Source: Candidatus Nanohaloarchaea archaeon (GTDB taxonomy: Archaea > Nanohalarchaeota > Nanosalinia > Nanosalinales > Nanosalinaceae). Taken from it: 64,000 nucleotides of DNA. Below the pieces are notes generated by a model that did no database searches, was not told where the DNA came from, and saw nothing but the letters and a program-made list of their open reading frames with translations. Location of the stretch: contig CP046106.1 in NCBI GenBank assembly GCA_013343275.1, forward strand, positions 64,001 through 128,000. The letters run 5' to 3'. Position numbers and translations under genes: made by a program. This document shows, piece after piece, positions 1 through 64,000 of this stretch (position 1 is the first letter of the stretch; each line of letters opens with the position of its first letter).

Positions 1-607
1 CAAGTTCTCTGTCAAGTATTACTTCGTAAGTGTTCTGCAACTGGCTTAACGTAAACTTTTCAGGAAGTAGAGAAAATACTGCTGTCGAATACTCCAGCTT
101 CCACCTCAGTCTCTTCACAGCGTATTCTATAATGTCCTCGTGGTCGAAACCGAGTTCCGGGAGATCGTATGCCGAGTGCCATTCGATGGCCTCAACATCT
201 TCGGTCTCCTGAAGCTCTACATCTTCACGATGCACCAGTGCAAAGTATCCGACCGTGATTACACGGGTACGTGGATCTCTATCCGGCTCTCCGAACGTGT
301 AGAGCTGTTCCATGTATACGTCGTCAGAGACTCCTGTCTTGTTGTGCAAAGTTCTCTCCGCCGCATCCTCCAGAGACTCCTCCATATCCACGAAGCTACC
401 TGGCAAGGCCCATTTTCCCTCGAAAGGCCATCTCTGCCTTTTAATCAATGCGACCTTCAGATCATCGTCCTTCACTGTAAAGATGATATCGTCGACAGTA
501 ACAGAAGGATGTTCAAACTCGTCAGGGTCGTAGTCTTCCGGGTTGTCGCCGTATTCTTCGCTGACGTTCTCGCTGTGTTTAGTGGAAGGCATATCTTCGT
601 GTCTCAT
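1..607 (-). CDS. nrtR: NrtR-family Nudix-related transcriptional regulator of NAD metabolism (runs off window edge)
   Basis: Not in ORF track. Manual translation: MRHEDMPSTKH...HPSVTVDDIIFT...VALIKRQRWPFEGKWALPGSFVDMEESLEDAAERTL...MEQLYTFGEPDRDPRTRVITVGY...LGFDHEDII...LLPEKFTLSQLQNTYEVILDREL, typical of the NrtR Nudix domain plus start of the wHTH; lies downstream of pncB/pncA. Start may be 592. Confidence 0.9.
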   Translation of the reverse strand, partial: MRHEDMPSTKHSENVSEEYGDNPEDYDPDEFEHPSVTVDDIIFTVKDDDLKVALIKRQRWPFEGKWALPGSFVDMEESLEDAAERTLHNKTGVSDDVYMEQLYTFGEPDRDPRTRVITVGYFALVHREDVELQETEDVEAIEWHSAYDLPELGFDHEDIIEYAVKRLRWKLEYSTAVFSLLPEKFTLSQLQNTYEVILDREL

Positions 608-635
608 CTACAATAATTTAACAGTTCCGGAGCCC

Positions 636-1097
636 TCAGTCATAGAAAAAACTGGACTCCGGAATCTCATCTTCTCTCATCCTTCTATGCAACTTCCTGA
701 AAAATCCCTGGCTATCACGCTCACCAACCAGATACTCGTCCTCGATATCCAGAGGCTCCTCATAGGAATCCCAGCTACCAGGCCACAGCCACATATCATC
801 ACCACTGTAGCCAGATTCACCACTCCGGGAAACATTCCGGGCCTCAACACCTTCAGAAGTCAGGACTTCATCAAAGCTGTACTTGCCTCCACGACCTGTC
901 TCAGTCGAACACATCAAAGTATAGGCCTCGTCCTCACCAAGATCGTCCTGAATACTGTACAGAGCCATGATCACGGAATCCTCAACTTTCTGCTGTTCCT
1001 CCATGATATCGGCCTCCAGCCTTCTTTTCTCCTGGTGCAGAGACTCCAGTTCATCGTAGGTTTCCTCGGCACCTTCCAGAAGCTCGGCAACACTCAC
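636..1097 (-). CDS. hypothetical acidic protein in the NAD-salvage operon
   Basis: 153 aa, acidic, N-terminal coiled coil; start overlaps pncA stop and follows a GGTG SD. Confidence 0.7.
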   Translation of the reverse strand: MSVAELLEGAEETYDELESLHQEKRRLEADIMEEQQKVEDSVIMALYSIQDDLGEDEAYTLMCSTETGRGGKYSFDEVLTSEGVEARNVSRSGESGYSGDDMWLWPGSWDSYEEPLDIEDEYLVGERDSQGFFRKLHRRMREDEIPESSFFYD

Positions 1098-1822
1098 AGA
1101 ACACCACCTTCCAGGTATTCATTCAGGCCTTCGGTAGTTCCTATTGTAGCACCCTTATCCTCCCATCTGTTGATCGCTTCAGCAGAGTTGTCGGGATCAA
1201 TACCTTTTACTGCATCCTCAACTACGTAAACATCAACTCCCTGATCCATAAGACCTTCTACCGCGTAATCCACACAGACATCTGTTGCAACACCGTAGAC
1301 CACGGCGCGGTCCGGATCAAGAGTCTCAACCAGCTGCTCTGCATGAGGAGACTCTGGCTCGCCAGCGAAAACATCGAAAGCGTCCTTATACAGCACGAAA
1401 TCTCCTTCATGCTCCATGACTTCGGCCCAGTCAGCATCTTCACGCCAGTCTATCTCCATAGGATTTTCGGGCTGTGTAGCCGGGACGTACTCTGCACCTT
1501 CCGATCCTGCAAGACAGTGCGGAGGGAAGGTCTCTTCGAAATCCGGATCCTCCGAGAACTCGGCCGAGTCCTTGTTGTGGTAATCGGCAGTGTTGACAAC
1601 ACGAATACCATTGGCTCGGGCTGTCCGGGTTACTTCTGCCAGTGCATCCTCGATATCCTCTGCTCCCTCGCCTTCTCCGACAGGAAGATTTCCGTCAGGC
1701 CTCATGAAGTCGTACTGCGTATCGACGTTCCAGAAGATCGTATCGTCTCCGTAAGCTGCGGCATCCGATCCGCTCAACGCTCTACCACCGTCAGGCCTTA
1801 CCTCGAAGCTTTCTGCACTCAT
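1094..1822 (-). CDS. pncA: nicotinamidase (isochorismatase/cysteine hydrolase family)
   Basis: NVDTQYDF, DYH, FPPHC, YKDAFDVF, GVATDVCV (Asp-Lys-Cys triad). Confidence 0.92.
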   Translation of the reverse strand: MSAESFEVRPDGGRALSGSDAAAYGDDTIFWNVDTQYDFMRPDGNLPVGEGEGAEDIEDALAEVTRTARANGIRVVNTADYHNKDSAEFSEDPDFEETFPPHCLAGSEGAEYVPATQPENPMEIDWREDADWAEVMEHEGDFVLYKDAFDVFAGEPESPHAEQLVETLDPDRAVVYGVATDVCVDYAVEGLMDQGVDVYVVEDAVKGIDPDNSAEAINRWEDKGATIGTTEGLNEYLEGGVL

Positions 1823-2977
1823 CTAAATCACCTGCCTCATCTGATCTTCTACGTATTCGTCCATTGCCTCGGCATCGGCCTCACGGCCAACCTTCGAGAA
1901 CTCTTCGCCGTCAACCTCGTAGATATCCGCTGTAGCGTATATTCCATCGGAGAAGGCCCCGGCACCGACAGCATCGAACAGTTTCTCACCGTTCTCTTCC
2001 TCGTACTCGAGGTTGGCCTGGTGGAAGGCCTCAGCTTTCTTCGGGTTTCCGAATCCGCTGGAAAGTACGATTTCTGCATCATCGTAGCCGTTCTCAACGA
2101 GTGCATCTTTCAGGGCCTTCACTGACTCTATCCTGACACCTGTACCTGTCTCGTAGGGTTCGGCCTCCGGATCGAATTCTCGGCCTCCCTGAGCAATGTT
2201 TTCTCCACAGGTATCGACTCTGAAACCGTATTCAACGTCTCGATTCTCGAAGTATTCTGCGGTCTCCAGTGCATCATCTATCTCCTGGTTCCAGGTATCA
2301 ACCAGAGTGGTCCTCGGGATATCCTCATCCATGTGTTCGTCGAAAAGTTCTGCAGTCTTCCTCGTCGCATTATCCTCACCGTATTCTTCGCCAAGCATAA
2401 TTGTCAGTGCGTGTGGGGTTGTCCCGACACCTTCCTCACCGAAAGTAGCTGCCCCAACATCTGTAGAGGTGGCAACCGCGCCGTTGTCGTAGGCTGCTCT
2501 CGCAAGATCGGCGGTATCACTCCAGTGGTAGTGTCTGGCACCGAACTCCAGCAACGGAACATCGTAGATATCGGTAACCTCCCCAACGGCCTCGCCAAAC
2601 TCCTCGGGATCAACAGTTTCGTGTTCTGGATGGGCCGCAGTCAATCCATGCGAGACAGCTCCGAGATACATAGTTTCAAGATCGATGACGTCCTGTGCGG
2701 GCCCTTTCAACACCATCAAAGGATCCTTGGTTTCGAACTCATCGGCCTCGGTAACATGTAACTCGGTCTCATCGCTTTCCGAGTACTTTTCCACTATGGC
2801 CTCGGCCTCTTCCAGGCCTGCGACTTCTCCCTCACCTCTCGCAAATACTTTTACCGCAACTTCCGGGTTCAGGCCTTCTTTTTCCAGGATTTCTTTCGAT
2901 CTCAGAAAGTACTTGTCTGTGAATTTTTCGTGGTTTTCCGGCAGTTCAAACTTTCCAGTGGTCTGTGTTGTGCTCAT
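1823..2977 (-). CDS. pncB: nicotinate phosphoribosyltransferase
   Basis: TDKYF, EFGARH, GTTPHAL, LVDT, FRVDT, SSGF motifs; start set at MSTTQ (2977) after an AGGTGT SD. Confidence 0.9.
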   Translation of the reverse strand: MSTTQTTGKFELPENHEKFTDKYFLRSKEILEKEGLNPEVAVKVFARGEGEVAGLEEAEAIVEKYSESDETELHVTEADEFETKDPLMVLKGPAQDVIDLETMYLGAVSHGLTAAHPEHETVDPEEFGEAVGEVTDIYDVPLLEFGARHYHWSDTADLARAAYDNGAVATSTDVGAATFGEEGVGTTPHALTIMLGEEYGEDNATRKTAELFDEHMDEDIPRTTLVDTWNQEIDDALETAEYFENRDVEYGFRVDTCGENIAQGGREFDPEAEPYETGTGVRIESVKALKDALVENGYDDAEIVLSSGFGNPKKAEAFHQANLEYEEENGEKLFDAVGAGAFSDGIYATADIYEVDGEEFSKVGREADAEAMDEYVEDQMRQVI

Positions 2978-2987
2978 TGAATACACC

Positions 2988-3008
2988 TTTTTGTTGTTTT
3001 TACAATAA
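2988..3008. promoter_or_regulatory. putative NrtR operator 1
   Basis: TTTTT-GT-TGTTTTT-AC-AATAA, a 21-bp imperfect palindrome with the GT-N7-AC NrtR core, just upstream of pncB. Confidence 0.7.
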
Positions 3009-3043
3009 CCTTATCGAATATTTCACACTAAGCTTTTAAATAG

Positions 3044-3064
3044 ATTTTGTTGATTCTACACAAA
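3044..3064. promoter_or_regulatory. putative NrtR operator 2
   Basis: ATTTT-GT-TGATTCT-AC-ACAAA; with operator 1 it brackets a TTTAAA TATA-like box at about 3034-3040. Confidence 0.62.
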
Positions 3065-3105
3065 GGGTTGTTTGTTTCAAAAGACTCGGCGAACAAAACT
3101 CAGGT

Positions 3106-4527
3106 ATGACTGCGATAGTCTGGATCAGAAGAAGCCTCAGGGAACACGACAACACAGCGCTAGTAGAGGCCTTGGAAGAGCATGAAAGAGTAATTCCGTT
3201 CTACGTAGTTGATGAAAACTACTTCTCCAATGCAGCTCTAGGCTATCCAAGAGTGAAGTTCTGGCATGACTCTCTGGAAGAACTGAAGGATAACCTCGCC
3301 AACCAGGAGCAGAAAGATCTAGTTATAAGGGAGGGAAGTCCTGTAGATGAGCTTGAAAAGATTGTAGAGGAGGCCGATGCAGATGCAGTCTACCACAACA
3401 AAGATTACTCGCCGTATGCAAGAGAAAGAGATGAGAAAGCAGCTGAGAAGCTGGATGTGCCGGTCAACAGTTTCAAAGATATCGTAATGTTTGAGGAAAA
3501 AGAGATTCTTACTAACTCGGATACTCCGTACAAGGTATACACTTACTACAGCAAGAAATGGTTCGAAAAAGAGAAGAGAAGGCCTCGGGAAGTAAAGGAC
3601 TATACTACTCCGGATATAGAATCTGATGAAATCCCTTCTCTGGAAGAACTAGGCTATGAGAAACCGGAAGATTTTACCTGGGAATGGAAACCCGGGAGAG
3701 AAGGAGCAAAGGAGAGACTTGAGGCCTTCAAGGAAAAAATCTGGAACTACGATGAGAATCGGGATTATGCCTGGAAAGACTCTACCTCGAAACTTTCTCC
3801 ACATCTCAAGTTTGGAACAGTCAGTATCAGAGAGGTTTTCTGGGAGGCCGAAAGACTGAAGGCCCGCAACCCTGACGCTGATACTTCCGGCATCAAGACA
3901 TGGCAGGAGGAATTGGCTTGGAGAGACTTCTACATGCAGGTACTGTATAATTGGCCAGAAACTGTTGAGAAGCCGTTCCTCGAACAGTACGAGGATATTG
4001 AGTGGAGGTCGAAGGAAGAGGCTGAGGAGGACTGGAAGGCCTTCATCAATGGGAAAACCGGTTATCCTTTCGTAGATGCAGGGATGAGGCAGCTAAAGAA
4101 AACTGGATGGATGCACAACAGGCTTCGAATGGTTGTCACAAGTTTTGCATGTAAAGATCTCTGGCTGGACTGGAAAGACCTACACGAATATTTCAAGAAA
4201 ATGTTTGTAGACGCAGAAAAGGCCTCGATGATTGGAGGGATACAGTGGGCCTACTCAATCGGTACCGACGCCCAGCCATACTTCAGAGTATTCAATCCTT
4301 TCTCCCAGGGAGAGGACTACGACCCTGACGGTGAGTACATCCGTAAATGGGTGCCAGAACTTTCAGAAGTGCCTGACGAGGATATCCATAGGCCTCACGA
4401 AATGAGCGAGGAGAAACAGGCAGAGTGTGGTGTGGAGATAGGCGAGGACTATCCGAAGCCGATTGTCGATCACGGTGAGAAAAGAGAGGAGGCCATCGAA
4501 AAGTTTGAGGAAGCTAGAGAGGATTAG
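3106..4527 (+). CDS. phr: deoxyribodipyrimidine photolyase (class I CPD)
   Basis: W.RR.LR.HDN.AL, TSKLSPHLKFG, ELAWRDF, GKTGYPFVDAGMRQL..TGWMHNRLRM, PYFRVFNP. Confidence 0.95.
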   Translation: MTAIVWIRRSLREHDNTALVEALEEHERVIPFYVVDENYFSNAALGYPRVKFWHDSLEELKDNLANQEQKDLVIREGSPVDELEKIVEEADADAVYHNKDYSPYARERDEKAAEKLDVPVNSFKDIVMFEEKEILTNSDTPYKVYTYYSKKWFEKEKRRPREVKDYTTPDIESDEIPSLEELGYEKPEDFTWEWKPGREGAKERLEAFKEKIWNYDENRDYAWKDSTSKLSPHLKFGTVSIREVFWEAERLKARNPDADTSGIKTWQEELAWRDFYMQVLYNWPETVEKPFLEQYEDIEWRSKEEAEEDWKAFINGKTGYPFVDAGMRQLKKTGWMHNRLRMVVTSFACKDLWLDWKDLHEYFKKMFVDAEKASMIGGIQWAYSIGTDAQPYFRVFNPFSQGEDYDPDGEYIRKWVPELSEVPDEDIHRPHEMSEEKQAECGVEIGEDYPKPIVDHGEKREEAIEKFEEARED

Positions 4528-5805
4528 CTACTTTTGGACTCTGTACCATGAGGTTTCCTCGTCGAAAATGTAGCCGAAGAAGGATCTTATCGTGATGATG
4601 CTGAAGAAGGAAAAGACTAGAGGAGTTATCGTCCAGGAGAGACCTACCGAGTCAACGAAGTTGTATTTTTTGTCATGCATTCTAACAATTAACGCAGTAA
4701 GCATCACGACTGCTATAGGCAGGCTGTAAAACATCTCTGCTCCGAGCAGGAACAGAATCAGGAACTTGGAAACCAGTGTAAGCATGAGGAAACTGCCTAC
4801 CAGGCTGCCGCCCGCAATAAGGAGGGATATGATGCTTCTCCGACCTCTGAAGTTGCGGAAGGCCTTCGAAACCATTTTCGAAAATACTTGGAAATAACCG
4901 GTCATCCATCTCTTTCTCTGCCCCCACCAGTCACGGAGATTATGTGCGGCAAGGTTCTCAACAGGAAGAGGTACGCCCGCAACGTCAACATTGCTGACGT
5001 AGCATTTATGGGCGAAATCATAGTCCTCAGTCAAGGTATCGTCACTGTAACCATCCAGCTCCTCGAAAACTTCTCTTCTCATCCCGACACTCCTGCTACC
5101 TACAAGTCTGAAACCTGTTAACAGTGTAAGCATCTGCCGAGCCACATAAGTGAAAAATACAGATTCATAATAGCTTAGAGACTCTACAATGCCGTCAGGC
5201 CTTGGAATATTTCGGGCCTGAACTATTTCATGGCTCTGAAGCTCTTTAACAATGCCGGAAATGAAATCAGGCCTGACCCTCTGATCTGAATCGAAGAATG
5301 CCACGTACTCGGCAGAAGTATTTTCGACCCCGTAGTTCATGGCGCCGGCCTTGCTACCAGGGTACTTGTCGTTGACAAGGTAATCAACTTTCTCATCTGC
5401 GGAGAGCTTCTTGGCCTCCCTGATACCGGCCTCATCATCGCTCTCACATACAATAAGAACTTTGAAATCGCTGTAGTTCGAGTCAAGGAGAGATTCAACG
5501 CTTCGATGCAGAACCTCCGAGTCCCTGTAGGTAGGTACTATACATGTAATGCTTCCTTCAGCCTCTCCTTCCGGAGAAGAGTACTTTGAAACCCTGAACA
5601 GGAAGATTGCTCCCGACACCAGAAAGAACGCAGCAAAGCCCAGACTGGAAACTAGAGCGTCCAGCCAGATAACCCTGATAGCAACAGAGAAAAGGTCAAA
5701 AGTAAATGAATAAACCTGGTAGCCCTGGAAGAAACCAAGCAAAACCAGGAATACTACGGCCAGAGCAAAACCTGTTCTCTCAGCCAGGATCCTCAGGCCC
5801 ATCAT
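4528..5805 (-). CDS. membrane GT2 glycosyltransferase (cellulose-synthase-like)
   Basis: IVPTY, KAGAMN, FDSD (DxD), TED, QRKRW (QxxRW), flanking TM helices. Confidence 0.88.
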   Translation of the reverse strand: MMGLRILAERTGFALAVVFLVLLGFFQGYQVYSFTFDLFSVAIRVIWLDALVSSLGFAAFFLVSGAIFLFRVSKYSSPEGEAEGSITCIVPTYRDSEVLHRSVESLLDSNYSDFKVLIVCESDDEAGIREAKKLSADEKVDYLVNDKYPGSKAGAMNYGVENTSAEYVAFFDSDQRVRPDFISGIVKELQSHEIVQARNIPRPDGIVESLSYYESVFFTYVARQMLTLLTGFRLVGSRSVGMRREVFEELDGYSDDTLTEDYDFAHKCYVSNVDVAGVPLPVENLAAHNLRDWWGQRKRWMTGYFQVFSKMVSKAFRNFRGRRSIISLLIAGGSLVGSFLMLTLVSKFLILFLLGAEMFYSLPIAVVMLTALIVRMHDKKYNFVDSVGLSWTITPLVFSFFSIITIRSFFGYIFDEETSWYRVQK

Positions 5806-5880
5806 AGATCAGTTAATCACGTAACAACATTAAAATACAGCAACCCGGAACACTTTAGCCTCGGAATAATAGAGAAGTAT

Positions 5881-6507
5881 CTACTTCTCAACTTCTTCCT
5901 CAAGTTCCTGCTCAAGCGCCTCCATACTCATATCCTCCAGCTCGTCAGCAGTATAGGCCTTTACAACTCCATCTTCCTTCCCTTCAAGCTGTTCTGCCAT
6001 ATACTTCCTGGCCTCCTCGGGTTCGACAGTTCTCAGGGAGTAACTCTCCAGATGCGAGTACATGTCAAGCTTGTCGCTGGCTTTGTCGTTAGCCATGCTT
6101 GAACTCAGAACCGAGGAAATTCGTTTGAAGGCGCTTCTACCAGCCAGCAGACTTAACCCGCCAGTACCCAGGTACATAGGATCTCCGTCCTCCAGAAACT
6201 TCCAGGCGGATCCAGCAAGGCCAAGACCGCTACCACCCAAAACAGCGGTTTCAAGACCTAGAGGCCGATCAGCAACTCCTCTCCTGGCAGCCTCATTATC
6301 AAGAGCGTAGTCAAAGGCATTCTCATGCATTACTATTTCTTCCTGCTCTTCATCGATATCTACAACGCCACTCATCATGCTCAACGCAACGTAATCATCA
6401 ACATCCTCTCTAAGATCTCCAAAAGTATAATCTCCGCCATTTTCAACAGCTACTTCAGCATCCGAAAGATAGGATGCATCCTCCTTCAAAGTATTAATTT
6501 CTCTCAT
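5881..6507 (-). CDS. hypothetical acidic protein with a Gly-rich hydrophobic hairpin
   Basis: 208 aa ORF, host-like acidic composition. Confidence 0.7.
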   Translation of the reverse strand: MREINTLKEDASYLSDAEVAVENGGDYTFGDLREDVDDYVALSMMSGVVDIDEEQEEIVMHENAFDYALDNEAARRGVADRPLGLETAVLGGSGLGLAGSAWKFLEDGDPMYLGTGGLSLLAGRSAFKRISSVLSSSMANDKASDKLDMYSHLESYSLRTVEPEEARKYMAEQLEGKEDGVVKAYTADELEDMSMEALEQELEEEVEK

Positions 6508-6668
6508 ACCAAAACCTCACTTTTGTTACTCTCTAATCAAAATTTAAATAGGGGTTGAGTAAGGCCCGGAAGTCTTCAGAAGCTCTAAAAAACCGGCTGC
6601 GAACAAAAATATAATATACGGTTACTTAAACATTCAACAACCATACTACAAACAACTGTTGCTGATTA

Positions 6669-8768
6669 ATGGTGGTACTCATCGAGAAAAAACCAACTCT
6701 CAAGATAGCGATCCTCGCAACCCTAACACTTCTAACCCTAACCAGCGTATCGGCCCTCACATGGGAAGCTCCAAGCAGCGATTCTCAGTTCGATAATAAT
6801 GTGGTTTTGAATTTTACTGCAACGGCTTCCGAGACTGATAACGCCCAATTATGGTATAGCCCTCCCAATGATGACTCTTTCAGTTTATTCAAGGATAGTG
6901 GACAGATAAATCAAGATAATAGCTTCGTCTTTAATGCGGGTGATGTTGCATCTGTTTACGGAGATTATACTTTCAAAATTAACTCTTCTGATAGTGGAGA
7001 GAGTAAAGAAATAACAGGGGTAATGTTGGATGGTGGCGCTCCATCAGTTACTCTTCCTATTTCGGATGATCGTTTGAATGCTTCTGATGTTGATTTTGAG
7101 GTAACTACTGAAGATAACTTGGTTGATGTTTCAAGTCTAAGTATTACTGTTGAGAACTCTGATGGGGATGAGGTTTTCTCGGAATCTGAGGATAATTGTG
7201 ATTCTTCGGAGTGTTCTCTGGACGTCGATCTTTCAGGCGATCTGGAGAACGGGAAGGAGTACGATGTTGAAGTTACTGCTGTTGATGCAGTAGGTAATGA
7301 GGCCACTCCTTCTGAGACGTTTACTTATGATAATGAGTATGAGGGCGATGAGGATCCAAGGATTAGTCCTCAGCCGACGGTTTTCCAGACTTCTCCTGAT
7401 AAGGATGAGTATACTTTTGATGTGGTTCTGGAGGAGCAGGATCCTGCGGAGCCTTCTGATATTACTGTGAAGTGTCAGCTAGGAGGCCGTGAGCCTGTTG
7501 ATGCTGGTACTCAGGATGTCAGCGGCACTACCAGTTATGAGTGTAGTGTTGAGCCTATGAGGAATACTCAGACTACTCTTGAGGTATTTATGATTGATGA
7601 GGCCGGTAACAGTGTTTCGAAGGAGTTTGAGTATACTTTTGATTACACGCAACCGGAGGTAAGTGGTCTGAGTACTGTTGTCAGTGTTTTCAACAGTGAT
7701 TTCGAGGTCAGTTATGAGGCCTCGGATGCTGCTTCTGAAGTTACTGATTTGATCTATCAGATAGATGAGTCCACTCTGGATACTGATAATGAGAAGTTGA
7801 GTGTTAACGGTAGTTTCACTGTTGATACTTCAGGCCTTGACTCTGGCAGCCATACTTTGTATGTGTGGGTTAGGGATGAGGCTGGTCGCTGGAGTGAGAG
7901 CGATTCTCTGACCTTTGAGTTCCGGCCTAGTGCTGAGCCGAAGGCTAGTGTTTCCGGTCTCGGTGAGGTCCGGGTTACTGCTGGGGAGTCGAAGACGTTT
8001 ACTTTCCAGGTTCGGAATACTGGAGAGCTTTTGATTCCTTCCCTGACTTTCAAGCTGGAAACCGGTTTCTCGAACCATACCAGTATTGTCAGTGATCTGA
8101 AGCCAGGTAATAATCGTTCGGTAAGCTTTACGGTTGATACCTCCGAGTCGAATCTCGGGAAGCATACTGTTTCCCTGAGTTCGGAGAGCCCGGATATTTC
8201 GAAGACCTTCCCTCTTGTTGTTGAGGCGAACGCCGAGCAGCAGCAGAATATTACTTCGAATTACCAGTCCAAGCTTTCGAGGTTTGAGGATCTCAAGGCC
8301 AATGTCACTGAGCTTATGAGTAAGGTTTCTGGTGAGAGACAGGAGCAGCTGGCCAGCGACTTCGAGGAACTTAATCAGACTATGAACGAGGCCAAGCAGG
8401 CTGTTGAGGAAGGCCGTTACTACAAAGCTGCCAGCCTTCTTGAGGGCGTTGATTCGTACTTCTCTCAGGCCAGCCAGGGTTACGAAGAGGTCAAAAAGGA
8501 GTATAAGATCGCTCAGAGGAACAAGCTGATCTTTGGATTCCTGCTGTTCCTTGCTGTCGGCGGAATAGGTACTGTAGGCTACTTCTACACTAATGACGAG
8601 TACGAGTTCGATCTCTCAGCTATTGAGAACCTTGAGTTTAAGGACGTCAATCTCGGAGATTACTCTCTGTCGATGGAGCCTGTAAACAACTTTGTTGAGA
8701 ATGTCAGGGAGTGGCTTGAAGAGGAGGAAGAAAAGGCCGAGGAGACTTTCCAGGGCTTTACTAACTAG
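6669..8768 (+). CDS. cell-surface protein: signal peptide, Ig-like/CARDB-like beta domains, coiled coil, C-terminal TM anchor
   Basis: N-terminal signal peptide; repeated 'D.AGN' and 'VRNTGE' Ig-type motifs; TM LIFGFLLFLAVGGIGTVGYFY. Confidence 0.75.
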   Translation: MVVLIEKKPTLKIAILATLTLLTLTSVSALTWEAPSSDSQFDNNVVLNFTATASETDNAQLWYSPPNDDSFSLFKDSGQINQDNSFVFNAGDVASVYGDYTFKINSSDSGESKEITGVMLDGGAPSVTLPISDDRLNASDVDFEVTTEDNLVDVSSLSITVENSDGDEVFSESEDNCDSSECSLDVDLSGDLENGKEYDVEVTAVDAVGNEATPSETFTYDNEYEGDEDPRISPQPTVFQTSPDKDEYTFDVVLEEQDPAEPSDITVKCQLGGREPVDAGTQDVSGTTSYECSVEPMRNTQTTLEVFMIDEAGNSVSKEFEYTFDYTQPEVSGLSTVVSVFNSDFEVSYEASDAASEVTDLIYQIDESTLDTDNEKLSVNGSFTVDTSGLDSGSHTLYVWVRDEAGRWSESDSLTFEFRPSAEPKASVSGLGEVRVTAGESKTFTFQVRNTGELLIPSLTFKLETGFSNHTSIVSDLKPGNNRSVSFTVDTSESNLGKHTVSLSSESPDISKTFPLVVEANAEQQQNITSNYQSKLSRFEDLKANVTELMSKVSGERQEQLASDFEELNQTMNEAKQAVEEGRYYKAASLLEGVDSYFSQASQGYEEVKKEYKIAQRNKLIFGFLLFLAVGGIGTVGYFYTNDEYEFDLSAIENLEFKDVNLGDYSLSMEPVNNFVENVREWLEEEEEKAEETFQGFTN

Positions 8769-9109
8769 ATAATCCGGTAGGTGTTCCGGAACTCCTCTTT
8801 CATTATTCCCTTATCCCTTACGTTCTTTATTATCTCTGAGATCTCCTGTGCAAATATCTCATCTGTTGCGGCCTTTGAGGCAGCGTCACGCACGAGAATA
8901 CCTATCTGTGGATCATCCTTCAGTCTCTGAATTATATCTTGGTCTGCACGTGTATTGCTGAGGTACTGTGAGACTGCGGGCTGTGTTACTCCTAGCTTCT
9001 CAGCTATCTCCGACTGTTTAAGCCCGTATTCCTGCTTCAACTGGTTGGCTATCATGCTTCTTATAGCTGGAAGAAGCTCTTCGTTCACTACCTCTACTTC
9101 AAACCGCAT
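8765..9109 (-). CDS. XRE-type HTH transcriptional regulator (COG2522-like)
   Basis: LLPAIRSMIA...GLKQSEIAEKLGVTQPAVSQYL. Confidence 0.85.
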   Translation of the reverse strand: MRFEVEVVNEELLPAIRSMIANQLKQEYGLKQSEIAEKLGVTQPAVSQYLSNTRADQDIIQRLKDDPQIGILVRDAASKAATDEIFAQEISEIIKNVRDKGIMKEEFRNTYRII

Positions 9110-9206
9110 ATAGTATTACGGTGTTATAATTTTCAAAAACTCTTCTACTGAAAAAGGCCTTCGGAAATTAATAGAGAAAAAAAGGAGAGAGGTATATGTG
9201 GTGTTT

Positions 9207-9548
9207 TTAGTAGTCGGATTGCTGGATTTCCCGTGAAAGCTTCTCGACATCTGCGGAAAGTGCTTCCAGCTTCCTGCTGACTCTCTCCTTCTCCTTGATA
9301 ATGTTCTCCACTTTCTCGTACTTCTTGGCAGCATTATCGAGGTGGTGTTTCTCTACATAGGCGGCTTCTGTTTCCATCATGTTGTCGATTATTTCTTCAG
9401 CGATCTCTCCCAGAAGCATGTTCAATCCGTAGTATACGTTTGAACGCACGTACTGGCCTTCGGAGGCCTTGTCTCTTACCATTCTTTTGATCCTTGCATG
9501 AGTGAAAGGAAGTTCAGATACTTCAACGTCTTCGGGTACTTCTACCAT
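9207..9548 (-). CDS. histone-fold-like protein with C-terminal coiled coil
   Basis: ELPFTHARIKRMVRD resembles histone helix 1 (LP.A.I.R); long helix 2; VEKHHL as loop2/helix 3. Confidence 0.55.
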   Translation of the reverse strand: MVEVPEDVEVSELPFTHARIKRMVRDKASEGQYVRSNVYYGLNMLLGEIAEEIIDNMMETEAAYVEKHHLDNAAKKYEKVENIIKEKERVSRKLEALSADVEKLSREIQQSDY

Positions 9549-9724
9549 GTTATCACAGTAAAAATTACGCTCAGAATCTTTTAATGCTTATCCATCCATG
9601 CTTCAGCAGACTTCCAACTTTGATGGAAAAGATTTGAGGCCTTACATTCCTGCCTCAGATTGCAACCACGGATTCCGGGTTTTTAGCCGGTAGATATAAA
9701 TTGAGGCCTGGATAAAACGGTTTT

Positions 9725-9988
9725 ATGGCAGGTCTAGTTATCGACAGGGAAAGTATTGATCTTTTGCTTCAGGTACTGAAAGTGCCGCTTGTCCTTCTGG
9801 CTATACTTTTGCTCTACCGGTTGAACAGGGTTATAGAGGTTGGAGAGGAATCTGTGGAGTCGCTTGAGAGAACGGCCCGTAATGTTGAGGATTCTTCGAA
9901 GACTTTAGCTAATTTTGTTTCAATTATGCGGAAAATCCCTTTCGTGCGAGGTGGTGAAGATGACAAACGAACTTCTGGAAGCAGCTGA
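9725..9988 (+). CDS. hypothetical single-TM protein (DUF948-like)
   Basis: TM followed by an amphipathic helix. Confidence 0.65.
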   Translation: MAGLVIDRESIDLLLQVLKVPLVLLAILLLYRLNRVIEVGEESVESLERTARNVEDSSKTLANFVSIMRKIPFVRGGEDDKRTSGSS

Positions 9989-10202
9989 ATCCGGCGATGA
10001 TTCGAGCGAGGAAAGATACAATAAACTGAAGAAGGAAGAGGCCGATACTCAGGCAGACTCTCCGGCAGAGAAGCGCTACAATGAACTGAAGGAGAAGGCG
10101 AAGAGAGAGTTCGAGAAAGAGGAGATGGAGAGGAAGAGAAAGGAGTCTGAGGAAGACGACGCCGAGGAAGATGAAGAGGATCAACAGTTTATAACTTACT
10201 AA
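9960..10202 (+). CDS. hypothetical highly charged small protein
   Basis: Start at MTNE after a GGTGGTGA SD; internal repeat EERYNKLKKE/EKRYNELKEK. Confidence 0.7.
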   Translation: MTNELLEAAESGDDSSEERYNKLKKEEADTQADSPAEKRYNELKEKAKREFEKEEMERKRKESEEDDAEEDEEDQQFITY

Positions 10203-10220
10203 ACCTATTTTCTTTTTTGT

Positions 10221-11396
10221 ATGGATTTAGACCGAGTTCCGTCCATAGCCAAGTACCTTTCAGTAGTATTTCTTGTTTCCTGGCTTGGACGAAGCACTGT
10301 TTGGAACTTCCTGCCGATCTTCCTGGAAAAGCATATATCAAGCGTATTCCTACTCGGTATAATAACTGCATTACCAGCTATCATACCTTTACTACTTGAT
10401 ATCCCTGTAGGAAATCTTGTTCAGAAATCTGGAGAAAAAATAGTAATATTTCTAGGCCTTTTCGCAGCAATACTGCCGCCAGCACTCTATGCAACTGCAA
10501 TAGCACCACTGCTAGTACTTGGTAAGGCAGCTGAAGGAGTAGTTAAATCTCTGGTCTGGAACGGAGGATGGAGTCTCTCACTGAAGTCTGCAGATGACGA
10601 TGTTGAATCAGAGGCTGTATCAGTCTTCCTGCTAGGAGTCAATCTGGCCCTGGTACTCGGACCCATCATTGGAGGATTCCTTATCGCCTCGCAAGGCTTC
10701 TATCTCACTTTCAAGCTCTGGGCATTCTCATCAATCCTTGGTCTCCTAGTCTTCTACAGTTACGTAGGTATTGAGAGAAAGGAAGGACTTGAACAGTCTC
10801 TGGAGGAGCTGCTTCACCGCAGAACCTACATGGATGAATACCACCACATCAAGGAGCACTGGAGCGATCTGAAGTTCCCATTCAGCCTGGTATTCCTCTA
10901 CTCCATAATTTTCTCATTTTACTGGCTGGCAATACCGCTACTGCTGGATAAGATAAATGCCGACTACGCTACAATGGGAATAATCTTCGGCCTCGCAGCA
11001 GTTCCAAAGGTCTTCCAGTTCATCTTCGGAAATATAGCAGACCACATCGGAAAGCTGAAGACACTGGCCTTCCTCTCACTGGCCCTGACACCTGTGCTTG
11101 TAGTCATGAACTTCATCACGAATGTCCTGCTGGTAGGAGTATTCGTATTTATCGCCAGAACCCTGTCATCAGGTATGTCACCCGCAGTTCATGCAACATT
11201 CGATGCAAGAGTGCCTGACGAGATCGAGAGCGAGATGACAGGATTCCTGGAACTGTTTAAACACGGAGGAACAGCACTAGGGCCTATACTTGCAGGTACA
11301 GTCGCATCAATGTACTCGATCAATGCCTCATTCCTTGCAGCTGCTGGTGTATCTCTCCTGATATTTGCTGCAACTTTCCGAGGTCTCTGGGACTAG
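10221..11396 (+). CDS. MFS transporter
   Basis: About 12 TM helices; GNLVQKSGEK and GNIADHIGKLK MFS loop motifs. Confidence 0.88.
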   Translation: MDLDRVPSIAKYLSVVFLVSWLGRSTVWNFLPIFLEKHISSVFLLGIITALPAIIPLLLDIPVGNLVQKSGEKIVIFLGLFAAILPPALYATAIAPLLVLGKAAEGVVKSLVWNGGWSLSLKSADDDVESEAVSVFLLGVNLALVLGPIIGGFLIASQGFYLTFKLWAFSSILGLLVFYSYVGIERKEGLEQSLEELLHRRTYMDEYHHIKEHWSDLKFPFSLVFLYSIIFSFYWLAIPLLLDKINADYATMGIIFGLAAVPKVFQFIFGNIADHIGKLKTLAFLSLALTPVLVVMNFITNVLLVGVFVFIARTLSSGMSPAVHATFDARVPDEIESEMTGFLELFKHGGTALGPILAGTVASMYSINASFLAAAGVSLLIFAATFRGLWD

Positions 11397-12127
11397 ATAC
11401 GGCCGACTTCCGGGAACTCCAGTATCCCGGCCTCTCTGTCGACAGCGATGGCCTTCAGAGAGTTCTTGTCGGTCTGGTTCCTGAGTATAGGTGAGAGGAG
11501 CTCTCTTGAAGGTACTTCGTTGATGTTTGTGCCGTTCGAGATAGTGGAGAAGGCTGGCATTACAATTATGTTTCTGCCTTCGTTCATTTCTCCATACAGG
11601 AAGCAGTCAACCTTCTCCTTAACGCCTACCTCGTCCGTTAAGGCAAGGGCGGGGTGCTCGTGACCTATAACTACTGTTTCGAATTCTTCAGCCTCCAGGG
11701 TTTGCAGCCCGATATGTCCATGAGTGAAGAGCACTCCATCCTCCTGGTATTTTTCCAGCAATCTAAGGTCTTTCCCCTCCACCACATCCTCGATAAGTGT
11801 GTCGTGGTTTCCCTTGATCAGTATTACGTCCTCGAATCTCTCCTGAAGAAAGTCTATGAACTCACGTATCTCTCTTTTCTCCGAGTAACTGGTTGAGAAC
11901 TCGTTCTTCAGGTCGCCGTTAACCAGTATTCTGCTGGCCTCTGTTTCCTGCTGCATCTCCTCGACGTCTCTCTTGATATCGTCCAGCTGGAACTGAGGTA
12001 CATAGCTTCCTTTCGTCGTCATGCTGCTTTCCAGGCCCAGATGCAGATCTGAGATTACTAGCAGGTCGAGCTCTCCGTGGTAGAGGCCTGGTTTGCTGTC
12101 TATGGTTTTGAATTCGAAGAAGTTCAT
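11393..12127 (-). CDS. calcineurin-like metallophosphoesterase (COG1407-like)
   Basis: SDLHLG, NGDLK, GNHD, THGH, GHEHP, MPAF. Confidence 0.9.
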   Translation of the reverse strand: MNFFEFKTIDSKPGLYHGELDLLVISDLHLGLESSMTTKGSYVPQFQLDDIKRDVEEMQQETEASRILVNGDLKNEFSTSYSEKREIREFIDFLQERFEDVILIKGNHDTLIEDVVEGKDLRLLEKYQEDGVLFTHGHIGLQTLEAEEFETVVIGHEHPALALTDEVGVKEKVDCFLYGEMNEGRNIIVMPAFSTISNGTNINEVPSRELLSPILRNQTDKNSLKAIAVDREAGILEFPEVGRI

Positions 12128-12157
12128 GTTGCTGGATTGGGAAGCGAATCTTTTTGT

Positions 12158-13015
12158 TTACTGGTTGACTGCCCGCCAGATTTCCAGAAGTGACTCAAAT
12201 ACATCGTCGTTTGTAGAGACCTGTACGTAACGTGCTCCGTGTTTGTTCGCTATTTCCTCTATCTTTGAGGTATGTTCTTTCAGTTCTTCCTGGTACTGGT
12301 TCTTCGTTCTTTTGGACAGATAAGTTCTGAGCTTTGACTCTGATTCCGGGTCTTTCAGTATTGTGTCTCCCTCGAAACTTGGGTCAAGTTCCTCGGAGTC
12401 AAGTACATTTACTAGGACCACATCGGTATCTCTTAGGCTCTCTATACCTGACTCTATCTCCTCTGTATCTGTCAGGAAATCCGAGATGATGACTACCGCT
12501 GACTTGTTCTTGATTCTGCTGCCGTACTCTGTCAGGCATTTCTCGATCATGCTCTCAGGTGTTTTTCTCAACTCGTTCAATGTCTCAACAATATGAGGTG
12601 TATTGCTGTTTCTCCGACCTGAGGAAATATCGGTAAGAGTCTCTGAGAAAACCGAGAAGCGAAAACGATCGTTAGTGTTCATAGCCATATCGGCCACGGC
12701 AATCCCCAGCTTACCTCCGTAATCGTATTTTGTAGGTTCTCCATAATCCATTGAGCTGCTTCTGTCAAGGAGGATGTGGATTGTAAGATTCTTTTCCTCC
12801 TCGAAACGCTTTACAAAGTAGTCTTTGGTTCTTGCATAGGCCTTCCAGTCTATCTTCCGGATATCGTCGCCGGGAGCGTACTGCTTGTGGTCCTTGAAAA
12901 TCATTCCCTGGCCTGTGAAGCTGCTGGACTGCTCTCCCTGACTTCTTTCCTCTGAGTGCTTATCCAGAGCTAGCTGGAAGTTCTGCAGCTCGTCAAGGAA
13001 CTCTATGTCTATCAT
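12158..13015 (-). CDS. DUF58 / vWA-domain MoxR partner
   Basis: Y.PGDD.R.IDWK.YAR, LDRSSSM (MIDAS), IISDF. Confidence 0.92.
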   Translation of the reverse strand: MIDIEFLDELQNFQLALDKHSEERSQGEQSSSFTGQGMIFKDHKQYAPGDDIRKIDWKAYARTKDYFVKRFEEEKNLTIHILLDRSSSMDYGEPTKYDYGGKLGIAVADMAMNTNDRFRFSVFSETLTDISSGRRNSNTPHIVETLNELRKTPESMIEKCLTEYGSRIKNKSAVVIISDFLTDTEEIESGIESLRDTDVVLVNVLDSEELDPSFEGDTILKDPESESKLRTYLSKRTKNQYQEELKEHTSKIEEIANKHGARYVQVSTNDDVFESLLEIWRAVNQ

Positions 13016-13977
13016 ACCGAGTGCACTATTTCCTCTACAACCTTATCTTCGTCTTTTCCTTTCTTCTCCGCCTGGAAGCTCAGGCCTATACGATGCCGTA
13101 GAACAGGCTTTGCAACATGGTTTATATCAGAGGCAGAGACATGGTTCCGCCCTTTAATCAGTGCACGACCTTTAGCCGCCAGCACAATATTCATAGAGGC
13201 TCTTGGTGAGGCACCGTAGTCCAAATCGTCGTGATCTCTCGTTGATGTGACTATATCGATCGCTCTCTCCTTGATATCGTCGGCGATCGGAACCTGACGG
13301 GTAAACTTCTGAAGCCTTACTACTGAAGGCTTGGAGATCACCTCCTTCAGGTCAGGCTCGTAATTTAGCTCAGATGTAAATCTCTCAACGATCTCCTGCT
13401 CCTCATCTTTCTCAGGGTATTCAAGCTCCAGTTTCATCATGAAACGATCTCTCTGGGCCTCAGGTAATGGGTATGTTCCTTCCTGGTCGATAGGGTTCTG
13501 CGTAGCCATCACGAAGAAAGGACTGTCCAGTTCGTAGCTCTGATTACCTACTGTTACCTGTTTCTCCTGCATAGCTTCCAGCAGTGCGGACTGGGTCTTC
13601 GGTGTGGCTCTGTTGATCTCGTCCGCCAGCACCATGTTTGAGAAGATAGGGCCTCTCTGGAAAATGAAGTCGGTCTCACCGGATGACTCATCTATAATAT
13701 GCGTACCGGTAATGTCAGAAGGCATGAGGTCTGGAGTATTCTGTATACGGGAGAAATCCAGACCCATAACTTCTGAAAGAGTCTGTATCATTTTTGTCTT
13801 ACCCATGCCGGGATTAGATTCAAGCAGAACATTTCCGTCGCAAAGTACCGATATCAGAACGTTCTCTATTATTTCTTCCTGGCCTACAATTACTTTGCCG
13901 ACCTCTTCTTTGATTTCAGTCAGTTTCTCCGAGGCTTTGTCGTACTTTCCTGCTTCATCCAGGTTCGATATCTGCAT
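13012..13977 (-). CDS. moxR: MoxR AAA+ ATPase
   Basis: PGMGKT, RIQ.TPDLMPSDITG, LADEINRA.PKTQSALLEAMQE, ATQNP, GASPRAS. Confidence 0.95.
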   Translation of the reverse strand: MQISNLDEAGKYDKASEKLTEIKEEVGKVIVGQEEIIENVLISVLCDGNVLLESNPGMGKTKMIQTLSEVMGLDFSRIQNTPDLMPSDITGTHIIDESSGETDFIFQRGPIFSNMVLADEINRATPKTQSALLEAMQEKQVTVGNQSYELDSPFFVMATQNPIDQEGTYPLPEAQRDRFMMKLELEYPEKDEEQEIVERFTSELNYEPDLKEVISKPSVVRLQKFTRQVPIADDIKERAIDIVTSTRDHDDLDYGASPRASMNIVLAAKGRALIKGRNHVSASDINHVAKPVLRHRIGLSFQAEKKGKDEDKVVEEIVHSV

Positions 13978-14022
13978 AGATAACTACTAAATCCCGAGCT
14001 ATTTAAATTTCCGAGAAACCAT

Positions 14023-14766
14023 CTACTCGAACTCTTTGATAGCTATACTGTACTCTCTTGCAAGTTCAAGGCTGTCATCAAGGCCTTCGGTAGATGATTC
14101 GTAAGCGATATTTTCTCTAGATGAGTAAGGCCTTATCTCAGGCTCTGAACTATCGCCTTCGCCTTTCAGCTCGAAGCTGATATTGGCCGCAGGATAACTT
14201 GTGTTTATATCACGTATCTCGATCCGGGAAGAGTTCCCCAGCGTAAAGTTACCGCCGGTACTGCTTCCCTGTCCGCCCAGGTTTGAGAAAATGTTTCGGG
14301 TATCGTTCTGGAGATTGATGTCTGCCACTCCCGAAAGGATAGTGAGAAGACAAAGCCCTCCTACTGCCAGGATCTTCTGTATAATAGTTCTGCTGGGGAT
14401 AATGCTTTCCGAAGTAACTGAACGGGCTCTATCCATTACGTCATCGAATAATGCCTGAGAAGCCACGTTCCGCTGATTAAGGTTGTCTCTCGCTGTTCTG
14501 AGCACCTCTCTCAGCTCAGGGTTCTTCTCCTCGTAGATCTCCAGCCGGTAGTTCTGACTCCTCCAGTAAAGATCAACTGCACCAACCAGGAAACTGAGGC
14601 CTGTCAGGAGGTAGAGGTTGCTGACGTTCCTGAATATCTCCACGGAAATGAAGAACAGGGCTAGGTTAGATACCAGAAAGAAGAGAATTGCATCTAGACA
14701 GGCCTGGATAACATTTACCTTGATGAATTCTCTCTTCAACTGTTTCAGTAGTTTCTCAATTCTCAT
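14023..14766 (-). CDS. membrane protein of the MoxR operon
   Basis: 3 TM segments, NPELRE.LRTARDN; co-oriented with moxR. Confidence 0.75.
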   Translation of the reverse strand: MRIEKLLKQLKREFIKVNVIQACLDAILFFLVSNLALFFISVEIFRNVSNLYLLTGLSFLVGAVDLYWRSQNYRLEIYEEKNPELREVLRTARDNLNQRNVASQALFDDVMDRARSVTSESIIPSRTIIQKILAVGGLCLLTILSGVADINLQNDTRNIFSNLGGQGSSTGGNFTLGNSSRIEIRDINTSYPAANISFELKGEGDSSEPEIRPYSSRENIAYESSTEGLDDSLELAREYSIAIKEFE

Positions 14767-15241
14767 TGAAATCGTAGCTGTCGCATTTGTCCTGACTGCT
14801 TTGCGTTAGGTTGTTGCTGTCGTTTTCACAGATACTTTCTAGATCGATTCGCAACATTTCGGTTCTGTTCCTCAAGTCAGAAACAGTCTGGTTGAGGTTC
14901 TCAACTTCGGTTTGGAGATCATCTACCTTTGTTCTGAGGCCTCCTATAGTGTTTTCCTGCTCCTGTATGGTCTGGTTCTTATTGCTGATGATTGTTCTCA
15001 GCTGATCTGTTGTGCTGTTGAGGGTAGAAGTTCTCTCCTGTAGGTCCTGGTTTCGGCTCTGCAGGCTGTCGATTTTCTGTTCTTTATTGTTTAATTCCTG
15101 TTTTAGCTCTTTCTTGCTTGATACCAGGTTGTTGAGCTGGTCCTGGTACACTACGGATGTTCCTGCGAGAAGAGCCAGTGTTAGAACGGTTGATATCAGT
15201 AGTATAGGGTTAAGCCGTCTCTTTAGTAGCGGTGTCTCCAT
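14756..15241 (-). CDS. membrane-anchored coiled-coil protein
   Basis: N-terminal TM, long heptad repeat, C-terminal Cys pair, several N-x-S/T sequons. Confidence 0.75.
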   Translation of the reverse strand: METPLLKRRLNPILLISTVLTLALLAGTSVVYQDQLNNLVSSKKELKQELNNKEQKIDSLQSRNQDLQERTSTLNSTTDQLRTIISNKNQTIQEQENTIGGLRTKVDDLQTEVENLNQTVSDLRNRTEMLRIDLESICENDSNNLTQSSQDKCDSYDFNEN

Positions 15242-15339
15242 CGGTTAAATCACTCTAACATAGAATTGTCCGGCCAATAATTTAACTTGTTGTCCAGGAA
15301 CTCCAGATTTTAAGTAGAAATCAAACCCTTATTATAGAT

Positions 15340-16935
15340 GTGAGCCACGAAAACGGAGATGAAAAACCCAAGTTCGGCCATACCTTTGAGGTTCCCGGCA
15401 GTTCTCCTGTAGGAGAGGAAATCAGGAATGGTGAGATCACCACTCTGGATGATGTTCGGGACGCAAGGGATGGGTCCGACTTTCTGCGAGAGATCATGGG
15501 AGATCATCAGCACAAGCTGAAGGTCTCCTCGGGAAGCAGCGGAACGGCCTATGGGATAATAATGGGTGCGCCGGACGCTTTCGATGACATGGGTTACACA
15601 GTGAATAAGACTGAGGAAAAAGTCTTTATCTCTCCTCAGAACCAGCTGCATCAGTCTTTCCGGCAGAGAAGAAAGGAGGCCGAGCAGAATATACAGGAGC
15701 AGATGCAGAGCATAGGCCGGCTTCGGAAGGAGAAACATATGCTTGAACATGATATTAGAAAGCTGAGATCCAGGGTAGAGGCTATCAAGGCCAAGGATGA
15801 GACACAGCTGAAATCTGATTTTATCGAACTGGTTGATGGGGCCAACGCTGGTTCCCAGCAGGGTGGTGAGGCCGCTATGAAGACGTTGCAGGAGAGAAAT
15901 ATCTATCCTTCTATCGTAGCTGATTTCCAGGAGATGGAGTCGATAGAGGATCTTGAAGAAGGCAACAAGCTTGGTGATCTACCTGCGAATGAGAAAGCTG
16001 TTCTGAAGAAGAAGTACAAGATGTACGAGGACTGGAAGGATCTCTACGGAAGCGAGGTCCAGAAGAGGTTGCAGGAGCTTAAAGGAGAGCTTAACCGTGT
16101 TGAAAGAGCTATTGAGGAGACACAGGAATGGCTGCAGCCATACGTACAGGACATGGTGATGATAGACCAGAAAGAGCAGAGCGACTACTACGAAGAAATG
16201 ACCAAATACTACACCATCGGAGGATACGCCTCTATGGAGAAGAACCTGGAGTTCATCTGTGCAAGAGGCCTGAAAAGCGAGGAAGGACAGCCTATCGTCA
16301 CCGACGATGATGACGAAATAACACACTACCAGATAGTTTACATCCACGCAGTACACGTTAACCTTGCTGGAGGAGATCAGCCTCAGCAGAACGCTGCAGG
16401 CCCAGCAACTGCAGTAGTATTCTTCTTCCCCGCAATCGTTGACAAGCATATCTATGAGGGAATATTCAAGGAGAAGATCGAGAAGATGGATAACAGGTTT
16501 GAAAGCCTGATGGATGACTACACAGGCAACTTCTCCTCTGAGAAAGGTGAGAAACTGAAGAAGGCAAGAGAGGACGAAGGAATGCGGGTTAGAGAGCTCC
16601 GTCAGGCAATAGAAGATGAGATAGAGGGAGATGTACCGCTGGAGGTATCCTCACAGATAAGAAGGATCGAAGACGGCCTTGACGACATCAGTACTCTGAA
16701 GAAAGAGTATGTAGAGGCCATCGATGAGATACTTGATGAAGATTTCTCCGAGGAAGCGGAAAGCAGTGGCCCTGACTTCTACGAGGGGGTTGAGCTTAAA
16801 TTAAGAAAATTCCTGGGGGAAACAGATCGCTATGTCATTGATGCCGGTGCTGCACTGGGAGAACTGCAGGGCCAGATCACTAACTCTTTCTACTACGACT
16901 TCAAAATCGGAAACGGCTTGAACACGATGAAATAG
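15340..16935 (+). CDS. hypothetical coiled-coil protein with a possible XRE-like HTH near the C-terminus
   Basis: 531 aa; GEKLKKAREDEGM...SSQIRRIEDG resembles HTH_3. Confidence 0.75.
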   Translation: MSHENGDEKPKFGHTFEVPGSSPVGEEIRNGEITTLDDVRDARDGSDFLREIMGDHQHKLKVSSGSSGTAYGIIMGAPDAFDDMGYTVNKTEEKVFISPQNQLHQSFRQRRKEAEQNIQEQMQSIGRLRKEKHMLEHDIRKLRSRVEAIKAKDETQLKSDFIELVDGANAGSQQGGEAAMKTLQERNIYPSIVADFQEMESIEDLEEGNKLGDLPANEKAVLKKKYKMYEDWKDLYGSEVQKRLQELKGELNRVERAIEETQEWLQPYVQDMVMIDQKEQSDYYEEMTKYYTIGGYASMEKNLEFICARGLKSEEGQPIVTDDDDEITHYQIVYIHAVHVNLAGGDQPQQNAAGPATAVVFFFPAIVDKHIYEGIFKEKIEKMDNRFESLMDDYTGNFSSEKGEKLKKAREDEGMRVRELRQAIEDEIEGDVPLEVSSQIRRIEDGLDDISTLKKEYVEAIDEILDEDFSEEAESSGPDFYEGVELKLRKFLGETDRYVIDAGAALGELQGQITNSFYYDFKIGNGLNTMK

Positions 16936-16938
16936 AAA

Positions 16939-19635
16939 ATGAGCTTTATCATAGATGCAGTTAAGAGAAACCTGGGGTCTGAAAGCAGCGATGAGGGAGG
17001 AGGCTTTCCGGATCTGAACTATATGATCGGTAACTCCTCTGCGATGGATAGAGGAGAGGTTCCAACGCCACTCGACCAGAGAATAGGTTATGCGGCCCAG
17101 ATAGGTGGAAGTGTAATGGAGCTCCAGATAACCAACCCCTCCACGTTTACTCTGGAGAGGGATAAGATGATCTCCACAATCGACCAGCTGGGGATCGATG
17201 TAACACTCCACAGCGACATGAATGCTGGATACGCTTCACCCCAGAAATCGGGGCAGCAAGGCTATGGATACGATACTGTTGAAGACTACTTCACTGAGTA
17301 CCTGCAGGAGCTGGCTCTGTTCAAGAGAGAAGTCGAAAAGAGAGGAGAGAATGGCCCGCTTTTCAACATTGGTAGAATCAATCCGCATATCTCCACTACT
17401 CCACTACCTCCTCTAGAGGAGAGAATGGAGACAGATGTAGGTGTAGATCCTTTCGGTTTCACGATAAATAACTATGATGAAAACGCCCGGAAGCAGAGAA
17501 ACTACGCCAAGCAGAATATCTACAAGAATCCGGATTTCCTCCGTAAACTGTACTACACGCTTTTCCTCGAGACAGCTAACTATCCTTTCCAGAACTATCA
17601 GACCTTCGCCTCCTACTCGAACCAGTTCGATGAAGAATGGCTGGAGGCGCAACATGAAGCAGCCTGGAGGCTTTTCCAGGAAGAAGCACAATCTGTCGAA
17701 GATAAGCTAGCTGCAGTTATGACAACCCGACAGAGAGATCAAGGGATTGGACGTAAATGGCTGGAAATACTTGATAGTGAGATAGAGTTAGATTACGGGT
17801 TCCCTCGGTTTGAAATTGATATAGAAACCGATGATGATGGTAACTTCGAAGCATATAATGGTGTTGAAAAGGACTCTATTGACGACCTCAAAATGGTTCT
17901 TGGAATTTTATCCGGCAATCCAAGAGACACACAGGATCTTCGCCAAATGGACAGTATGCTTTATAAAGTAGATAATATACAACAAGAGAGGTTTCACAAG
18001 ACAGGAGACGAATTGCCTGACGATGCTCCTGATGGGCTAATAGATCAGGTAAATAATGATATAAGCTCGAAAGTAGATGAGGGAAGGCTTATTGGAAGTA
18101 TAAAAAATGGCGTTAAAGAGGCCTTGAATAATCTCTGGCATGTTGAGGATGCTGATAGCCCTGATGAGCAGAATATTTCTCAGGATGCGAAATGGAATGC
18201 ATTGCAGAGCGCATTAGAAGTTCAGCAGATAAGACTTCTTGAAGTTGCGTACGATATCGGTAAGAAGAACCACGATATTGAGGAGAAAGCTGCTAGAGTG
18301 TTCAGTGGCGCAGATAACTATGAGATGTTCGACTCCAGCGATAGAGAGGATATCGAAGATGAAGAGGCCATGCATGAGGATCTTCTTGAAAGACTTCTGC
18401 AGGGCCAGCAGTTCCAGAGGGAGATGTGGAAGGAGTCAACTATTTTCTATCAGGTGATTCCAGCCTGGATGGCGGCCAGCAGCAATGACTCTCACGAATA
18501 CCATGAAGGATGGGAGGCCCCTGAGTTCATATGGGAGGTTCTCGTTGAGAAATGGAATGATAAAGACGGTGTCGAGATTGACTTGGAGGATCCCCGTAAC
18601 GGTATGGAGGGGACTGACAGGTATATGGATTTACTGGAGAAGAGCGATGAGTTCCAGATGGATGTTGCTGCGGCCGTGGGAGCATGCTATGCCTGGGGGC
18701 ACTTCACCCAGCACAGGAGCCAGTTCAACCTGAGAAACAGGGATTTCGGCCTGGAAGATGACGAGGCTGAAGAGGTTGAGCGAGAGGGCTGGACATGGAT
18801 CGACTGGATGAACAGGTTCGGTATAGGGGTTAACCTTGAGACAATGGCCGGTAGCCCTCAGCAGAAGTTCAAGGTCTGGAGGCCTAAAGATATCTCGGTA
18901 GCAGCCCACGCAATAAACATGACTGCAAGAAACAAGCTTGATGAAGAAGGAGAGCTGGGAGGGAAGAGCGAGATACATCCAGAGCTTGACGGCTGTCCAG
19001 CAAAGTTCACTATAGATATGGAGCACGTGGCCTCTCTGGGAGCGCCTCCGTGGGAGGAGATGGACCTATTTATAGAGCAGGAGGAAGAGCTGGCGGGCGA
19101 CTGGCCTGAACTCGATATAGATTCTGACAAGCCTATTGCCAAGATACTGCGCCAGTACCACTTAATGGATCCTGGAGTTGAGTCGGATAGAGGAACACAT
19201 CACGGAGCTTTCAAGAGAGGAAATACTCAGATATATGAATGGCTGTATAAACTGGTGGAGAAAGGATTTGCCCGTAACGAGAACGAGCCAGCTACACTAC
19301 TTTTCGAACTTGCTGAGCACAAAGGAGAGTCCAGCTTTATGATGAGAATATCCATGGATATGATTGAAGTAGGTGTAACACCTGACGAGCTTGATCCAAG
19401 CAATGTGGATCCGGGAGAGGACTACCAGAGTGAGAAAGAGGCCCTTATCGCCAGATTCTTCGGAATGGATCAATCCAGCTACGACAGGGAATGGGCGAAG
19501 ATAGAGGAACATGCATTTGACCCTCTGGAAGGCCTTCTGGAGGCAGATGAATTTAATGAGACGCATCAGGGCTCTGCTGCACTGGAGCAGGGTAATAAAA
19601 GGTATAACGAGTGGAAACCTGAGGAGTATAAGTAG
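16939..19635 (+). CDS. large xylose-isomerase/AP-endonuclease-2-like TIM-barrel protein with a big insertion
   Basis: 898 aa; VTLHS, NPHI, VNLET, FTIDMEH, YHLMD, THH, LLFE follow the order of TIM-barrel metal ligands. Confidence 0.6.
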   Translation: MSFIIDAVKRNLGSESSDEGGGFPDLNYMIGNSSAMDRGEVPTPLDQRIGYAAQIGGSVMELQITNPSTFTLERDKMISTIDQLGIDVTLHSDMNAGYASPQKSGQQGYGYDTVEDYFTEYLQELALFKREVEKRGENGPLFNIGRINPHISTTPLPPLEERMETDVGVDPFGFTINNYDENARKQRNYAKQNIYKNPDFLRKLYYTLFLETANYPFQNYQTFASYSNQFDEEWLEAQHEAAWRLFQEEAQSVEDKLAAVMTTRQRDQGIGRKWLEILDSEIELDYGFPRFEIDIETDDDGNFEAYNGVEKDSIDDLKMVLGILSGNPRDTQDLRQMDSMLYKVDNIQQERFHKTGDELPDDAPDGLIDQVNNDISSKVDEGRLIGSIKNGVKEALNNLWHVEDADSPDEQNISQDAKWNALQSALEVQQIRLLEVAYDIGKKNHDIEEKAARVFSGADNYEMFDSSDREDIEDEEAMHEDLLERLLQGQQFQREMWKESTIFYQVIPAWMAASSNDSHEYHEGWEAPEFIWEVLVEKWNDKDGVEIDLEDPRNGMEGTDRYMDLLEKSDEFQMDVAAAVGACYAWGHFTQHRSQFNLRNRDFGLEDDEAEEVEREGWTWIDWMNRFGIGVNLETMAGSPQQKFKVWRPKDISVAAHAINMTARNKLDEEGELGGKSEIHPELDGCPAKFTIDMEHVASLGAPPWEEMDLFIEQEEELAGDWPELDIDSDKPIAKILRQYHLMDPGVESDRGTHHGAFKRGNTQIYEWLYKLVEKGFARNENEPATLLFELAEHKGESSFMMRISMDMIEVGVTPDELDPSNVDPGEDYQSEKEALIARFFGMDQSSYDREWAKIEEHAFDPLEGLLEADEFNETHQGSAALEQGNKRYNEWKPEEYK

Positions 19636-19639
19636 AACT

Positions 19640-20062
19640 TTAATTTCGATAGAATCCTTTAACCTTGTCTGGTGAGAAATCTGAAAAATCTTCTAGGTAT
19701 TCTTTAGGCCCAAAAGCAACAGTTTCTTCGCCGCTACGGGAGTTCGCAAGAATATCTGATATCTGATAGCTTGAACCAGGATATTCGAAGAAGAATACTG
19801 ATTCATTGTGTATTTTATCGGATTCTGCAACGTCTTCCTGGTACTCTTCCGATGCAAAAATTCTTGCATTGTTATTACTGGAGTAGTTCTTGAAAACAGT
19901 TTCTTCAAAATCTGCAAAGGACTTTCTGTTGTAGTCGTTATTGCCTCCCATCAGGGCAATGTTGTCGGTGGAATCAGTCTTTCTCAGAAATTTGAGCGCA
20001 CCTGGAAGTGTCTGGAGTTTCTCGCTTCCTTCCAGCAACTCATCCCAGACTTTGTTTACCAT
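19640..20062 (-). CDS. hypothetical AT-rich protein
   Basis: Likely start MVNK (20062); composition differs from neighbours. Confidence 0.55.
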   Translation of the reverse strand: MVNKVWDELLEGSEKLQTLPGALKFLRKTDSTDNIALMGGNNDYNRKSFADFEETVFKNYSSNNNARIFASEEYQEDVAESDKIHNESVFFFEYPGSSYQISDILANSRSGEETVAFGPKEYLEDFSDFSPDKVKGFYRN

Positions 20063-20127
20063 AAAGTAACAAATTATTGCAAAAGTTTTTAAGTTTGTCT
20101 TGACTAAACGGTTAATGTGATTGAGCA

Positions 20128-21381
20128 ATGAGTTCTAAGGACAAGTTGAAGGAGATGAGGGAGAAATCCCAGGAGAGAAGGATTGAGGCTGTCGAAGAGT
20201 TCTCCGACAAGCTGCAGGAAAAGCTAGGAGATAAGGTCAAGGTTGTAGCTGTCTGGGGATCTGTTCCGAAAGGAGAGCATGGCTATGACTCCGATATAGA
20301 TACTCTTGTCATTTTAGACGATACTAAGTTGAAGAAAGACGTTCCTGACGATGCAAAGAAGAAGATCAGGAAGAAAGTTACTAATCTAGCGAAGGAAACA
20401 GATGAAAGGATTACAATTCAGTACTTCCCATTCCTTACAGACTTCTGGGACTCTCTCAGAAAAGGAGAGCCTCTAGCAATCGAAGCAGTAAGAAATGGCG
20501 AACCTGTATACGACACAGGCCTGTTCATGCCTGCAAAAAGACTTCTGGAGAGAGGAAAGATCTCCGGAACTCAGGAATCTGTCAAGAAAAGGTTGAAGAT
20601 GGGTGCAGCAGGATACAAGAAGGCCGAGAAAAACTTCAAGTCCTCCATCCCTCACAAGCTGGAGCAATCGATGGCCAATGCTGGTCAGGCCCCTATCATG
20701 CTTGCCGGCAAGGCCCCTCCAGGAAAGGAGAATGTACCGGATACTCTAGAGGAGATGTTTGTGGAGCAGGGTATGCTTGAGGAAGAGTATGTTGAAAAGG
20801 CCCGTGAGATCTACGAGTTCGCAGATACTGGTGAGAAGGATCCTGAAGAGGTTACTGGTGAGGCAGTAGAAGAACATCTGGATAAGACTGATGACTTTGT
20901 CCGCAGAATGCATAAACTTGTGTCGCAGCTGGGAGCAAGGAAGAAGGTCAAGGGCATCGTCGATGACTACAAGAAGTTCCTCAAGGCCAACGTGGCAGCC
21001 CTTAAATCGCAAGGTGTCTCTCCACCGGAAGATAAGAGCGACTTGCCTGGTGTAGTAGAAGAGAACCTTGATGTCGGCGATGAGCATATTGAGATGTTCG
21101 ACCGCTGGGAGGACGTCATCGAAAAGGTCAAGGCCAAGGAACTAGATGATGTGCCAGAGAAGGAGATCTACGAGCTGAAAAGCGAGACCCGTGACTTTGT
21201 CTCAGAAGTCGGCAAGGATATCCAGAAGATGAAGGACGAGAAGAAAGACATGGGGCCGAACGTTGATACCTCCGAGATTGCGGAAGCGGCTGACACAAAA
21301 GACATGATGCCTAACCTAGAGAAAGAGGCTGAAAGAAAGGTCGAACAGGAAGAGGAAGAAGAGGAAGAGGCCGAGAAGTAG
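20128..21381 (+). CDS. minimal nucleotidyltransferase (Pol-beta superfamily) fused to HEPN-like helical domains
   Basis: VWGSVPKGEHGYDSDIDTLVILDD (GS...DxD); helical C-terminal region. Confidence 0.8.
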   Translation: MSSKDKLKEMREKSQERRIEAVEEFSDKLQEKLGDKVKVVAVWGSVPKGEHGYDSDIDTLVILDDTKLKKDVPDDAKKKIRKKVTNLAKETDERITIQYFPFLTDFWDSLRKGEPLAIEAVRNGEPVYDTGLFMPAKRLLERGKISGTQESVKKRLKMGAAGYKKAEKNFKSSIPHKLEQSMANAGQAPIMLAGKAPPGKENVPDTLEEMFVEQGMLEEEYVEKAREIYEFADTGEKDPEEVTGEAVEEHLDKTDDFVRRMHKLVSQLGARKKVKGIVDDYKKFLKANVAALKSQGVSPPEDKSDLPGVVEENLDVGDEHIEMFDRWEDVIEKVKAKELDDVPEKEIYELKSETRDFVSEVGKDIQKMKDEKKDMGPNVDTSEIAEAADTKDMMPNLEKEAERKVEQEEEEEEEAEK

Positions 21382-21384
21382 TTT

Positions 21385-22014
21385 TTAGGCCTCTTCTGAC
21401 ATTTCCTTAACTTTCTTCATACGGAATGTTTCTTCTCTTTCGCTTTCTTCCAGTGTCTGTGATACGTAGTCGAGATCTTCCTTCATTTCTGGAATTGTCT
21501 TGTGTTCCAGTGCGTTGACACGTCTCTTCGTCTTCTCGATCTCATCCAGAAGTTTGAGTACTTTGGTCTGTGTCTCCGCAGCCTGTATGATCTTCTCAAT
21601 CAGTTCCTCGTATCTATCTGCTACAGAGTCGATCCTGGAGGTTGAGGTGGTCAGGCCGTACTCTCTTTCGGTAACTGTTCTCTGAACGCTTTCTGATTCT
21701 ATTTCAGGGACTACTACACCCATGATGTTCTGTGTTTCGGCCTTGATCTGCGGTTCGTTCTCAACATGCAGAGTGTTGGCCAGTAGAGTATCTTCGCCGT
21801 CGTACACCTTGGCCAGCAGAAGCTTCAATCGGGCCTCGGAGTAGAGATCGGCTAGTTCCTGGTTTACGTCCCTTGCATCACCGATTATCTCCATGAACTC
21901 GTGGATCAGGCCGTCTCTTTTCTTCTCCAGGATTTCGTGGCCGTTCTCTGCAAGCTCTATCTTCTCTTTCAGCTTGAGTTCTTCTGAACGTGTTGGTTTT
22001 ACGTCTTGGCTCAT
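21385..22014 (-). CDS. atpD: A-type ATPase subunit D
   Basis: PTR.EL..LK, LEKKRDGL, NIMGV, EIEKTKRRVNALE. Confidence 0.96.
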   Translation of the reverse strand: MSQDVKPTRSEELKLKEKIELAENGHEILEKKRDGLIHEFMEIIGDARDVNQELADLYSEARLKLLLAKVYDGEDTLLANTLHVENEPQIKAETQNIMGVVVPEIESESVQRTVTEREYGLTTSTSRIDSVADRYEELIEKIIQAAETQTKVLKLLDEIEKTKRRVNALEHKTIPEMKEDLDYVSQTLEESEREETFRMKKVKEMSEEA

Positions 22015-22044
22015 ATAATCACCTTTTTAGGAGCGAAGAGGTTT

Positions 22045-23439
22045 TTACTCCTCTTCCTCTTCGCTGGTTTCTGGCAGGTATTTCTCCCGAGTTTCTGGGT
22101 CCACTCTTGTGAGTTCTCCTTCTGGAACGATGGAGAGCAGATCCCACGCGATGGAGAGTGATTCCTCGATATCTCTGTTGGTTCGGGTTCCTTGATCAAT
22201 AATCTCCTGCTCGAACTGCCTCGTGAACTCGAGAACTTTCTCATCTCTGTCGCTCAGTGCGTCCTCTCCGACAATCGAAACCAGGTCTCTCAGGTTCTCA
22301 CCTTCTGCGTACAGAGCGTAGAGCTGGTCCTTGAGGTCGCCGTGGTCTTCACGGGTGTAACCCTCTCCGATACCGTTGTCCATAAGACGGGAAAGCGATG
22401 GAAGCACATCTACAGGAGGTTTCAGACCTTTGTTATCGAGATCTCTGTCCACAACGATCTGTCCTTCTGTAATGTATCCTGTAAGGTCAGGGATCGGGTG
22501 TGTCTTGTCGTCGTTAGGCATTGTCAGGATCGGGATCTGTGTGACTGATCCTTCACGGCCTTCGATAATTCCTGCTCTCTCGTAGATCTCTGCCAGGTCT
22601 GTGTACATGTATCCTGGGTAACCACGACGGCCTGGAACTTCCTCTCTTGCGGCTGATACTTCACGCAGTGCGTTGGCGTAGTTTGTCATGTCGGTCATGA
22701 TGACAAGCACTTCCATACCTTTCTCGAAAGCCAGGTACTCTGCAGTTGTCAGGGCCAGCCGTGGAGTGATCAGTCTCTCCGGTGCTGGATCGTCGGCCTT
22801 GTTCAGGAATACGACCGAGCGCTCAAGTGCTCCGGTCTCTCTGAACTCTTCGATGAACTCCTTGGACTCTTCATCTGTAATACCCATACCTGCGAACACT
22901 ACAGCGAATTCGTCGTCCTCTCCGGAAACATCGGCCTGTCGAGCGATCTGCATTGAAAGCTCGTTGTGCGGAAGGCCTGATCCCGAGAAGATAGGAAGCT
23001 TCTGTCCTCTTACCAGTGTGTTCATCAGGTCGATTGTCGTGATTCCTGTCTGGATGAAGTCCTCAGGTAGCTCACGAGAGTAAGGGTTGATGGCCTCCCC
23101 CTGGATATCTCTTTCCTCTTCAGGGATGATCTCTGGTCCGTCGTCGATTGGGTCTCCGGTTCCGTCAAGGATCCTGCCCAGTAGGTCGTCTGTTACGGGC
23201 ATTTTGACGTTCTGGTCCAGGAACTTGACGTGTGCATCTTTTCCGATTCCCTGTGTTTCCTCGTAGACCTGTACAACTACTACGTCTTTAGATGTCTCGA
23301 GGACTTCTCCTCTCTTTGTTTCGCCATCCGGCGTCTCGATTTCTACAATGTCTCCGTAGGCGATGTCTCGGGTTTTCTCTACGTATACGAGAGGTCCTTT
23401 AACTTCGTTGATCGTCTTGTATTCTTCTTGTTGGCTCAT
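22045..23439 (-). CDS. atpB: A-type ATPase subunit B
   Basis: [41 protein letters not shown]. Confidence 0.97.
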
Positions 23440-23480
23440 TCTACATCACCTTGTGATGTTGATCTTAGAAAATCTTGCAT
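23436..23480 (-). CDS. putative 14-aa mini-cistron upstream of atpB ([14 protein letters not shown])
   Basis: Own SD GAGGTG 7 nt upstream; stop overlaps atpB start (ATGA); contains the atpB SD inside a hairpin. Confidence 0.5.
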
Positions 23481-23492
23481 TTTCGGCCACCT

Positions 23493-25229
23493 CTACTCCT
23501 CGACTACCTCGTCGAACTCCTGTTCCATCTGATCACGGATTTCCTGAACTGTTTCCAGGTAGTCCTCTGAGGTTGCTACCTCGCTGATACGGTTTTTGGA
23601 GTCGAGGGTGATGATGTCTTCTACAAGTGCTCCTTCTTCGAGGGCCTCGTAGGCGTTGTTACCCCAGTCGAGGATCAGGTCGAGTATTTCATGGGTTTTC
23701 TCTGGTTCTGAGTACTGGTCTACAGGGTGGAAAGCGTTCTGCTGTAGGTAGAACTGTTTGACCATGTCTGCAATCTCTAGAGTCAGTCTTTCACGGTCTG
23801 GAAGTGCGTCCTTACCTACAAGCTGAACTGTTTCCTGGAGCTCTCCGTCCTTCTGAAGAAGGTCTTTGGCTTCCTGTATGTTTTCCTCCCATTCTTCGTC
23901 GACTTCTTCGCTGAAGTAGTCAACTAGTTTGTCGGAGTATCCTGAGTAGGAGTCATCCCAGTTGATCGATGGGAAGTGCCTCTTCTCGGCGAGGTCTGCA
24001 TCCAGTGCCCAGAAGTTCTTCGCTACACGTAGAGTGTTCTGGGTTACTGGCTCCGAGAAGTCTCCTCCTGGAGGTGAGACTGCTCCGATGATGGAGACAG
24101 ATCCTGGATCATCAGGGCCTAGAGGTTTGACTCTTCCTGCTCTCTCGTAGAACTCTGCGAGTCGAGAGGCCAGGTATGCTGGGTATCCTCTTTCTCCAGG
24201 CATCTCTTCGAGTCTTGCTGATACTTCACGCATAGCTTCTGCCCATCTTGATGTTGAGTCTGCCATCAGGGCTACGTCGAGACCCATGTCTCTGAAGTAT
24301 TCTGCGATTGTTACTCCGGTATAAATGGAGGCCTCTCTTGCTGCTACTGGCATGTTTGATGTGTTTGCAATCAGTACTGTACGGTTGATGATTTTGTCTC
24401 CTGTCTGTGGATCCTCAAGTTCTGGGAACTCTTCGAGGACTTCTGTCATCTCGTTTCCTCTTTCTCCGCATCCGATGTATACGATGATGTCTGCATCGGA
24501 GAACTTGGCCAAGGACTGCTGTGTAACAGTTTTTCCTGAACCGAATGGCCCTGGAATGGCTGCTGTTCCTCCTTTTGCGATTGGGAAGAATCCGTCAAGT
24601 ACTCTCTGGCCTGTGATCAGAGGAACTTCTGGCTTCATCTTTTCTTCTTCCTCTCTCGGCTGTCTGATAGGCCATTCCTGTCTCATCTGGATTTCTTCGC
24701 CGTCTTCCAGAGTGACTACTGTTTCTTTGACTGTGTGTTCTCCGGCCCGGATTTCTTCGATTGTTCCTCCTTCGCTTCCCGGTGGAACCATTACCTTGTG
24801 TGTTCCGAAGTCTACATCGACTTTACCGATTACATCGCCGGAACTGACTTCGTCGCCTTCCTCTCTTGTAGGCCTGAAGTCATATTCTTCTTCCATGTCG
24901 ATTCCTGGTGCGTCTTCACCTCTTTCGATGAAGTCGCCGGTCATCTCCTGCAGTACCGGTAGAGGTCTCTGAAGTCCGTCGTAGATGGAGCCTAGAAGTC
25001 CTGGCCCTAGCTCTACGGATAGTGGTTCTTCAGTGTTCTCTACAGGTTCTCCCGGTTTTACTCCGGTTGTCTGTTCGTAGACCTGTATGTATGATTTTTC
25101 TCCTTCGATTTGGATAACTTCTCCCATGAGTCCTTCTTCGCCGACTTTAACTACGTCGTACATCTGAGGATCCATGCCGGTAGCGATAACCACCGGACCT
25201 GCTACTTTGTAAATTTCTCCATCAGCCAT
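23493..25229 (-). CDS. atpA: A-type ATPase catalytic subunit A (no intein)
   Basis: [42 protein letters not shown]. Confidence 0.97.
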
Positions 25230-25285
25230 TACTGTTCACCTCGAACAGTTGTGCTTTGTAGAAAACTTTGAGTTTTCGATTTCAT
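25229..25285 (-). CDS. putative 18-aa mini-cistron upstream of atpA ([18 protein letters not shown])
   Basis: Own SD AGGTGA 9 nt upstream; stop overlaps atpA start (TAATG); the atpA SD lies in a hairpin loop inside it. Confidence 0.55.
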
Positions 25286-25314
25286 TTTTGTGTTTCACCT
25301 TATAGTATGAGTTT

Positions 25315-25635
25315 TTATTCTGGAGTGATGTCTGCTCCAATTGCTTTCTTGATTTTCTCCTGCAACCGTTCGCTTTCTGCTTCCTCGGAAAGCGGTACTA
25401 CGACAGGATCTACCGAGCTGCTTACGTTCTTCTGGATTCTCTCCGGTAGCTCCTTTAGATCCTTCTCTTTCACTACCAGGATACCGATGTCTTCTCTGCT
25501 GGTTAGTTCCTGAATCTTTTCCCTGTAGTTTTCCTTTTCGAATACCTTCTCTACTCCTGCAAGCTGGAATCCAAGCGTGAAGTCCTGATCTCCGATCACT
25601 GCAAGATTCTTTTTCTCCATATCTTCGTCTGTCAT
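25315..25635 (-). CDS. atpF: A-type ATPase subunit F
   Basis: AVIGD.DF.LGF.LAG, L.EKIKKAIG. Confidence 0.94.
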   Translation of the reverse strand: MTDEDMEKKNLAVIGDQDFTLGFQLAGVEKVFEKENYREKIQELTSREDIGILVVKEKDLKELPERIQKNVSSSVDPVVVPLSEEAESERLQEKIKKAIGADITPE

Positions 25636-25641
25636 TCAATT

Positions 25642-26661
25642 TCACCTTTCTGGAACAATCAAGTTTCTTCTGATGGTTTCGATATTGTGGATACCTGTCT
25701 CCTTCGCTCTGATCAGCATCCGGAGATTTTCAACCTCTGTAATTTTCGCAACAACGTATCCAATAATCGAGGTAAGGCCCAGTGGCTCTGTGTGGAGCAT
25801 TTTCAAGGCCTTCCGCAGTCTCTTTACTTCCAGTTCTCTTTCTATCTCCTCGAGGTCTTCGTCAGTTGAGCTTATTCTCTCTTCCTCGGCAAGTATCTCT
25901 ACTGCGTGATTGAGGTCTTCTGCCTCGATTACTTTGTCCACTATTTCCGATCCGCCGTTCTCTATCATCCTTTCCCGGATTTCCTCTCTTCCCTGTCCGT
26001 GTTTTTTCAGCCTTAATGCGACCGTAAGGTTCTGGTGTTCCATCTCTCTTTTCAGGAAGTTCTGGAACTCCTCGCTTCTTACCTCTCCCGCCAGAAGCTC
26101 TAGTTCGTCGAAATGGGCCTGGTCGAGAGCTGTCTCAATCTCTGATACAGATTCCTTCCCTTCAAGGTAGTTGCTGTAATCTATCTTGGCGTCAAAGTCT
26201 AGTTCATCCACGATTTCGTCGAGGTCTTTCTCCGATAGTTCCTTGAGTTCTTTGTAGGTGAAGCTGGAGACAGGGGTTAGAATCGACTCTATGTCGAGGT
26301 CTCCTTGGTCACTAAGCTTCCACCTGAGCAGCCTCTTGATGCTTAAAATATCGTACCTTCTGAGGTAGGCCTCCAGGATTTCGCTCAGATCCTCTGGCGC
26401 CATCTCCACAAGTTCGGACAGGGAACGGGCCAGGTTGCGTGTGAGTCCTAGTTCAACCAGTCGTACACCATCGTAGTTCGACCCTAGTGCATCGATATCT
26501 TCCTTGTACTCTCCTTCTTCCAGATTTCTCGAAATCTCGTTTACACCCATCTTCATGAAGTTCTCGTAGTCGCTGCTCTCCAGAAGCTTTGCCTTCTTGG
26601 CGCTGACACGGGCGTACATGTAAGGGTAGTCTCTCTCGGTTCCTAGGGCCATGTTCTCCAC
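25642..26661 (-). CDS. atpC: A-type ATPase subunit C
   Basis: Y.YARV.A...LL, E..NLR.LIRAK; operon position. Confidence 0.92.
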   Translation of the reverse strand: MENMALGTERDYPYMYARVSAKKAKLLESSDYENFMKMGVNEISRNLEEGEYKEDIDALGSNYDGVRLVELGLTRNLARSLSELVEMAPEDLSEILEAYLRRYDILSIKRLLRWKLSDQGDLDIESILTPVSSFTYKELKELSEKDLDEIVDELDFDAKIDYSNYLEGKESVSEIETALDQAHFDELELLAGEVRSEEFQNFLKREMEHQNLTVALRLKKHGQGREEIRERMIENGGSEIVDKVIEAEDLNHAVEILAEEERISSTDEDLEEIERELEVKRLRKALKMLHTEPLGLTSIIGYVVAKITEVENLRMLIRAKETGIHNIETIRRNLIVPER

Positions 26662-27204
26662 TCAGTTAAACAGTTTCTCCGCTACCTGATTTCTGTAGTT
26701 TTCACGGTAGTTCTCAACGATTTTATCTAGTTTAAAGTTCAGACGCTTTAATCCGTCTTCAGAAACCACTACAAGACCTTCGTCTTCAATCTCCTCGAAG
26801 TCGTAACCTTCGCTCTCTACTGCGTCTTCAAGGCCTTCGCTGCCCTGAATCTTCCCTACGTCGAAATCTGCCTTTTCAACACAGCTCGTGACGAATTCTT
26901 CCTGGTTGTCATCTACTTTCTCGGAGAGTTCGTCTCTGAACTCGTCGAATACATTGTTCAGTGCGTTCTGCTTGGCTTCGAGCTTTTTCTCCTTGGCCTT
27001 CATTCTGGCGTTTGCAAGGCCTTTCTTCTTGATGGATTCCTTTTCTTCCTCTATCTCTTTCTCTACTCTTTCCTCGATTTTTTCAGCTTCCTGCTGCGCT
27101 TCTTCTCTGATCTCTTCTGCTTCTTCCTCTGCTTCTTCCACTATACTGTTTGCTTTTTCTTCTGCGTCGTTCAAGACTTCTGATTTAACGTCTTCAAGTG
27201 CCAT
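26662..27204 (-). CDS. atpE: A-type ATPase subunit E
   Basis: N-terminal coiled coil, GLVVVSEDG, VA..LF end. Confidence 0.9.
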   Translation of the reverse strand: MALEDVKSEVLNDAEEKANSIVEEAEEEAEEIREEAQQEAEKIEERVEKEIEEEKESIKKKGLANARMKAKEKKLEAKQNALNNVFDEFRDELSEKVDDNQEEFVTSCVEKADFDVGKIQGSEGLEDAVESEGYDFEEIEDEGLVVVSEDGLKRLNFKLDKIVENYRENYRNQVAEKLFN

Positions 27205-27258
27205 AGTACTTTTTCCTCCTTTTCTCTACGTATGTCTTCGAATAAATTGAAAGTGGTG

Positions 27259-27278
27259 AAGGGCCTTTGAAGGGCCCT
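27259..27278 (-). other. GC-rich hairpin downstream of atpK (possible mRNA stabiliser or partial terminator)
   Basis: Minus strand AGGGCC-CTTCAAA-GGCCCT. Confidence 0.4.
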
Positions 27279-27292
27279 CCGGGTGGTTTTTT

Positions 27293-27526
27293 CTATATGA
27301 ATCCTGTTGCTACCAGTGAGACTACAAGTCCGAAGATAACCATTGTCTCCGGGATAACTGTAAGGATCAGGACGTTACCGAATAGGCTGTCGTCCTCTGC
27401 AAGAGCTCCTACTCCTGCTGATCCAATCTTTGCCTGTGCCCAGGCTGTTGCGAGTGCTGAGAGACCTATTGCTAGGCCTGCACCAATTGCCTGTAGTCCA
27501 CCGATTGCTGCTGTCTCTGTTGCCAT
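27293..27526 (-). CDS. atpK: A-type ATPase proteolipid subunit K (c)
   Basis: Single hairpin; IGAGLAIGL..AQ..IG, IPETMVIFGLVV with the ion-binding Glu. Confidence 0.95.
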   Translation of the reverse strand: MATETAAIGGLQAIGAGLAIGLSALATAWAQAKIGSAGVGALAEDDSLFGNVLILTVIPETMVIFGLVVSLVATGFI

Positions 27527-27541
27527 TGTGTGGTTTTCACC

Positions 27542-27619
27542 TCAAAATATAATTTTGAAAATCCGAGTGGATTTTCTGCTAACAGATTCCGGAAAAGAAT
27601 CTGTGTTTTTCGGCTTCAT
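27542..27619 (-). CDS. putative 25-aa mini-cistron between atpI and atpK (MKPKNTDSFPESVSRKSTRIFKIIF)
   Basis: Start overlaps atpI stop (ATGA); stop overlaps the GAGGTGA SD of atpK; spans three hairpins. Confidence 0.45.
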   Translation of the reverse strand: MKPKNTDSFPESVSRKSTRIFKIIF

Positions 27620-29439
27620 TTTGAAGCCTCTGCTCCGAATGGAGCGTATTTTTTACCGCCTCCTTCGTAGAACTTTCCGAACATCTCCACGTAGTGGAGT
27701 CGGATGCCCTGAAGGAAGCCTTCGATGATTTTGATGAATGAGTTGAATGTGTGTCCGAATACCAGTACTACTAGGCCTAGAGTGATTCCGAGCACTGTTC
27801 CTGACTGGAAAAGCGGTTCAGCCAGTGAGTTGACTACTACGGCTAGTGATACTGCTGCTACTGATACTCCGAATAGTCGGAGGTAGGACAGGATATTGGA
27901 CATCAGTGATGGGATCTCTACTACTCCTTCGATACCCTCTCCCAGGTAGAGTGTGATGACTGAGAGCAGGATTACTGGCAGGCCTGCTTCCATACCGACA
28001 AAGTACCATAGTGCTGCACCTGCTTCGAGTGCAATCCATGATCCTTTCTCAAGCAAGGCCTCTTTGATGCCGTGCCGGTTGAACTCGTTGTACGCCCCGA
28101 TCAGGTAGCCTAGGTTGACATGTACCAGTCCGATAAGTGCTGAGATCGTGAATACCTGGCCTAGGTGCTCTGCTCTGTGGAACAGTACCGGGATCTGGCT
28201 GAACACGTGCAGTCCGAACTGTTCTGCCAGTATGGAGTGCGATCCGAAGATCATGTATCCGAATGCGTCTCCGAACGCCAGGCCGAAGGCCATAGTGGCG
28301 ATGGAGGCGTACATGAGCGACTTGAATATTTCCTCGGCTCCGTCAATCATACGGTATCCTGCGTAGAAGATTGCGAACGTGGAGAGTCCGTATCCGAAGT
28401 CTCCGATCATGAATCCGAAGAATAGAGGGAATGTAAGCATGAGGATGACTGATGGATCAAGTTCGTCGTGTCGTGGTACTGCCATCAGATCTGTAAGAGA
28501 TTCGAAAGGCTGTACGAACCGGTTGTTGTCGTGCTGTACAGGAGGGTTGTCTCCTTCCTCTTTCTGGATATGTACCTTTCCTTCGGTTACTTCTGCTACT
28601 CTCTCCTCGAAGTCGTCGAATGACTCGGAAGGTATCCATCCTTCTATGATGAATGTGTTTTCTGTAGTACCAAACTTCAGAGGTACTTCTGCCTTCTCGA
28701 TTCTTTCTGTAAGGTATTCGTCGGCTGTTTCAAGCTTACCTCTCCACTCGTGAGCTATATCTTCCAGCTCCGACTCTACCTGCTCTATCTCCTCTCTGTA
28801 CTCTTCTTTCTGTGACTGTGCGTTGCTTACTATGCTTTCAGGAGTTCCTGAGTAATCGCCTTCAGGTAGTTCAAAACTTCTCTCCTGAACATCCATCAAC
28901 ACATCTTCTACGCCGGAGTCTTTCTCGTAGACAACAACTGTAGCTCCGTTTCCTTCAAGAACCTCGTAGTTACCGGAGGCCTGCGATCTGAACTCTTCCT
29001 CATCAAGGACTCCGATGAAGACATCCAGGTTCTCTGACCCTTCAAGGTCCTCGTAGGTTAGGCCTGTTCCTGATACTTTTCTGAAGAACTTTCTATCATC
29101 ATTTAAACTTGAGATCTTTCTGCTGAATTCTTCTTTCTTTGCTGTAAGCCTGTCGATATCGGACGAAATCTGCTCTACGTTGTCCTGTATCTCTTCAAGA
29201 TCTAAATCTTCTTCTTCGGTTTCTACTTCCGGAAGCTTTGATTCGAGAGATCTTATATCGACTAGAAGCTGTGAGAGGTCCTCTGCCTCTTCAAAGGGTT
29301 CTCCTGTATCAAGCTCTCCGTCGTAAGATTCTATATCCAGAATTTCGAGAGAGTGGAGTTCATCGATAACATCTTTTAGATATTTCTTCGGGCCGGTTAC
29401 TGAGGTTTTGGTCATCTCTGCTGGTTTTATTTTAATCAC
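27616..29439 (-). CDS. atpI: A-type ATPase subunit I (a)
   Basis: DPS, FPLFFGFMIGDFGYG, ILSYLRL, RLHYVE.FGKFY. Confidence 0.95.
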   Translation of the reverse strand: MIKIKPAEMTKTSVTGPKKYLKDVIDELHSLEILDIESYDGELDTGEPFEEAEDLSQLLVDIRSLESKLPEVETEEEDLDLEEIQDNVEQISSDIDRLTAKKEEFSRKISSLNDDRKFFRKVSGTGLTYEDLEGSENLDVFIGVLDEEEFRSQASGNYEVLEGNGATVVVYEKDSGVEDVLMDVQERSFELPEGDYSGTPESIVSNAQSQKEEYREEIEQVESELEDIAHEWRGKLETADEYLTERIEKAEVPLKFGTTENTFIIEGWIPSESFDDFEERVAEVTEGKVHIQKEEGDNPPVQHDNNRFVQPFESLTDLMAVPRHDELDPSVILMLTFPLFFGFMIGDFGYGLSTFAIFYAGYRMIDGAEEIFKSLMYASIATMAFGLAFGDAFGYMIFGSHSILAEQFGLHVFSQIPVLFHRAEHLGQVFTISALIGLVHVNLGYLIGAYNEFNRHGIKEALLEKGSWIALEAGAALWYFVGMEAGLPVILLSVITLYLGEGIEGVVEIPSLMSNILSYLRLFGVSVAAVSLAVVVNSLAEPLFQSGTVLGITLGLVVLVFGHTFNSFIKIIEGFLQGIRLHYVEMFGKFYEGGGKKYAPFGAEASK

Positions 29440-29787
29440 CTAGAGGAAGTCTTCTCTAAATTGCTGTTCCAGAACTTCTTTTGCTTCCTCGCTGTTTTCC
29501 TTGGCATGCTGCTTGGTATCTGCGGCTTCGTCTTCTCCTTCTTCAATTATCTCTTCTTTCTGCTCTTCTATCTCTTTACGGAAGTCTCTGAGTTCCTTCT
29601 CCTTTCTCTCCTGCATGTTTTCCTTCTTGCTGTCTACTATTTCATCTGCCTCTTCCCTGGCATCGGAAAGAATCTCTTCCCTGCTTTCCTCTGCGTCTTC
29701 GATAATGGATTTGGCGTCTTTCTCTGCCTTTTTGACTTCTTGTACTACATTACTCAAAACAAAACCACCGCAAGAAAACATGAGCAT
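29440..29787 (-). CDS. atpH: A-type ATPase subunit H (G); start uncertain
   Basis: Charged coiled coil, first gene of the operon. Confidence 0.8.
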   Translation of the reverse strand: MLMFSCGGFVLSNVVQEVKKAEKDAKSIIEDAEESREEILSDAREEADEIVDSKKENMQERKEKELRDFRKEIEEQKEEIIEEGEDEAADTKQHAKENSEEAKEVLEQQFREDFL

Positions 29788-29894
29788 TGAAAGGTTTATA
29801 AAAGGTGCGAGCAGCTTTTCTCCGCCTCCTCTTTAAAAGAGTTGCGCTGACCCTGGTTTCTGATTTAAAAATAGTTCTCGATACATCAAGATAC

Positions 29895-30983
29895 ATGGAA
29901 GAAAGAGGCCTGAAAATCTTCGTACCGGAAGAAGAGGAGCCTGGGAAAGACTCCAGCGTATTCTACAATAAAGATATGAAGAATAATAGAGACATATCAG
30001 AGGCCGCGCTCAAAGTCTTCCGTGAAAAAGTAGATGTGCCGGAGTTCAACATCGCAGACGCACTTGCAGCATCGGGCATCAGAGGATTCCGGTACGCAGA
30101 CCAGGGAAACATCTACCTGAACGATGCAAACCCCAAGGCCATCGAAAGCATACAGAAAGGCCTTGAAGAAAATAATATCGAGGCCGAGGTCTCGGAGCAG
30201 GACGCCAACGTTTTCCTGTCGGAGAACAGAAACTTTCTCCACTTCATCGACATCGATCCCTTCGGTCCTTTCACACCATATCTTGATTCTACAGCTAGAG
30301 CAGCTAACTACCAGAGCTTCGTAGGCCTTACAGCTACAGATAATGCAGTACCAGCAGGTAGCTACAAGAAAACATGTATGAGACGGTATGGATCGACGCC
30401 GATGAAAAACTCCTTAATGCATGAGACAGGCCTCAGAATTTACATCAAGGAAGTGTTCCAGAACTTCGCAAGATACGATAAATGCTTTGATCCGAAGATC
30501 TGCTGGCATGAAAGACATTACTCAAGAGTAATGGGTCGAGTCACTGAATCAAAAAGCCGGACTAACCGGGCCCTCGAAAATATAGGCTACATGAGTTTCT
30601 GTCCGGAGTGCAGGTGGCGGAAACTGGAGGAAGTCGATGAATGCGGTCACTGTGGAGCTGAAGTGAAGCTTGCCGGCCCTCTATGGACCGGAAAGATCTC
30701 TGATCAAAGGTTCACGGAAGAGGTGCTCCAAGAGATGCCGGAAGACTGGGATTCTAGAGAAATTGTAGAGTTGTTGGATTCGGAGGCCGAGATACTGACA
30801 CCTTTCTACGACCTCCATAAAATGGCCTCGTCCACAGGAGTTATGGCGCCGAAAAGAGAGGACGTTATACAGGAACTGCAGGATAAGGGCTATCCTGTTT
30901 CCAGAACTCACTTTGCACCAACCGGTATAAGGACGGATGCGCCGATAGAAGATATTATTGAGATAATGAAGGCCTTAGAATAG
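29895..30983 (+). CDS. trm1: tRNA (guanine-26-N2)-dimethyltransferase
   Basis: VFYN..M..NRD, DALAASGIRG.R, IDIDPFG, TATD, GPLW.G, SRTHF. Confidence 0.95.
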   Translation: MEERGLKIFVPEEEEPGKDSSVFYNKDMKNNRDISEAALKVFREKVDVPEFNIADALAASGIRGFRYADQGNIYLNDANPKAIESIQKGLEENNIEAEVSEQDANVFLSENRNFLHFIDIDPFGPFTPYLDSTARAANYQSFVGLTATDNAVPAGSYKKTCMRRYGSTPMKNSLMHETGLRIYIKEVFQNFARYDKCFDPKICWHERHYSRVMGRVTESKSRTNRALENIGYMSFCPECRWRKLEEVDECGHCGAEVKLAGPLWTGKISDQRFTEEVLQEMPEDWDSREIVELLDSEAEILTPFYDLHKMASSTGVMAPKREDVIQELQDKGYPVSRTHFAPTGIRTDAPIEDIIEIMKALE

Positions 30984-31057
30984 TTTCAGGCTGTAACTGG
31001 TTCTGTAAAATGTGTGGCGAACTTTTTTAAATCGGCTGGTCACAGGTTTTAATGTAA

Positions 31058-31501
31058 ATGGAGTACAGCAACCGCAGTTACAGCTCTAATCGATCTCAAC
31101 CGCCAGAGATAGAAAAGGGAGCTGATGAAGTGTCTGGAGCGGATAAAGCTGAAATTAACAGTCTTTTCTCGGAATTGGGTGTAGATGCAACTGCGGAGGA
31201 GGTTCTTGACGGCGCAGAGACTGCGGAAGTCTACATGCATGTCCAGCTTGAAGACGATCATGCTGAAAACTACTGGAGGGCCACCGTGGATAATAGGGAT
31301 GTCCTTGCTGAAGAGATAAAGGTTGGATTTGTTATCGATGGAGAGGAAGGGCCTGATTACCGGGCAGAAAATGTTCAGAAACCTGCTTACGATATCTTCA
31401 ACTTATCGAGTTACATGGAAACTGAGGACGCTATGGCTGAAGATGATTTACATGAGGTATCTGCTGATGCTGAAATTCAAGAAGCGGCATCTACAGACTA
31501 G
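31058..31501 (+). CDS. hypothetical acidic protein
   Basis: 147 aa; TTTAAA box upstream. Confidence 0.65.
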   Translation: MEYSNRSYSSNRSQPPEIEKGADEVSGADKAEINSLFSELGVDATAEEVLDGAETAEVYMHVQLEDDHAENYWRATVDNRDVLAEEIKVGFVIDGEEGPDYRAENVQKPAYDIFNLSSYMETEDAMAEDDLHEVSADAEIQEAASTD

Positions 31502-31551
31502 CTAATTTACCCATAATAGAATAAAGGAGAAAGAAATGTGAGAAAAGGCCT

Positions 31552-32634
31552 TTAATTGGATTTCTCTTCTAGTTCTTCTTCGAGGCCTAGTTTCTCTGCA
31601 AGTTCTTTGTAGCGGTTTCTGATTGTTACTTCTGTGACTCCTACTACATCTGCTACTTCTCTCTGAGTTCTCTTCTCGCCTTCAAGTACTGCTGCGATGT
31701 AGAGTGCGGCTGCGGCAAGTCCTGTTGGGCCTTTACCTGATAGAAGGTCTCTTTCACGTGCTTCCTTCAGGATGTTGCGTGCTCGTGCCTGGACTTCCCC
31801 TGATAGCTGGAGTTTTCCAGCGAATCTTGGTACATAGTCCTGTGGCTTTGCTGGCAGGATTCTGAGGCCTAGTTCTCTTGCGACGTATCTGTATGCGCGT
31901 CCGATCTCTCTTTTTTCGATTCCGGATGCGTCTGAGATTTCGTCGAGAGTTCTTGGGGTTCCCTGCTTTCTTGCTACAATGTAGATAATTGCAGAGATGA
32001 TGGACTCCATTGAGCGGCCTCTGACCAGTCCCTGGTCTACAGCTTTCTCGTATAGTCGGGCTGTCTCTTCGTGGACTGATTCAGGCAGGTTGAGGTTTGA
32101 GATCATGGAGTTTAGCTCGGATAGGGCGAATCCAAGGTTGCGGTCCTTTGACTTAGTCAGTCTCTTGTGCCATTTTCTCAGGCGGTAGTACTGAGCTCTC
32201 TTGTTTCCAGATACTTTGTAGAGCTCTCCGGATCCTTTTCCGATCTCTGTGGAGACTCCCATGTCGTGTTTCGTATATGTTAGTGGCTGTCCTGCACGGG
32301 CCTTTTTCTCTTTTTCTTCAGCGTTGAATGCTCTCCATTCTGCGGATTCGTCGATCCTGTCTTCGTCAATCACGAAACCACATTCGATACAGATAAGCTC
32401 ACCCTTCGAGGAGTCTTCCTCGAACCTCTGGGAGCCACATTCGGGACATGTAAGTACTGTTTCGCCTTCTTCGGCTTCTTCCTGTACTACCTCATATCCT
32501 TCCTCGCCTTCGACCTCTTCCTCGGCCTCGGCGCCTTCTGCTTCCTGTTCCTCTGTTTCTTCATCTTCCTCCCATTCTTCTGGGACCTCGTAATTATCAA
32601 ACTGCCTTCGTGGAATGTTGCCATCTTCCGTCAT
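31552..32634 (-). CDS. tfb: transcription initiation factor IIB
   Basis: CPECG...CIECG Zn ribbon, EWRAF, two cyclin repeats, TQREVADVVGVTEVTIRNRYKEL. Confidence 0.97.
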   Translation of the reverse strand: MTEDGNIPRRQFDNYEVPEEWEEDEETEEQEAEGAEAEEEVEGEEGYEVVQEEAEEGETVLTCPECGSQRFEEDSSKGELICIECGFVIDEDRIDESAEWRAFNAEEKEKKARAGQPLTYTKHDMGVSTEIGKGSGELYKVSGNKRAQYYRLRKWHKRLTKSKDRNLGFALSELNSMISNLNLPESVHEETARLYEKAVDQGLVRGRSMESIISAIIYIVARKQGTPRTLDEISDASGIEKREIGRAYRYVARELGLRILPAKPQDYVPRFAGKLQLSGEVQARARNILKEARERDLLSGKGPTGLAAAALYIAAVLEGEKRTQREVADVVGVTEVTIRNRYKELAEKLGLEEELEEKSN

Positions 32635-32767
32635 TTTTATTTACACCTAAACAAGGACTATGGGAAGGCCAAATTTTTTATAACTTAGCCTCTCTGGTTT
32701 TATCTTCCAGTAGTAACACTCCGCGCGTAAGGGAGGCTAGATAATTTAACAGTCCTTCTGTTATAAC

Positions 32768-33838
32768 TTGGATATGGATGAGGAAAAGCTCCGAACACAG
32801 AGAGAGACGCTGGTAGTCGCCGGCCTACTCCTTGTTGGAAGCCTTTTCATCCTGTACCCGTTCCTGGACTCCATACTTATGGCGGTAGTTGTCTCCTATC
32901 TGCTGAAGTTCGCACATGATTGGGTCAATGGCTACCTGAAAAATGACCTGCTCTCATCAATTACCGTTATCTCGGCAGTTATATCTACTATATCAATGGG
33001 CCTGTACCTCTTCCTGAACAACTTCTTCGTGATACTATCAGAGGTGGAGGAGTTCTCAGGCCAGCTCAGTAACCTGGTAACTAACTTGGTGATGTTCCTT
33101 AACCTCTCGCCCTCTTTCCAGCAGAACCTTCAGGACTTCATAGACCAGATGTCAAGCGAAGTATCGAACATGTTAATACAGATGTTTGTCTCCGCACCAT
33201 CACTTCTAGTTGATCTAGGTATATTCTTCGTAACAGCAATCTTCCTCTACCGAGACAGAGCCAAGCTCGGCAACCAGATCAAGGGAATACTGGATGAGAT
33301 GCCTAGGCCTGAAGAGAAAATACTGAGATCGCTACTCCATTCTATCGACAAGATCTTCCGGGGAGTATTCATGACCCAGATAATAGTAGCAGTAATACTT
33401 GGAATCGCAACAGGTATAGGCCTCTACCTGATCGCACTTCTGACATCGCCAATACCGCTAATCCCTCTATGGGCCTTCCTTGTAGGCGTAGCAGCTCTAC
33501 TCCCGCTTGTAGCAGCATTCATGTTCTATGTGCCGATAGGAGGATACTACATAATGGTCGGGCAGCCTTTCAAAGGAACTCTGATAATAGTATTCGGAAT
33601 ACTGGCGCTTAACGTAATGACGGAAATATTCCTCAGACCTTACATCGGGTCCAAACAGATGGAGGAACACCCGCTGGTAGTATTCCTTGGTTTCCTAGCA
33701 GGCCCTCTAGTACTCGGTCTCAAAGGGCTTATAATCGGTCCTCTGCTGCTGATTCTGACAAAAGAATTTGTCCTGGACTACGCTAATCTAGTTTCCGACG
33801 AACCTGCTGGCATCCACAGTACCGACACGGAGGACTAG
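32768..33838 (+). CDS. AI-2E family transporter (PerM-like)
   Basis: Multi-TM; LRPYI, HPLVVFLG.L.G...LG.GLIIGP. Confidence 0.88.
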   Translation: MDMDEEKLRTQRETLVVAGLLLVGSLFILYPFLDSILMAVVVSYLLKFAHDWVNGYLKNDLLSSITVISAVISTISMGLYLFLNNFFVILSEVEEFSGQLSNLVTNLVMFLNLSPSFQQNLQDFIDQMSSEVSNMLIQMFVSAPSLLVDLGIFFVTAIFLYRDRAKLGNQIKGILDEMPRPEEKILRSLLHSIDKIFRGVFMTQIIVAVILGIATGIGLYLIALLTSPIPLIPLWAFLVGVAALLPLVAAFMFYVPIGGYYIMVGQPFKGTLIIVFGILALNVMTEIFLRPYIGSKQMEEHPLVVFLGFLAGPLVLGLKGLIIGPLLLILTKEFVLDYANLVSDEPAGIHSTDTED

Positions 33839-34229
33839 AAATCTCTCTACCACAGTTACTGCATACAGTTTTCCACTCCAGTTTCTCATCAATTCTGTCC
33901 TCAAGAAAACCTTCAACATCGGCACCCAGGTGGAGACCTAGATTCTGAAGATCCTTGTCATCGGTAACCAGTGCCTGATCAAGTGTAAGAGCCAGTGCCA
34001 ACAGTTTCTCATCGGTATCCGAGGTAGCGGCCTCTATCTTTTCAGACCTCTCCTGAACCTTCTCAAATATCTCCGGATCAGGCTGCGAAACCTGAAGGTC
34101 CAGCAGGTCGGCCTTCATACTGGCCTCACTGCTCTTCATCTCCTCCATCACTTCGGGAACTGTGTAGGCCTTCTTGAATCTCTGGTCGGCCCTGCCATGA
34201 ATGATTACGTTGGCATCGACAACTACCAT
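33783..34229 (-). CDS. nob1: Nob1 PIN-domain rRNA maturation endonuclease
   Basis: VVDAN, S.TD..LLALA, TDD..LQN, C-terminal CSNC..CRYCG. Confidence 0.9.
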   Translation of the reverse strand: MVVVDANVIIHGRADQRFKKAYTVPEVMEEMKSSEASMKADLLDLQVSQPDPEIFEKVQERSEKIEAATSDTDEKLLALALTLDQALVTDDKDLQNLGLHLGADVEGFLEDRIDEKLEWKTVCSNCGREISSPPCRYCGCQQVRRKLD

Positions 34230-34294
34230 ATGGAACTCTGAAAGACCTATCCTTATTAAAAAATATTTTGAACATGGTTTACCTGTGATTAACA

Positions 34295-34492
34295 ATGAGT
34301 CTACCTAACGCACCAGTCGAACGAATAATTAGAAATGCAGGCGCAGAAAGAGTTTCAGAAGATGCAGTTGAAGAACTAAAAGACGCTCTCGAAGATCTAG
34401 GAGAGGAAATTGCTTCTGATGCAAACGAAGTCGCCGACCACGCAGGAAGAAACACAATCAAAAAAGAAGATATCGATCTAGCTACTCGGTGA
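34295..34492 (+). CDS. archaeal histone (HMf-type, single fold)
   Basis: LPNAPVERIIRNAGAERVSEDA...HAGRNTIKKEDI. Confidence 0.96.
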   Translation: MSLPNAPVERIIRNAGAERVSEDAVEELKDALEDLGEEIASDANEVADHAGRNTIKKEDIDLATR

Positions 34493-34497
34493 AATAA

Positions 34498-34881
34498 ATG
34501 CCGAGACAGATTGAAGCATCCAAGGTAAACAGCGGAACATACATCATGCTGGACGGAGAGCCATGTGAAGTAAGAAGCATGAGCAAGTCCAGCCCCGGAA
34601 AACACGGATCCGCAAAGTGTAAGATCAAGGCCAGAGGAGTGTTCGACGACAAAGACCGGCACGTAACCAAGCCAGGGGACGCAATGCTGATGTCTCCAGA
34701 CGTCGACAAGAAGATTGGCCAGGTTGTATCCCGTGAAGGAGATATTGCACAGGTAATGGATATGGATACCTACGAGACGGAGGAGATGGAACTACCTGAA
34801 GACCTCAACGCTGGAGAAGGCGACGAGATCGAGTACTGGGTCATTGACGACCGAAAGCTTGTGAAAGGTCTCAACAAGTAA
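34498..34881 (+). CDS. eif5a: translation factor aIF5A
   Basis: SSPGKHGSAK hypusine loop. Confidence 0.96.
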   Translation: MPRQIEASKVNSGTYIMLDGEPCEVRSMSKSSPGKHGSAKCKIKARGVFDDKDRHVTKPGDAMLMSPDVDKKIGQVVSREGDIAQVMDMDTYETEEMELPEDLNAGEGDEIEYWVIDDRKLVKGLNK

Positions 34882-34959
34882 GAGAACTTTCTCCTAGCTC
34901 ACATATTCCTGCCCTTCTTTTTCTTAACTAAATTAAATGAAGAACCCGCAACTCTCTAT

Positions 34960-36318
34960 ATGAACTGGGAAAGACTGAGAGAAAAAATACTGGAGGAAAA
35001 CTATCCGACAGAAGAAGAGTTCCAGAAAATACAGGAACTGTATGACAAAATATCAGGGTTCATTGAGGAAGAGTACGGCCTGGAGACTCATTTCGCTGGG
35101 TCAGCAGGCAGGAAGACATGTATGGCTGGCGACAAAGATATAGATCTATTTGTTCTCTTCCCTGAAGACACTGAGAGACATGAACTGGAGCAGAAAGGCC
35201 TGGAAGTTGGAAAGAAGACTTTCGAAAACTTTAACGCAGACTACCATGTAGAATACGCAGAACATCCATACAGTAAAGGCCGTATCGAAGGTGTGGAGGT
35301 CGAGATAGTACCGTGCTTCGATACAGATCCTGAAGACATACGGAGTGCTGTAGACAGGACTCCACATCACTCTCGCTGGGCAAGGGAAAACCTGGATGAA
35401 GAACAGAGAAAAGAGGCAGTACTTCTCAAGAAGTTCCTCAAGACCCAAGGCCTCTACGGTTCGTCTCTCAAGAGGAGAGGGTTCTCCGGATATCTATGTG
35501 AAATACTAATATCGGAGTTCGGTGATTTCAGAAGTCTGCTGGAAAGCGCTGAGGACTGGCCTGAAAGAAAGCTGCTTGACCCGGAAGACTATCATCCAGA
35601 GGGCCTTTCTCAGGAGCTGGAGAGCAAGTTTTCAGGCGATAATCTGGTGGTTGTAGATCCTGTTGATCCTGAGAGAAATGTGGCCGCAGTACTGTCAACC
35701 CAGAACTACGCAGAGTTCATACATGAGGCCTGGAAGTTCAACAAACAGCCCGGGATAGATTTCTTCCAGGAGGCCGAGCCTGATTACGAGAGGTTTGAGC
35801 TTGAGCAGGAGATCAAGGATAGAGGTGATTTCCTCGTGATCGAGTTCGACAGCCCTGAAGAAGTTGATGACGTAGTGTACCCGCAGATGAGGAAGGCAGT
35901 CTCCCGTCTGAAGTCCAAGCTGCAGAAGAACGATTTCCGTCTGTTTGAATCCGGGTTCTACGTTGGAGATGAGGAGACACGGGTCTTCTTCGAACTAGAC
36001 CAGCATCTGCCTGCTGTCGAAGAACTGAAAGGCCCTAGAGTCTTCCACGGAAAAGATCACATGGAGCAGTTCACCTCAAAGTACGATAACACGTTTATCC
36101 AGGGTGACAGGCTGGTTGCAAAGACGGAAAGAGAGTACACTGATGCGAGAAATCTGCTGAAGGACTTTATCTCACGTGAAAGGGATGAACTGAAGGAGGA
36201 TGGTATTCCGAACTATGTGGCTGAGAAGATGGAGGAGGCCAGGTTCACTGAGCCAGTCATTGAAGACGATAAATGGTTAAACTATTTGGCCGAAAAACTA
36301 CACGTGATCGATCAATGA
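34960..36318 (+). CDS. cca: class I CCA-adding enzyme
   Basis: GS...DIDLF, YAEHPY, SAVDRTP.H, GFSGYLCE, DPVDP.RNVAA. Confidence 0.96.
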   Translation: MNWERLREKILEENYPTEEEFQKIQELYDKISGFIEEEYGLETHFAGSAGRKTCMAGDKDIDLFVLFPEDTERHELEQKGLEVGKKTFENFNADYHVEYAEHPYSKGRIEGVEVEIVPCFDTDPEDIRSAVDRTPHHSRWARENLDEEQRKEAVLLKKFLKTQGLYGSSLKRRGFSGYLCEILISEFGDFRSLLESAEDWPERKLLDPEDYHPEGLSQELESKFSGDNLVVVDPVDPERNVAAVLSTQNYAEFIHEAWKFNKQPGIDFFQEAEPDYERFELEQEIKDRGDFLVIEFDSPEEVDDVVYPQMRKAVSRLKSKLQKNDFRLFESGFYVGDEETRVFFELDQHLPAVEELKGPRVFHGKDHMEQFTSKYDNTFIQGDRLVAKTEREYTDARNLLKDFISRERDELKEDGIPNYVAEKMEEARFTEPVIEDDKWLNYLAEKLHVIDQ

Positions 36319-36893
36319 GCAGCGTAAATATTGTAGTAGGACTTTCAGGAGTTGGAAAATCAACAGTACTTGAAGAAGCCATGCTTCTCGCAGATGAGGA
36401 ATATGAAGTAATCAACTACGGCGACAGAATGCTTGAAACCGCCAAGCAGCAAGGCCTGGTAGATACCCGAGATGAGATGAAAGACATTGGAGTTGAGAAG
36501 TACAAGGAGATTCAGAAGGATGCTGCAGAATCAATAGTAGATGATGCGGAGGAAGCTGAAGATGGAAACGTAATTGTAGACACTCATGCAGCAATCAAAA
36601 CACCTTACGGCTACATTCCAGGTCTACCGAAATGGACTGTTGAGAACCTTGATCCCGAGAAAATAATTATACTGGATGCTTCCGCAGAGGAGCTCTACAG
36701 GAGAAGCCAGAAGGATGAAGACAGGGATAGAGAGCACGATGATGTAGAGGACATAGAAGAGTACAGACAGGTCGCCAGAGAAATGGCCTCAGCAGGTTCT
36801 GTACTTACCGGAGCATACCTCAAAGTCATAGAGAACAAGAAAGGAAAGGCTCAGCAGGCAGCAAGAGATCTTATCGACACTCTTAACGCCTAA
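36315..36893 (+). CDS. adkA: archaeal adenylate kinase
   Basis: GLSGVGKST, NYGD.M, RDEM, VDTHA.IKTP.GY.PGLP. Confidence 0.94.
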   Translation: MSSVNIVVGLSGVGKSTVLEEAMLLADEEYEVINYGDRMLETAKQQGLVDTRDEMKDIGVEKYKEIQKDAAESIVDDAEEAEDGNVIVDTHAAIKTPYGYIPGLPKWTVENLDPEKIIILDASAEELYRRSQKDEDRDREHDDVEDIEEYRQVAREMASAGSVLTGAYLKVIENKKGKAQQAARDLIDTLNA

Positions 36894-36903
36894 TTCTTTC
36901 CAC

Positions 36904-37599
36904 TTAATTCTCTTTATCTTTTCCTTTCTCCAGGTAGTACTTCGGACTTACGACGATCAGGTAGGTAGCTACAACTGCTGATGTGAATCTGCCAAGTACG
37001 AAACCTATGAGACCCAGAGTCTGCAGTACGCCGCTGGAGGCTGCTGAAAGGCCGAAAAGAAGGAAGGAGAACAGCAGTAGCGCTGTGACTTCACGGCTGT
37101 TCTGTGAGGAGAAACTGGCGGATTCCCGGAAGCTCTCTATAACCCCGTTCCGGATCAAGGTTATCGGCAGGAAGTACGTGGCAAAACCTGTAGCTAGAAT
37201 CAGGAGCAGTGAGAGAGAACCTCCGATTACAAGGCCTGCGATATTTCTATTCATTATGTAGAGCGCTGTGCCGAGTACTGTAGGTAGGGCTGCAACTGCT
37301 GCTGCAGCGAAGAACACGAGCGTCGAGAGGAATATATCATCGGCCTTTCTAAGGGTTGTCTGAAAGCCTTCTATCAGCCCGGACCTGTTCTCCACCATGT
37401 ATGCTACCATGACTGGTACGAAGAGGCCCATGAATATGATGAAAGGTGCCGTGGCCAGGTAGAGATTGGTTTTCAGGTTGGAGAGTATGTAGATAAACCA
37501 GGCCGTGCTTATCCCGGTCGATATGAACCGGGGCACGAAGTAGACAGGCCTTTCCCTCAGCTCCTGAAAGCTTTCCTCCAGTATTTCTATCAGTCTCAC
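36904..37599 (-). CDS. hypothetical polytopic membrane protein
   Basis: About 6 TM helices. Confidence 0.7.
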   Translation of the reverse strand: MRLIEILEESFQELRERPVYFVPRFISTGISTAWFIYILSNLKTNLYLATAPFIIFMGLFVPVMVAYMVENRSGLIEGFQTTLRKADDIFLSTLVFFAAAAVAALPTVLGTALYIMNRNIAGLVIGGSLSLLLILATGFATYFLPITLIRNGVIESFRESASFSSQNSREVTALLLFSFLLFGLSAASSGVLQTLGLIGFVLGRFTSAVVATYLIVVSPKYYLEKGKDKEN

Positions 37600-37778
37600 A
37601 TCATAGACTGTTAACCGGACACTCGAAAAAGGTTTGCCTGCTCAAAAAACACTTGTTTCAAATGAAAACAAAAGAAGTGTATTTATTGTCTCGTGACAAC
37701 GATTAATGGCTGTGAGGGCCTCGATTCTAATTTAACGGGTGGAAAAGGTTAATAATAGTTACAACCCCTACTGGGATT

Positions 37779-38060
37779 ATGGCAAGCCTCTGGGATTTAG
37801 GAAAGAGTTCTAAGGAGAAGCTTGCCGATGAATGGGAAGATGACGGAGTGCTCGAGGATAAAGTTAACGAGCACCGTCACAAGTTTGAGGATCAGTTCCA
37901 AGAAAACATGGATGACGAAGTACCGACACATCCATACAAGATTTACCGTGAAATAGTGGAATCCAACGAATTAACGGATGAAGAGCGCGTAGCTCTTGAA
38001 CAGATGAAGGACGAGTTCTCCGAAAGATGGCAGGAACTCAAGAATACTCACTCCAACTAG
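37779..38060 (+). CDS. hypothetical small acidic protein
   Basis: 93 aa; TATA-like box upstream, hairpin and T-tract downstream. Confidence 0.7.
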   Translation: MASLWDLGKSSKEKLADEWEDDGVLEDKVNEHRHKFEDQFQENMDDEVPTHPYKIYREIVESNELTDEERVALEQMKDEFSERWQELKNTHSN

Positions 38061-38124
38061 AAATTCATCGGCAGTAGCTCTCCAGGGGAGGGGACTACCC
38101 GTCTTTTTATTTTTCCCAATGATT

Positions 38125-39735
38125 TTACTCCAAATACTTGACCATGTAAGGCCCTTCCTTCTCGTATCCCATCTTCCTGTAGTACTCGCGGGTACCTACT
38201 GCCGAAATCACGACAACCTTCCTCTTCCCAAGCTCACGGGCCTTTTCCTCCGCATTCTCCATTAACTTCCGGCCGTAACCCTGGTGCTGGGTATCGGAAC
38301 CTTCCTCGCCGATACTGGTGGCCGAGCCCATAACCTTCAGCTGCCTGACAATCAAAGTATCTTCATCTATCTCAGACCTGAAGCTTTCAGGAGTAGTCCT
38401 CAATCTGGAGAAACCTAGAATAATATCGTTCTCGGTATCCTCGAAGCTGGCAAAGTATTCGTGGCCTTCAGAGGCCTCGTAATCTCTTTCAACTAGCTCT
38501 ATATTTTCTTCCTGAGGCTCGAGATCGTGGTTCTTCTTGACGTGGCCAACCTCTCTCGCTCTGATATTTCTGGATCTCTCATCGTTCTCCCATAGCTCCT
38601 GTAAAGCCATCTGCCGCATGTTTGTCAGCTGAGGGCCTGCGTCAACCTCTGTAGAAGGGATATCACGCATGACGCGTTTGACTCTGACGTGTGGAGGGAT
38701 ATGGTCTCTAAGTATCTCTTTTAATCGGTCCTTGGCCTCATCGTCGTCGATAGGCTCGAACTCTCCCTCCTCGTACTGCCTGTAAAGCTCGGTACCCTGA
38801 ATTACCTCGCAGGGATAGATCTTGACTTCGTCAGGCTGGTAATCTGCATTCGAGAAAGTTTCCTTGAACTTCTCGATGTCTTCCTCGTAGCCTTCGCCGG
38901 GCAGGCCGAGCATAAGGTGGTATGCAACCTTGAAACCTGCATTCTTCAAACGTTTCGTAGCCTCGATTACCGGTTCCATGCCGTGGCCTCTATTGGTAAT
39001 CTCATGGGTCTCATCGAATACTGTCTGGACACCCATCTCTACACGTGTACCGCCCATCTCAAGAATCCTATCGATATGCTTGGTCTCAGCAATATCAGGC
39101 CTTGTCTCGAAAGTTACTCCTACATTCCTGACATCTGCGGTCTCGTTAATCTTCTTCGCTTCCTCCAGAGAATCTGCTCCTTCAAACTCGTCAGGATCGT
39201 CGATCTCTTCTTTGTCTTTGTATGTGTTCAGGCCGTCGAACGCTCTCTTGATGAACTCTTTCTGGTAGTCCGGGTCCTGGAACGGGAAGGTTCCGCCCAT
39301 GATAATTAGTTTGGATTTGTCGATGCTGTGGCCGTTTTTCTCGTACTGTCCCAGTCTGTCGTGCGTCTGCTTGAAAGGGTCGTACTGGTTTCTGATAGCT
39401 CTCCGGGTGGCTGGCTCCTTGCCTGTGTAACTCTGTGGCGCGTCCTTTCCTTTAGGACAGTAAATACATCCTCCACCACAGGGGGCAGGCCTTGCCATGA
39501 TCGCAACGTTCGCGATACCGGAGAGGGTTCTCGTAGGCTTAGTCAAAAGGACTTTCTTGGCCTTTTCCTCGTCGTCATCTACGAACTCTAGTATATCCGA
39601 GTTTTTCGGGAGGCCTGGGAAACTCAGTTCTGAGCATAGCTGTTTCTTCCGGGTCTCTACATCGTCTTTATCCTCTATTTCGCCGGCCTCTATCTCCTCG
39701 ATAATCTTTCTTGAGAGCTGTTTTAAGTCAGACAT
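38125..39735 (-). CDS. elp3: Elp3 tRNA uridine-34 acetyltransferase (radical SAM + GNAT)
   Basis: CGGGCIYCP, QSYTG.EP, MGGTF, ETRPD, QHQGYG, SAVGTREYYRK.GY. Confidence 0.96.
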   Translation of the reverse strand: MSDLKQLSRKIIEEIEAGEIEDKDDVETRKKQLCSELSFPGLPKNSDILEFVDDDEEKAKKVLLTKPTRTLSGIANVAIMARPAPCGGGCIYCPKGKDAPQSYTGKEPATRRAIRNQYDPFKQTHDRLGQYEKNGHSIDKSKLIIMGGTFPFQDPDYQKEFIKRAFDGLNTYKDKEEIDDPDEFEGADSLEEAKKINETADVRNVGVTFETRPDIAETKHIDRILEMGGTRVEMGVQTVFDETHEITNRGHGMEPVIEATKRLKNAGFKVAYHLMLGLPGEGYEEDIEKFKETFSNADYQPDEVKIYPCEVIQGTELYRQYEEGEFEPIDDDEAKDRLKEILRDHIPPHVRVKRVMRDIPSTEVDAGPQLTNMRQMALQELWENDERSRNIRAREVGHVKKNHDLEPQEENIELVERDYEASEGHEYFASFEDTENDIILGFSRLRTTPESFRSEIDEDTLIVRQLKVMGSATSIGEEGSDTQHQGYGRKLMENAEEKARELGKRKVVVISAVGTREYYRKMGYEKEGPYMVKYLE

Positions 39736-39802
39736 ATTCAGGTATACAGGTTGAAAAGTTAAAAAGAAAAGTTAAAAGAAAACCACAGTCGCAACAGTAA
39801 AC

Positions 39803-40666
39803 ATGAAGAGAAAAATAGCAGTACTTCTAACCGCTTTTCTGATAATTTCAACAGGCCTTGCATCCGCATTCTCACTGAGTTCTATATTTGAGCCAACAGG
39901 ACAGGCCGCTGTAATACAGCTTTCTGGCAGTATAACTCCCACGGCTTCAGGTTTCAGCTCAGGGATAACGCCGGAAAAGGTAAGGACTCTGAACGACAAG
40001 GCCCGTCAGAGAAATGTAGATGCAGTTGTGTACGAGATAAACTCTGGCGGCGGTGCGGTAGTGGCCTCGAAGGAGATAATGCGTGCAATAGAATCTATGG
40101 AGGTTCCTACGGTCTGCCGTTTCCGGGATGTAGGGGCTTCTGGAGCATACATGGCAGCTCTCGGCTGCGACAGGGTAGTGGCAGATTCTGCTACTTTAAC
40201 CGGCAGTATCGGTGTTAAAAGCTCTTACCTGCAGTACACAGGCCTGATGGATAAACTGGGTCTGAAATACGTCAATATCACTTCTGGAGAATACAAGGAT
40301 CTTGGTTCTCCGTATCAGAATGCATCTGAAAGGGAGAAACAGATGTTGCAGGCGAAGGCCGATAAAATCCATAGAGAGTTCTACAGAATGGTGGATGAGG
40401 AGAGAAATCTTACTGAGGTCCAGCTTGAAGAAGTGAAGACTGGAGAGCCGTTCCTTGGTTCGAAGGCTAAGGAACTCGGTCTTGTAGATAGGCTTGGAGG
40501 GCGACAGACTGCTTACAGTGTTGCAGAGAATCTTACGGACATGAAGCTCCGTTTTACTAAGATTGAAACTGAGTCAAGCTTCAGCTTTTTCTCCTTGCTA
40601 GGAGCCAGTATTGCGGACAGTTTTCTCAGCTCCGATAGCTCTGCGTTTGAATCTGAGTTCCGCTAG
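39803..40666 (+). CDS. sppA: signal peptide peptidase (S49)
   Basis: INS.GG, ASGAY, TGSIGV, SGEYKD, GLVDRLG. Confidence 0.93.
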   Translation: MKRKIAVLLTAFLIISTGLASAFSLSSIFEPTGQAAVIQLSGSITPTASGFSSGITPEKVRTLNDKARQRNVDAVVYEINSGGGAVVASKEIMRAIESMEVPTVCRFRDVGASGAYMAALGCDRVVADSATLTGSIGVKSSYLQYTGLMDKLGLKYVNITSGEYKDLGSPYQNASEREKQMLQAKADKIHREFYRMVDEERNLTEVQLEEVKTGEPFLGSKAKELGLVDRLGGRQTAYSVAENLTDMKLRFTKIETESSFSFFSLLGASIADSFLSSDSSAFESEFR

Positions 40667-40695
40667 AAACAGAGAAAAGTAAAAAAGAGGGTATG

Positions 40696-41544
40696 TTATT
40701 CAGGTCTCTTAGGGCCTTCAGGCCCTTCTGGCTCCTCTGAGTGGTGCCATAGAACGTCGAACATTGGGCTGAGGGTTTCCTCGGCCATGTGATCGCTCTT
40801 GGACCAGAAAGCTGTTTCCTGAGTGTTGTGGACTTCGTCGTGAGTCATCGACATTGTGAGTGCATCGTCGTCGACAACTGCAAACCTTCCGTTTGGAATA
40901 TCGAACTCGTCCTTGTCCTGTAGATGCCTGACTTCGGCAAACTCTCGCAGGTCCTCGACTACATCGGCGTTCTCCTCTGTGACTGGTGCAAGAACTTTCA
41001 CATTAACACCGTTCTCCCTGGCTTCTTTCAGCAGGTTGTAATGGTTATCTCTTAGATCTTTGAGCCCTTCTTCAGAAGTAAGGATCTTGATACTATCATC
41101 AGCTTCCTGGAACATTGTTCCAACATGCTGATCGATCTGATGCTTGCCTTTAAGCGATCCAGACATCTCTGCAGGTTCTACAAGGTCGAGACCCTGATCG
41201 TAGAGCTCTTCAAGCTCCTCTACAGCTTCTGAATCCTTGAAGCCATCCAGTTTTCCAAGCTTCTCTTCCAGCTCCTGCCTGTGCTGTTTCTTGATATTCT
41301 CTATTGCCTGGTTCGGTGGTATGGCAACGTATTCCATGGGTTTGCTTGACTTTATGACGGCGAAACCTTTCTCGGCCAGAGACTCTAAAACATCATAAGC
41401 ACGTGAACGTGGAACATTAGTCATCTCAGATAGTTCACCGGCCGTAGAAACTCCTCTGCCCAGTAGAGCAGAGTAAATCTTTCGCTCGTACATGTTCAGC
41501 CCTATATCTTCAAGGGCGTCCAGTGTGTCTTGACTTGCGACCAT
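40696..41544 (-). CDS. TrmB-family transcriptional regulator
   Basis: GLN.YE..Y.ALL, VPRSR.YDVL.SL..KG. Confidence 0.92.
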   Translation of the reverse strand: MVASQDTLDALEDIGLNMYERKIYSALLGRGVSTAGELSEMTNVPRSRAYDVLESLAEKGFAVIKSSKPMEYVAIPPNQAIENIKKQHRQELEEKLGKLDGFKDSEAVEELEELYDQGLDLVEPAEMSGSLKGKHQIDQHVGTMFQEADDSIKILTSEEGLKDLRDNHYNLLKEARENGVNVKVLAPVTEENADVVEDLREFAEVRHLQDKDEFDIPNGRFAVVDDDALTMSMTHDEVHNTQETAFWSKSDHMAEETLSPMFDVLWHHSEEPEGPEGPKRPE

Positions 41545-41672
41545 TTGTATTTACACCTAAGTAACGGTTGCTTGAAGGCAGTTATAAACCTTTTCGGCTC
41601 GTTTCCCTGTGTGGTAAATACACAGTCCGATCAGGTTTTATTATGCTCTAGTAATTAAACAGAGCTGAAAGT

Positions 41673-42317
41673 TTATAAAACCTTTCTCAACTTACGTCGT
41701 AGCTTGTCTTTCAGGCCTTTAGCCTTCTTTCCGTAGATCCTCTTCTCCTCCTTCACACCTTTCCACTCGAGGCCTTCGAAAGCACTCTGGATCTGACGAC
41801 CGTAACTATCGTAGTAACATCTCTGGTTCAACCTGAACTTGTGCTCGCTGGTATGAGGGTTGTCGGTATAACCGATGGAAACAGCCATTAAAGGTACTTT
41901 ACTCTCAGGAACCTCGAACTTCTGGGCTACCATCTCCTCATCGAAACCAGATACAAGTATCGAGGCCAGGTCGTTCTCGTTTGCAACCAGCCTCATATTC
42001 TGTACAGAGAAAGCAGCCTCGGCCATACACGCCTTCCGGGCCTCAGAGCTTCCTACTCTCTTCCTCATCCGTGGAATATCGGCGACCACAAGAATAGTTG
42101 TAGGTGCCTTAGTAATCTTCTTATTTCCAGTAGAGTCCTCAAGCTTCTCCAGAGCATCATCGCTCTCAATTACGATGAACTCCAGGCACTGAACGTTTCC
42201 TGGCGAAGGAGCGTATCTGCCGGCCTCAAGTATCTTGCCTACAGTTTTCCGTGGAATGGTCTCATCTCTGCATTTTTCAAAAGTCTTCAGATTCAGGGCA
42301 GACTCGAAGGTAGACAT
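41673..42317 (-). CDS. nitroreductase-family protein
   Basis: ILEAGRYAPSPGN.Q, QNM.L.A, IGY. Confidence 0.88.
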   Translation of the reverse strand: MSTFESALNLKTFEKCRDETIPRKTVGKILEAGRYAPSPGNVQCLEFIVIESDDALEKLEDSTGNKKITKAPTTILVVADIPRMRKRVGSSEARKACMAEAAFSVQNMRLVANENDLASILVSGFDEEMVAQKFEVPESKVPLMAVSIGYTDNPHTSEHKFRLNQRCYYDSYGRQIQSAFEGLEWKGVKEEKRIYGKKAKGLKDKLRRKLRKVL

Positions 42318-42374
42318 TACAATAACAAACTGCGAGAGCATACGGTTTAAACCTTCAGGTGGCAAAATCTAGAT

Positions 42375-44048
42375 GTGAAATACTCAAAACTCGTGGAGAC
42401 ATACCAGCAGCTCGATCAGACACAGGCCACACTGGAGAAGACTGATATCCTGGCCGAGCTATTTGAGGAATCAAGAGACGATCTGGACTACGTCGTGCTC
42501 CTAGCGCTGGGCAGAATCTACCCGGAATGGATGGAACCGGAGATCGGCGTATCCAGCCAGACAATGGTCGACATAATACACCAGGCCACAGGCCGTGGAA
42601 AAGACGAGGTAGAAGAAGTCTGGAAAGAGAAGGGAGATCTCGGATTTGCAGCCGAAGAAATGGTCGAGAACAAGACACAGCAGAAACTGATGACCAAAAC
42701 TCTCACAGTAGAATCTGTTATCGAGAGACTCAGAAAAGTAGCAGAGATGGACAAAGAAGGCCTCAGCCAGTCGGTAAACATGGATAAAAAGAAGAAAGAA
42801 ATCGCCGACCTCATCTCTAACGCAGAACCAGTAGAGGCCTGCTACATTACAAGAACAGTACTCAACCATCTCAGACTTGGAATAGGAGAGGGAACAGTGA
42901 GGGATGCGCTCGATGAAGCCTTCTTCGATGGAGAATATTCGGAGGATATCCAGAGAGCCTACGACTTTACCAATGATTTTTCACGTGTAGCAGAGGCCTG
43001 TCAGAAAGGCCTGGAAGAGGTGAACTCCCTAGATATAGAGCTTTTCAGACCTATCAAATCTATGCTTGCGAAGAAAGTAGATACTATAGAGGAAGGTTTC
43101 GACACTGTTGGAAAACCTGCTGCTATCGACTACAAATATGATGGAATGAGAGCCCAGATACATGTTAAGGATGGAGAGGTCAAGGTCTTCACCCGTCGAC
43201 TGGAGGATGTCACCAAGCAGTTTCCCGACGTCGTCGAGGCCGTCGAAGAGAAAGTTGAATCAGATAACTGTATAATTGACTCCGAAATTGTTGGCTATGA
43301 TCCGGAAGACGGTGGAATGATTCCTTTCCAGAAGCTTTCGAAGAGGATCAAGAGGAAGTACGATATCCAGAAACTGAGAAAGGAGATACCTGTAGAGGTA
43401 AGGCCTTTCGACCTGATCTACGATGAAAAGTCGCTGCTGGAGAGGTCTTACAGCGAGAGATGGTCTCTGCTTCAGGAAGAAGTCGAAGAGGAGGAAAATA
43501 TTCTCAGACTGGTTGACCATGAGGAAACTTCTGAAGAGGAAACTGTGCAGGAGATGCAGCAGAGATCTCTCAGCGAAGGTCACGAAGGAATAATGATGAA
43601 ATCACTGGACGCGGAGTACAAGCCTGGCTCCCGTGTAGGATATATGGTTAAGCTGAAGCCAGTGATGGAAACCCTAGATCTGGCGATTATCGGCGCTAAA
43701 TGGAGTGAAGGCCGCAGAAGCGGGTGGCTTGGACGACTATATCTCGGATGCTACGACGAGGAGAACGACGAATATCTGGAGGTGGGCCGAATGGCGACAG
43801 GCCTTACAGATGAACAGTTCGAAGAGATCACTGAGAAGCTGAAGCCTTTGATCACGAAAGAGGAAGGCCGTAAGGTTGAGGTCAGGCCTGAGGTAATTGT
43901 AGAGGCAGAGTATGAGGAGATTCAGGAAAGCCCTGAGTATTCGTCAGGCTACGCTCTGCGTTTTCCACGCATGAAACAGTTTCGTGAGGATAAGGAAGAG
44001 GCCGACTCACTGGAGAAGGTAAAGAATCTATACAAAGATCAGAAATAG
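42375..44048 (+). CDS. lig: ATP-dependent DNA ligase
   Basis: YKYDG.R.Q.H, EG.M.K, KLK, LRFPR. Confidence 0.97.
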   Translation: MKYSKLVETYQQLDQTQATLEKTDILAELFEESRDDLDYVVLLALGRIYPEWMEPEIGVSSQTMVDIIHQATGRGKDEVEEVWKEKGDLGFAAEEMVENKTQQKLMTKTLTVESVIERLRKVAEMDKEGLSQSVNMDKKKKEIADLISNAEPVEACYITRTVLNHLRLGIGEGTVRDALDEAFFDGEYSEDIQRAYDFTNDFSRVAEACQKGLEEVNSLDIELFRPIKSMLAKKVDTIEEGFDTVGKPAAIDYKYDGMRAQIHVKDGEVKVFTRRLEDVTKQFPDVVEAVEEKVESDNCIIDSEIVGYDPEDGGMIPFQKLSKRIKRKYDIQKLRKEIPVEVRPFDLIYDEKSLLERSYSERWSLLQEEVEEEENILRLVDHEETSEEETVQEMQQRSLSEGHEGIMMKSLDAEYKPGSRVGYMVKLKPVMETLDLAIIGAKWSEGRRSGWLGRLYLGCYDEENDEYLEVGRMATGLTDEQFEEITEKLKPLITKEEGRKVEVRPEVIVEAEYEEIQESPEYSSGYALRFPRMKQFREDKEEADSLEKVKNLYKDQK

Positions 44049-44125
44049 AAAAAGAAGAACTGAAAAGAAATTGGAAGCCATTTCTTGAATGGCTTAACGC
44101 GTGTTGAGCTCCGCGTCAGGAGTCA

Positions 44126-44494
44126 CTATTCGTGTTTCTGGGAGCGGTGGATCTTCATTCCTCTTTCTGTGTCGAATTCTTTGCCGCAGTCAGGGCAGGC
44201 GTGTTTCTCTTCTTCTTCTGTTTCCTGGGTTACCTGTTCCTTGACTTCTTCCTGGACTTCTTCGTTGTTCGCTGGCTGGAACTGTTGCTGAACGCTTCTC
44301 TCGCTTTCGCTTTCCTCTCTTATCATCTTCCATTCGTCGCTCTCTAGCCAGATGATGAAGGCGCCTATAAGTACTAGTAGAGGCCCTATTGCTCCTTTAG
44401 CAAGGTATAGAAGTTTGTCAAGCTGCGTGGCTGTGGAGTATACTCCGACTACCACCATCAATGCTCCGATTAGTATCTTAACAACTGGGTGCAT
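44126..44494 (-). CDS. two-TM protein with a C-terminal C2H2 zinc finger
   Basis: CPDCGKEFDTERGMKIHRSQKH; start MHPVV after an SD. Confidence 0.8.
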   Translation of the reverse strand: MHPVVKILIGALMVVVGVYSTATQLDKLLYLAKGAIGPLLVLIGAFIIWLESDEWKMIREESESERSVQQQFQPANNEEVQEEVKEQVTQETEEEEKHACPDCGKEFDTERGMKIHRSQKHE

Positions 44495-44613
44495 GGTATC
44501 ACACCTGAATGATAACAAGTTGATCTTTTATTTGTTATCTTCCGGGAAACAATGCAGACCCGACAGGGTTTATAATATTTTCCGGCTAAAAATTCGTGTA
44601 CGAGGCACCAAAA

Positions 44614-45189
44614 ATGAGTTACTACAAATACGCCCAGGAGCAGTACGAACAGCCTAAAGAGAACCTGGACGAACTCTGGCAACAGAGACTTGTCGAATGG
44701 AGACAGCAGGATGCAATTGTAAAACTTGACAACCCAACACGAATTCCAAAAGCCCGACAGCTAGGATACAAGGCAAAGAACGGGTTTACACCTGTAAGAG
44801 TCAGAGTCGATAAAGGAGGAAGCAAGAGAGAAAGACCAAGCGGAGGCCGCAAGCCTAAGAACGCTGGTCAGAGCCGATACTCTTCCAAGAAATCCAAGAG
44901 AGTAATCGCAGAGCAGAGGGCCTCGGATCAGTATCCGAACCTTGAAGTTCTGAACAGTTACTGGGTAGCAGAAGACGGAAACCGCAAATGGTACGAGATC
45001 ATCATGGTTGACCCAGAGCATCCAGAGATTGAATCCGATGATGATATCAACTGGATCTGCGACAAGAGAAACAGAGCAGAGAGAGGACTTACACCTGCAG
45101 CCAAGGAAAGCCGAGGACTCAAGAACAAAGGCAAAGGCGCAGAGAAAGTAAGGCCTTCGCAGTCAGCTAACGACAACAAAGGAAAGTAA
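44614..45189 (+). CDS. rpl15e: 50S ribosomal protein L15e
   Basis: PTR..KAR.LGYKAK.G, IAEQRA, NLEVLNSYWV.EDG. Confidence 0.97.
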   Translation: MSYYKYAQEQYEQPKENLDELWQQRLVEWRQQDAIVKLDNPTRIPKARQLGYKAKNGFTPVRVRVDKGGSKRERPSGGRKPKNAGQSRYSSKKSKRVIAEQRASDQYPNLEVLNSYWVAEDGNRKWYEIIMVDPEHPEIESDDDINWICDKRNRAERGLTPAAKESRGLKNKGKGAEKVRPSQSANDNKGK

Positions 45190-45239
45190 AAACGCACATA
45201 TTCTTTTCACATTTCCCTTCCATCTATATTTCTACACCG

Positions 45240-45851
45240 ATGTCACAGTTCCACGAACTCTGCCTGAAAAACAGTTCAGAGAAACTTTGCAGTAAGGCCG
45301 AAGAAATAGGCTGGAACACCACTAACTGCCGTGTAAACACAGTATTCATTCAGGCAGATGGCTGGGGCGAGCTGAAGAGAAAGATCCGAGAGAAAAGAGA
45401 AAACGCTGATATACTTGTATTTGAGGGCGGAGACGAGGAGCTTAACAGGAAGGCCTGTGAAAGCTCCCGGATTGATGTACTTCTGCATCCGGAAAAAGGC
45501 CGGAAAGATTCCGGACTCAATCATATCATGGCTGAGGAAGCAGCAGAGAATAATGTCGCAATCGGGCTTGATTTCGCCCAGCTGGATGACTCGGGAAAGA
45601 AAAGAGTACACGTTCTTTCTCACTGGAGGAGAAACCTCAAACTGTGCGAAAAATACGGTGCACAGTATCTTATTACCACAGGAGCTGAACAGGTACACCA
45701 GTTAAGAGCTCCAAGAGAGCTGAGGGCCTTGATTGATTCTATAGGTTATTCCGGTCAAGAAGCTGTATCTGGTACTCCGGAAAAGATTCTCAGAGAGGTA
45801 GAAAAAGCTAGTTCCGATAAAAATATACGGCCGGGAGTTGAAGAGAAATGA
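45240..45851 (+). CDS. rnp3: RNase P protein Rpp30
   Basis: GG...LNR.A.E...DVL.HP, LRAPREL. Confidence 0.9.
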   Translation: MSQFHELCLKNSSEKLCSKAEEIGWNTTNCRVNTVFIQADGWGELKRKIREKRENADILVFEGGDEELNRKACESSRIDVLLHPEKGRKDSGLNHIMAEEAAENNVAIGLDFAQLDDSGKKRVHVLSHWRRNLKLCEKYGAQYLITTGAEQVHQLRAPRELRALIDSIGYSGQEAVSGTPEKILREVEKASSDKNIRPGVEEK

Positions 45852-46186
45852 AGCATCTGCCGCCAACACTTAGAGAGGATCAGAGGTATCTGAAGTACAG
45901 AGTTCACTCTGAGAAGGATATAGAGTTTTCGGAAGTTGTAGAGGCTATATGGGAGGCTTGCCTCAACTTTATGGGGGAGAAAGGAGCAAGCAACGCTGAT
46001 CCATGGATTATGAAAAATCTCTACAGCTACAGCGATCAGGTAGGTGTGGTAAAAGTTAATTCTCAGTCAGTTACGGATTTCAGAGCAGCTCTTGCTTTTG
46101 TAGATAGTTTTGGCTCTGAGAAAGGCTTTCTGACTGTTGAACAGGTCAGCGGAACCGTTAAATCTCTTGAGGGCGTAGAAAACTAG
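45848..46186 (+). CDS. rnp2: RNase P protein Pop5
   Basis: LPPTLRE..RY, VSGTVK. Confidence 0.92.
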   Translation: MKHLPPTLREDQRYLKYRVHSEKDIEFSEVVEAIWEACLNFMGEKGASNADPWIMKNLYSYSDQVGVVKVNSQSVTDFRAALAFVDSFGSEKGFLTVEQVSGTVKSLEGVEN

Positions 46187-46232
46187 CTCTGGTTTGAAGT
46201 TTTTATGATTTCAGAAAGTCTTTTAAGCGGAC

Positions 46233-46276
46233 TATTTAAAAGGTTTCACTTATAAACGGTATATAAAGTATATAAA
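46233..46276 (+). promoter_or_regulatory. tandem TATA boxes upstream of tbp
   Basis: TATTTAAAA (46233), TTATAAA (46250), TATATAAA (46260), TATATAAA (46269). Confidence 0.65.
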
Positions 46277-46333
46277 CTGGTCTTAAGTTTCCAAATGAGG
46301 CCAGATTTTCCCAATTCCAGGTGAAATCCAAAA

Positions 46334-46882
46334 ATGGTAGAAGACGAAGACATTGAGATTCAAAACGTTGTTGCTTCCGCAACATTCGACCAACGACTGC
46401 CTCTAGACAGAATTGCAATTTATCTAGAAAACACAGAGTACGAGCCAGAGCAGTTCCCAGGCCTAGTATACAGACTTGAAGAGCCTAAGGCCGCAGCACT
46501 GCTTTTCGGTTCAGGAAAGATCGTCTGTACAGGAACTCAGAGTCCAGAACAGGCGAAAGAAGCGACCCACAAGATCATCGACGAACTGCGTGAAGCAGAC
46601 GTCGAGATCGGAAACAAACCAGAGATAACAGTACAGAACATCGTAGCATCCTCAGAGCTAGGAGCTACACTCAACCTCAACAGAATCGCATTCGAACTCG
46701 TAGGAACAGAGTACGAGCCAGAGCAGTTCCCAGGCCTAGTATACAGACTTGAAGAACCACAGGTAGTATTCCTGCTGTTCAGCTCAGGTAACCTGGTATG
46801 CACAGGTGGCCGAACCTACGAAGACGTCAAAGAAGGAATCGCAACACTGGAAGAGAACCTGAAAGAAATTGGAGCACTTTAA
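46334..46882 (+). CDS. tbp: TATA-box-binding protein
   Basis: Two repeats of QN.VAS...EYEPEQFPGLVYRL..P...LLF.SG. Confidence 0.98.
   Translation: MVEDEDIEIQNVVASATFDQRLPLDRIAIYLENTEYEPEQFPGLVYRLEEPKAAALLFGSGKIVCTGTQSPEQAKEATHKIIDELREADVEIGNKPEITVQNIVASSELGATLNLNRIAFELVGTEYEPEQFPGLVYRLEEPQVVFLLFSSGNLVCTGGRTYEDVKEGIATLEENLKEIGAL
46433..46755 (+). repeat. perfect 50-bp direct repeat within tbp (46433-46482 = 46706-46755)
   Basis: ACAGAGTACGAGCCAGAGCAGTTCCCAGGCCTAGTATACAGACTTGAAGA occurs twice. Confidence 0.95.
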
Positions 46883-46927
46883 AGCTCCACCACATATTTT
46901 CTCTTCCAAATTTCTACACGCATAACC

Positions 46928-47371
46928 ATGATAAGCTCTCACCTTGCCGCCGCAGCGATCGCAACCAACGAAGACGGAGAAATCCTGATGGTGCAGGAAG
47001 GAAAAGGCCATGTAGAGGGTACCTGGAACTTCCCTGGCGGAAGCTTTGAACAGGAAGAAGGCCTGAAAGAGACAGCAGCCAGAGAATTCCTTGAGGAAAC
47101 AGGCTACAGGATCAAACCGCAGGAAGTAATAGGAGTATACCTGGAAGAAAGCGTAAGAACAGGCAACACTGTAGCAGTATTCCTGTATGAAGCACAGATA
47201 ATAGAAAGAGAACACAACGGCCTCGACGATGGAGAAATACTTGATACACAGTTCTTCTCACCTCACCAGATCCAGGGCCTCAATCTCAGAAAAGAAAACA
47301 GGTTGAAGATGCTGGAAGACTACCTTGAAGGCCGGAGATTCTCTGATTCAAGAGTAGTAGATACTCGCTAA
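46928..47371 (+). CDS. Nudix hydrolase
   Basis: PGG.FE..E.L..TAAREF.EETG Nudix box. Confidence 0.92.
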   Translation: MISSHLAAAAIATNEDGEILMVQEGKGHVEGTWNFPGGSFEQEEGLKETAAREFLEETGYRIKPQEVIGVYLEESVRTGNTVAVFLYEAQIIEREHNGLDDGEILDTQFFSPHQIQGLNLRKENRLKMLEDYLEGRRFSDSRVVDTR

Positions 47372-47667
47372 TCCCAGTCAATATTCCTGACCTTATCCTC
47401 AATTCTCTCAGCGAGATCGAAATCTCTCTCGGTAAGGCCTTCCACATCGTGACTCCATAGATCGATCTCTACAGCGCCGTACTCCACAGTCACTGAAGGA
47501 TGGTGGAACTCCTCTTCTGCCAGCGAAAAGACCGAGTTAGCGAAGAAAACAGACTTCTTGTAATCATCAAACTCCACACGACAGACCAGCTTCTCAGCCT
47601 CTATACCCCAGATTTCCAGCTCTTCAAGCCTCTCATTAATTTCAGAATCATCAAGTTTATCTGACAT
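47368..47667 (-). CDS. pterin-4a-carbinolamine dehydratase family
   Basis: AE..HHP, WSHD..GLT..D..LA. Confidence 0.9.
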   Translation of the reverse strand: MSDKLDDSEINERLEELEIWGIEAEKLVCRVEFDDYKKSVFFANSVFSLAEEEFHHPSVTVEYGAVEIDLWSHDVEGLTERDFDLAERIEDKVRNIDWD

Positions 47668-47727
47668 GAAAGAGTTTTACTGCCTGACTGCTTTTCACTT
47701 TTATCACTTATCACACAATAACTAACC

Positions 47728-49719
47728 ATGGAGTACGGGGAGGCAGTCAACGAGTTCGAAGAATTCTTCTCGGAGAAATACTACAAAAAAGTTGCTACTG
47801 CCGTACAGGATGGCCAGGACTCCATAGTAGTCGACTTCCAGGACATGGACATCTTCAATTTTGAATTAAGTGACTACCTGCGTGAAAACCCGACTTCAGC
47901 TATAGATGCGGCAGAGGAAGGCCTCGAAGGCCACGACCAGGTAACAGATGAAGGCCTCCACGTCAGATTCGTCAACATGCCGGAAGAAGACTTCGTATTT
48001 CTACGCAACCTTAGATCAGAGCATATCGGCAAGTTCATACCGGTAGAAGGTATGATAAAACGGGCCTCACAGGTAAAGCCTGAAGTAGTATCCGCAATAT
48101 TCGAATGTACTCAGTGTGGGGACCGATACGAAAAAGAACAGGACTCCTCACAGCTGAAATCACCTTACAAATGCGACTGCGGCTCGAGAAAGTTCGAAGT
48201 CGAAGAAAAAGTCATGACAGACACCCAGATAATAACCGTAGAGGAGAATCCTGAGTCCAGGGAAGGTTCGGAACAGCCATCCTCGCTGAAAGTCCGGCTG
48301 GAAGGAGACCTCGTAGACCCTGACTTCCAGAAAAGAGTTGTACCAGGTAATGTAGTAGAGATCACTGGTGTTATGAGAGAGAGGCCTATGAAGAAGAACT
48401 CGAAGAAGTTCGATATCTATATGGAGGCCAACTACCTTGATCCTACAGAACAGGAGTTCGAGGAACTCGAGCTGACAGATGAGGAGATAGAGGAGATTGA
48501 GGCCCTCTCAAATGAAGATGAAATATTCGAGAAGATCGCAAGATCCATCGCGCCATCGATATTCGGCCACCACCAGATCAAGAAGGCCATCGCGCTCCAG
48601 CTGTTCGGAGGAGTGAAGAAAACCCGTGATGACGGTGTGAAATCAAGAGGAGATATCCACGTACTGCTTATCGGAGAACCAGGAACAGGAAAATCCCAGC
48701 TACTGAAGTTCACGGGAGAACTATCGCCAAAAGGCCGATACGTAGTAGGTAAGTCATCTACAGGTGCAGGCCTGACAGCTTCCGTAGTAAAAGAGGAATC
48801 CACAGGAGAGTTCAGCCTTGAGGCCGGTGCAGTCGTCCTTGCAAACAAAGGAATGGCAGCTATCGATGAGATCGACAAGATGGCTGCAGAAGACCGGTCC
48901 AGCTTGCACGAGGCTATGGAGCAACAGCAGATCTCTGTATCCAAGGCCAATATTCAGGCAACACTTAACGCTGAGACATCGATCCTAGCAGCAGGTAACC
49001 CGAAGATGGGACGTTTCGATCCATACGAACCGATACCACAGCAGATTGACATCGGCGATACACTACTCTCGCGTTTCGACTTTATCTTCCCTGTAAAAGA
49101 CCAACCAGATGAGGAGAAGGATACCAAACTATCCCGACAAGTGCTACAGAATCACCTGGACCCAGAGGAGACGGATGCTGAAATACCGCAGGACCTGCTG
49201 ATGAAATATGTGGCTCATGCCAAACAGCTCCGGCCACAGCTCACACAAGAAGCTGCAGATGAGATACAGGATTTCTATGTCAGCATGCGTGCAACCGGAA
49301 GCGGTGAGGAAAACAGCAGCGTACCAATTACTGCAAGGCAGCTGGAGGCGCTTGTAAGAGTAGCGGAGGCCTCTGCAAGAGCAGAACTTAAGGATAAAGT
49401 AGAAGTCAGTGATGCTCAGAGAGCGATCGATATATTGAAGTACTCGCTGGAGCAGATCGGTGTCGACCCGGAGACAGGAGAGTTTGATATCGACAGGATT
49501 GAGTCAGGAGTCTCCAGCAGCCAGAGAAACAGGGTTCAGACTATTAAACACATAATTGATCAGGTTTCAGGTTCCAGCGATTCGGCGCCGATCGAAGACG
49601 TACTTGATGAGGCCGAGGAGGAAGGAATAGGCCGTGACAAAGCGGAAGAAGTTATTGAAAATCTGAAGCGTGACGGCGAGCTTTTCGAGCCGAAACAGGG
49701 CCAGGTCCAGAAGATTTAA
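47728..49719 (+). CDS. mcm: MCM replicative helicase (no intein)
   Basis: C4 Zn finger, GEPGTGKS, IDEIDKM, SRFD, ITARQLE, C-terminal wH. Confidence 0.97.
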   Translation: MEYGEAVNEFEEFFSEKYYKKVATAVQDGQDSIVVDFQDMDIFNFELSDYLRENPTSAIDAAEEGLEGHDQVTDEGLHVRFVNMPEEDFVFLRNLRSEHIGKFIPVEGMIKRASQVKPEVVSAIFECTQCGDRYEKEQDSSQLKSPYKCDCGSRKFEVEEKVMTDTQIITVEENPESREGSEQPSSLKVRLEGDLVDPDFQKRVVPGNVVEITGVMRERPMKKNSKKFDIYMEANYLDPTEQEFEELELTDEEIEEIEALSNEDEIFEKIARSIAPSIFGHHQIKKAIALQLFGGVKKTRDDGVKSRGDIHVLLIGEPGTGKSQLLKFTGELSPKGRYVVGKSSTGAGLTASVVKEESTGEFSLEAGAVVLANKGMAAIDEIDKMAAEDRSSLHEAMEQQQISVSKANIQATLNAETSILAAGNPKMGRFDPYEPIPQQIDIGDTLLSRFDFIFPVKDQPDEEKDTKLSRQVLQNHLDPEETDAEIPQDLLMKYVAHAKQLRPQLTQEAADEIQDFYVSMRATGSGEENSSVPITARQLEALVRVAEASARAELKDKVEVSDAQRAIDILKYSLEQIGVDPETGEFDIDRIESGVSSSQRNRVQTIKHIIDQVSGSSDSAPIEDVLDEAEEEGIGRDKAEEVIENLKRDGELFEPKQGQVQKI

Positions 49720-49762
49720 GGCCTGTGAAACATTCAAAAGATTGAGTTAAAACTGTGATACT

Positions 49763-50509
49763 ATGCCTCAACAGAAAAGACAGACAGCAAAACTAACGAA
49801 CACGGACGAACTGAATTCAGGTAAATACTTTCAGAAAGAGGGATTCACTCCTAACTACCTTCTAACGCCTGAAGGAAGAAGACTTTCACGTGCACGGCTC
49901 GTGGCTACCGTAGTCGACACTTTCACGAATGAAGACGAAACATACGGATCGATAACACTGGACGACGGCCGAGATACGACCCAGGTCAAGTTCTTCAACG
50001 ACATAGACGATGTCCAGGAGTATGATGAAGGCGATATTGTTGAGGCTATCGGCAAGGTTAGAGAGTACCAGGGCCAGATCTACATGGATGCAGAAGTCCT
50101 AAAACAGGTTTCTGTCGAGAAAGAGCTCCTTCACCAGCTCAAGTACCGGAAGACCATGGAGGAATGGAGCCAGATAAGAGATACTGTCAAACAGCTTAAG
50201 GAATCCGGTAAAGATCAGGAAGATATCGAGAAAGAAATGGCCGGTAAACTTGATGAGGAAGAGGTCGACTCCCTGCTTCAGAGCTTTGGCGAGAGCTTCT
50301 CAGTATCTGAAACACAGGAAGATATCGAGAACCTGGAGAAAGACGTACTTGACGCAGTAGAGAACCTGGACGAAGGAGAAGGAGCAGACTACGCTGACAT
50401 CGTCGACGAACTCGACGAACCAGAGGACAAACTCGAAGACACAATCAACGGCCTACTCAGCGATGGAACCTGCTACGAACCAAAGCCGGGGAAGATCAAG
50501 AAGCTTTAA
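49763..50509 (+). CDS. RPA32-like OB-fold protein with C-terminal winged helix
   Basis: TLDDG, IGKVREY, L.DG.CYEPKPG. Confidence 0.8.
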   Translation: MPQQKRQTAKLTNTDELNSGKYFQKEGFTPNYLLTPEGRRLSRARLVATVVDTFTNEDETYGSITLDDGRDTTQVKFFNDIDDVQEYDEGDIVEAIGKVREYQGQIYMDAEVLKQVSVEKELLHQLKYRKTMEEWSQIRDTVKQLKESGKDQEDIEKEMAGKLDEEEVDSLLQSFGESFSVSETQEDIENLEKDVLDAVENLDEGEGADYADIVDELDEPEDKLEDTINGLLSDGTCYEPKPGKIKKL

Positions 50510-50512
50510 CTT

Positions 50513-51091
50513 ATGACTTCTGAGTCTCACGAACGTCTGTTTGAAGAAGTAAAGGCTATTAATGAGACGCAGGTTTCTTGGCTAGAGACCATCTATCAAA
50601 ATATTCACAAGAATCTTCGATTTAATCTACTCTTTCTCTCTATTCTGATTGGAGCAGGTACAGTGGCTGCAGAGGCAGGCTATTTTAATTTTTCAGAAAG
50701 TCTAAATCCGATGTTGAAGTGGGGTATTGTCTCCATGACTTCTGGTATTGCATTATCTGCTATCCCCTACTTCCAGGCCGAAAGGAGATTCATGGTTAAC
50801 GGTGATGAAATAATTGAGATATTGGAAGCAGATGTTGGTCAGCAAGGCTGGGTTGAAAGTCAATTAGAGGATTATGCGGAATCCATAGATAGGAATGAGA
50901 AGTTCTTGAGATTCAAGAGCGGTGTCTTGCTAGTATCACAACTCCTTTTCATCGGTTCGGTAATTTTGATACTTTCCGGCATACTGCATCTTTATAATAC
51001 GCATCTAGCAGGGTTGATGTTAGGAATACCAACGATTATAGCTGTTATAGCTCTAATTTTAGAATTACTTTACACTGATCCGCTTTGGTAG
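50513..51091 (+). CDS. hypothetical AT-rich membrane protein (3-4 TM)
   Basis: 192 aa; atypical codon usage. Confidence 0.65.
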   Translation: MTSESHERLFEEVKAINETQVSWLETIYQNIHKNLRFNLLFLSILIGAGTVAAEAGYFNFSESLNPMLKWGIVSMTSGIALSAIPYFQAERRFMVNGDEIIEILEADVGQQGWVESQLEDYAESIDRNEKFLRFKSGVLLVSQLLFIGSVILILSGILHLYNTHLAGLMLGIPTIIAVIALILELLYTDPLW

Positions 51092-51145
51092 GCCTGATAA
51101 ATTAAGAAACTTCCCTTCTATTCTTTGGTATAAGAGGCGATAAAA

Positions 51146-51544
51146 ATGGATTATGATGATTTACTGGAGAAGGGCCGTGAAGAGGTCTCTGAGGAGGAAG
51201 GTTCTGCTGAGAGGTTTGAGATGCCTGAGGTCAAGAGCCGTAAGAAAGGTTCAAACACTGCTATAGAGAATTTCTCGGAGATTGCTGATAAGCTGGGTCG
51301 TGATGAGAAGCATCTTTCAAAGCATATTCAGAGCGATCTAGGTACTTCGGGCCAGATTGAAGGCAGTGAACTGGTTCTGAACGGCGAGTTCCGTAGAGGC
51401 CATGTTCAGTCCAAGGTAGAGGATTACGCCGAGGATTATGTGATCTGTCCGGAGTGTAACAGGCCGGATACGAAGCTTACGAAGGAGAAAGGCGTTGAGA
51501 TCTTGAAGTGCCAGGCCTGTGGCGCTCGAACAGTTGTAGAATAG
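51146..51544 (+). CDS. eif2b: translation initiation factor aIF2 beta
   Basis: ERFE.P, NF..IA..L.R, C..C.RPDT, C.ACGA. Confidence 0.95.
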   Translation: MDYDDLLEKGREEVSEEEGSAERFEMPEVKSRKKGSNTAIENFSEIADKLGRDEKHLSKHIQSDLGTSGQIEGSELVLNGEFRRGHVQSKVEDYAEDYVICPECNRPDTKLTKEKGVEILKCQACGARTVVE

Positions 51545-51628
51545 GTTTTTCTCCCTTCTTTTTCTCCACTCTTTTATTCCACTTCTTTAAAGCTTGGGTT
51601 GTAACCGGTTGTTATAGGTGTAAAAATT

Positions 51629-51841
51629 ATGGACGGACAAGAAGCATCACCGGAACAGGCAATGCAGATGATCCAGCAGCGACTAAACGATCTTCAGCTA
51701 ACACTTCACGCCCTTATGAGCGTACTAGATGAAGATGACATGATCGACCAGGAGAGGATCAACGAGAAGGCACAAGAGATCGTTGAGAACCTGGAAGAAC
51801 AGCAGGAAGCTGGTGGACCACAGCCAGAAGACCTAGAATAA
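51629..51841 (+). CDS. hypothetical small protein
   Basis: 70 aa with an AGGTGT SD and T-rich terminator. Confidence 0.7.
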   Translation: MDGQEASPEQAMQMIQQRLNDLQLTLHALMSVLDEDDMIDQERINEKAQEIVENLEEQQEAGGPQPEDLE

Positions 51842-51907
51842 CAGTTTTCTAGGCCTCTTCACTGAATTTTTCTCTACATATTTCTCTTAATTTTCTTCCA
51901 ACTGACT

Positions 51908-52660
51908 CTAGAAATCTTCAGGATCAAGATCTCCCTTGTAAACTTCCTGATAGTAGTCGCATTCTTCAGGCCAGATACAGTTCTCGCAGTCAGGATTCTG
52001 AGCCTTTGCGGTATCACGGCCGTACTCGATCATCAAACGATGCAGCTCGTACTTGATATCATCAGGAACTTTCTCCTCAAGTATATCGTGGGCCTTCTCT
52101 CTGCCTGCGTTACGTGGAATAAGGCCTAGTCTCTTTGAAACTCGGTGGACGTGCGTATCCACGGGGAAAACAGGTTTCTTGAAGTAGAAGCACAGAATTA
52201 TTGCTGCCGTCTTCGGCCCGACACCTGGGATCTTTGTCAGCCAGTCCTTGGCCTCGTCAACACTCATATCCTCAAGGAACTCAAGAGAATACCTGTCTTC
52301 GTCCGGAAATCCTGTCCCCGAGTTTTCTTCTGAACCAGGAACACTCCCAGAGTTTCGCTCATCCTCTCTGACAATCTTCAAGGCTTCCTGAATTCTCTCA
52401 GCCTTAGTTGGTCCAAGCCCTGCAATTCTGATAGTATCGACAAGTTCCTCGTAGTCAGCGTTCTCAACTTCCTCCCACGAATCGTATTCTTCTTTCAGCT
52501 GCTTGAAGGCCTTGTCGCGGTTAATGTCGTTGGTGTTCTGCGATAGAATGGTTTCGACAAGGTAGTCAACGCTGCTCTTCTCCTCTGAAGGCTCTGGTGG
52601 TTCGCCGTATCTCACCTTCAGTCTGCGGTTAAGCTCCCGGATTTTCTCTTCTTCGTTCAT
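51908..52660 (-). CDS. nth: endonuclease III (HhH-GPD)
   Basis: ILSQNT.D, IPGVGPKTA, FPVDTHV.R; first Cys of the FeS motif replaced. Confidence 0.92.
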   Translation of the reverse strand: MNEEEKIRELNRRLKVRYGEPPEPSEEKSSVDYLVETILSQNTNDINRDKAFKQLKEEYDSWEEVENADYEELVDTIRIAGLGPTKAERIQEALKIVREDERNSGSVPGSEENSGTGFPDEDRYSLEFLEDMSVDEAKDWLTKIPGVGPKTAAIILCFYFKKPVFPVDTHVHRVSKRLGLIPRNAGREKAHDILEEKVPDDIKYELHRLMIEYGRDTAKAQNPDCENCIWPEECDYYQEVYKGDLDPEDF

Positions 52661-52692
52661 AAAGATGTGTCGGTTAGACAGATTTTTATGGT

Positions 52693-53193
52693 TCAAAGAC
52701 TGTCCTGGAAGAAAGGATCCTGTTTGTCTGCTAGAGTCAGCATAGTATTGTAGAACTGGCTGTCGTAGAAATCGGAGTCCTCATCTACCTGTAGAACAAG
52801 TTCTCCGTTCTTCTTGGCACGCCCATCAAGAACGTGAAGGAACTGGAAGAAGTTCTTGTCGCCGCCATTCGATTCCATAAGCTCTGCCGCATCATCAAAA
52901 TTGTTGAAATAGGTTAGTACATCATCACAGTTCTCATAAAAACCGGAGGCTCTCATACCTGCACCGGTCAGATCGTTGTAGTCAACAGCGTCAACAGTAT
53001 CGACATCTAGTTCCCGGGGATCGGCCTCAGGAAACTCGGGGTGACGCATCTCGATACCTGCAAAATTTCTGCCTGGGCTATATTCTCCGCCGTCACGGAA
53101 ATGAAAGCCTAGAACGCCATCCATGCCTTCCTGATCCGCATACTCGAGGGCAGAATCGTAGCTTTCTTCCTCCGAAACAATATGAAACTTCAT
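52693..53193 (-). CDS. hypothetical protein resembling haloarchaeal RecA/KaiC-like inactive ATPase folds
   Basis: NDLTG.GM, FFQFLHVL.GR, TM..L.D motifs. Confidence 0.55.
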   Translation of the reverse strand: MKFHIVSEEESYDSALEYADQEGMDGVLGFHFRDGGEYSPGRNFAGIEMRHPEFPEADPRELDVDTVDAVDYNDLTGAGMRASGFYENCDDVLTYFNNFDDAAELMESNGGDKNFFQFLHVLDGRAKKNGELVLQVDEDSDFYDSQFYNTMLTLADKQDPFFQDSL

Positions 53194-53232
53194 ATCAAAC
53201 TCAGTAATCCAAAAACATATAAAGCAAATTGT

Positions 53233-54114
53233 TTACTTTAGAGTCACAAATCCTGTGCTGTAGAGTGCCTCCAGGTCAGGCCTGTTGGGATCAAAGCCTC
53301 CTAGGTACTCTCCAGGAAGATCCTTACACAAACTGCGCTCGCCCACGAGAAAAACATGCTCGTGATCAGGAATTGCCTCTCTGACGTTCTCCAGATGTCC
53401 TTCGATCTGCTCTTCCCTCTTCTTCTCGAAACGGCCCTGCGAGAAACCACCGCTAGAATGCTGACGGTTAACACGATCCTTAACATGCTCGATAACTTCC
53501 AGTTCTCCGGAAGCCTCACGGAAAACCTTGGTGTCGCCGGCAGAGGCTTTTACCCAGACTTTCTCCATCTCGATAAATTCAGAGACCTGATCCAGCTCGA
53601 AACTCTGGCCCGAAAACCATTCTGCCTGGAAGAAAGGCCTGAAATCCAGGAAAATATCGAAAACCTGATCCTCATCAAACAGGTATACCCCCGAGTCATC
53701 GATCTCTCTGAACTGATCTCCTGTAATCGAGTTCTTCAAACCGCTCAAATCACCGAGATCATTCCTATCGCCGGTATGATACACTGTGGCGAGGTCTCCT
53801 ACAGGAGAGTTTATGGAGTCAAGCTTGGAGATAACTCTGCGGGCCTCGTCAAATGAGAGATCCCTCCTCTCGGACTCTTCCTCGGCGTCTTCCTCTTTCT
53901 CCGTGCTTTCTGATTTAAGGCCTTCTAGCTTGTCCTCCAGCCTGTTGGCTCTCTCCTCGGCCTCCTGCTTTTTCTTTGAAAGTTTGCTTCTGCGTTCCTC
54001 CTCTGCCTCAAATCTGTTCCTCCACTTTTCTTTCTCCTCTTCCAGTTCCTCTATCCTATTCTCGAGTTCCTCTATTTTCTCCTCTTTCTCGTTTTCAGAG
54101 TTCCAGGGCCACAT
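53233..54114 (-). CDS. Vms1/ANKZF1-like release-factor-fold protein (archaeal VLRF1) with N-terminal coiled coil
   Basis: HSSGGFSQGRFEKKREEQ catalytic-loop motif. Confidence 0.85.
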   Translation of the reverse strand: MWPWNSENEKEEKIEELENRIEELEEEKEKWRNRFEAEEERRSKLSKKKQEAEERANRLEDKLEGLKSESTEKEEDAEEESERRDLSFDEARRVISKLDSINSPVGDLATVYHTGDRNDLGDLSGLKNSITGDQFREIDDSGVYLFDEDQVFDIFLDFRPFFQAEWFSGQSFELDQVSEFIEMEKVWVKASAGDTKVFREASGELEVIEHVKDRVNRQHSSGGFSQGRFEKKREEQIEGHLENVREAIPDHEHVFLVGERSLCKDLPGEYLGGFDPNRPDLEALYSTGFVTLK

Positions 54115-54222
54115 AACTACGTGTTTTCGGCCTCAGTATTTACAGGGTTTGGTGTTTCTACTGCTGGAAAACAAAAACCCTTTTAAATTTCGTTAGGGGA
54201 ATTCTGTAATAGTGGTAAAATA

Positions 54223-54516
54223 ATGCCCGAAATGACTGTTGAGGAACTTCAAGCGGATTCAGATGATGTTGAAATCAAAGGAACGATCAAAAAGCTTCCA
54301 ACCCCTAGAGCAGTATCAACTCAGTACGGCCAGAAAAGAATTACTACAGTAGTATTCGAAGATGATACAGGAGAAATCGACCTGACGCTCTGGGAAGAAG
54401 AGATCGATGCGATCGAGGAAGGAGCCGACGTAGTAATTGAAGGCGGATACGTCCGTGAATGGGCTGACGACCTCCAACTCAACATCGGAAGAGACGGCAA
54501 CATAGAGCAGGCATAA
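54223..54516 (+). CDS. ssb: single OB-fold ssDNA-binding protein
   Basis: DDTGEI.LTLW, GYV.EW...LQLNIGR.G. Confidence 0.85.
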   Translation: MPEMTVEELQADSDDVEIKGTIKKLPTPRAVSTQYGQKRITTVVFEDDTGEIDLTLWEEEIDAIEEGADVVIEGGYVREWADDLQLNIGRDGNIEQA

Positions 54517-54627
54517 ACTTTCGGGCCTGACCAGTATCCTTTTTCTTCCATATCTCTATTCTCTATTTCTATATTAGACGCTCACCACCGAAACAGATTT
54601 AAATTTGTGACTCGCTGGTAATAATAG

Positions 54628-55392
54628 GTGTCTCTGGTGTCAAAATCAACATTCGGCTACGGTAGCTTGATACTACCAACTTCAGTAATAGCCAGATTTG
54701 ATGATGATATAGGCCCGGCTAAACCTATCTACGATGAAGGTAAGACGCTGGGAGATGAAGGTCTTCTCAGGGATGAAGCCGTAGAGGCCTGGAAGAATGA
54801 GAAGGAGAAAGACGACGGCATCGAGATGGTGCCGGTAAAAATCCCTGGTTTCAGGAGGAATTATACTCTGGAGAAGTATGGGGGAACGATGCTGGAGGGA
54901 GAATCTGGAGACAGAGATGACTTTATCAACGGCGTAGTTATCAGAGGCCTTACCGACGAACAGTACGAAGGTATAGCAAGCACAGAGAACTACGGCAGCG
55001 AAGAGGTGCCTCCTGAAGAGATTGAGAGCTATGTTGATGGGCTTGAGATCGATGAGCCTGTTACTCTCTACACTGAGAGCGTGGATGATCGTTCCGACTA
55101 CTTCACTTCCAGAACCCGTCAGCCGACATACCATGCCAGAATACTGAAAGGCATAGAGATGCTGGGCGAAATGTATGGAGAGGAAGTAGCTCAGGAGTTT
55201 CTGGACGACTTCGAGGAAAACACCTATGAGAATCCGGTTCCTGGCAACTCCTTCAGTGAGGAGACGCCAGAGGATGACAGAAGAGAACTTAGATCAGAGC
55301 TTATGAACACGGTAAGAGCGCAGGACAGATCAATTCAGGGATTCAAGAACCTGATCGAAGGAATCGACCAGGACTACCAGCAGGCCCGCTAA
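54628..55392 (+). CDS. gamma-glutamylcyclotransferase-like protein
   Basis: N-terminal FGYGSL, GFRR, NGV, Y...I..G. Confidence 0.65.
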   Translation: MSLVSKSTFGYGSLILPTSVIARFDDDIGPAKPIYDEGKTLGDEGLLRDEAVEAWKNEKEKDDGIEMVPVKIPGFRRNYTLEKYGGTMLEGESGDRDDFINGVVIRGLTDEQYEGIASTENYGSEEVPPEEIESYVDGLEIDEPVTLYTESVDDRSDYFTSRTRQPTYHARILKGIEMLGEMYGEEVAQEFLDDFEENTYENPVPGNSFSEETPEDDRRELRSELMNTVRAQDRSIQGFKNLIEGIDQDYQQAR

Positions 55393-55466
55393 ACCCATTT
55401 TATCATCTTTCTTCTCTAACTCGAAAATAGTAAGACTTTTTGAAACTCAACCTTCACGGTAACAGT

Positions 55467-56552
55467 ATGGGCCTTGAAGACGAGATTCAGCGAGTAGAGG
55501 ATAAGCTTGAAGAGACTCCTGTAAACAAGGCGACCGAAAAAGAAAGAGGCCGACTGAAGGCCCGTATCGCCGAGCTGAAGGAGGAGAAGCAGCAGAAACA
55601 GAAAGGAACCGGCGAGACCTCAGGCTACGCAGTGAAGAAACAGGGAGATGCAACAGTGGCCCTGGTAGGATTTCCATCGGTAGGAAAGTCCACGCTTCTG
55701 AACCAGTTGACGAACGCAGACTCGGATACAGGGGCCTATGAGTTCACAACTCTCGATGTAGAGCCTGGCATGATGAAGCACAGAGGCGCCAATATCCAGA
55801 TACTTGACGTACCCGGACTGATCGGGGGTGCAGCAGAAGGCCGTGGAGGCGGAACGCAGGTACTTTCCGTGGTCAGGAACGCTGATCTCGTGCTGGTAAT
55901 GCTTGATCCCGAGGAGATGCGTTACGATAAGATTACCGGCGAGTTATACGATGCTGGTATCAGGGTTAACATGAGCCCGCCGGACATGAAGGTGGAGAAG
56001 AAAGGCCGTGGAGGAATCAACATATCTACAACAGTTGATCTTGATATCGAAGAGGATACTATCAAGCAGCTCATGCAGCAGAAAGGATATACTAATGCAG
56101 AAGTCGTGATTAGGGAAGAACTGGACCTCGACAGATTCATCGATGGACTGATGAGAAACAGGAAATACGTGCCGGGAATAACTGCGGTTAACAAGATGGA
56201 CTTGCTCTCTGACCCGGAAAGAGAGGAGTACAAGGAGAAGTACGATTTACTGATCTCAGCAGAAGAGGGAAAGAACCTCGACGAGCTCAGAGACATGATA
56301 TTCGAAAGCATAGGCCTTATCAGGATCTACATGAAGGAGAAAGGAGAGGAACCTGACAGGGAGGATCCGCTGATCCTTAGAGAGGGAGATACTGTTGAGA
56401 ACGCTCTTGAAGTACTGCCCGGAGATATGAAGGACCGGTTCAAAAAGGCCAAAGTTACGGGCGAAAGCTCCAAATTCCCTGAACAGAAGGTAGGCATGGA
56501 TCACGAACTTATGGACGAAGACATACTCGAACTCAACCTCCGCCACGTATAG
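55467..56552 (+). CDS. DRG/Rbg1 GTPase with TGS domain
   Basis: GFPSVGKST, YEFTT, DVPG, NKMD, H.L.D.D. Confidence 0.95.
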   Translation: MGLEDEIQRVEDKLEETPVNKATEKERGRLKARIAELKEEKQQKQKGTGETSGYAVKKQGDATVALVGFPSVGKSTLLNQLTNADSDTGAYEFTTLDVEPGMMKHRGANIQILDVPGLIGGAAEGRGGGTQVLSVVRNADLVLVMLDPEEMRYDKITGELYDAGIRVNMSPPDMKVEKKGRGGINISTTVDLDIEEDTIKQLMQQKGYTNAEVVIREELDLDRFIDGLMRNRKYVPGITAVNKMDLLSDPEREEYKEKYDLLISAEEGKNLDELRDMIFESIGLIRIYMKEKGEEPDREDPLILREGDTVENALEVLPGDMKDRFKKAKVTGESSKFPEQKVGMDHELMDEDILELNLRHV

Positions 56553-56649
56553 CCGAAATCTTCTTAGAACAGGCCTTATTCTCTATAAAGTGATTAAAAC
56601 CCTTCAAACATCGATTAGTTTATAAGAGTTGACCTCGGCTTTTCACTTG

Positions 56650-56763
56650 ATGATGGAGTCCGAATTCATGGACGAAGCCGGAAGACAGATCCCGGTAGAG
56701 TTCAACAACGAAGGAATCCATATGAAGATTTTCTCCTACGTTAAAGGCCTAGTCAAAGCATAA
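56650..56763 (+). CDS. putative 37-aa small protein (MMESEFMDEAGRQIPVEFNNEGIHMKIFSYVKGLVKA)
   Basis: Below the ORF cutoff; TTTATAA box about 25 nt upstream (leaderless), host-like codons, T-tract downstream. Confidence 0.55.
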   Translation: MMESEFMDEAGRQIPVEFNNEGIHMKIFSYVKGLVKA

Positions 56764-56935
56764 GTTTTCGGCCCTTTAACCTCTCTATTTATTTTTCTAT
56801 TACCTTTATCGTATTTCGCTGTCAAAAATTCTGCTGGGGAACTAGATAGGGAATGAAAATTAGGGAATAAGAACGGAGAAATTCCGGAAATAGAAGAATT
56901 TCCTGTGAATACAGAAACTCTCCGAGTTTCGAATT

Positions 56936-57313
56936 TTACTCCTCTACAGGTACTGCGTTGACAACTCCGTTCTGTCCAGGCCTGGAAGTAATCTTGGCCT
57001 TTCCTTCGGAGGTCTCAACGATGGTTCCTTCTGTAAGTAGAGATCTTCTGACGAAGTTAGGGTTCGCAGGGTTCTCAACTACAGCCTCGATCTCTGCCTT
57101 CTTAACCTCTCCATCCTCAGCAAGGTTAACTGTCTCAGATCTCTTTGCTCTGACCTTTGTAGTATTACCCCTAGCATCCTTCACTGTAATTCTCTGCTCT
57201 CCTACCTCTGGTTCGGAGAACTCTGATCCTAGATCGTATTTTCGAGATTTCCTGTATCTACGGGTTTTACCGCCCGTCTTCTTAGTCATTGATCTTTTAT
57301 GCCAAACAGCCAT
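56936..57313 (-). CDS. rps8e: 30S ribosomal protein S8e
   Basis: K.TGG, R.RK..LG, RGN..K, NPAN..F.R, TSRPGQ.GVVNAV. Confidence 0.97.
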   Translation of the reverse strand: MAVWHKRSMTKKTGGKTRRYRKSRKYDLGSEFSEPEVGEQRITVKDARGNTTKVRAKRSETVNLAEDGEVKKAEIEAVVENPANPNFVRRSLLTEGTIVETSEGKAKITSRPGQNGVVNAVPVEE

Positions 57314-57444
57314 AACACCAGTTCATGCGTAAAAATTTATAAAGAATCTTGATATCGAGGCCTCAAAAACCCTTGCAATCGATGGCCTCAAGTTAGGTTT
57401 ATATAAGTTGTCAGGGTTCTGTATGTTTACAGGTGTTCTAAACA

Positions 57445-57684
57445 ATGGCAGATAACAAGAGGCCTTTTGACGTTCTAGATGGGGCCAAGCAAGGAAACGT
57501 ACTAGTAAAGCTAAAAGCATACGGAAGAGATCAGGAACCTACAGTTTCAGGAGAACTTCAGGCATTTGACAAGCATCTTAACATCTGGCTTGAGAATGCT
57601 TCCGTAAAGACAGAAGATGGACAGACAGACTACGGAAAGCTCTTCGTCAGAGGAGACAACGTACTGTTCGTCAGTCCAGAATAA
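57445..57684 (+). CDS. Lsm (Sm-like archaeal protein)
   Basis: RPFDVL, G.L.AFD.HLN, RGDNV.FVSP. Confidence 0.93.
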   Translation: MADNKRPFDVLDGAKQGNVLVKLKAYGRDQEPTVSGELQAFDKHLNIWLENASVKTEDGQTDYGKLFVRGDNVLFVSPE

Positions 57685-57701
57685 ATTAACGTGATCATAC
57701 A

Positions 57702-57863
57702 ATGGGATTGAACAAAGGTAAACGGAACAAGAAAAGCCACGGCAAATGCCGCAGATGTGGCAAGAAAGCCTTCCACCTCAGAAAGAAGGAATGCGCAGCA
57801 TGTGGCTTCGGAAAGACCTCGAAGAGAAACGACTTTGACAAGGCAAAGCCACGGAAAGACTGA
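57702..57863 (+). CDS. rpl37e: 50S ribosomal protein L37e
   Basis: Not in ORF track; [42 protein letters not shown]; conserved lsm-rpl37e linkage. Confidence 0.95.
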
Positions 57864-58084
57864 TGGCAGAATTCGAAGTAATCCTGTTAACTGAATCCGG
57901 CGACTTCCTGCTGGAGAAGGAAGAACACCTGCACAGAGAGGGTAAAGGGGTAGAGGCTCAGCAACCGCACGTAATGACGGAAGACGAGAAAGCCCACCGG
58001 ATTGCGGCCCACGAAATATTCGTCCCTTACAGCTCTCTACAGAACATTCAGTTCGGTAATTTCGAGCAGGAAACCGTTGACTAA
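57863..58084 (+). CDS. hypothetical small protein
   Basis: 73 aa, coupled to rpl37e (TGATG). Confidence 0.65.
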   Translation: MAEFEVILLTESGDFLLEKEEHLHREGKGVEAQQPHVMTEDEKAHRIAAHEIFVPYSSLQNIQFGNFEQETVD

Positions 58085-58135
58085 CAGGGATTACTTAAAT
58101 TCTACCATCTCATTTTTCTACATACCTTACCATAA

Positions 58136-58209
58136 GGGCTCGTAGCTCAGTCTGGCAGAGCACCGGCCTTTTAAGCCGGTAGTCGCGGGTTCAAATCCCG
58201 TCGAGCCCA
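58136..58209 (+). tRNA. tRNA-Lys (UUU)
   Basis: Acceptor GGGCTCG/CGAGCCC; anticodon arm CCGGC-CTTTTAA-GCCGG; GTTCAAATC T-loop; no intron, no encoded CCA. Confidence 0.96.
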
Positions 58210-58222
58210 ATCGTTATTCAGA

Positions 58223-58624
58223 TCATTCTTGAGGGAAAGGTCTTTCTGGTTCGATAGCTTCAACAGGATACCTATCTACTAGCTCTATAATGCTTTCCGG
58301 TTCCGGAAGTTTGAGTGTGTAAGAATGAAATCCAAGAGGATCCAGTAAATATTTTTGTCCTTCAAGCTCTATTGAAGCAGTCTGTTTAAGATTTCTCTCC
58401 TCCTTGTGAATATCGTCCGAGCTTCTATCGGACGATTCAATGGGAGATCCTTGAGCTAAGTCTAATCCCTCATAATCCGGAATCAGCTCATTCACAGATT
58501 GGGAATCTTCGAAACGGATAAAAACCTCTACGCCTCCCCTTTCGAAAAACTCCTCGAACTCGCTGTCAAAGTAGTCTAAGTCATATTCCTCCTCAACCTT
58601 ATCGAGGTTAAAATCTAGAGACAT
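58223..58624 (-). CDS. hypothetical acidic protein
   Basis: 133 aa ORF between the two tRNA genes. Confidence 0.65.
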   Translation of the reverse strand: MSLDFNLDKVEEEYDLDYFDSEFEEFFERGGVEVFIRFEDSQSVNELIPDYEGLDLAQGSPIESSDRSSDDIHKEERNLKQTASIELEGQKYLLDPLGFHSYTLKLPEPESIIELVDRYPVEAIEPERPFPQE

Positions 58625-58691
58625 AGAGCTTTATACTGTATCAAATATTAAATCTGTGGCTACGTAGTATGGATTCTAGAGTAATTTCTCT

Positions 58692-59165
58692 CTAGAACTG
58701 GAAGCTTCTTTTGATCATTCTTGTGATACGTGTCATCTTGGCGGATAGATCCAGGTTCCGGATGATTGCCAGGCCTGCTGTGGCTTTTTCTCCGGCGATT
58801 TCCTGCTCAAGTACTCCGCCCATCTCAAGCTCCTCGGCGATGCTCAATGCAGGTATCACCATTAATATGTCCAGCCAGTGATCTTCCACAAATTTTGTGT
58901 TCGACTTCGCCAGCCGGAAACCTATTCCCAGTCGGGCTGCGAAGAAGACTATCACAATCCAGTTAAAGTAGTTGATATAGGCCTCTGCAGTTGATCCGAG
59001 ACTGAAGAACTGGAAAAATACTACAAAGGCCATCAGGATCAGTGCAAGAGGCAGAAAATAATCCAGTACAGACTTCAGACGGGAGGCCGACTTCTTGGAG
59101 GTAATCAGGCTTACGGACTCCTCAACGTTCCGAACCTTTTCGCCGTACTCATCATTCAGTCCCAC
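58692..59165 (-). CDS. ion-channel voltage-sensor-like membrane protein without a pore domain
   Basis: S2-like NW.V...F, S3-like FV..HWLDIL..IP, basic S4-like K..R..R..KR. Confidence 0.55.
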   Translation of the reverse strand: MGLNDEYGEKVRNVEESVSLITSKKSASRLKSVLDYFLPLALILMAFVVFFQFFSLGSTAEAYINYFNWIVIVFFAARLGIGFRLAKSNTKFVEDHWLDILMVIPALSIAEELEMGGVLEQEIAGEKATAGLAIIRNLDLSAKMTRITRMIKRSFQF

Positions 59166-59259
59166 TACAGAGAATAATTAGATAAAACCCGAATAAAAAT
59201 AATGTGCCGTGGCGTTGCATTAAAAATACTTACCCGTCAACACTACTACACAGCCCAAA

Positions 59260-59334
59260 GGACCGGTAGCTTAGCCAGGTTATAGCGCCACGCTGATAAC
59301 GTGGAGATCCCCAGTTCAAATCTGGGCCGGTCCA
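59260..59334 (+). tRNA. tRNA-Ile (GAU)
   Basis: Acceptor GGACCGG/CCGGTCC; anticodon arm CCACG-CTGATAA-CGTGG; GTTCAAATC T-loop. Confidence 0.96.
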
Positions 59335-59394
59335 TCAACCTCTCTGTTCAATTACTGTAAAGTTCTTATAAGGACCTTCTTCGCCTTCTAAAAT

Positions 59395-60831
59395 ATGGAT
59401 AAAACAAAAGCAGAAGGCGTAAAGAGGGCAAAAATGGCATTTGACTCACTGGGGCAAACTAATCAAAAACTCGCAAAGAATCCAGATCTATCAGAGCATA
59501 ACAAAGAGGTTCTGGATGACTTCTTCAGAAAATCCAGAAGTGGAGGAGCAGGCTCTGCAACACTAAGAGACTACAGCTCCAGGTTCAACAAACTAGCAGA
59601 AGAAATAGATTTCCAGTTAGATAATCCCTCCCAGAGAGACTTAGAGGAATTAGTATCTAAGTTCAATACTGATGAGATCAGGAAAAACAATGGAGAGAAA
59701 TACTCAGACTACTCAAAGGATAAATTCTGGTCCACACTTTCTAAGTTCTACAACTGGTTCATCAAGAAAGAAGGCAAAGGATACAATGAGGACATAGATG
59801 GGCCTAACCTGCTAGAGGACCTGGAAATCAGTATAGATCTCTCAACAGAAGTAGATCCTGATACCAAACCCTCACCTGAACAGGTAAAGAAGGTAGCAAA
59901 CCACGCTAACAACCTGAGAGACAGAGCAATAATCCTGTTCTGTTGGGCTACAGGAACTAGAGTTGGAGAAGTTTTCACAACTCAATATGATGATGAACCT
60001 TTGACCTGGAGGGACATAGATTTCAATGGAGACAAAATGTGGGTGACTGTGGATGGCAAGACAGGGGAGAGAACCATCCCTGTAAAGACTTCCATGCCTG
60101 TTATGAAAGAGCTATGGGAGGAAAGCAATGCCTCACTGGATGACCCTGTCTTCTTCAAGCAGAATAGAACCTATTGCTGTCCCAAATGCTCAGGAGAAGT
60201 CAACTTAGCTTCAAGCAACACCACTAAAGAATACAAGAAATACAAATGCCCTGCCTGTGAATGGGAAGGAGACTATTCTCAGGTAGAGAAAGAAGTTCAA
60301 CCACTTACAGATAATGCAGTGAGAAGAATCCTGGAGAGAACTGTAGAAAGAGCAGGCCTAAATAATGAGCTTGATGATAATCCTCATGACTTTTTCAGGA
60401 AAGCCAGAGCTATATACAAGGTTAGAATAGGGAATACAGAGCATCAGCTCAGAGCTTTCTTTGGATGGAGTGAAACCAGTGATGCACCAAAACACTACAT
60501 TGCCCTGGTAAAAGAAGATCTAGAAAAGGCCCTGGCAGAGGAATATGGAGAAGAAGTAGAGTATGAAAATGGATATGATGAAGATGCATTAAGGCCTGTA
60601 GAATGTGAGAACTGTGGCAAGATCTGCTCTGCTACTGAAGACATCTGCAAAGACTGTGGTAATGGATTGACAGAGCAAGGAGAAGAACTCACTCAAGATA
60701 GTTCAGATGATCAGGATATGAGAGATTCCTTCATTGATATTGCCAGGGAGAGAGGGATGGATACAGAGGACTTTGATGAGATGCTAGACATGTCTGTAGC
60801 AGAGTTCATGGAGTTCATGGCAGAAAATTAA
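59395..60831 (+). CDS. int: tyrosine recombinase/integrase with zinc ribbons (SNJ2-like)
   Basis: GTRVGE (R), DGKTG (K), PHDFFRK (H..R), FFGW, PKHY (Y); CPKC..CPAC insertion and C-terminal CENC..CKDC. Confidence 0.92.
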   Translation: MDKTKAEGVKRAKMAFDSLGQTNQKLAKNPDLSEHNKEVLDDFFRKSRSGGAGSATLRDYSSRFNKLAEEIDFQLDNPSQRDLEELVSKFNTDEIRKNNGEKYSDYSKDKFWSTLSKFYNWFIKKEGKGYNEDIDGPNLLEDLEISIDLSTEVDPDTKPSPEQVKKVANHANNLRDRAIILFCWATGTRVGEVFTTQYDDEPLTWRDIDFNGDKMWVTVDGKTGERTIPVKTSMPVMKELWEESNASLDDPVFFKQNRTYCCPKCSGEVNLASSNTTKEYKKYKCPACEWEGDYSQVEKEVQPLTDNAVRRILERTVERAGLNNELDDNPHDFFRKARAIYKVRIGNTEHQLRAFFGWSETSDAPKHYIALVKEDLEKALAEEYGEEVEYENGYDEDALRPVECENCGKICSATEDICKDCGNGLTEQGEELTQDSSDDQDMRDSFIDIARERGMDTEDFDEMLDMSVAEFMEFMAEN

Positions 60832-61427
60832 TCTATTCCTATGTTAGGAGCAACTGAAACTTCTTCTAAATCATCTATTTCTATTTTTTGTCTAACCCCT
60901 TTTCCTTTCAAAGGTTTAACTACCAGGTAAACTTCTTCTCCTTCTCTATTTAGAGGTTGTCTCTTCTTTATTTGTTCTTTATCGTGTTTGGAGTTATTTT
61001 CAGAATTGTGGGAATAATAATCTCCCTCTATTTTAACTATGCTAAACGCCTCTGCAGTTTCTCCTGAATAAATGTCTCTTTTTCTTTTGTAACCTGGATC
61101 TAGATGAAATTCGTCAAAAACTAGAAATGTCTTCTGCCTGCTTCCTTTACTATTAGGTCCATGTTTGATGTATAGATAAGCCTTGCACTTTTCAGCAGTA
61201 TTCCTTTCTATTATAGATAAACCTCTTGTATTCTTGATCCCAAAAGAGAATTTCTCTATAGTGCCATCCTCAACTGATATATTTCTCTTATATACCTTTT
61301 CAAGCTCTAGCTTTGGCCTTTTAAGCCATTCATTGATGAATACAGATACAAATGCACTAACAAATATTGTGATTACTGAGCTAATTCCTATGCTACTTGT
61401 TGCCAGAACTAATAGATCATCAATCAA
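60828..61427 (-). CDS. hypothetical protein, N-terminal TM plus beta-rich domain
   Basis: 199 aa, basic, AT-rich. Confidence 0.65.
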   Translation of the reverse strand: MIDDLLVLATSSIGISSVITIFVSAFVSVFINEWLKRPKLELEKVYKRNISVEDGTIEKFSFGIKNTRGLSIIERNTAEKCKAYLYIKHGPNSKGSRQKTFLVFDEFHLDPGYKRKRDIYSGETAEAFSIVKIEGDYYSHNSENNSKHDKEQIKKRQPLNREGEEVYLVVKPLKGKGVRQKIEIDDLEEVSVAPNIGID

Positions 61428-62095
61428 GGGTTGCCCTCCTGATTTAACTCATCAACCATTGAATCCTCAATTCCAAACCAGCTCTCATAAATTTTAATTG
61501 CCTGATCAACTCGATCATAACTATCTATACCTTTGTCATTCTCAGGTGAGAAGGCCTCTATGTTGTGAGCATAGTCGTTCCTATACATTCTTATTTCATT
61601 CATTACTGAATACTCATTTTCTGAGAGAATACCATGAATCCTAGCTAGAGTTAACTTTCTTTCAAAATTCATATCGTCAAGGAATGAAGTGGAGCCATTG
61701 GTTCCTTTTTCCTCTTTCACCTCTTCCATGTGTTCTTCCAGGCTTTCTGTGACAGCAGACTCAAAGAAAGTTGAAAGCAAGATAACTACTACACTGTATT
61801 CCTCTCTCAAGTAGGATTGCTTTAGAGTATTATAGTGCCAATGTTTGGGTTCAAGTTCTAGAGAACCTAAAATTTCAGAGAAATCTGGGATATCAGGGAC
61901 TAAAAGACTAGGATCTGGTATAGCCTTGGACATCTGGTCTAAAGAGTTCTGCATCTTTAAGGCTCCATGAAGTGCATCTCCAGATTGTAAGGCTCTATGA
62001 ATTACATCCATCTGGCTTTGGAGATTATTTATACCTGCTAGAAAGTTAGAATTTGAACTATTATTTTCGTTGTCTTCTGAATTATTTTCTGTCAT
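61424..62095 (-). CDS. HEPN-domain protein (candidate RNase)
   Basis: FFESAV helix plus IRMYRNDYAH (RxxxxH). Confidence 0.65.
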   Translation of the reverse strand: MTENNSEDNENNSSNSNFLAGINNLQSQMDVIHRALQSGDALHGALKMQNSLDQMSKAIPDPSLLVPDIPDFSEILGSLELEPKHWHYNTLKQSYLREEYSVVVILLSTFFESAVTESLEEHMEEVKEEKGTNGSTSFLDDMNFERKLTLARIHGILSENEYSVMNEIRMYRNDYAHNIEAFSPENDKGIDSYDRVDQAIKIYESWFGIEDSMVDELNQEGNP

Positions 62096-62544
62096 TTAGA
62101 CACCTCTTGATGGTTTTTCTCCACTAAGATAAATCCTACTAATCCTGCTAAGAGGACTAATAGAATCATAATTACTCGAATAAGCAAAGCTAAGAATTCT
62201 CCAAGTAGCTCTCCTGTTGTACCTAACGATCCAATCTCATAGCTGGATGAGGTAGAGACAATTATTCCTCCTGCTACACCTGCTACAATGCTTTTGGCAT
62301 ATTTTAGAGTTTCTTCTGTGAAATCATGGTATATATCGAAGATTGAAAGATTTAGCTGAACAAGAGCTGAACTTAATGAGAGTACTACTAAAAAGACAGC
62401 AAGATATATTGCTAAAACTGGAGGTATAACTTCTGGGAAATATTTAGCTCCTATATAGAGTAATCCTTCGATTAATGCAAAAATTATCAGTACCTTGGTA
62501 AATATAGAGAGTTCTAAGTTCTTCAGCCTGCTAGAGATATTCAC
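62092..62544 (-). CDS. hypothetical 4-TM membrane protein
   Basis: 150 aa, hydrophobic; stop overlaps next start. Confidence 0.65.
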   Translation of the reverse strand: MNISSRLKNLELSIFTKVLIIFALIEGLLYIGAKYFPEVIPPVLAIYLAVFLVVLSLSSALVQLNLSIFDIYHDFTEETLKYAKSIVAGVAGGIIVSTSSSYEIGSLGTTGELLGEFLALLIRVIMILLVLLAGLVGFILVEKNHQEVSK

Positions 62545-62652
62545 AAATGGTAATTGAAACTATACTATTTTCAGTTTTTACATGGAATAAGCTAAAAGCT
62601 CCTTCTTTATGGTAGGAGCAGATATTAGTTAGTTTATAATGAATTAATCTAT

Positions 62653-63774
62653 ATGGTTGAGGAGCAATTTAAGAAAAATCCTGTTGAGGTTGTTGAGAAA
62701 AATTTAGATGAGATCTCTCAGGACATGGAAGATCTAGATAAATGGGAGAGAGAATTATTTTCTAGTATAAGTCATGAGGGCAGAGTAAGACCTTCCAGCG
62801 TGGAGAAAAGTATGGAGGCAGGAATTATTGGAGTCCCAATGGATGAAGAAGAGGAAAAGATTATTGAAAATATTATAGAGACAGTTGAGGAAAGTATATT
62901 GCCGAAATTAACTACTATAGATAATCTTTCAGAAAGATTTGCTGTTTACAGAAACAAAGATTCTGGATCTTTGGAAGAATTTGGAAGTCTGTGGGGTAAG
63001 GTAAGCAGTTTGAAGTCTCATGAGTTTGAAGCGTATCTAAAATCCTATTATGATTTGAAGCAAAAAGGTGAAACTAAGTTTGTACCTTATGACTTAGCAA
63101 GGATAAAAAATGATTTTTTTGAGTTTAGTAAGACATTCAAATCAAGATACAAAGGCAGAAATATTGGTAAGAGAGATTTGATACGCACAGAGGACATAGC
63201 TAATATGAAAGAGAGCATAAGTAGGAGTGCTAATGAGAGTTGCTTATCACTGTATAAGAGAAAGTATGGGCAAGATGCACTTCCAGAATTGGAAAAGAGA
63301 CTGACAATGACTGACAATTATAATCATAATGAGGTAGAGGAGGCACTAAAGGACTTATTTTGGATAACTGGAATGAGAACTATCAGGGTAGGAGGAGAAA
63401 ATAGGCCTGGTTCAGATCTGGATGTAATATCTTTCTCTGTAGTTGATGATTTTGGGGTTGCTGTCGAATCTACATCAGGTAATCTCTCAGAAAAGAAGGT
63501 GGGGCAACTACTTAAGCATCCTTCAAAACTACAAAGGGAGCTTGAATCTAAGGTCTATCCCTTGCTTGTTTGTCATGACTATGATGACTTAGAAAATCTT
63601 GATATTGGGGAAAAAGAAGGTTTGAGAAAATGTGCTGAGAATAATGTGGCTATATGGACAAAAGAAACTCTAGAAGAAATACTGGGCCGTCTTGCAACAG
63701 GCAGGCTCAGGCCTGACGGCATTAAGGACTTGTTGGAAGCGTCCATCCCTAATTCTGGAGCTAAAGGCAACTAG
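62653..63774 (+). CDS. protein with a C-terminal Mrr-like PD-(D/E)xK nuclease domain
   Basis: EEALKDLF...G...GGENRPGSDLDVI...VAVEST; IWT...L at the domain end. Confidence 0.6.
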   Translation: MVEEQFKKNPVEVVEKNLDEISQDMEDLDKWERELFSSISHEGRVRPSSVEKSMEAGIIGVPMDEEEEKIIENIIETVEESILPKLTTIDNLSERFAVYRNKDSGSLEEFGSLWGKVSSLKSHEFEAYLKSYYDLKQKGETKFVPYDLARIKNDFFEFSKTFKSRYKGRNIGKRDLIRTEDIANMKESISRSANESCLSLYKRKYGQDALPELEKRLTMTDNYNHNEVEEALKDLFWITGMRTIRVGGENRPGSDLDVISFSVVDDFGVAVESTSGNLSEKKVGQLLKHPSKLQRELESKVYPLLVCHDYDDLENLDIGEKEGLRKCAENNVAIWTKETLEEILGRLATGRLRPDGIKDLLEASIPNSGAKGN

Positions 63775-64000
63775 CTCTCTTTGTCGAAGAAGGACTCCAG
63801 ATCTGCAGTTGCCTTAACCTTCTCTGTGGTAGTTCCTTGATTGTCTCTTATATTGAATTTCAGGGTGAATGTGAGGGCCTTAAAATCTTCCACAATTTTT
63901 CCATGATGTCTCACTGCTCCTGCAGGGAGAACTACTTTTCCTCTTATATGATCTAAGCTCTGAATAGTGTCTCCAATACCTTTGCTCTTTCTGCGAATCT
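63771..64000 (-). CDS. partial hypothetical protein (C-terminus only)
   Basis: Open frame ...IRRKSKGIGDTIQ...ADLESFFDKES* running in from the window edge. Confidence 0.55.
   Translation of the reverse strand, partial: IRRKSKGIGDTIQSLDHIRGKVVLPAGAVRHHGKIVEDFKALTFTLKFNIRDNQGTTTEKVKATADLESFFDKES

Follow-up and report, generated by a model that had tools for sequence, protein, structure and literature searches.

A dispersed two-hairpin repeat with bridging mini-ORFs in the ATPase operon and other operons of a nanohaloarchaeon

The ATPase (atp) operon of a nanohaloarchaeon (Candidatus Nanohaloarchaea archaeon, contig CP046106.1), which lies within a stretch of 64,000 nucleotides (positions 64,001 to 128,000, here called the window), raises the question of why three of its intergenic spacers each contain a short, complete open reading frame. 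The genes are arranged in the order H-I-K-E-C-F-A-B-D, and the mini-ORFs are found ahead of atpK, atpA and atpB (Table 1). An earlier note on this DNA had proposed that they form a translational coupling system that sets subunit stoichiometry. It had placed all three mini-ORFs correctly, together with the ribosome-binding site and stop/start overlap of each, and the restriction to K, A and B is true within the window: the H-I (0 nt), K-E (88 nt), E-C (0 nt), C-F (6 nt) and B-D (30 nt) junctions contain no such ORF. The likeness of the layout to a synthetic bicistronic design was also borne out, the mini-ORFs being non-random and properly punctuated.

Table 1. Features of the three atp spacers and the region after atpK (positions in the window).
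Feature	Position	Strand	Remarks
Mini-ORF before atpB	23436..23480	-	14 codons + stop; ATGA overlap on atpB start at 23439
SD1 (GAGGTG) of atpB mini-ORF	23488..23493	-	Overlaps atpA stop codon
Hairpin 1, atpB cassette	23468..23484	-	6-bp stem, 5-nt loop; in minimum-energy fold
Hairpin 2, atpB cassette	23443..23459	-	7-bp stem, 3-nt loop; SD2 at loop/3' arm
Mini-ORF before atpA	25229..25285	-	18 codons + stop; TAATG overlap, atpA start at 25229
SD1 (AGGTGA) of atpA mini-ORF	25295..25300	-	9 nt upstream of mini-ORF
Hairpin 1, atpA cassette	25261..25277	-	7-bp stem, 3-nt loop
Hairpin 2, atpA cassette	25231..25249	-	7-bp stem; 5-nt loop GAGGT = SD2
ORF in atpI-atpK spacer	27542..27619	-	25 codons; ATG on atpI stop (ATGA), TGA on atpK SD
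Family-type hairpin 1, atpI-atpK spacer	27557..27576	-	8-bp stem, 4-nt loop
Extra hairpin inside atpI-atpK ORF	27582..27604	-	8-9 bp; absent from the earlier note
atpK SD (GAGGTGA)	27537..27543	-	Ribosome-binding context kept across relatives with or without insert
GC-rich hairpin directly after atpK stop	27258..27280	-	Outside the cassette; relevant to K dosage

A dispersed repeat of about 50 nt with two hairpins, here named the relay cassette, occurs in diverged but full form in the atpA and atpB spacers and as a partial copy in the atpI-atpK spacer. In a full copy, a Shine-Dalgarno motif (SD1) and a start codon lead into hairpin 1, which a linker of about 8-10 nt separates from hairpin 2. 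The latter carries a second motif (SD2) in its loop and 3' arm, and a stop codon that overlaps the start of the real gene closes the copy. SD1 and the start codon usually overlap the stop codon of the upstream gene or fall no more than 12 nt from it. Hairpin 1, whose arms start with GAAAA and end with TTTTC, had been overlooked earlier; it is present in all three atp spacers and is the most conserved part of the genome-wide repeat. In the atpB cassette, the mini-ORF ATG is located at its arm/loop boundary, and in the atpA cassette, its stem departs from the family consensus on both sides. The atpI-atpK hairpin 1 is common to the same spacer of four relatives (L104, L109, L111 and L105), only one of which (L111) has a similar ORF, making this ORF weakly conserved.

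The earlier claim that the downstream SD is held in a hairpin stands for atpA and atpB, where SD2 is found at the loop/3'-arm boundary and is partly covered by hairpin 2. Both SD hairpins occur in the minimum-energy folds, with z of about -2.0 each; 8 and 9 of 200 shuffled sequences fold equally well. The hairpin named for atpK is not in the fold, which is made instead from two other hairpins (z -3.4, matched by 1 of 200 shuffles).

The 915,886-bp genome contains 17 SD-type copies, which precede the genes for S7, S24e, Spt4, atpB, atpA, atpK, Rrp41, an FAD oxidoreductase, S27e, prephenate dehydrogenase, E1-beta, L2, S3, L24, S14, L30 and Topo VI-A. Ten upstream genes were scanned against Pfam. 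Eight encode partners of the downstream product (Rrp4, Topo VI-B, RpoE', E1-alpha, S12, L23, L14 and S5), and the other two encode a ferredoxin and an aminotransferase; L44e upstream of S27e was read from its translation, with no Pfam match behind it.

A covariance model of the repeat (R2) matched 42 of the 70 genomes of the phylum set, including 35 of 49 in family f1, at E ≤ 1e-4, and none of five unrelated archaeal control genomes at that threshold, where the best score was 34.6 bits. The atp copies of the window all fall under this noise ceiling: atpB scores 24.5 bits and atpK 15, and atpA is not among the matches listed. Their membership in the family therefore rests on their architecture and on relatives, in which copies at the same junctions score higher (66.7, 50.1 and 43 bits).

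Are the mini-ORFs more than chance openings in the sequence? Sixty copies were examined, 12 of which were dropped since they had no downstream gene or no nearby start codon. In 44 of the remaining 48, the reading frame opened next to hairpin 1 runs to the gene start, defined as a stop within -14 to +4 of it; the other two frames do so in 2 and 8 copies. The mini start follows an SD in 45 of 48, and the stop/start offset is -2 (TAATG or TGATG) in 24 and +1 (ATGA or GTGA) in 11. Of 42 copies, 19 have a mini start that overlaps the upstream stop, and in another 17 the two are no more than 12 nt apart. In this genome, a bridging ORF spans 14 of 15 cassette junctions, compared to 28 of 198 among the remaining spacers of 40-130 nt between co-directional genes, based on our own rough gene calls. 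Since the copies are related by descent, neither the frame nor the junction counts are independent trials, and the frame statistics overstate independence. They nevertheless exclude chance as the source of the bridging ORFs. The other suggestion, that the mini-ORFs encode functional micropeptides, is extremely improbable. The three atp peptides are partly alike, as the earlier note had observed, but the shared “SF/DF” is only the 3' arm of hairpin 1, translated in each. The 44 bridging ORFs, 14-20 codons in length, read hairpin 1 in all three frames (30, 9 and 5 copies) and thus yield unrelated peptides; the peptide itself is not conserved.

The explanation towards which we lean, by a modest measure, is that a hairpin module prone to gain and loss has been bridged by a relay cistron that would keep termination-reinitiation coupling between the flanking genes. 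Reinitiation was abolished by a 22-nt gap in Haloferax volcanii, and in E. coli, it required no more of the upstream gene than its last 15 nt, as reported in PMC10666635. Since a gap of about 20 nt abolishes the process in a haloarchaeon, the ORF of 14-20 codons would serve to ferry ribosomes over the insert. A ribosome that has completed the upstream gene, or has loaded at SD1 (as before atpA), would read the mini-ORF, melting both hairpins, stop on the real start codon and reinitiate there, presumably helped by SD2. The atpA mini-ORF begins 29 nt past the atpF stop, so that it cannot be a pure relay there and would have to be entered de novo at SD1, a point against the relay model; in G001, of the same genus, the AGGTGA that forms this SD1 serves atpA directly. 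The analysis shows the repeat family and its architecture, the frame statistics, the covariation of the stems, gain and loss and, at A-B, conservation beyond synonymous sites, whereas mini-ORF translation, reinitiation and the role of the hairpins are inferred. Translational coupling, as the earlier note had it, is kept as the most plausible predicted mode of action.

Does the cassette serve the ATPase in particular? The earlier note saw in it a dedicated device that raises the output of K, A and B over their neighbors and thereby sets the A3B3 and c-ring stoichiometry. The distribution within the window agrees with this, and the second SD of each cassette could add ribosome entry. However, 14 of the 17 copies precede non-atp genes, mostly for subunits made in equimolar amounts (ribosomal proteins, Rrp41, E1-beta and Topo VI-A among them). 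G001, with an AtpA 94% identical, has no cassette before atpA or atpB and a short atpI-atpK spacer, while G006 and G016 have full cassettes ahead of atpF. The part-covered SD2, and the potential pairing of hairpin 1 with the mini-ORF ATG through extended stems in one subfamily, would be expected to limit free entry, not to increase it. Wide conservation at atpK is instead a property of the ribosome-binding context and of the hairpin after the gene, scored in 19 of 21 operons. On a tree of AtpA and AtpB with 21 tips, the long-spacer state must have switched no fewer than 7, 6 and 7 times at the three junctions. A device purpose-built for K, A and B is thus quite unlikely. In favor of the earlier note, long spacers do cluster at I-K (12), F-A (10) and A-B (8 of 20) across 21 atp operons, with none at H-I, at most one at E-C and two or three at C-F. 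The relay model accounts neither for this bias nor for the purpose of the hairpins.

Gains and losses of the hairpin module occur where co-translated genes meet, most of them encoding partner subunits. Congeners differ cleanly in its presence at L2, S14, L30, atpA and atpB, copy number ranges from 0 to 28 per genome, and near-identical copies precede the unrelated genes for Rrp41 and E1-beta. These features would also be expected of a selfish or neutral palindromic insertion, similar to a MITE or REP, without host function, in which any surviving copy would need SD2, an uninterrupted frame and an overlapping stop simply to escape polar damage. The outer arms of hairpins 1 and 2 are inverted repeats of each other, and nearly all stem pairs are Watson-Crick (of 837, only 9 are G-U and 5 A-C, without strand asymmetry), so that a palindrome at the DNA level fits at least as well as a selected RNA. 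Two-hairpin copies without an SD adjoin tRNA and presumed rRNA genes; translation is irrelevant there, which counts against a relay function. Those beside tRNAs are flanked by direct repeats of 11-15 nt of the tRNA end, a length reached by none of 200 random window pairs. In keeping with the relay model as well as with such an insertion, the ORF, SD2 and stop overlap outlast decayed hairpins at S3 (G021 and G008) and F-A (L102, L103 and L105), and by reading of the spacer sequences, all nine long F-A spacers are bridged.

However, neither a Y1 transposase nor DDE_Tnp_1 was found in the 96%-complete genome, and a TnpB-type zinc ribbon scored below the cut-off only. SD-type copies lack a consistent target duplication; their flank repeats are mostly 4-6 nt, reached by 27-99% of random pairs. 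The A-B copy is conserved above the synonymous level between genera: the orthologous cassettes of G000 and G012 are 85% identical over the spacer, compared to 53-54% at third positions of conserved atpA and atpB codons. The old, diverged atpA and atpB copies still have perfect stems in spite of quite different sequences. On the side of the relay model, 97.8% of hairpin 1 cells are paired in an alignment made with MAFFT and not fitted to structure, a level reached by none of 500 shuffles, and four of the seven pairs have changed on both sides. An insertion without host function is considered rather unlikely; it overlaps in origin with the relay model, the sole difference being present dependence of the host.

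A third possibility is a post-transcriptional regulon, in which the hairpins would bind or sense an RNA-binding protein, an RNase, salt or temperature and jointly control the translation or the stability of genes for the ribosome, the ATPase and the exosome and of those associated with RNA polymerase, with the mini-ORF as a regulated leader. The downstream genes are mainly core machinery (ribosomal proteins in 8 of 17), hairpin 1 is conserved in sequence as well as structure, and comparable hairpin pairs border some tRNA genes and a stretch of about 4 kb devoid of called genes, presumed here to be the rRNA operon. However, junction occupancy is very labile among close relatives, which would be odd for a regulon, and the element is missing from most ribosomal protein junctions and most tRNAs (about 9 of 33 have such a hairpin within 90 nt). 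No Rfam family matches the repeat, and no candidate binding protein was identified. Such a regulon is very unlikely.

No published description of relay cistrons of this kind was found. In synthetic bicistronic designs, a short leader cistron with its own SD contains a second SD, and its stop overlaps the gene start. The relay cassette shares the leader, the embedded second SD and the overlap, but is natural, dispersed and equipped with two conserved hairpins; unlike the synthetic design, it is mostly operon-internal, and its leader is in turn coupled to the gene before it. Among natural palindromes, we know of no REPs described as combining an SD and a start codon with a bridging ORF. Like the cassette, REP/BIME elements are short, palindromic, strain-variable and located between operon genes, with a proposed effect on mRNA (PMC3733652). 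They come with RAYT transposases, whereas no Y1/RAYT gene was found in this genome, and their stems are GC-rich with a GTAG/CGTC tag, while those of the cassette are AU-rich in a GAAAA...TTTTC frame. The cassette is far shorter (about 50 nt) than MITEs or the palindromic elements of Rickettsia, and neither a fixed target duplication nor a transposase was found for it. The Rickettsia elements are small, non-autonomous inverted repeats whose in-frame insertion leads to tolerated translation. They sit inside a protein, whereas the cassette forms its own cistron between cistrons. MITEs are likewise small, non-autonomous inverted-repeat elements (PMC3184786), a trait that the cassette shares with both.

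Termination-reinitiation coupling (Huber et al. 2019, PMC6728339; Huber et al. 2023, PMC10666635) involves the same kinds of stop/start overlap as the cassettes. The cassette gene pairs mostly encode subunits of one complex, as has been reported for overlapping pairs (PMC6728339, PMC10666635, PMC12548453). The cassette differs from plain coupling in that two junctions are chained through a cistron of 14-20 codons over a hairpin pair and in that the whole unit is a multi-copy repeat. The review PMC12548453, which also mentions the bicistronic design, describes rpmI-rplT and genes VII/IX of phage f1, in which a hairpin at the ribosome-binding site is opened by ribosomes in the upstream frame, as is proposed here. 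Each of those structures belongs to a single locus and lies in real genes, whereas the relay cassette is a standard module with a dedicated mini-cistron at many loci.

The A-type ATPase operon of the window reads H-I-K-E-C-F-A-B-D on the minus strand (see the table; spacers are named by their flanking genes, as in I>K). The nearest named relative of its AtpA among the matches listed is that of Nanohaloarchaea archaeon SG9, with 82% identity. Three short ORFs had been described in the earlier note before atpK, atpA and atpB; all three are present with the punctuation described, and none comparable was found at the five other junctions checked in the window. The stop/start overlaps at atpA and atpB are those of a termination-reinitiation coupled pair. 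On the upstream side, the mini-ORF start overlaps the preceding stop (ATGA) at I>K and follows it by 12 nt at A>B and by 29 nt at F>A, and the last gap is too long for the mini-ORF to be coupled to atpF.

The earlier note had also placed the downstream SD of each mini-ORF partly or wholly inside a hairpin. This is correct for atpA and atpB, where the named hairpins appear in the minimum-energy folds (z about -2.0), but not for atpK, where the named hairpin is absent from the minimum-energy fold; the I>K spacer is dominated by two other hairpins (z -3.4). Overlooked in that note was a different hairpin (hairpin 1), present in all three spacers, with arms that begin with GAAAA and end with TTTTC. 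The resemblance noted earlier among the three peptides is the translated arm of this hairpin and not peptide conservation.

Features of the atp operon, the cassette family and related loci (G000, genome of the window; G014, genome of a relative)
Feature	Position	Strand	Details
A-type ATPase operon	window 21385-29787	minus	H-I-K-E-C-F-A-B-D
Mini-ORF I>K (before atpK)	window 27619-27542	minus	25 codons; ATG on atpI stop; TGA within atpK SD
Hairpin in K>E spacer	window 27258-27280	minus	GC-rich, 8 bp, directly 3' of atpK stop, followed by TTTATT stretch
ATACTAT-like motif	window 25301-25310		F>A spacer
Mini-ORF F>A (before atpA)	window 25285-25229	minus	18 codons; own AGGTGA; TAATG overlap with atpA
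Mini-ORF A>B (before atpB)	window 23480-23436	minus	14 codons; GAGGTG overlapping atpA stop; ATGA overlap with atpB
Two-hairpin family-type copy	window 56880-56933 (G000:120880-120933)	minus	no SD; between small ORF and minus-strand gene; 23.2 bits
Cassette at gene end	G000:C1:26722-26777		58.4 bits; no downstream gene; hairpin 2 loop without SD
Gene start	G000:C1:144983		bridging ATG mini-ORF, partial hairpin
Gene start	G000:C1:274662		bridging ATG mini-ORF, partial hairpin
Gene start	G000:C1:717123		bridging ATG mini-ORF, partial hairpin
SD-less copy	G000:C1:194932-194975		tRNA-Cys; flanking direct repeat 15 nt
SD-less copy	G000:C1:600506-600553		tRNA-Pro; flanking direct repeat 11 nt
SD-less copy	G000:C1:542405-542455		tRNA-Gly; flanking direct repeat 13 nt
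Reverse-transcriptase ORF	G000:C1:209897-210487		RVT_1 (PF00078); 343 residues, 89.8 bits
Split AtpA match	G014:C1:174892-178191		two pieces inside one 1109-residue open frame

The atp mini-cistrons are the visible part of a larger feature. Hairpins in a GAAAA...TTTTC frame with stems of at least 7 bp were counted on the plus strand in a scan that covered all 915,886 bp of G000, and 47 were intergenic against 22 in coding DNA. Intergenic DNA makes up about 15% of the genome, yet holds most of these hairpins. A generic count of hairpins with 6-bp stems did not rise above Markov shuffles (161 and 156 on the two strands versus 118-163), and only stems of at least 7 bp in intergenic DNA stood out.

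The repeat to which these hairpins belong, here called the relay cassette, consists in its full layout of an SD (SD1) with a start codon (ATG1) that opens a mini-ORF, hairpin 1, a linker of about 8-10 nt, hairpin 2, and a stop that overlaps the start of the real gene, whose own GGTG-type SD (SD2) lies at the loop or 3' arm of hairpin 2. For membership, hairpin 1 was defined as a 6-9-bp stem with arms GAAA(A)...(T)TTTC and a 3-5-nt loop directly after the mini-ORF start, and hairpin 2 as carrying SD2 (GGTG core) at its loop or 3' arm and ending 0-10 nt before the gene start. A bridging ORF had to open at the start codon next to hairpin 1 and close with a stop between -14 and +4 relative to the gene start. 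Both hairpin 2 with SD2 and a bridging ORF are found at atpA (stop offset -2) and atpB (+1), and neither at atpK. The overlap takes the forms TAATG, TGATG, ATGA, GTGA, TTGA and TGA-ATG across the family.

Seventeen copies stand directly before genes in G000, namely those for S7, S24e, Spt4, atpB, atpA, atpK, Rrp41, an FAD oxidoreductase, S27e, prephenate dehydrogenase, E1-beta, L2, S3, L24, S14, L30 and Topo VI-A. All 17 lie inside operons. Most of the ten upstream genes scanned against Pfam encode partner subunits (Rrp4, Topo VI-B, RpoE', E1-alpha, S12, L23, L14 and S5), and L44e, upstream of S27e, was read from its translation. The number is a lower bound, since three more junctions, at the gene starts listed in the table, look like additional or decayed cassettes.

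Pairing in hairpin 1 was assessed on a MAFFT alignment that had not been fitted to any structure. Among 13 copies from G000, four of the seven pairs have changed on both sides, and 97.8% of alignment cells are paired, a value equaled by none of 500 column shuffles and far above that of slid registers. Hairpin 2 could not be aligned consistently by MAFFT and was scored copy by copy, which amounts to pairing and not to formal covariation. Each hairpin was detected in 56 of 61 copies, and its stem takes many different sequences. The stems are almost wholly Watson-Crick (9 G-U versus 5 A-C among 837 pairs), which would fit selection on an RNA and a DNA palindrome alike. In one subfamily, extended stems can pair the bases of ATG1, and hairpin 2 covers part of SD2.

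The open frame was examined in 60 copies, 43 from relatives and 17 from G000, of which 48 combine a start codon next to hairpin 1 with a gene downstream. The start-codon frame stays open and stops within -14 to +4 of the gene start in 44 of the 48 copies, and 45 have an SD motif ahead of the mini start. The other two frames reach the gene start in only two and eight copies, with premature stops in 39 and 28. The 44 bridging ORFs have 14-20 codons and prefer stop offsets of -2 (24 copies), +1 (11) and -3 (5). Where an upstream gene could be identified (42 copies), its stop and the mini start overlap in 19 and are no more than 12 nt apart in 17. Because the copies are kin, these counts characterize the family and cannot be treated as independent trials. 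Within G000, according to rough gene calls of our own, a bridging ORF is found at 14 of 15 cassette junctions versus 28 of the 198 remaining co-directional spacers 40-130 nt in length, and several of these 28 resemble decayed cassettes. The mini-ORF is thus a defining, non-random feature of the cassette.

The peptide itself is not conserved, since all three frames are used across hairpin 1 (by 30, 9 and 5 copies), with unlike products such as MKIxDF, MxENQRFS and MRKSKIF. Leader-peptide attenuation requires a conserved regulatory peptide or codons together with alternative terminator and antiterminator folds. The cassette differs on both counts, as its peptide is unconserved and no terminator alternative was seen in its folds. 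The cassette is best filed as a combination of termination-reinitiation coupling with a dispersed palindromic repeat.

Close relatives differ in which junctions are filled. G001, a genome of the same genus with a 94% identical AtpA, has no cassette before atpA or atpB, and there SD1 serves the gene directly; the two genomes differ at these junctions by a clean block of 56 or 41 nt. The junctions L23>L2, L5>S14 and S5>L30 are likewise filled in G000 and empty in G001, and L22>S3 is filled in both. The S14 cassette, an unusual hairpin variant before a GTG gene start, is shared by G000 and SG9 (G008) and is absent from G001 and three other relatives (G012, G019 and G021). In 21 atp operons, long spacers occur 12 times at I>K, 10 times at F>A and in 8 of 20 cases at A>B; elsewhere there are two or three at C>F, whereas H>I and E>C have none or next to none. 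Three more A>B junctions contain a whole extra ORF. On a tree of AtpA and AtpB, the long-spacer state requires at least seven changes at F>A, at least six at A>B and at least seven at I>K.

Parts of the cassette show signs of constraint. At S3 in G021 and G008 the hairpins have decayed, yet the ORF, SD2 and stop overlap are retained, and all three are still present in three genomes whose F>A spacers are without any 6-bp hairpin. Read by eye, nine of nine long F>A spacers have one or two mini-ORFs spanning them. The A>B cassettes of G000 and G012 are 85% identical, versus 53-54% at third positions of conserved atpA and atpB codons, and the few changes in their stems preserve pairing.

The earlier note had interpreted the mini-cistrons as a device that sets the stoichiometry of the ATPase subunits. 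As stated, this is not supported: cassettes also precede non-ATPase genes, are missing before atpA and atpB in G001, and are present, in full, ahead of atpF in G006 and G016. Long spacers do cluster ahead of K, A and B in the family as a whole, a bias as yet unexplained. The ATPase mini-cistrons should not be taken as a stoichiometry code from sequence alone.

The layout instead suggests a relay. In PMC10666635, reinitiation in Haloferax volcanii is reported to fall by 60% at a 13-nt gap and to be gone at 22 nt, and in E. coli the upstream gene's last 15 nt are reported to suffice for coupling; RNA-unfolding and reinitiation models of coupling are laid out in a review (PMC12548453). Because reinitiation in H. 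volcanii vanishes at 22 nt, a 50-nt insert at a stop/start overlap would break coupling unless the ribosome were carried over. In the proposed mechanism, an upstream stop on or near ATG1 would hand the ribosome to the mini-ORF, the open frame would carry it across both hairpins, and the mini-ORF stop would coincide with the real start, from which SD2 is suitably spaced. Stems that pair ATG1 and part of SD2 would disfavor free ribosome entry and so enforce coupling, which would make the masking the opposite of a booster. The atpA mini-ORF, whose start lies 29 nt beyond the atpF stop, would have to be entered at SD1; the cassette there sits between an independent RBS and its gene.

If this relay operates, a whole archaeal lineage would carry tens of copies per genome of one standard module in which a dedicated mini-cistron links two successive termination-reinitiation events, and the synthetic bicistronic junction would have a counterpart in nature. 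The module would also show how tightly coupled ribosome, ATPase and exosome operons can tolerate or exploit insertions that should otherwise break coupling. For annotation, it means that about 20 unannotated ORFs of 14-25 codons per genome are real and that the adjoining gene starts are easily miscalled. The filled and empty junctions of close relatives provide a natural experiment on distance dependence, RBS hairpins and archaeal reinitiation at high intracellular salt.

A first covariance model (R1), built from two sequences, was too narrow; its unfiltered matches at window positions 37977 and 19747 and at L039:9-70, in a relative, were coding-sequence noise on reading. For its successor R2, built from 12 copies of G000, 42 of the 70 phylum-set genomes contain matches at E<=1e-4: 35 of 49 in family f1, 2 of 10 in f3, 4 of 8 in f4, and none in the single genomes of f2 and f5. 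Copies per genome range from 0 to 28 at E<=0.01. In five unrelated archaeal genomes R2 found nothing at E<=1e-4, and the best score there, 34.6 bits, was taken as the noise ceiling. The atp copies of G000 do not pass it (atpB 24.5 bits, atpK 15 bits, atpA unlisted at E<=10), but copies at the same junctions in relatives do (A>B in G021, 66.7 bits, and G023, 43 bits; F>A in G024, 50.1 bits). The SD-less copy at window 56880-56933 also scores under the ceiling. A search of window 21000-30000 against Rfam 15 at E<=5 gave four matches, all far below the gathering score and to unrelated eukaryotic or sRNA families. No description of the repeat or of relay mini-cistrons in Nanohaloarchaea was found in the literature searched, and the family is apparently undescribed.

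Gain and loss of a spreading repeat are suggested by several features: near-identical copies precede unrelated genes, close relatives have clean empty sites, the two hairpins have outer arms that form inverted repeats with one another, and two-hairpin copies without an SD adjoin tRNA genes, three of them between direct repeats duplicating the end of the tRNA. None of 200 random window pairs matched these 11-15-nt repeats. The SD-type copies have no consistent target duplication; flank repeats over all copies measure 4-15 nt, most within random expectation.

Known routes of mobilization fit poorly. A REP element mobilized by a RAYT, or an IS200/605 origin, was rejected, as no Y1 transposase (PF01797) was matched in the 96%-complete G000, with a control profile matching in 6 of 14 reference genomes. 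A MITE would account for the inverted outer arms, but there is no fixed-length target duplication and no cognate transposase was found; DDE_Tnp_1 (PF01609) had no match in G000, and the TnpB zinc ribbon (PF07282) had two, both below cut-off. Inspection of the flanks revealed no bulge-helix-bulge motif, and a mini-intron of that type was likewise rejected. The tRNA-side repeats, together with the single reverse-transcriptase gene of the genome (see the table), leave open an unusual, possibly RNA-mediated route. That the cassette is an active ultra-small mobile element, specifically colonizing the stop/start junctions of coupled genes and made translationally "transparent" by its own RBS and relay cistron, seems improbable to us; if it were so, the cassette would be a natural self-spreading bicistronic-design part.

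The atpK junction departs from the others. A copy-by-copy search before atpK found no hairpin 2, and the ORF there, which opens 40 nt upstream of hairpin 1 and ends 18 nt short of the gene start, falls outside the definition of a bridging ORF. The family hairpin is common to the I>K spacers of four relatives, where it precedes an atpK RBS that stays conserved whether the insert is present or absent, but only one of the four has an ORF like that of G000. The atpK "mini-cistron" is for this reason regarded as a partial copy, and its ORF may be fortuitous. In G005 and G010, cassette-like inserts are positioned after the old atpK start codon.

Some further observations concern the atp operons themselves. 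The ATACTAT-like motif is conserved just 5' of the SD in almost every F>A spacer, and a related string, gatact, directly abuts the ATG of atpE and atpB in several relatives; it may be a promoter or an initiation signal. The mini-ORFs in the F>A spacers of L013 (G019) and L008 (G024) start like the N-terminal extension of AtpA in G006, G013 and G017, and it looks as if the cassette there had split off such an extension. Inserts between atpA and atpB measure 555 nt in L115 (G006), 292 nt in L116 (G013), 237 nt in L118 (G017) and several hundred nt in L025 (G030), long enough for an extra small gene. The split AtpA match in G014 suggests an intein in the catalytic subunit. Directly after atpK, a hairpin of differing sequence was scored in 19 of 21 atp operons. 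It looks like a terminator or stabilizer dividing H-I-K from E-C-F-A-B-D and, as a candidate for raising the dosage of K, is more widespread than the mini-ORF.
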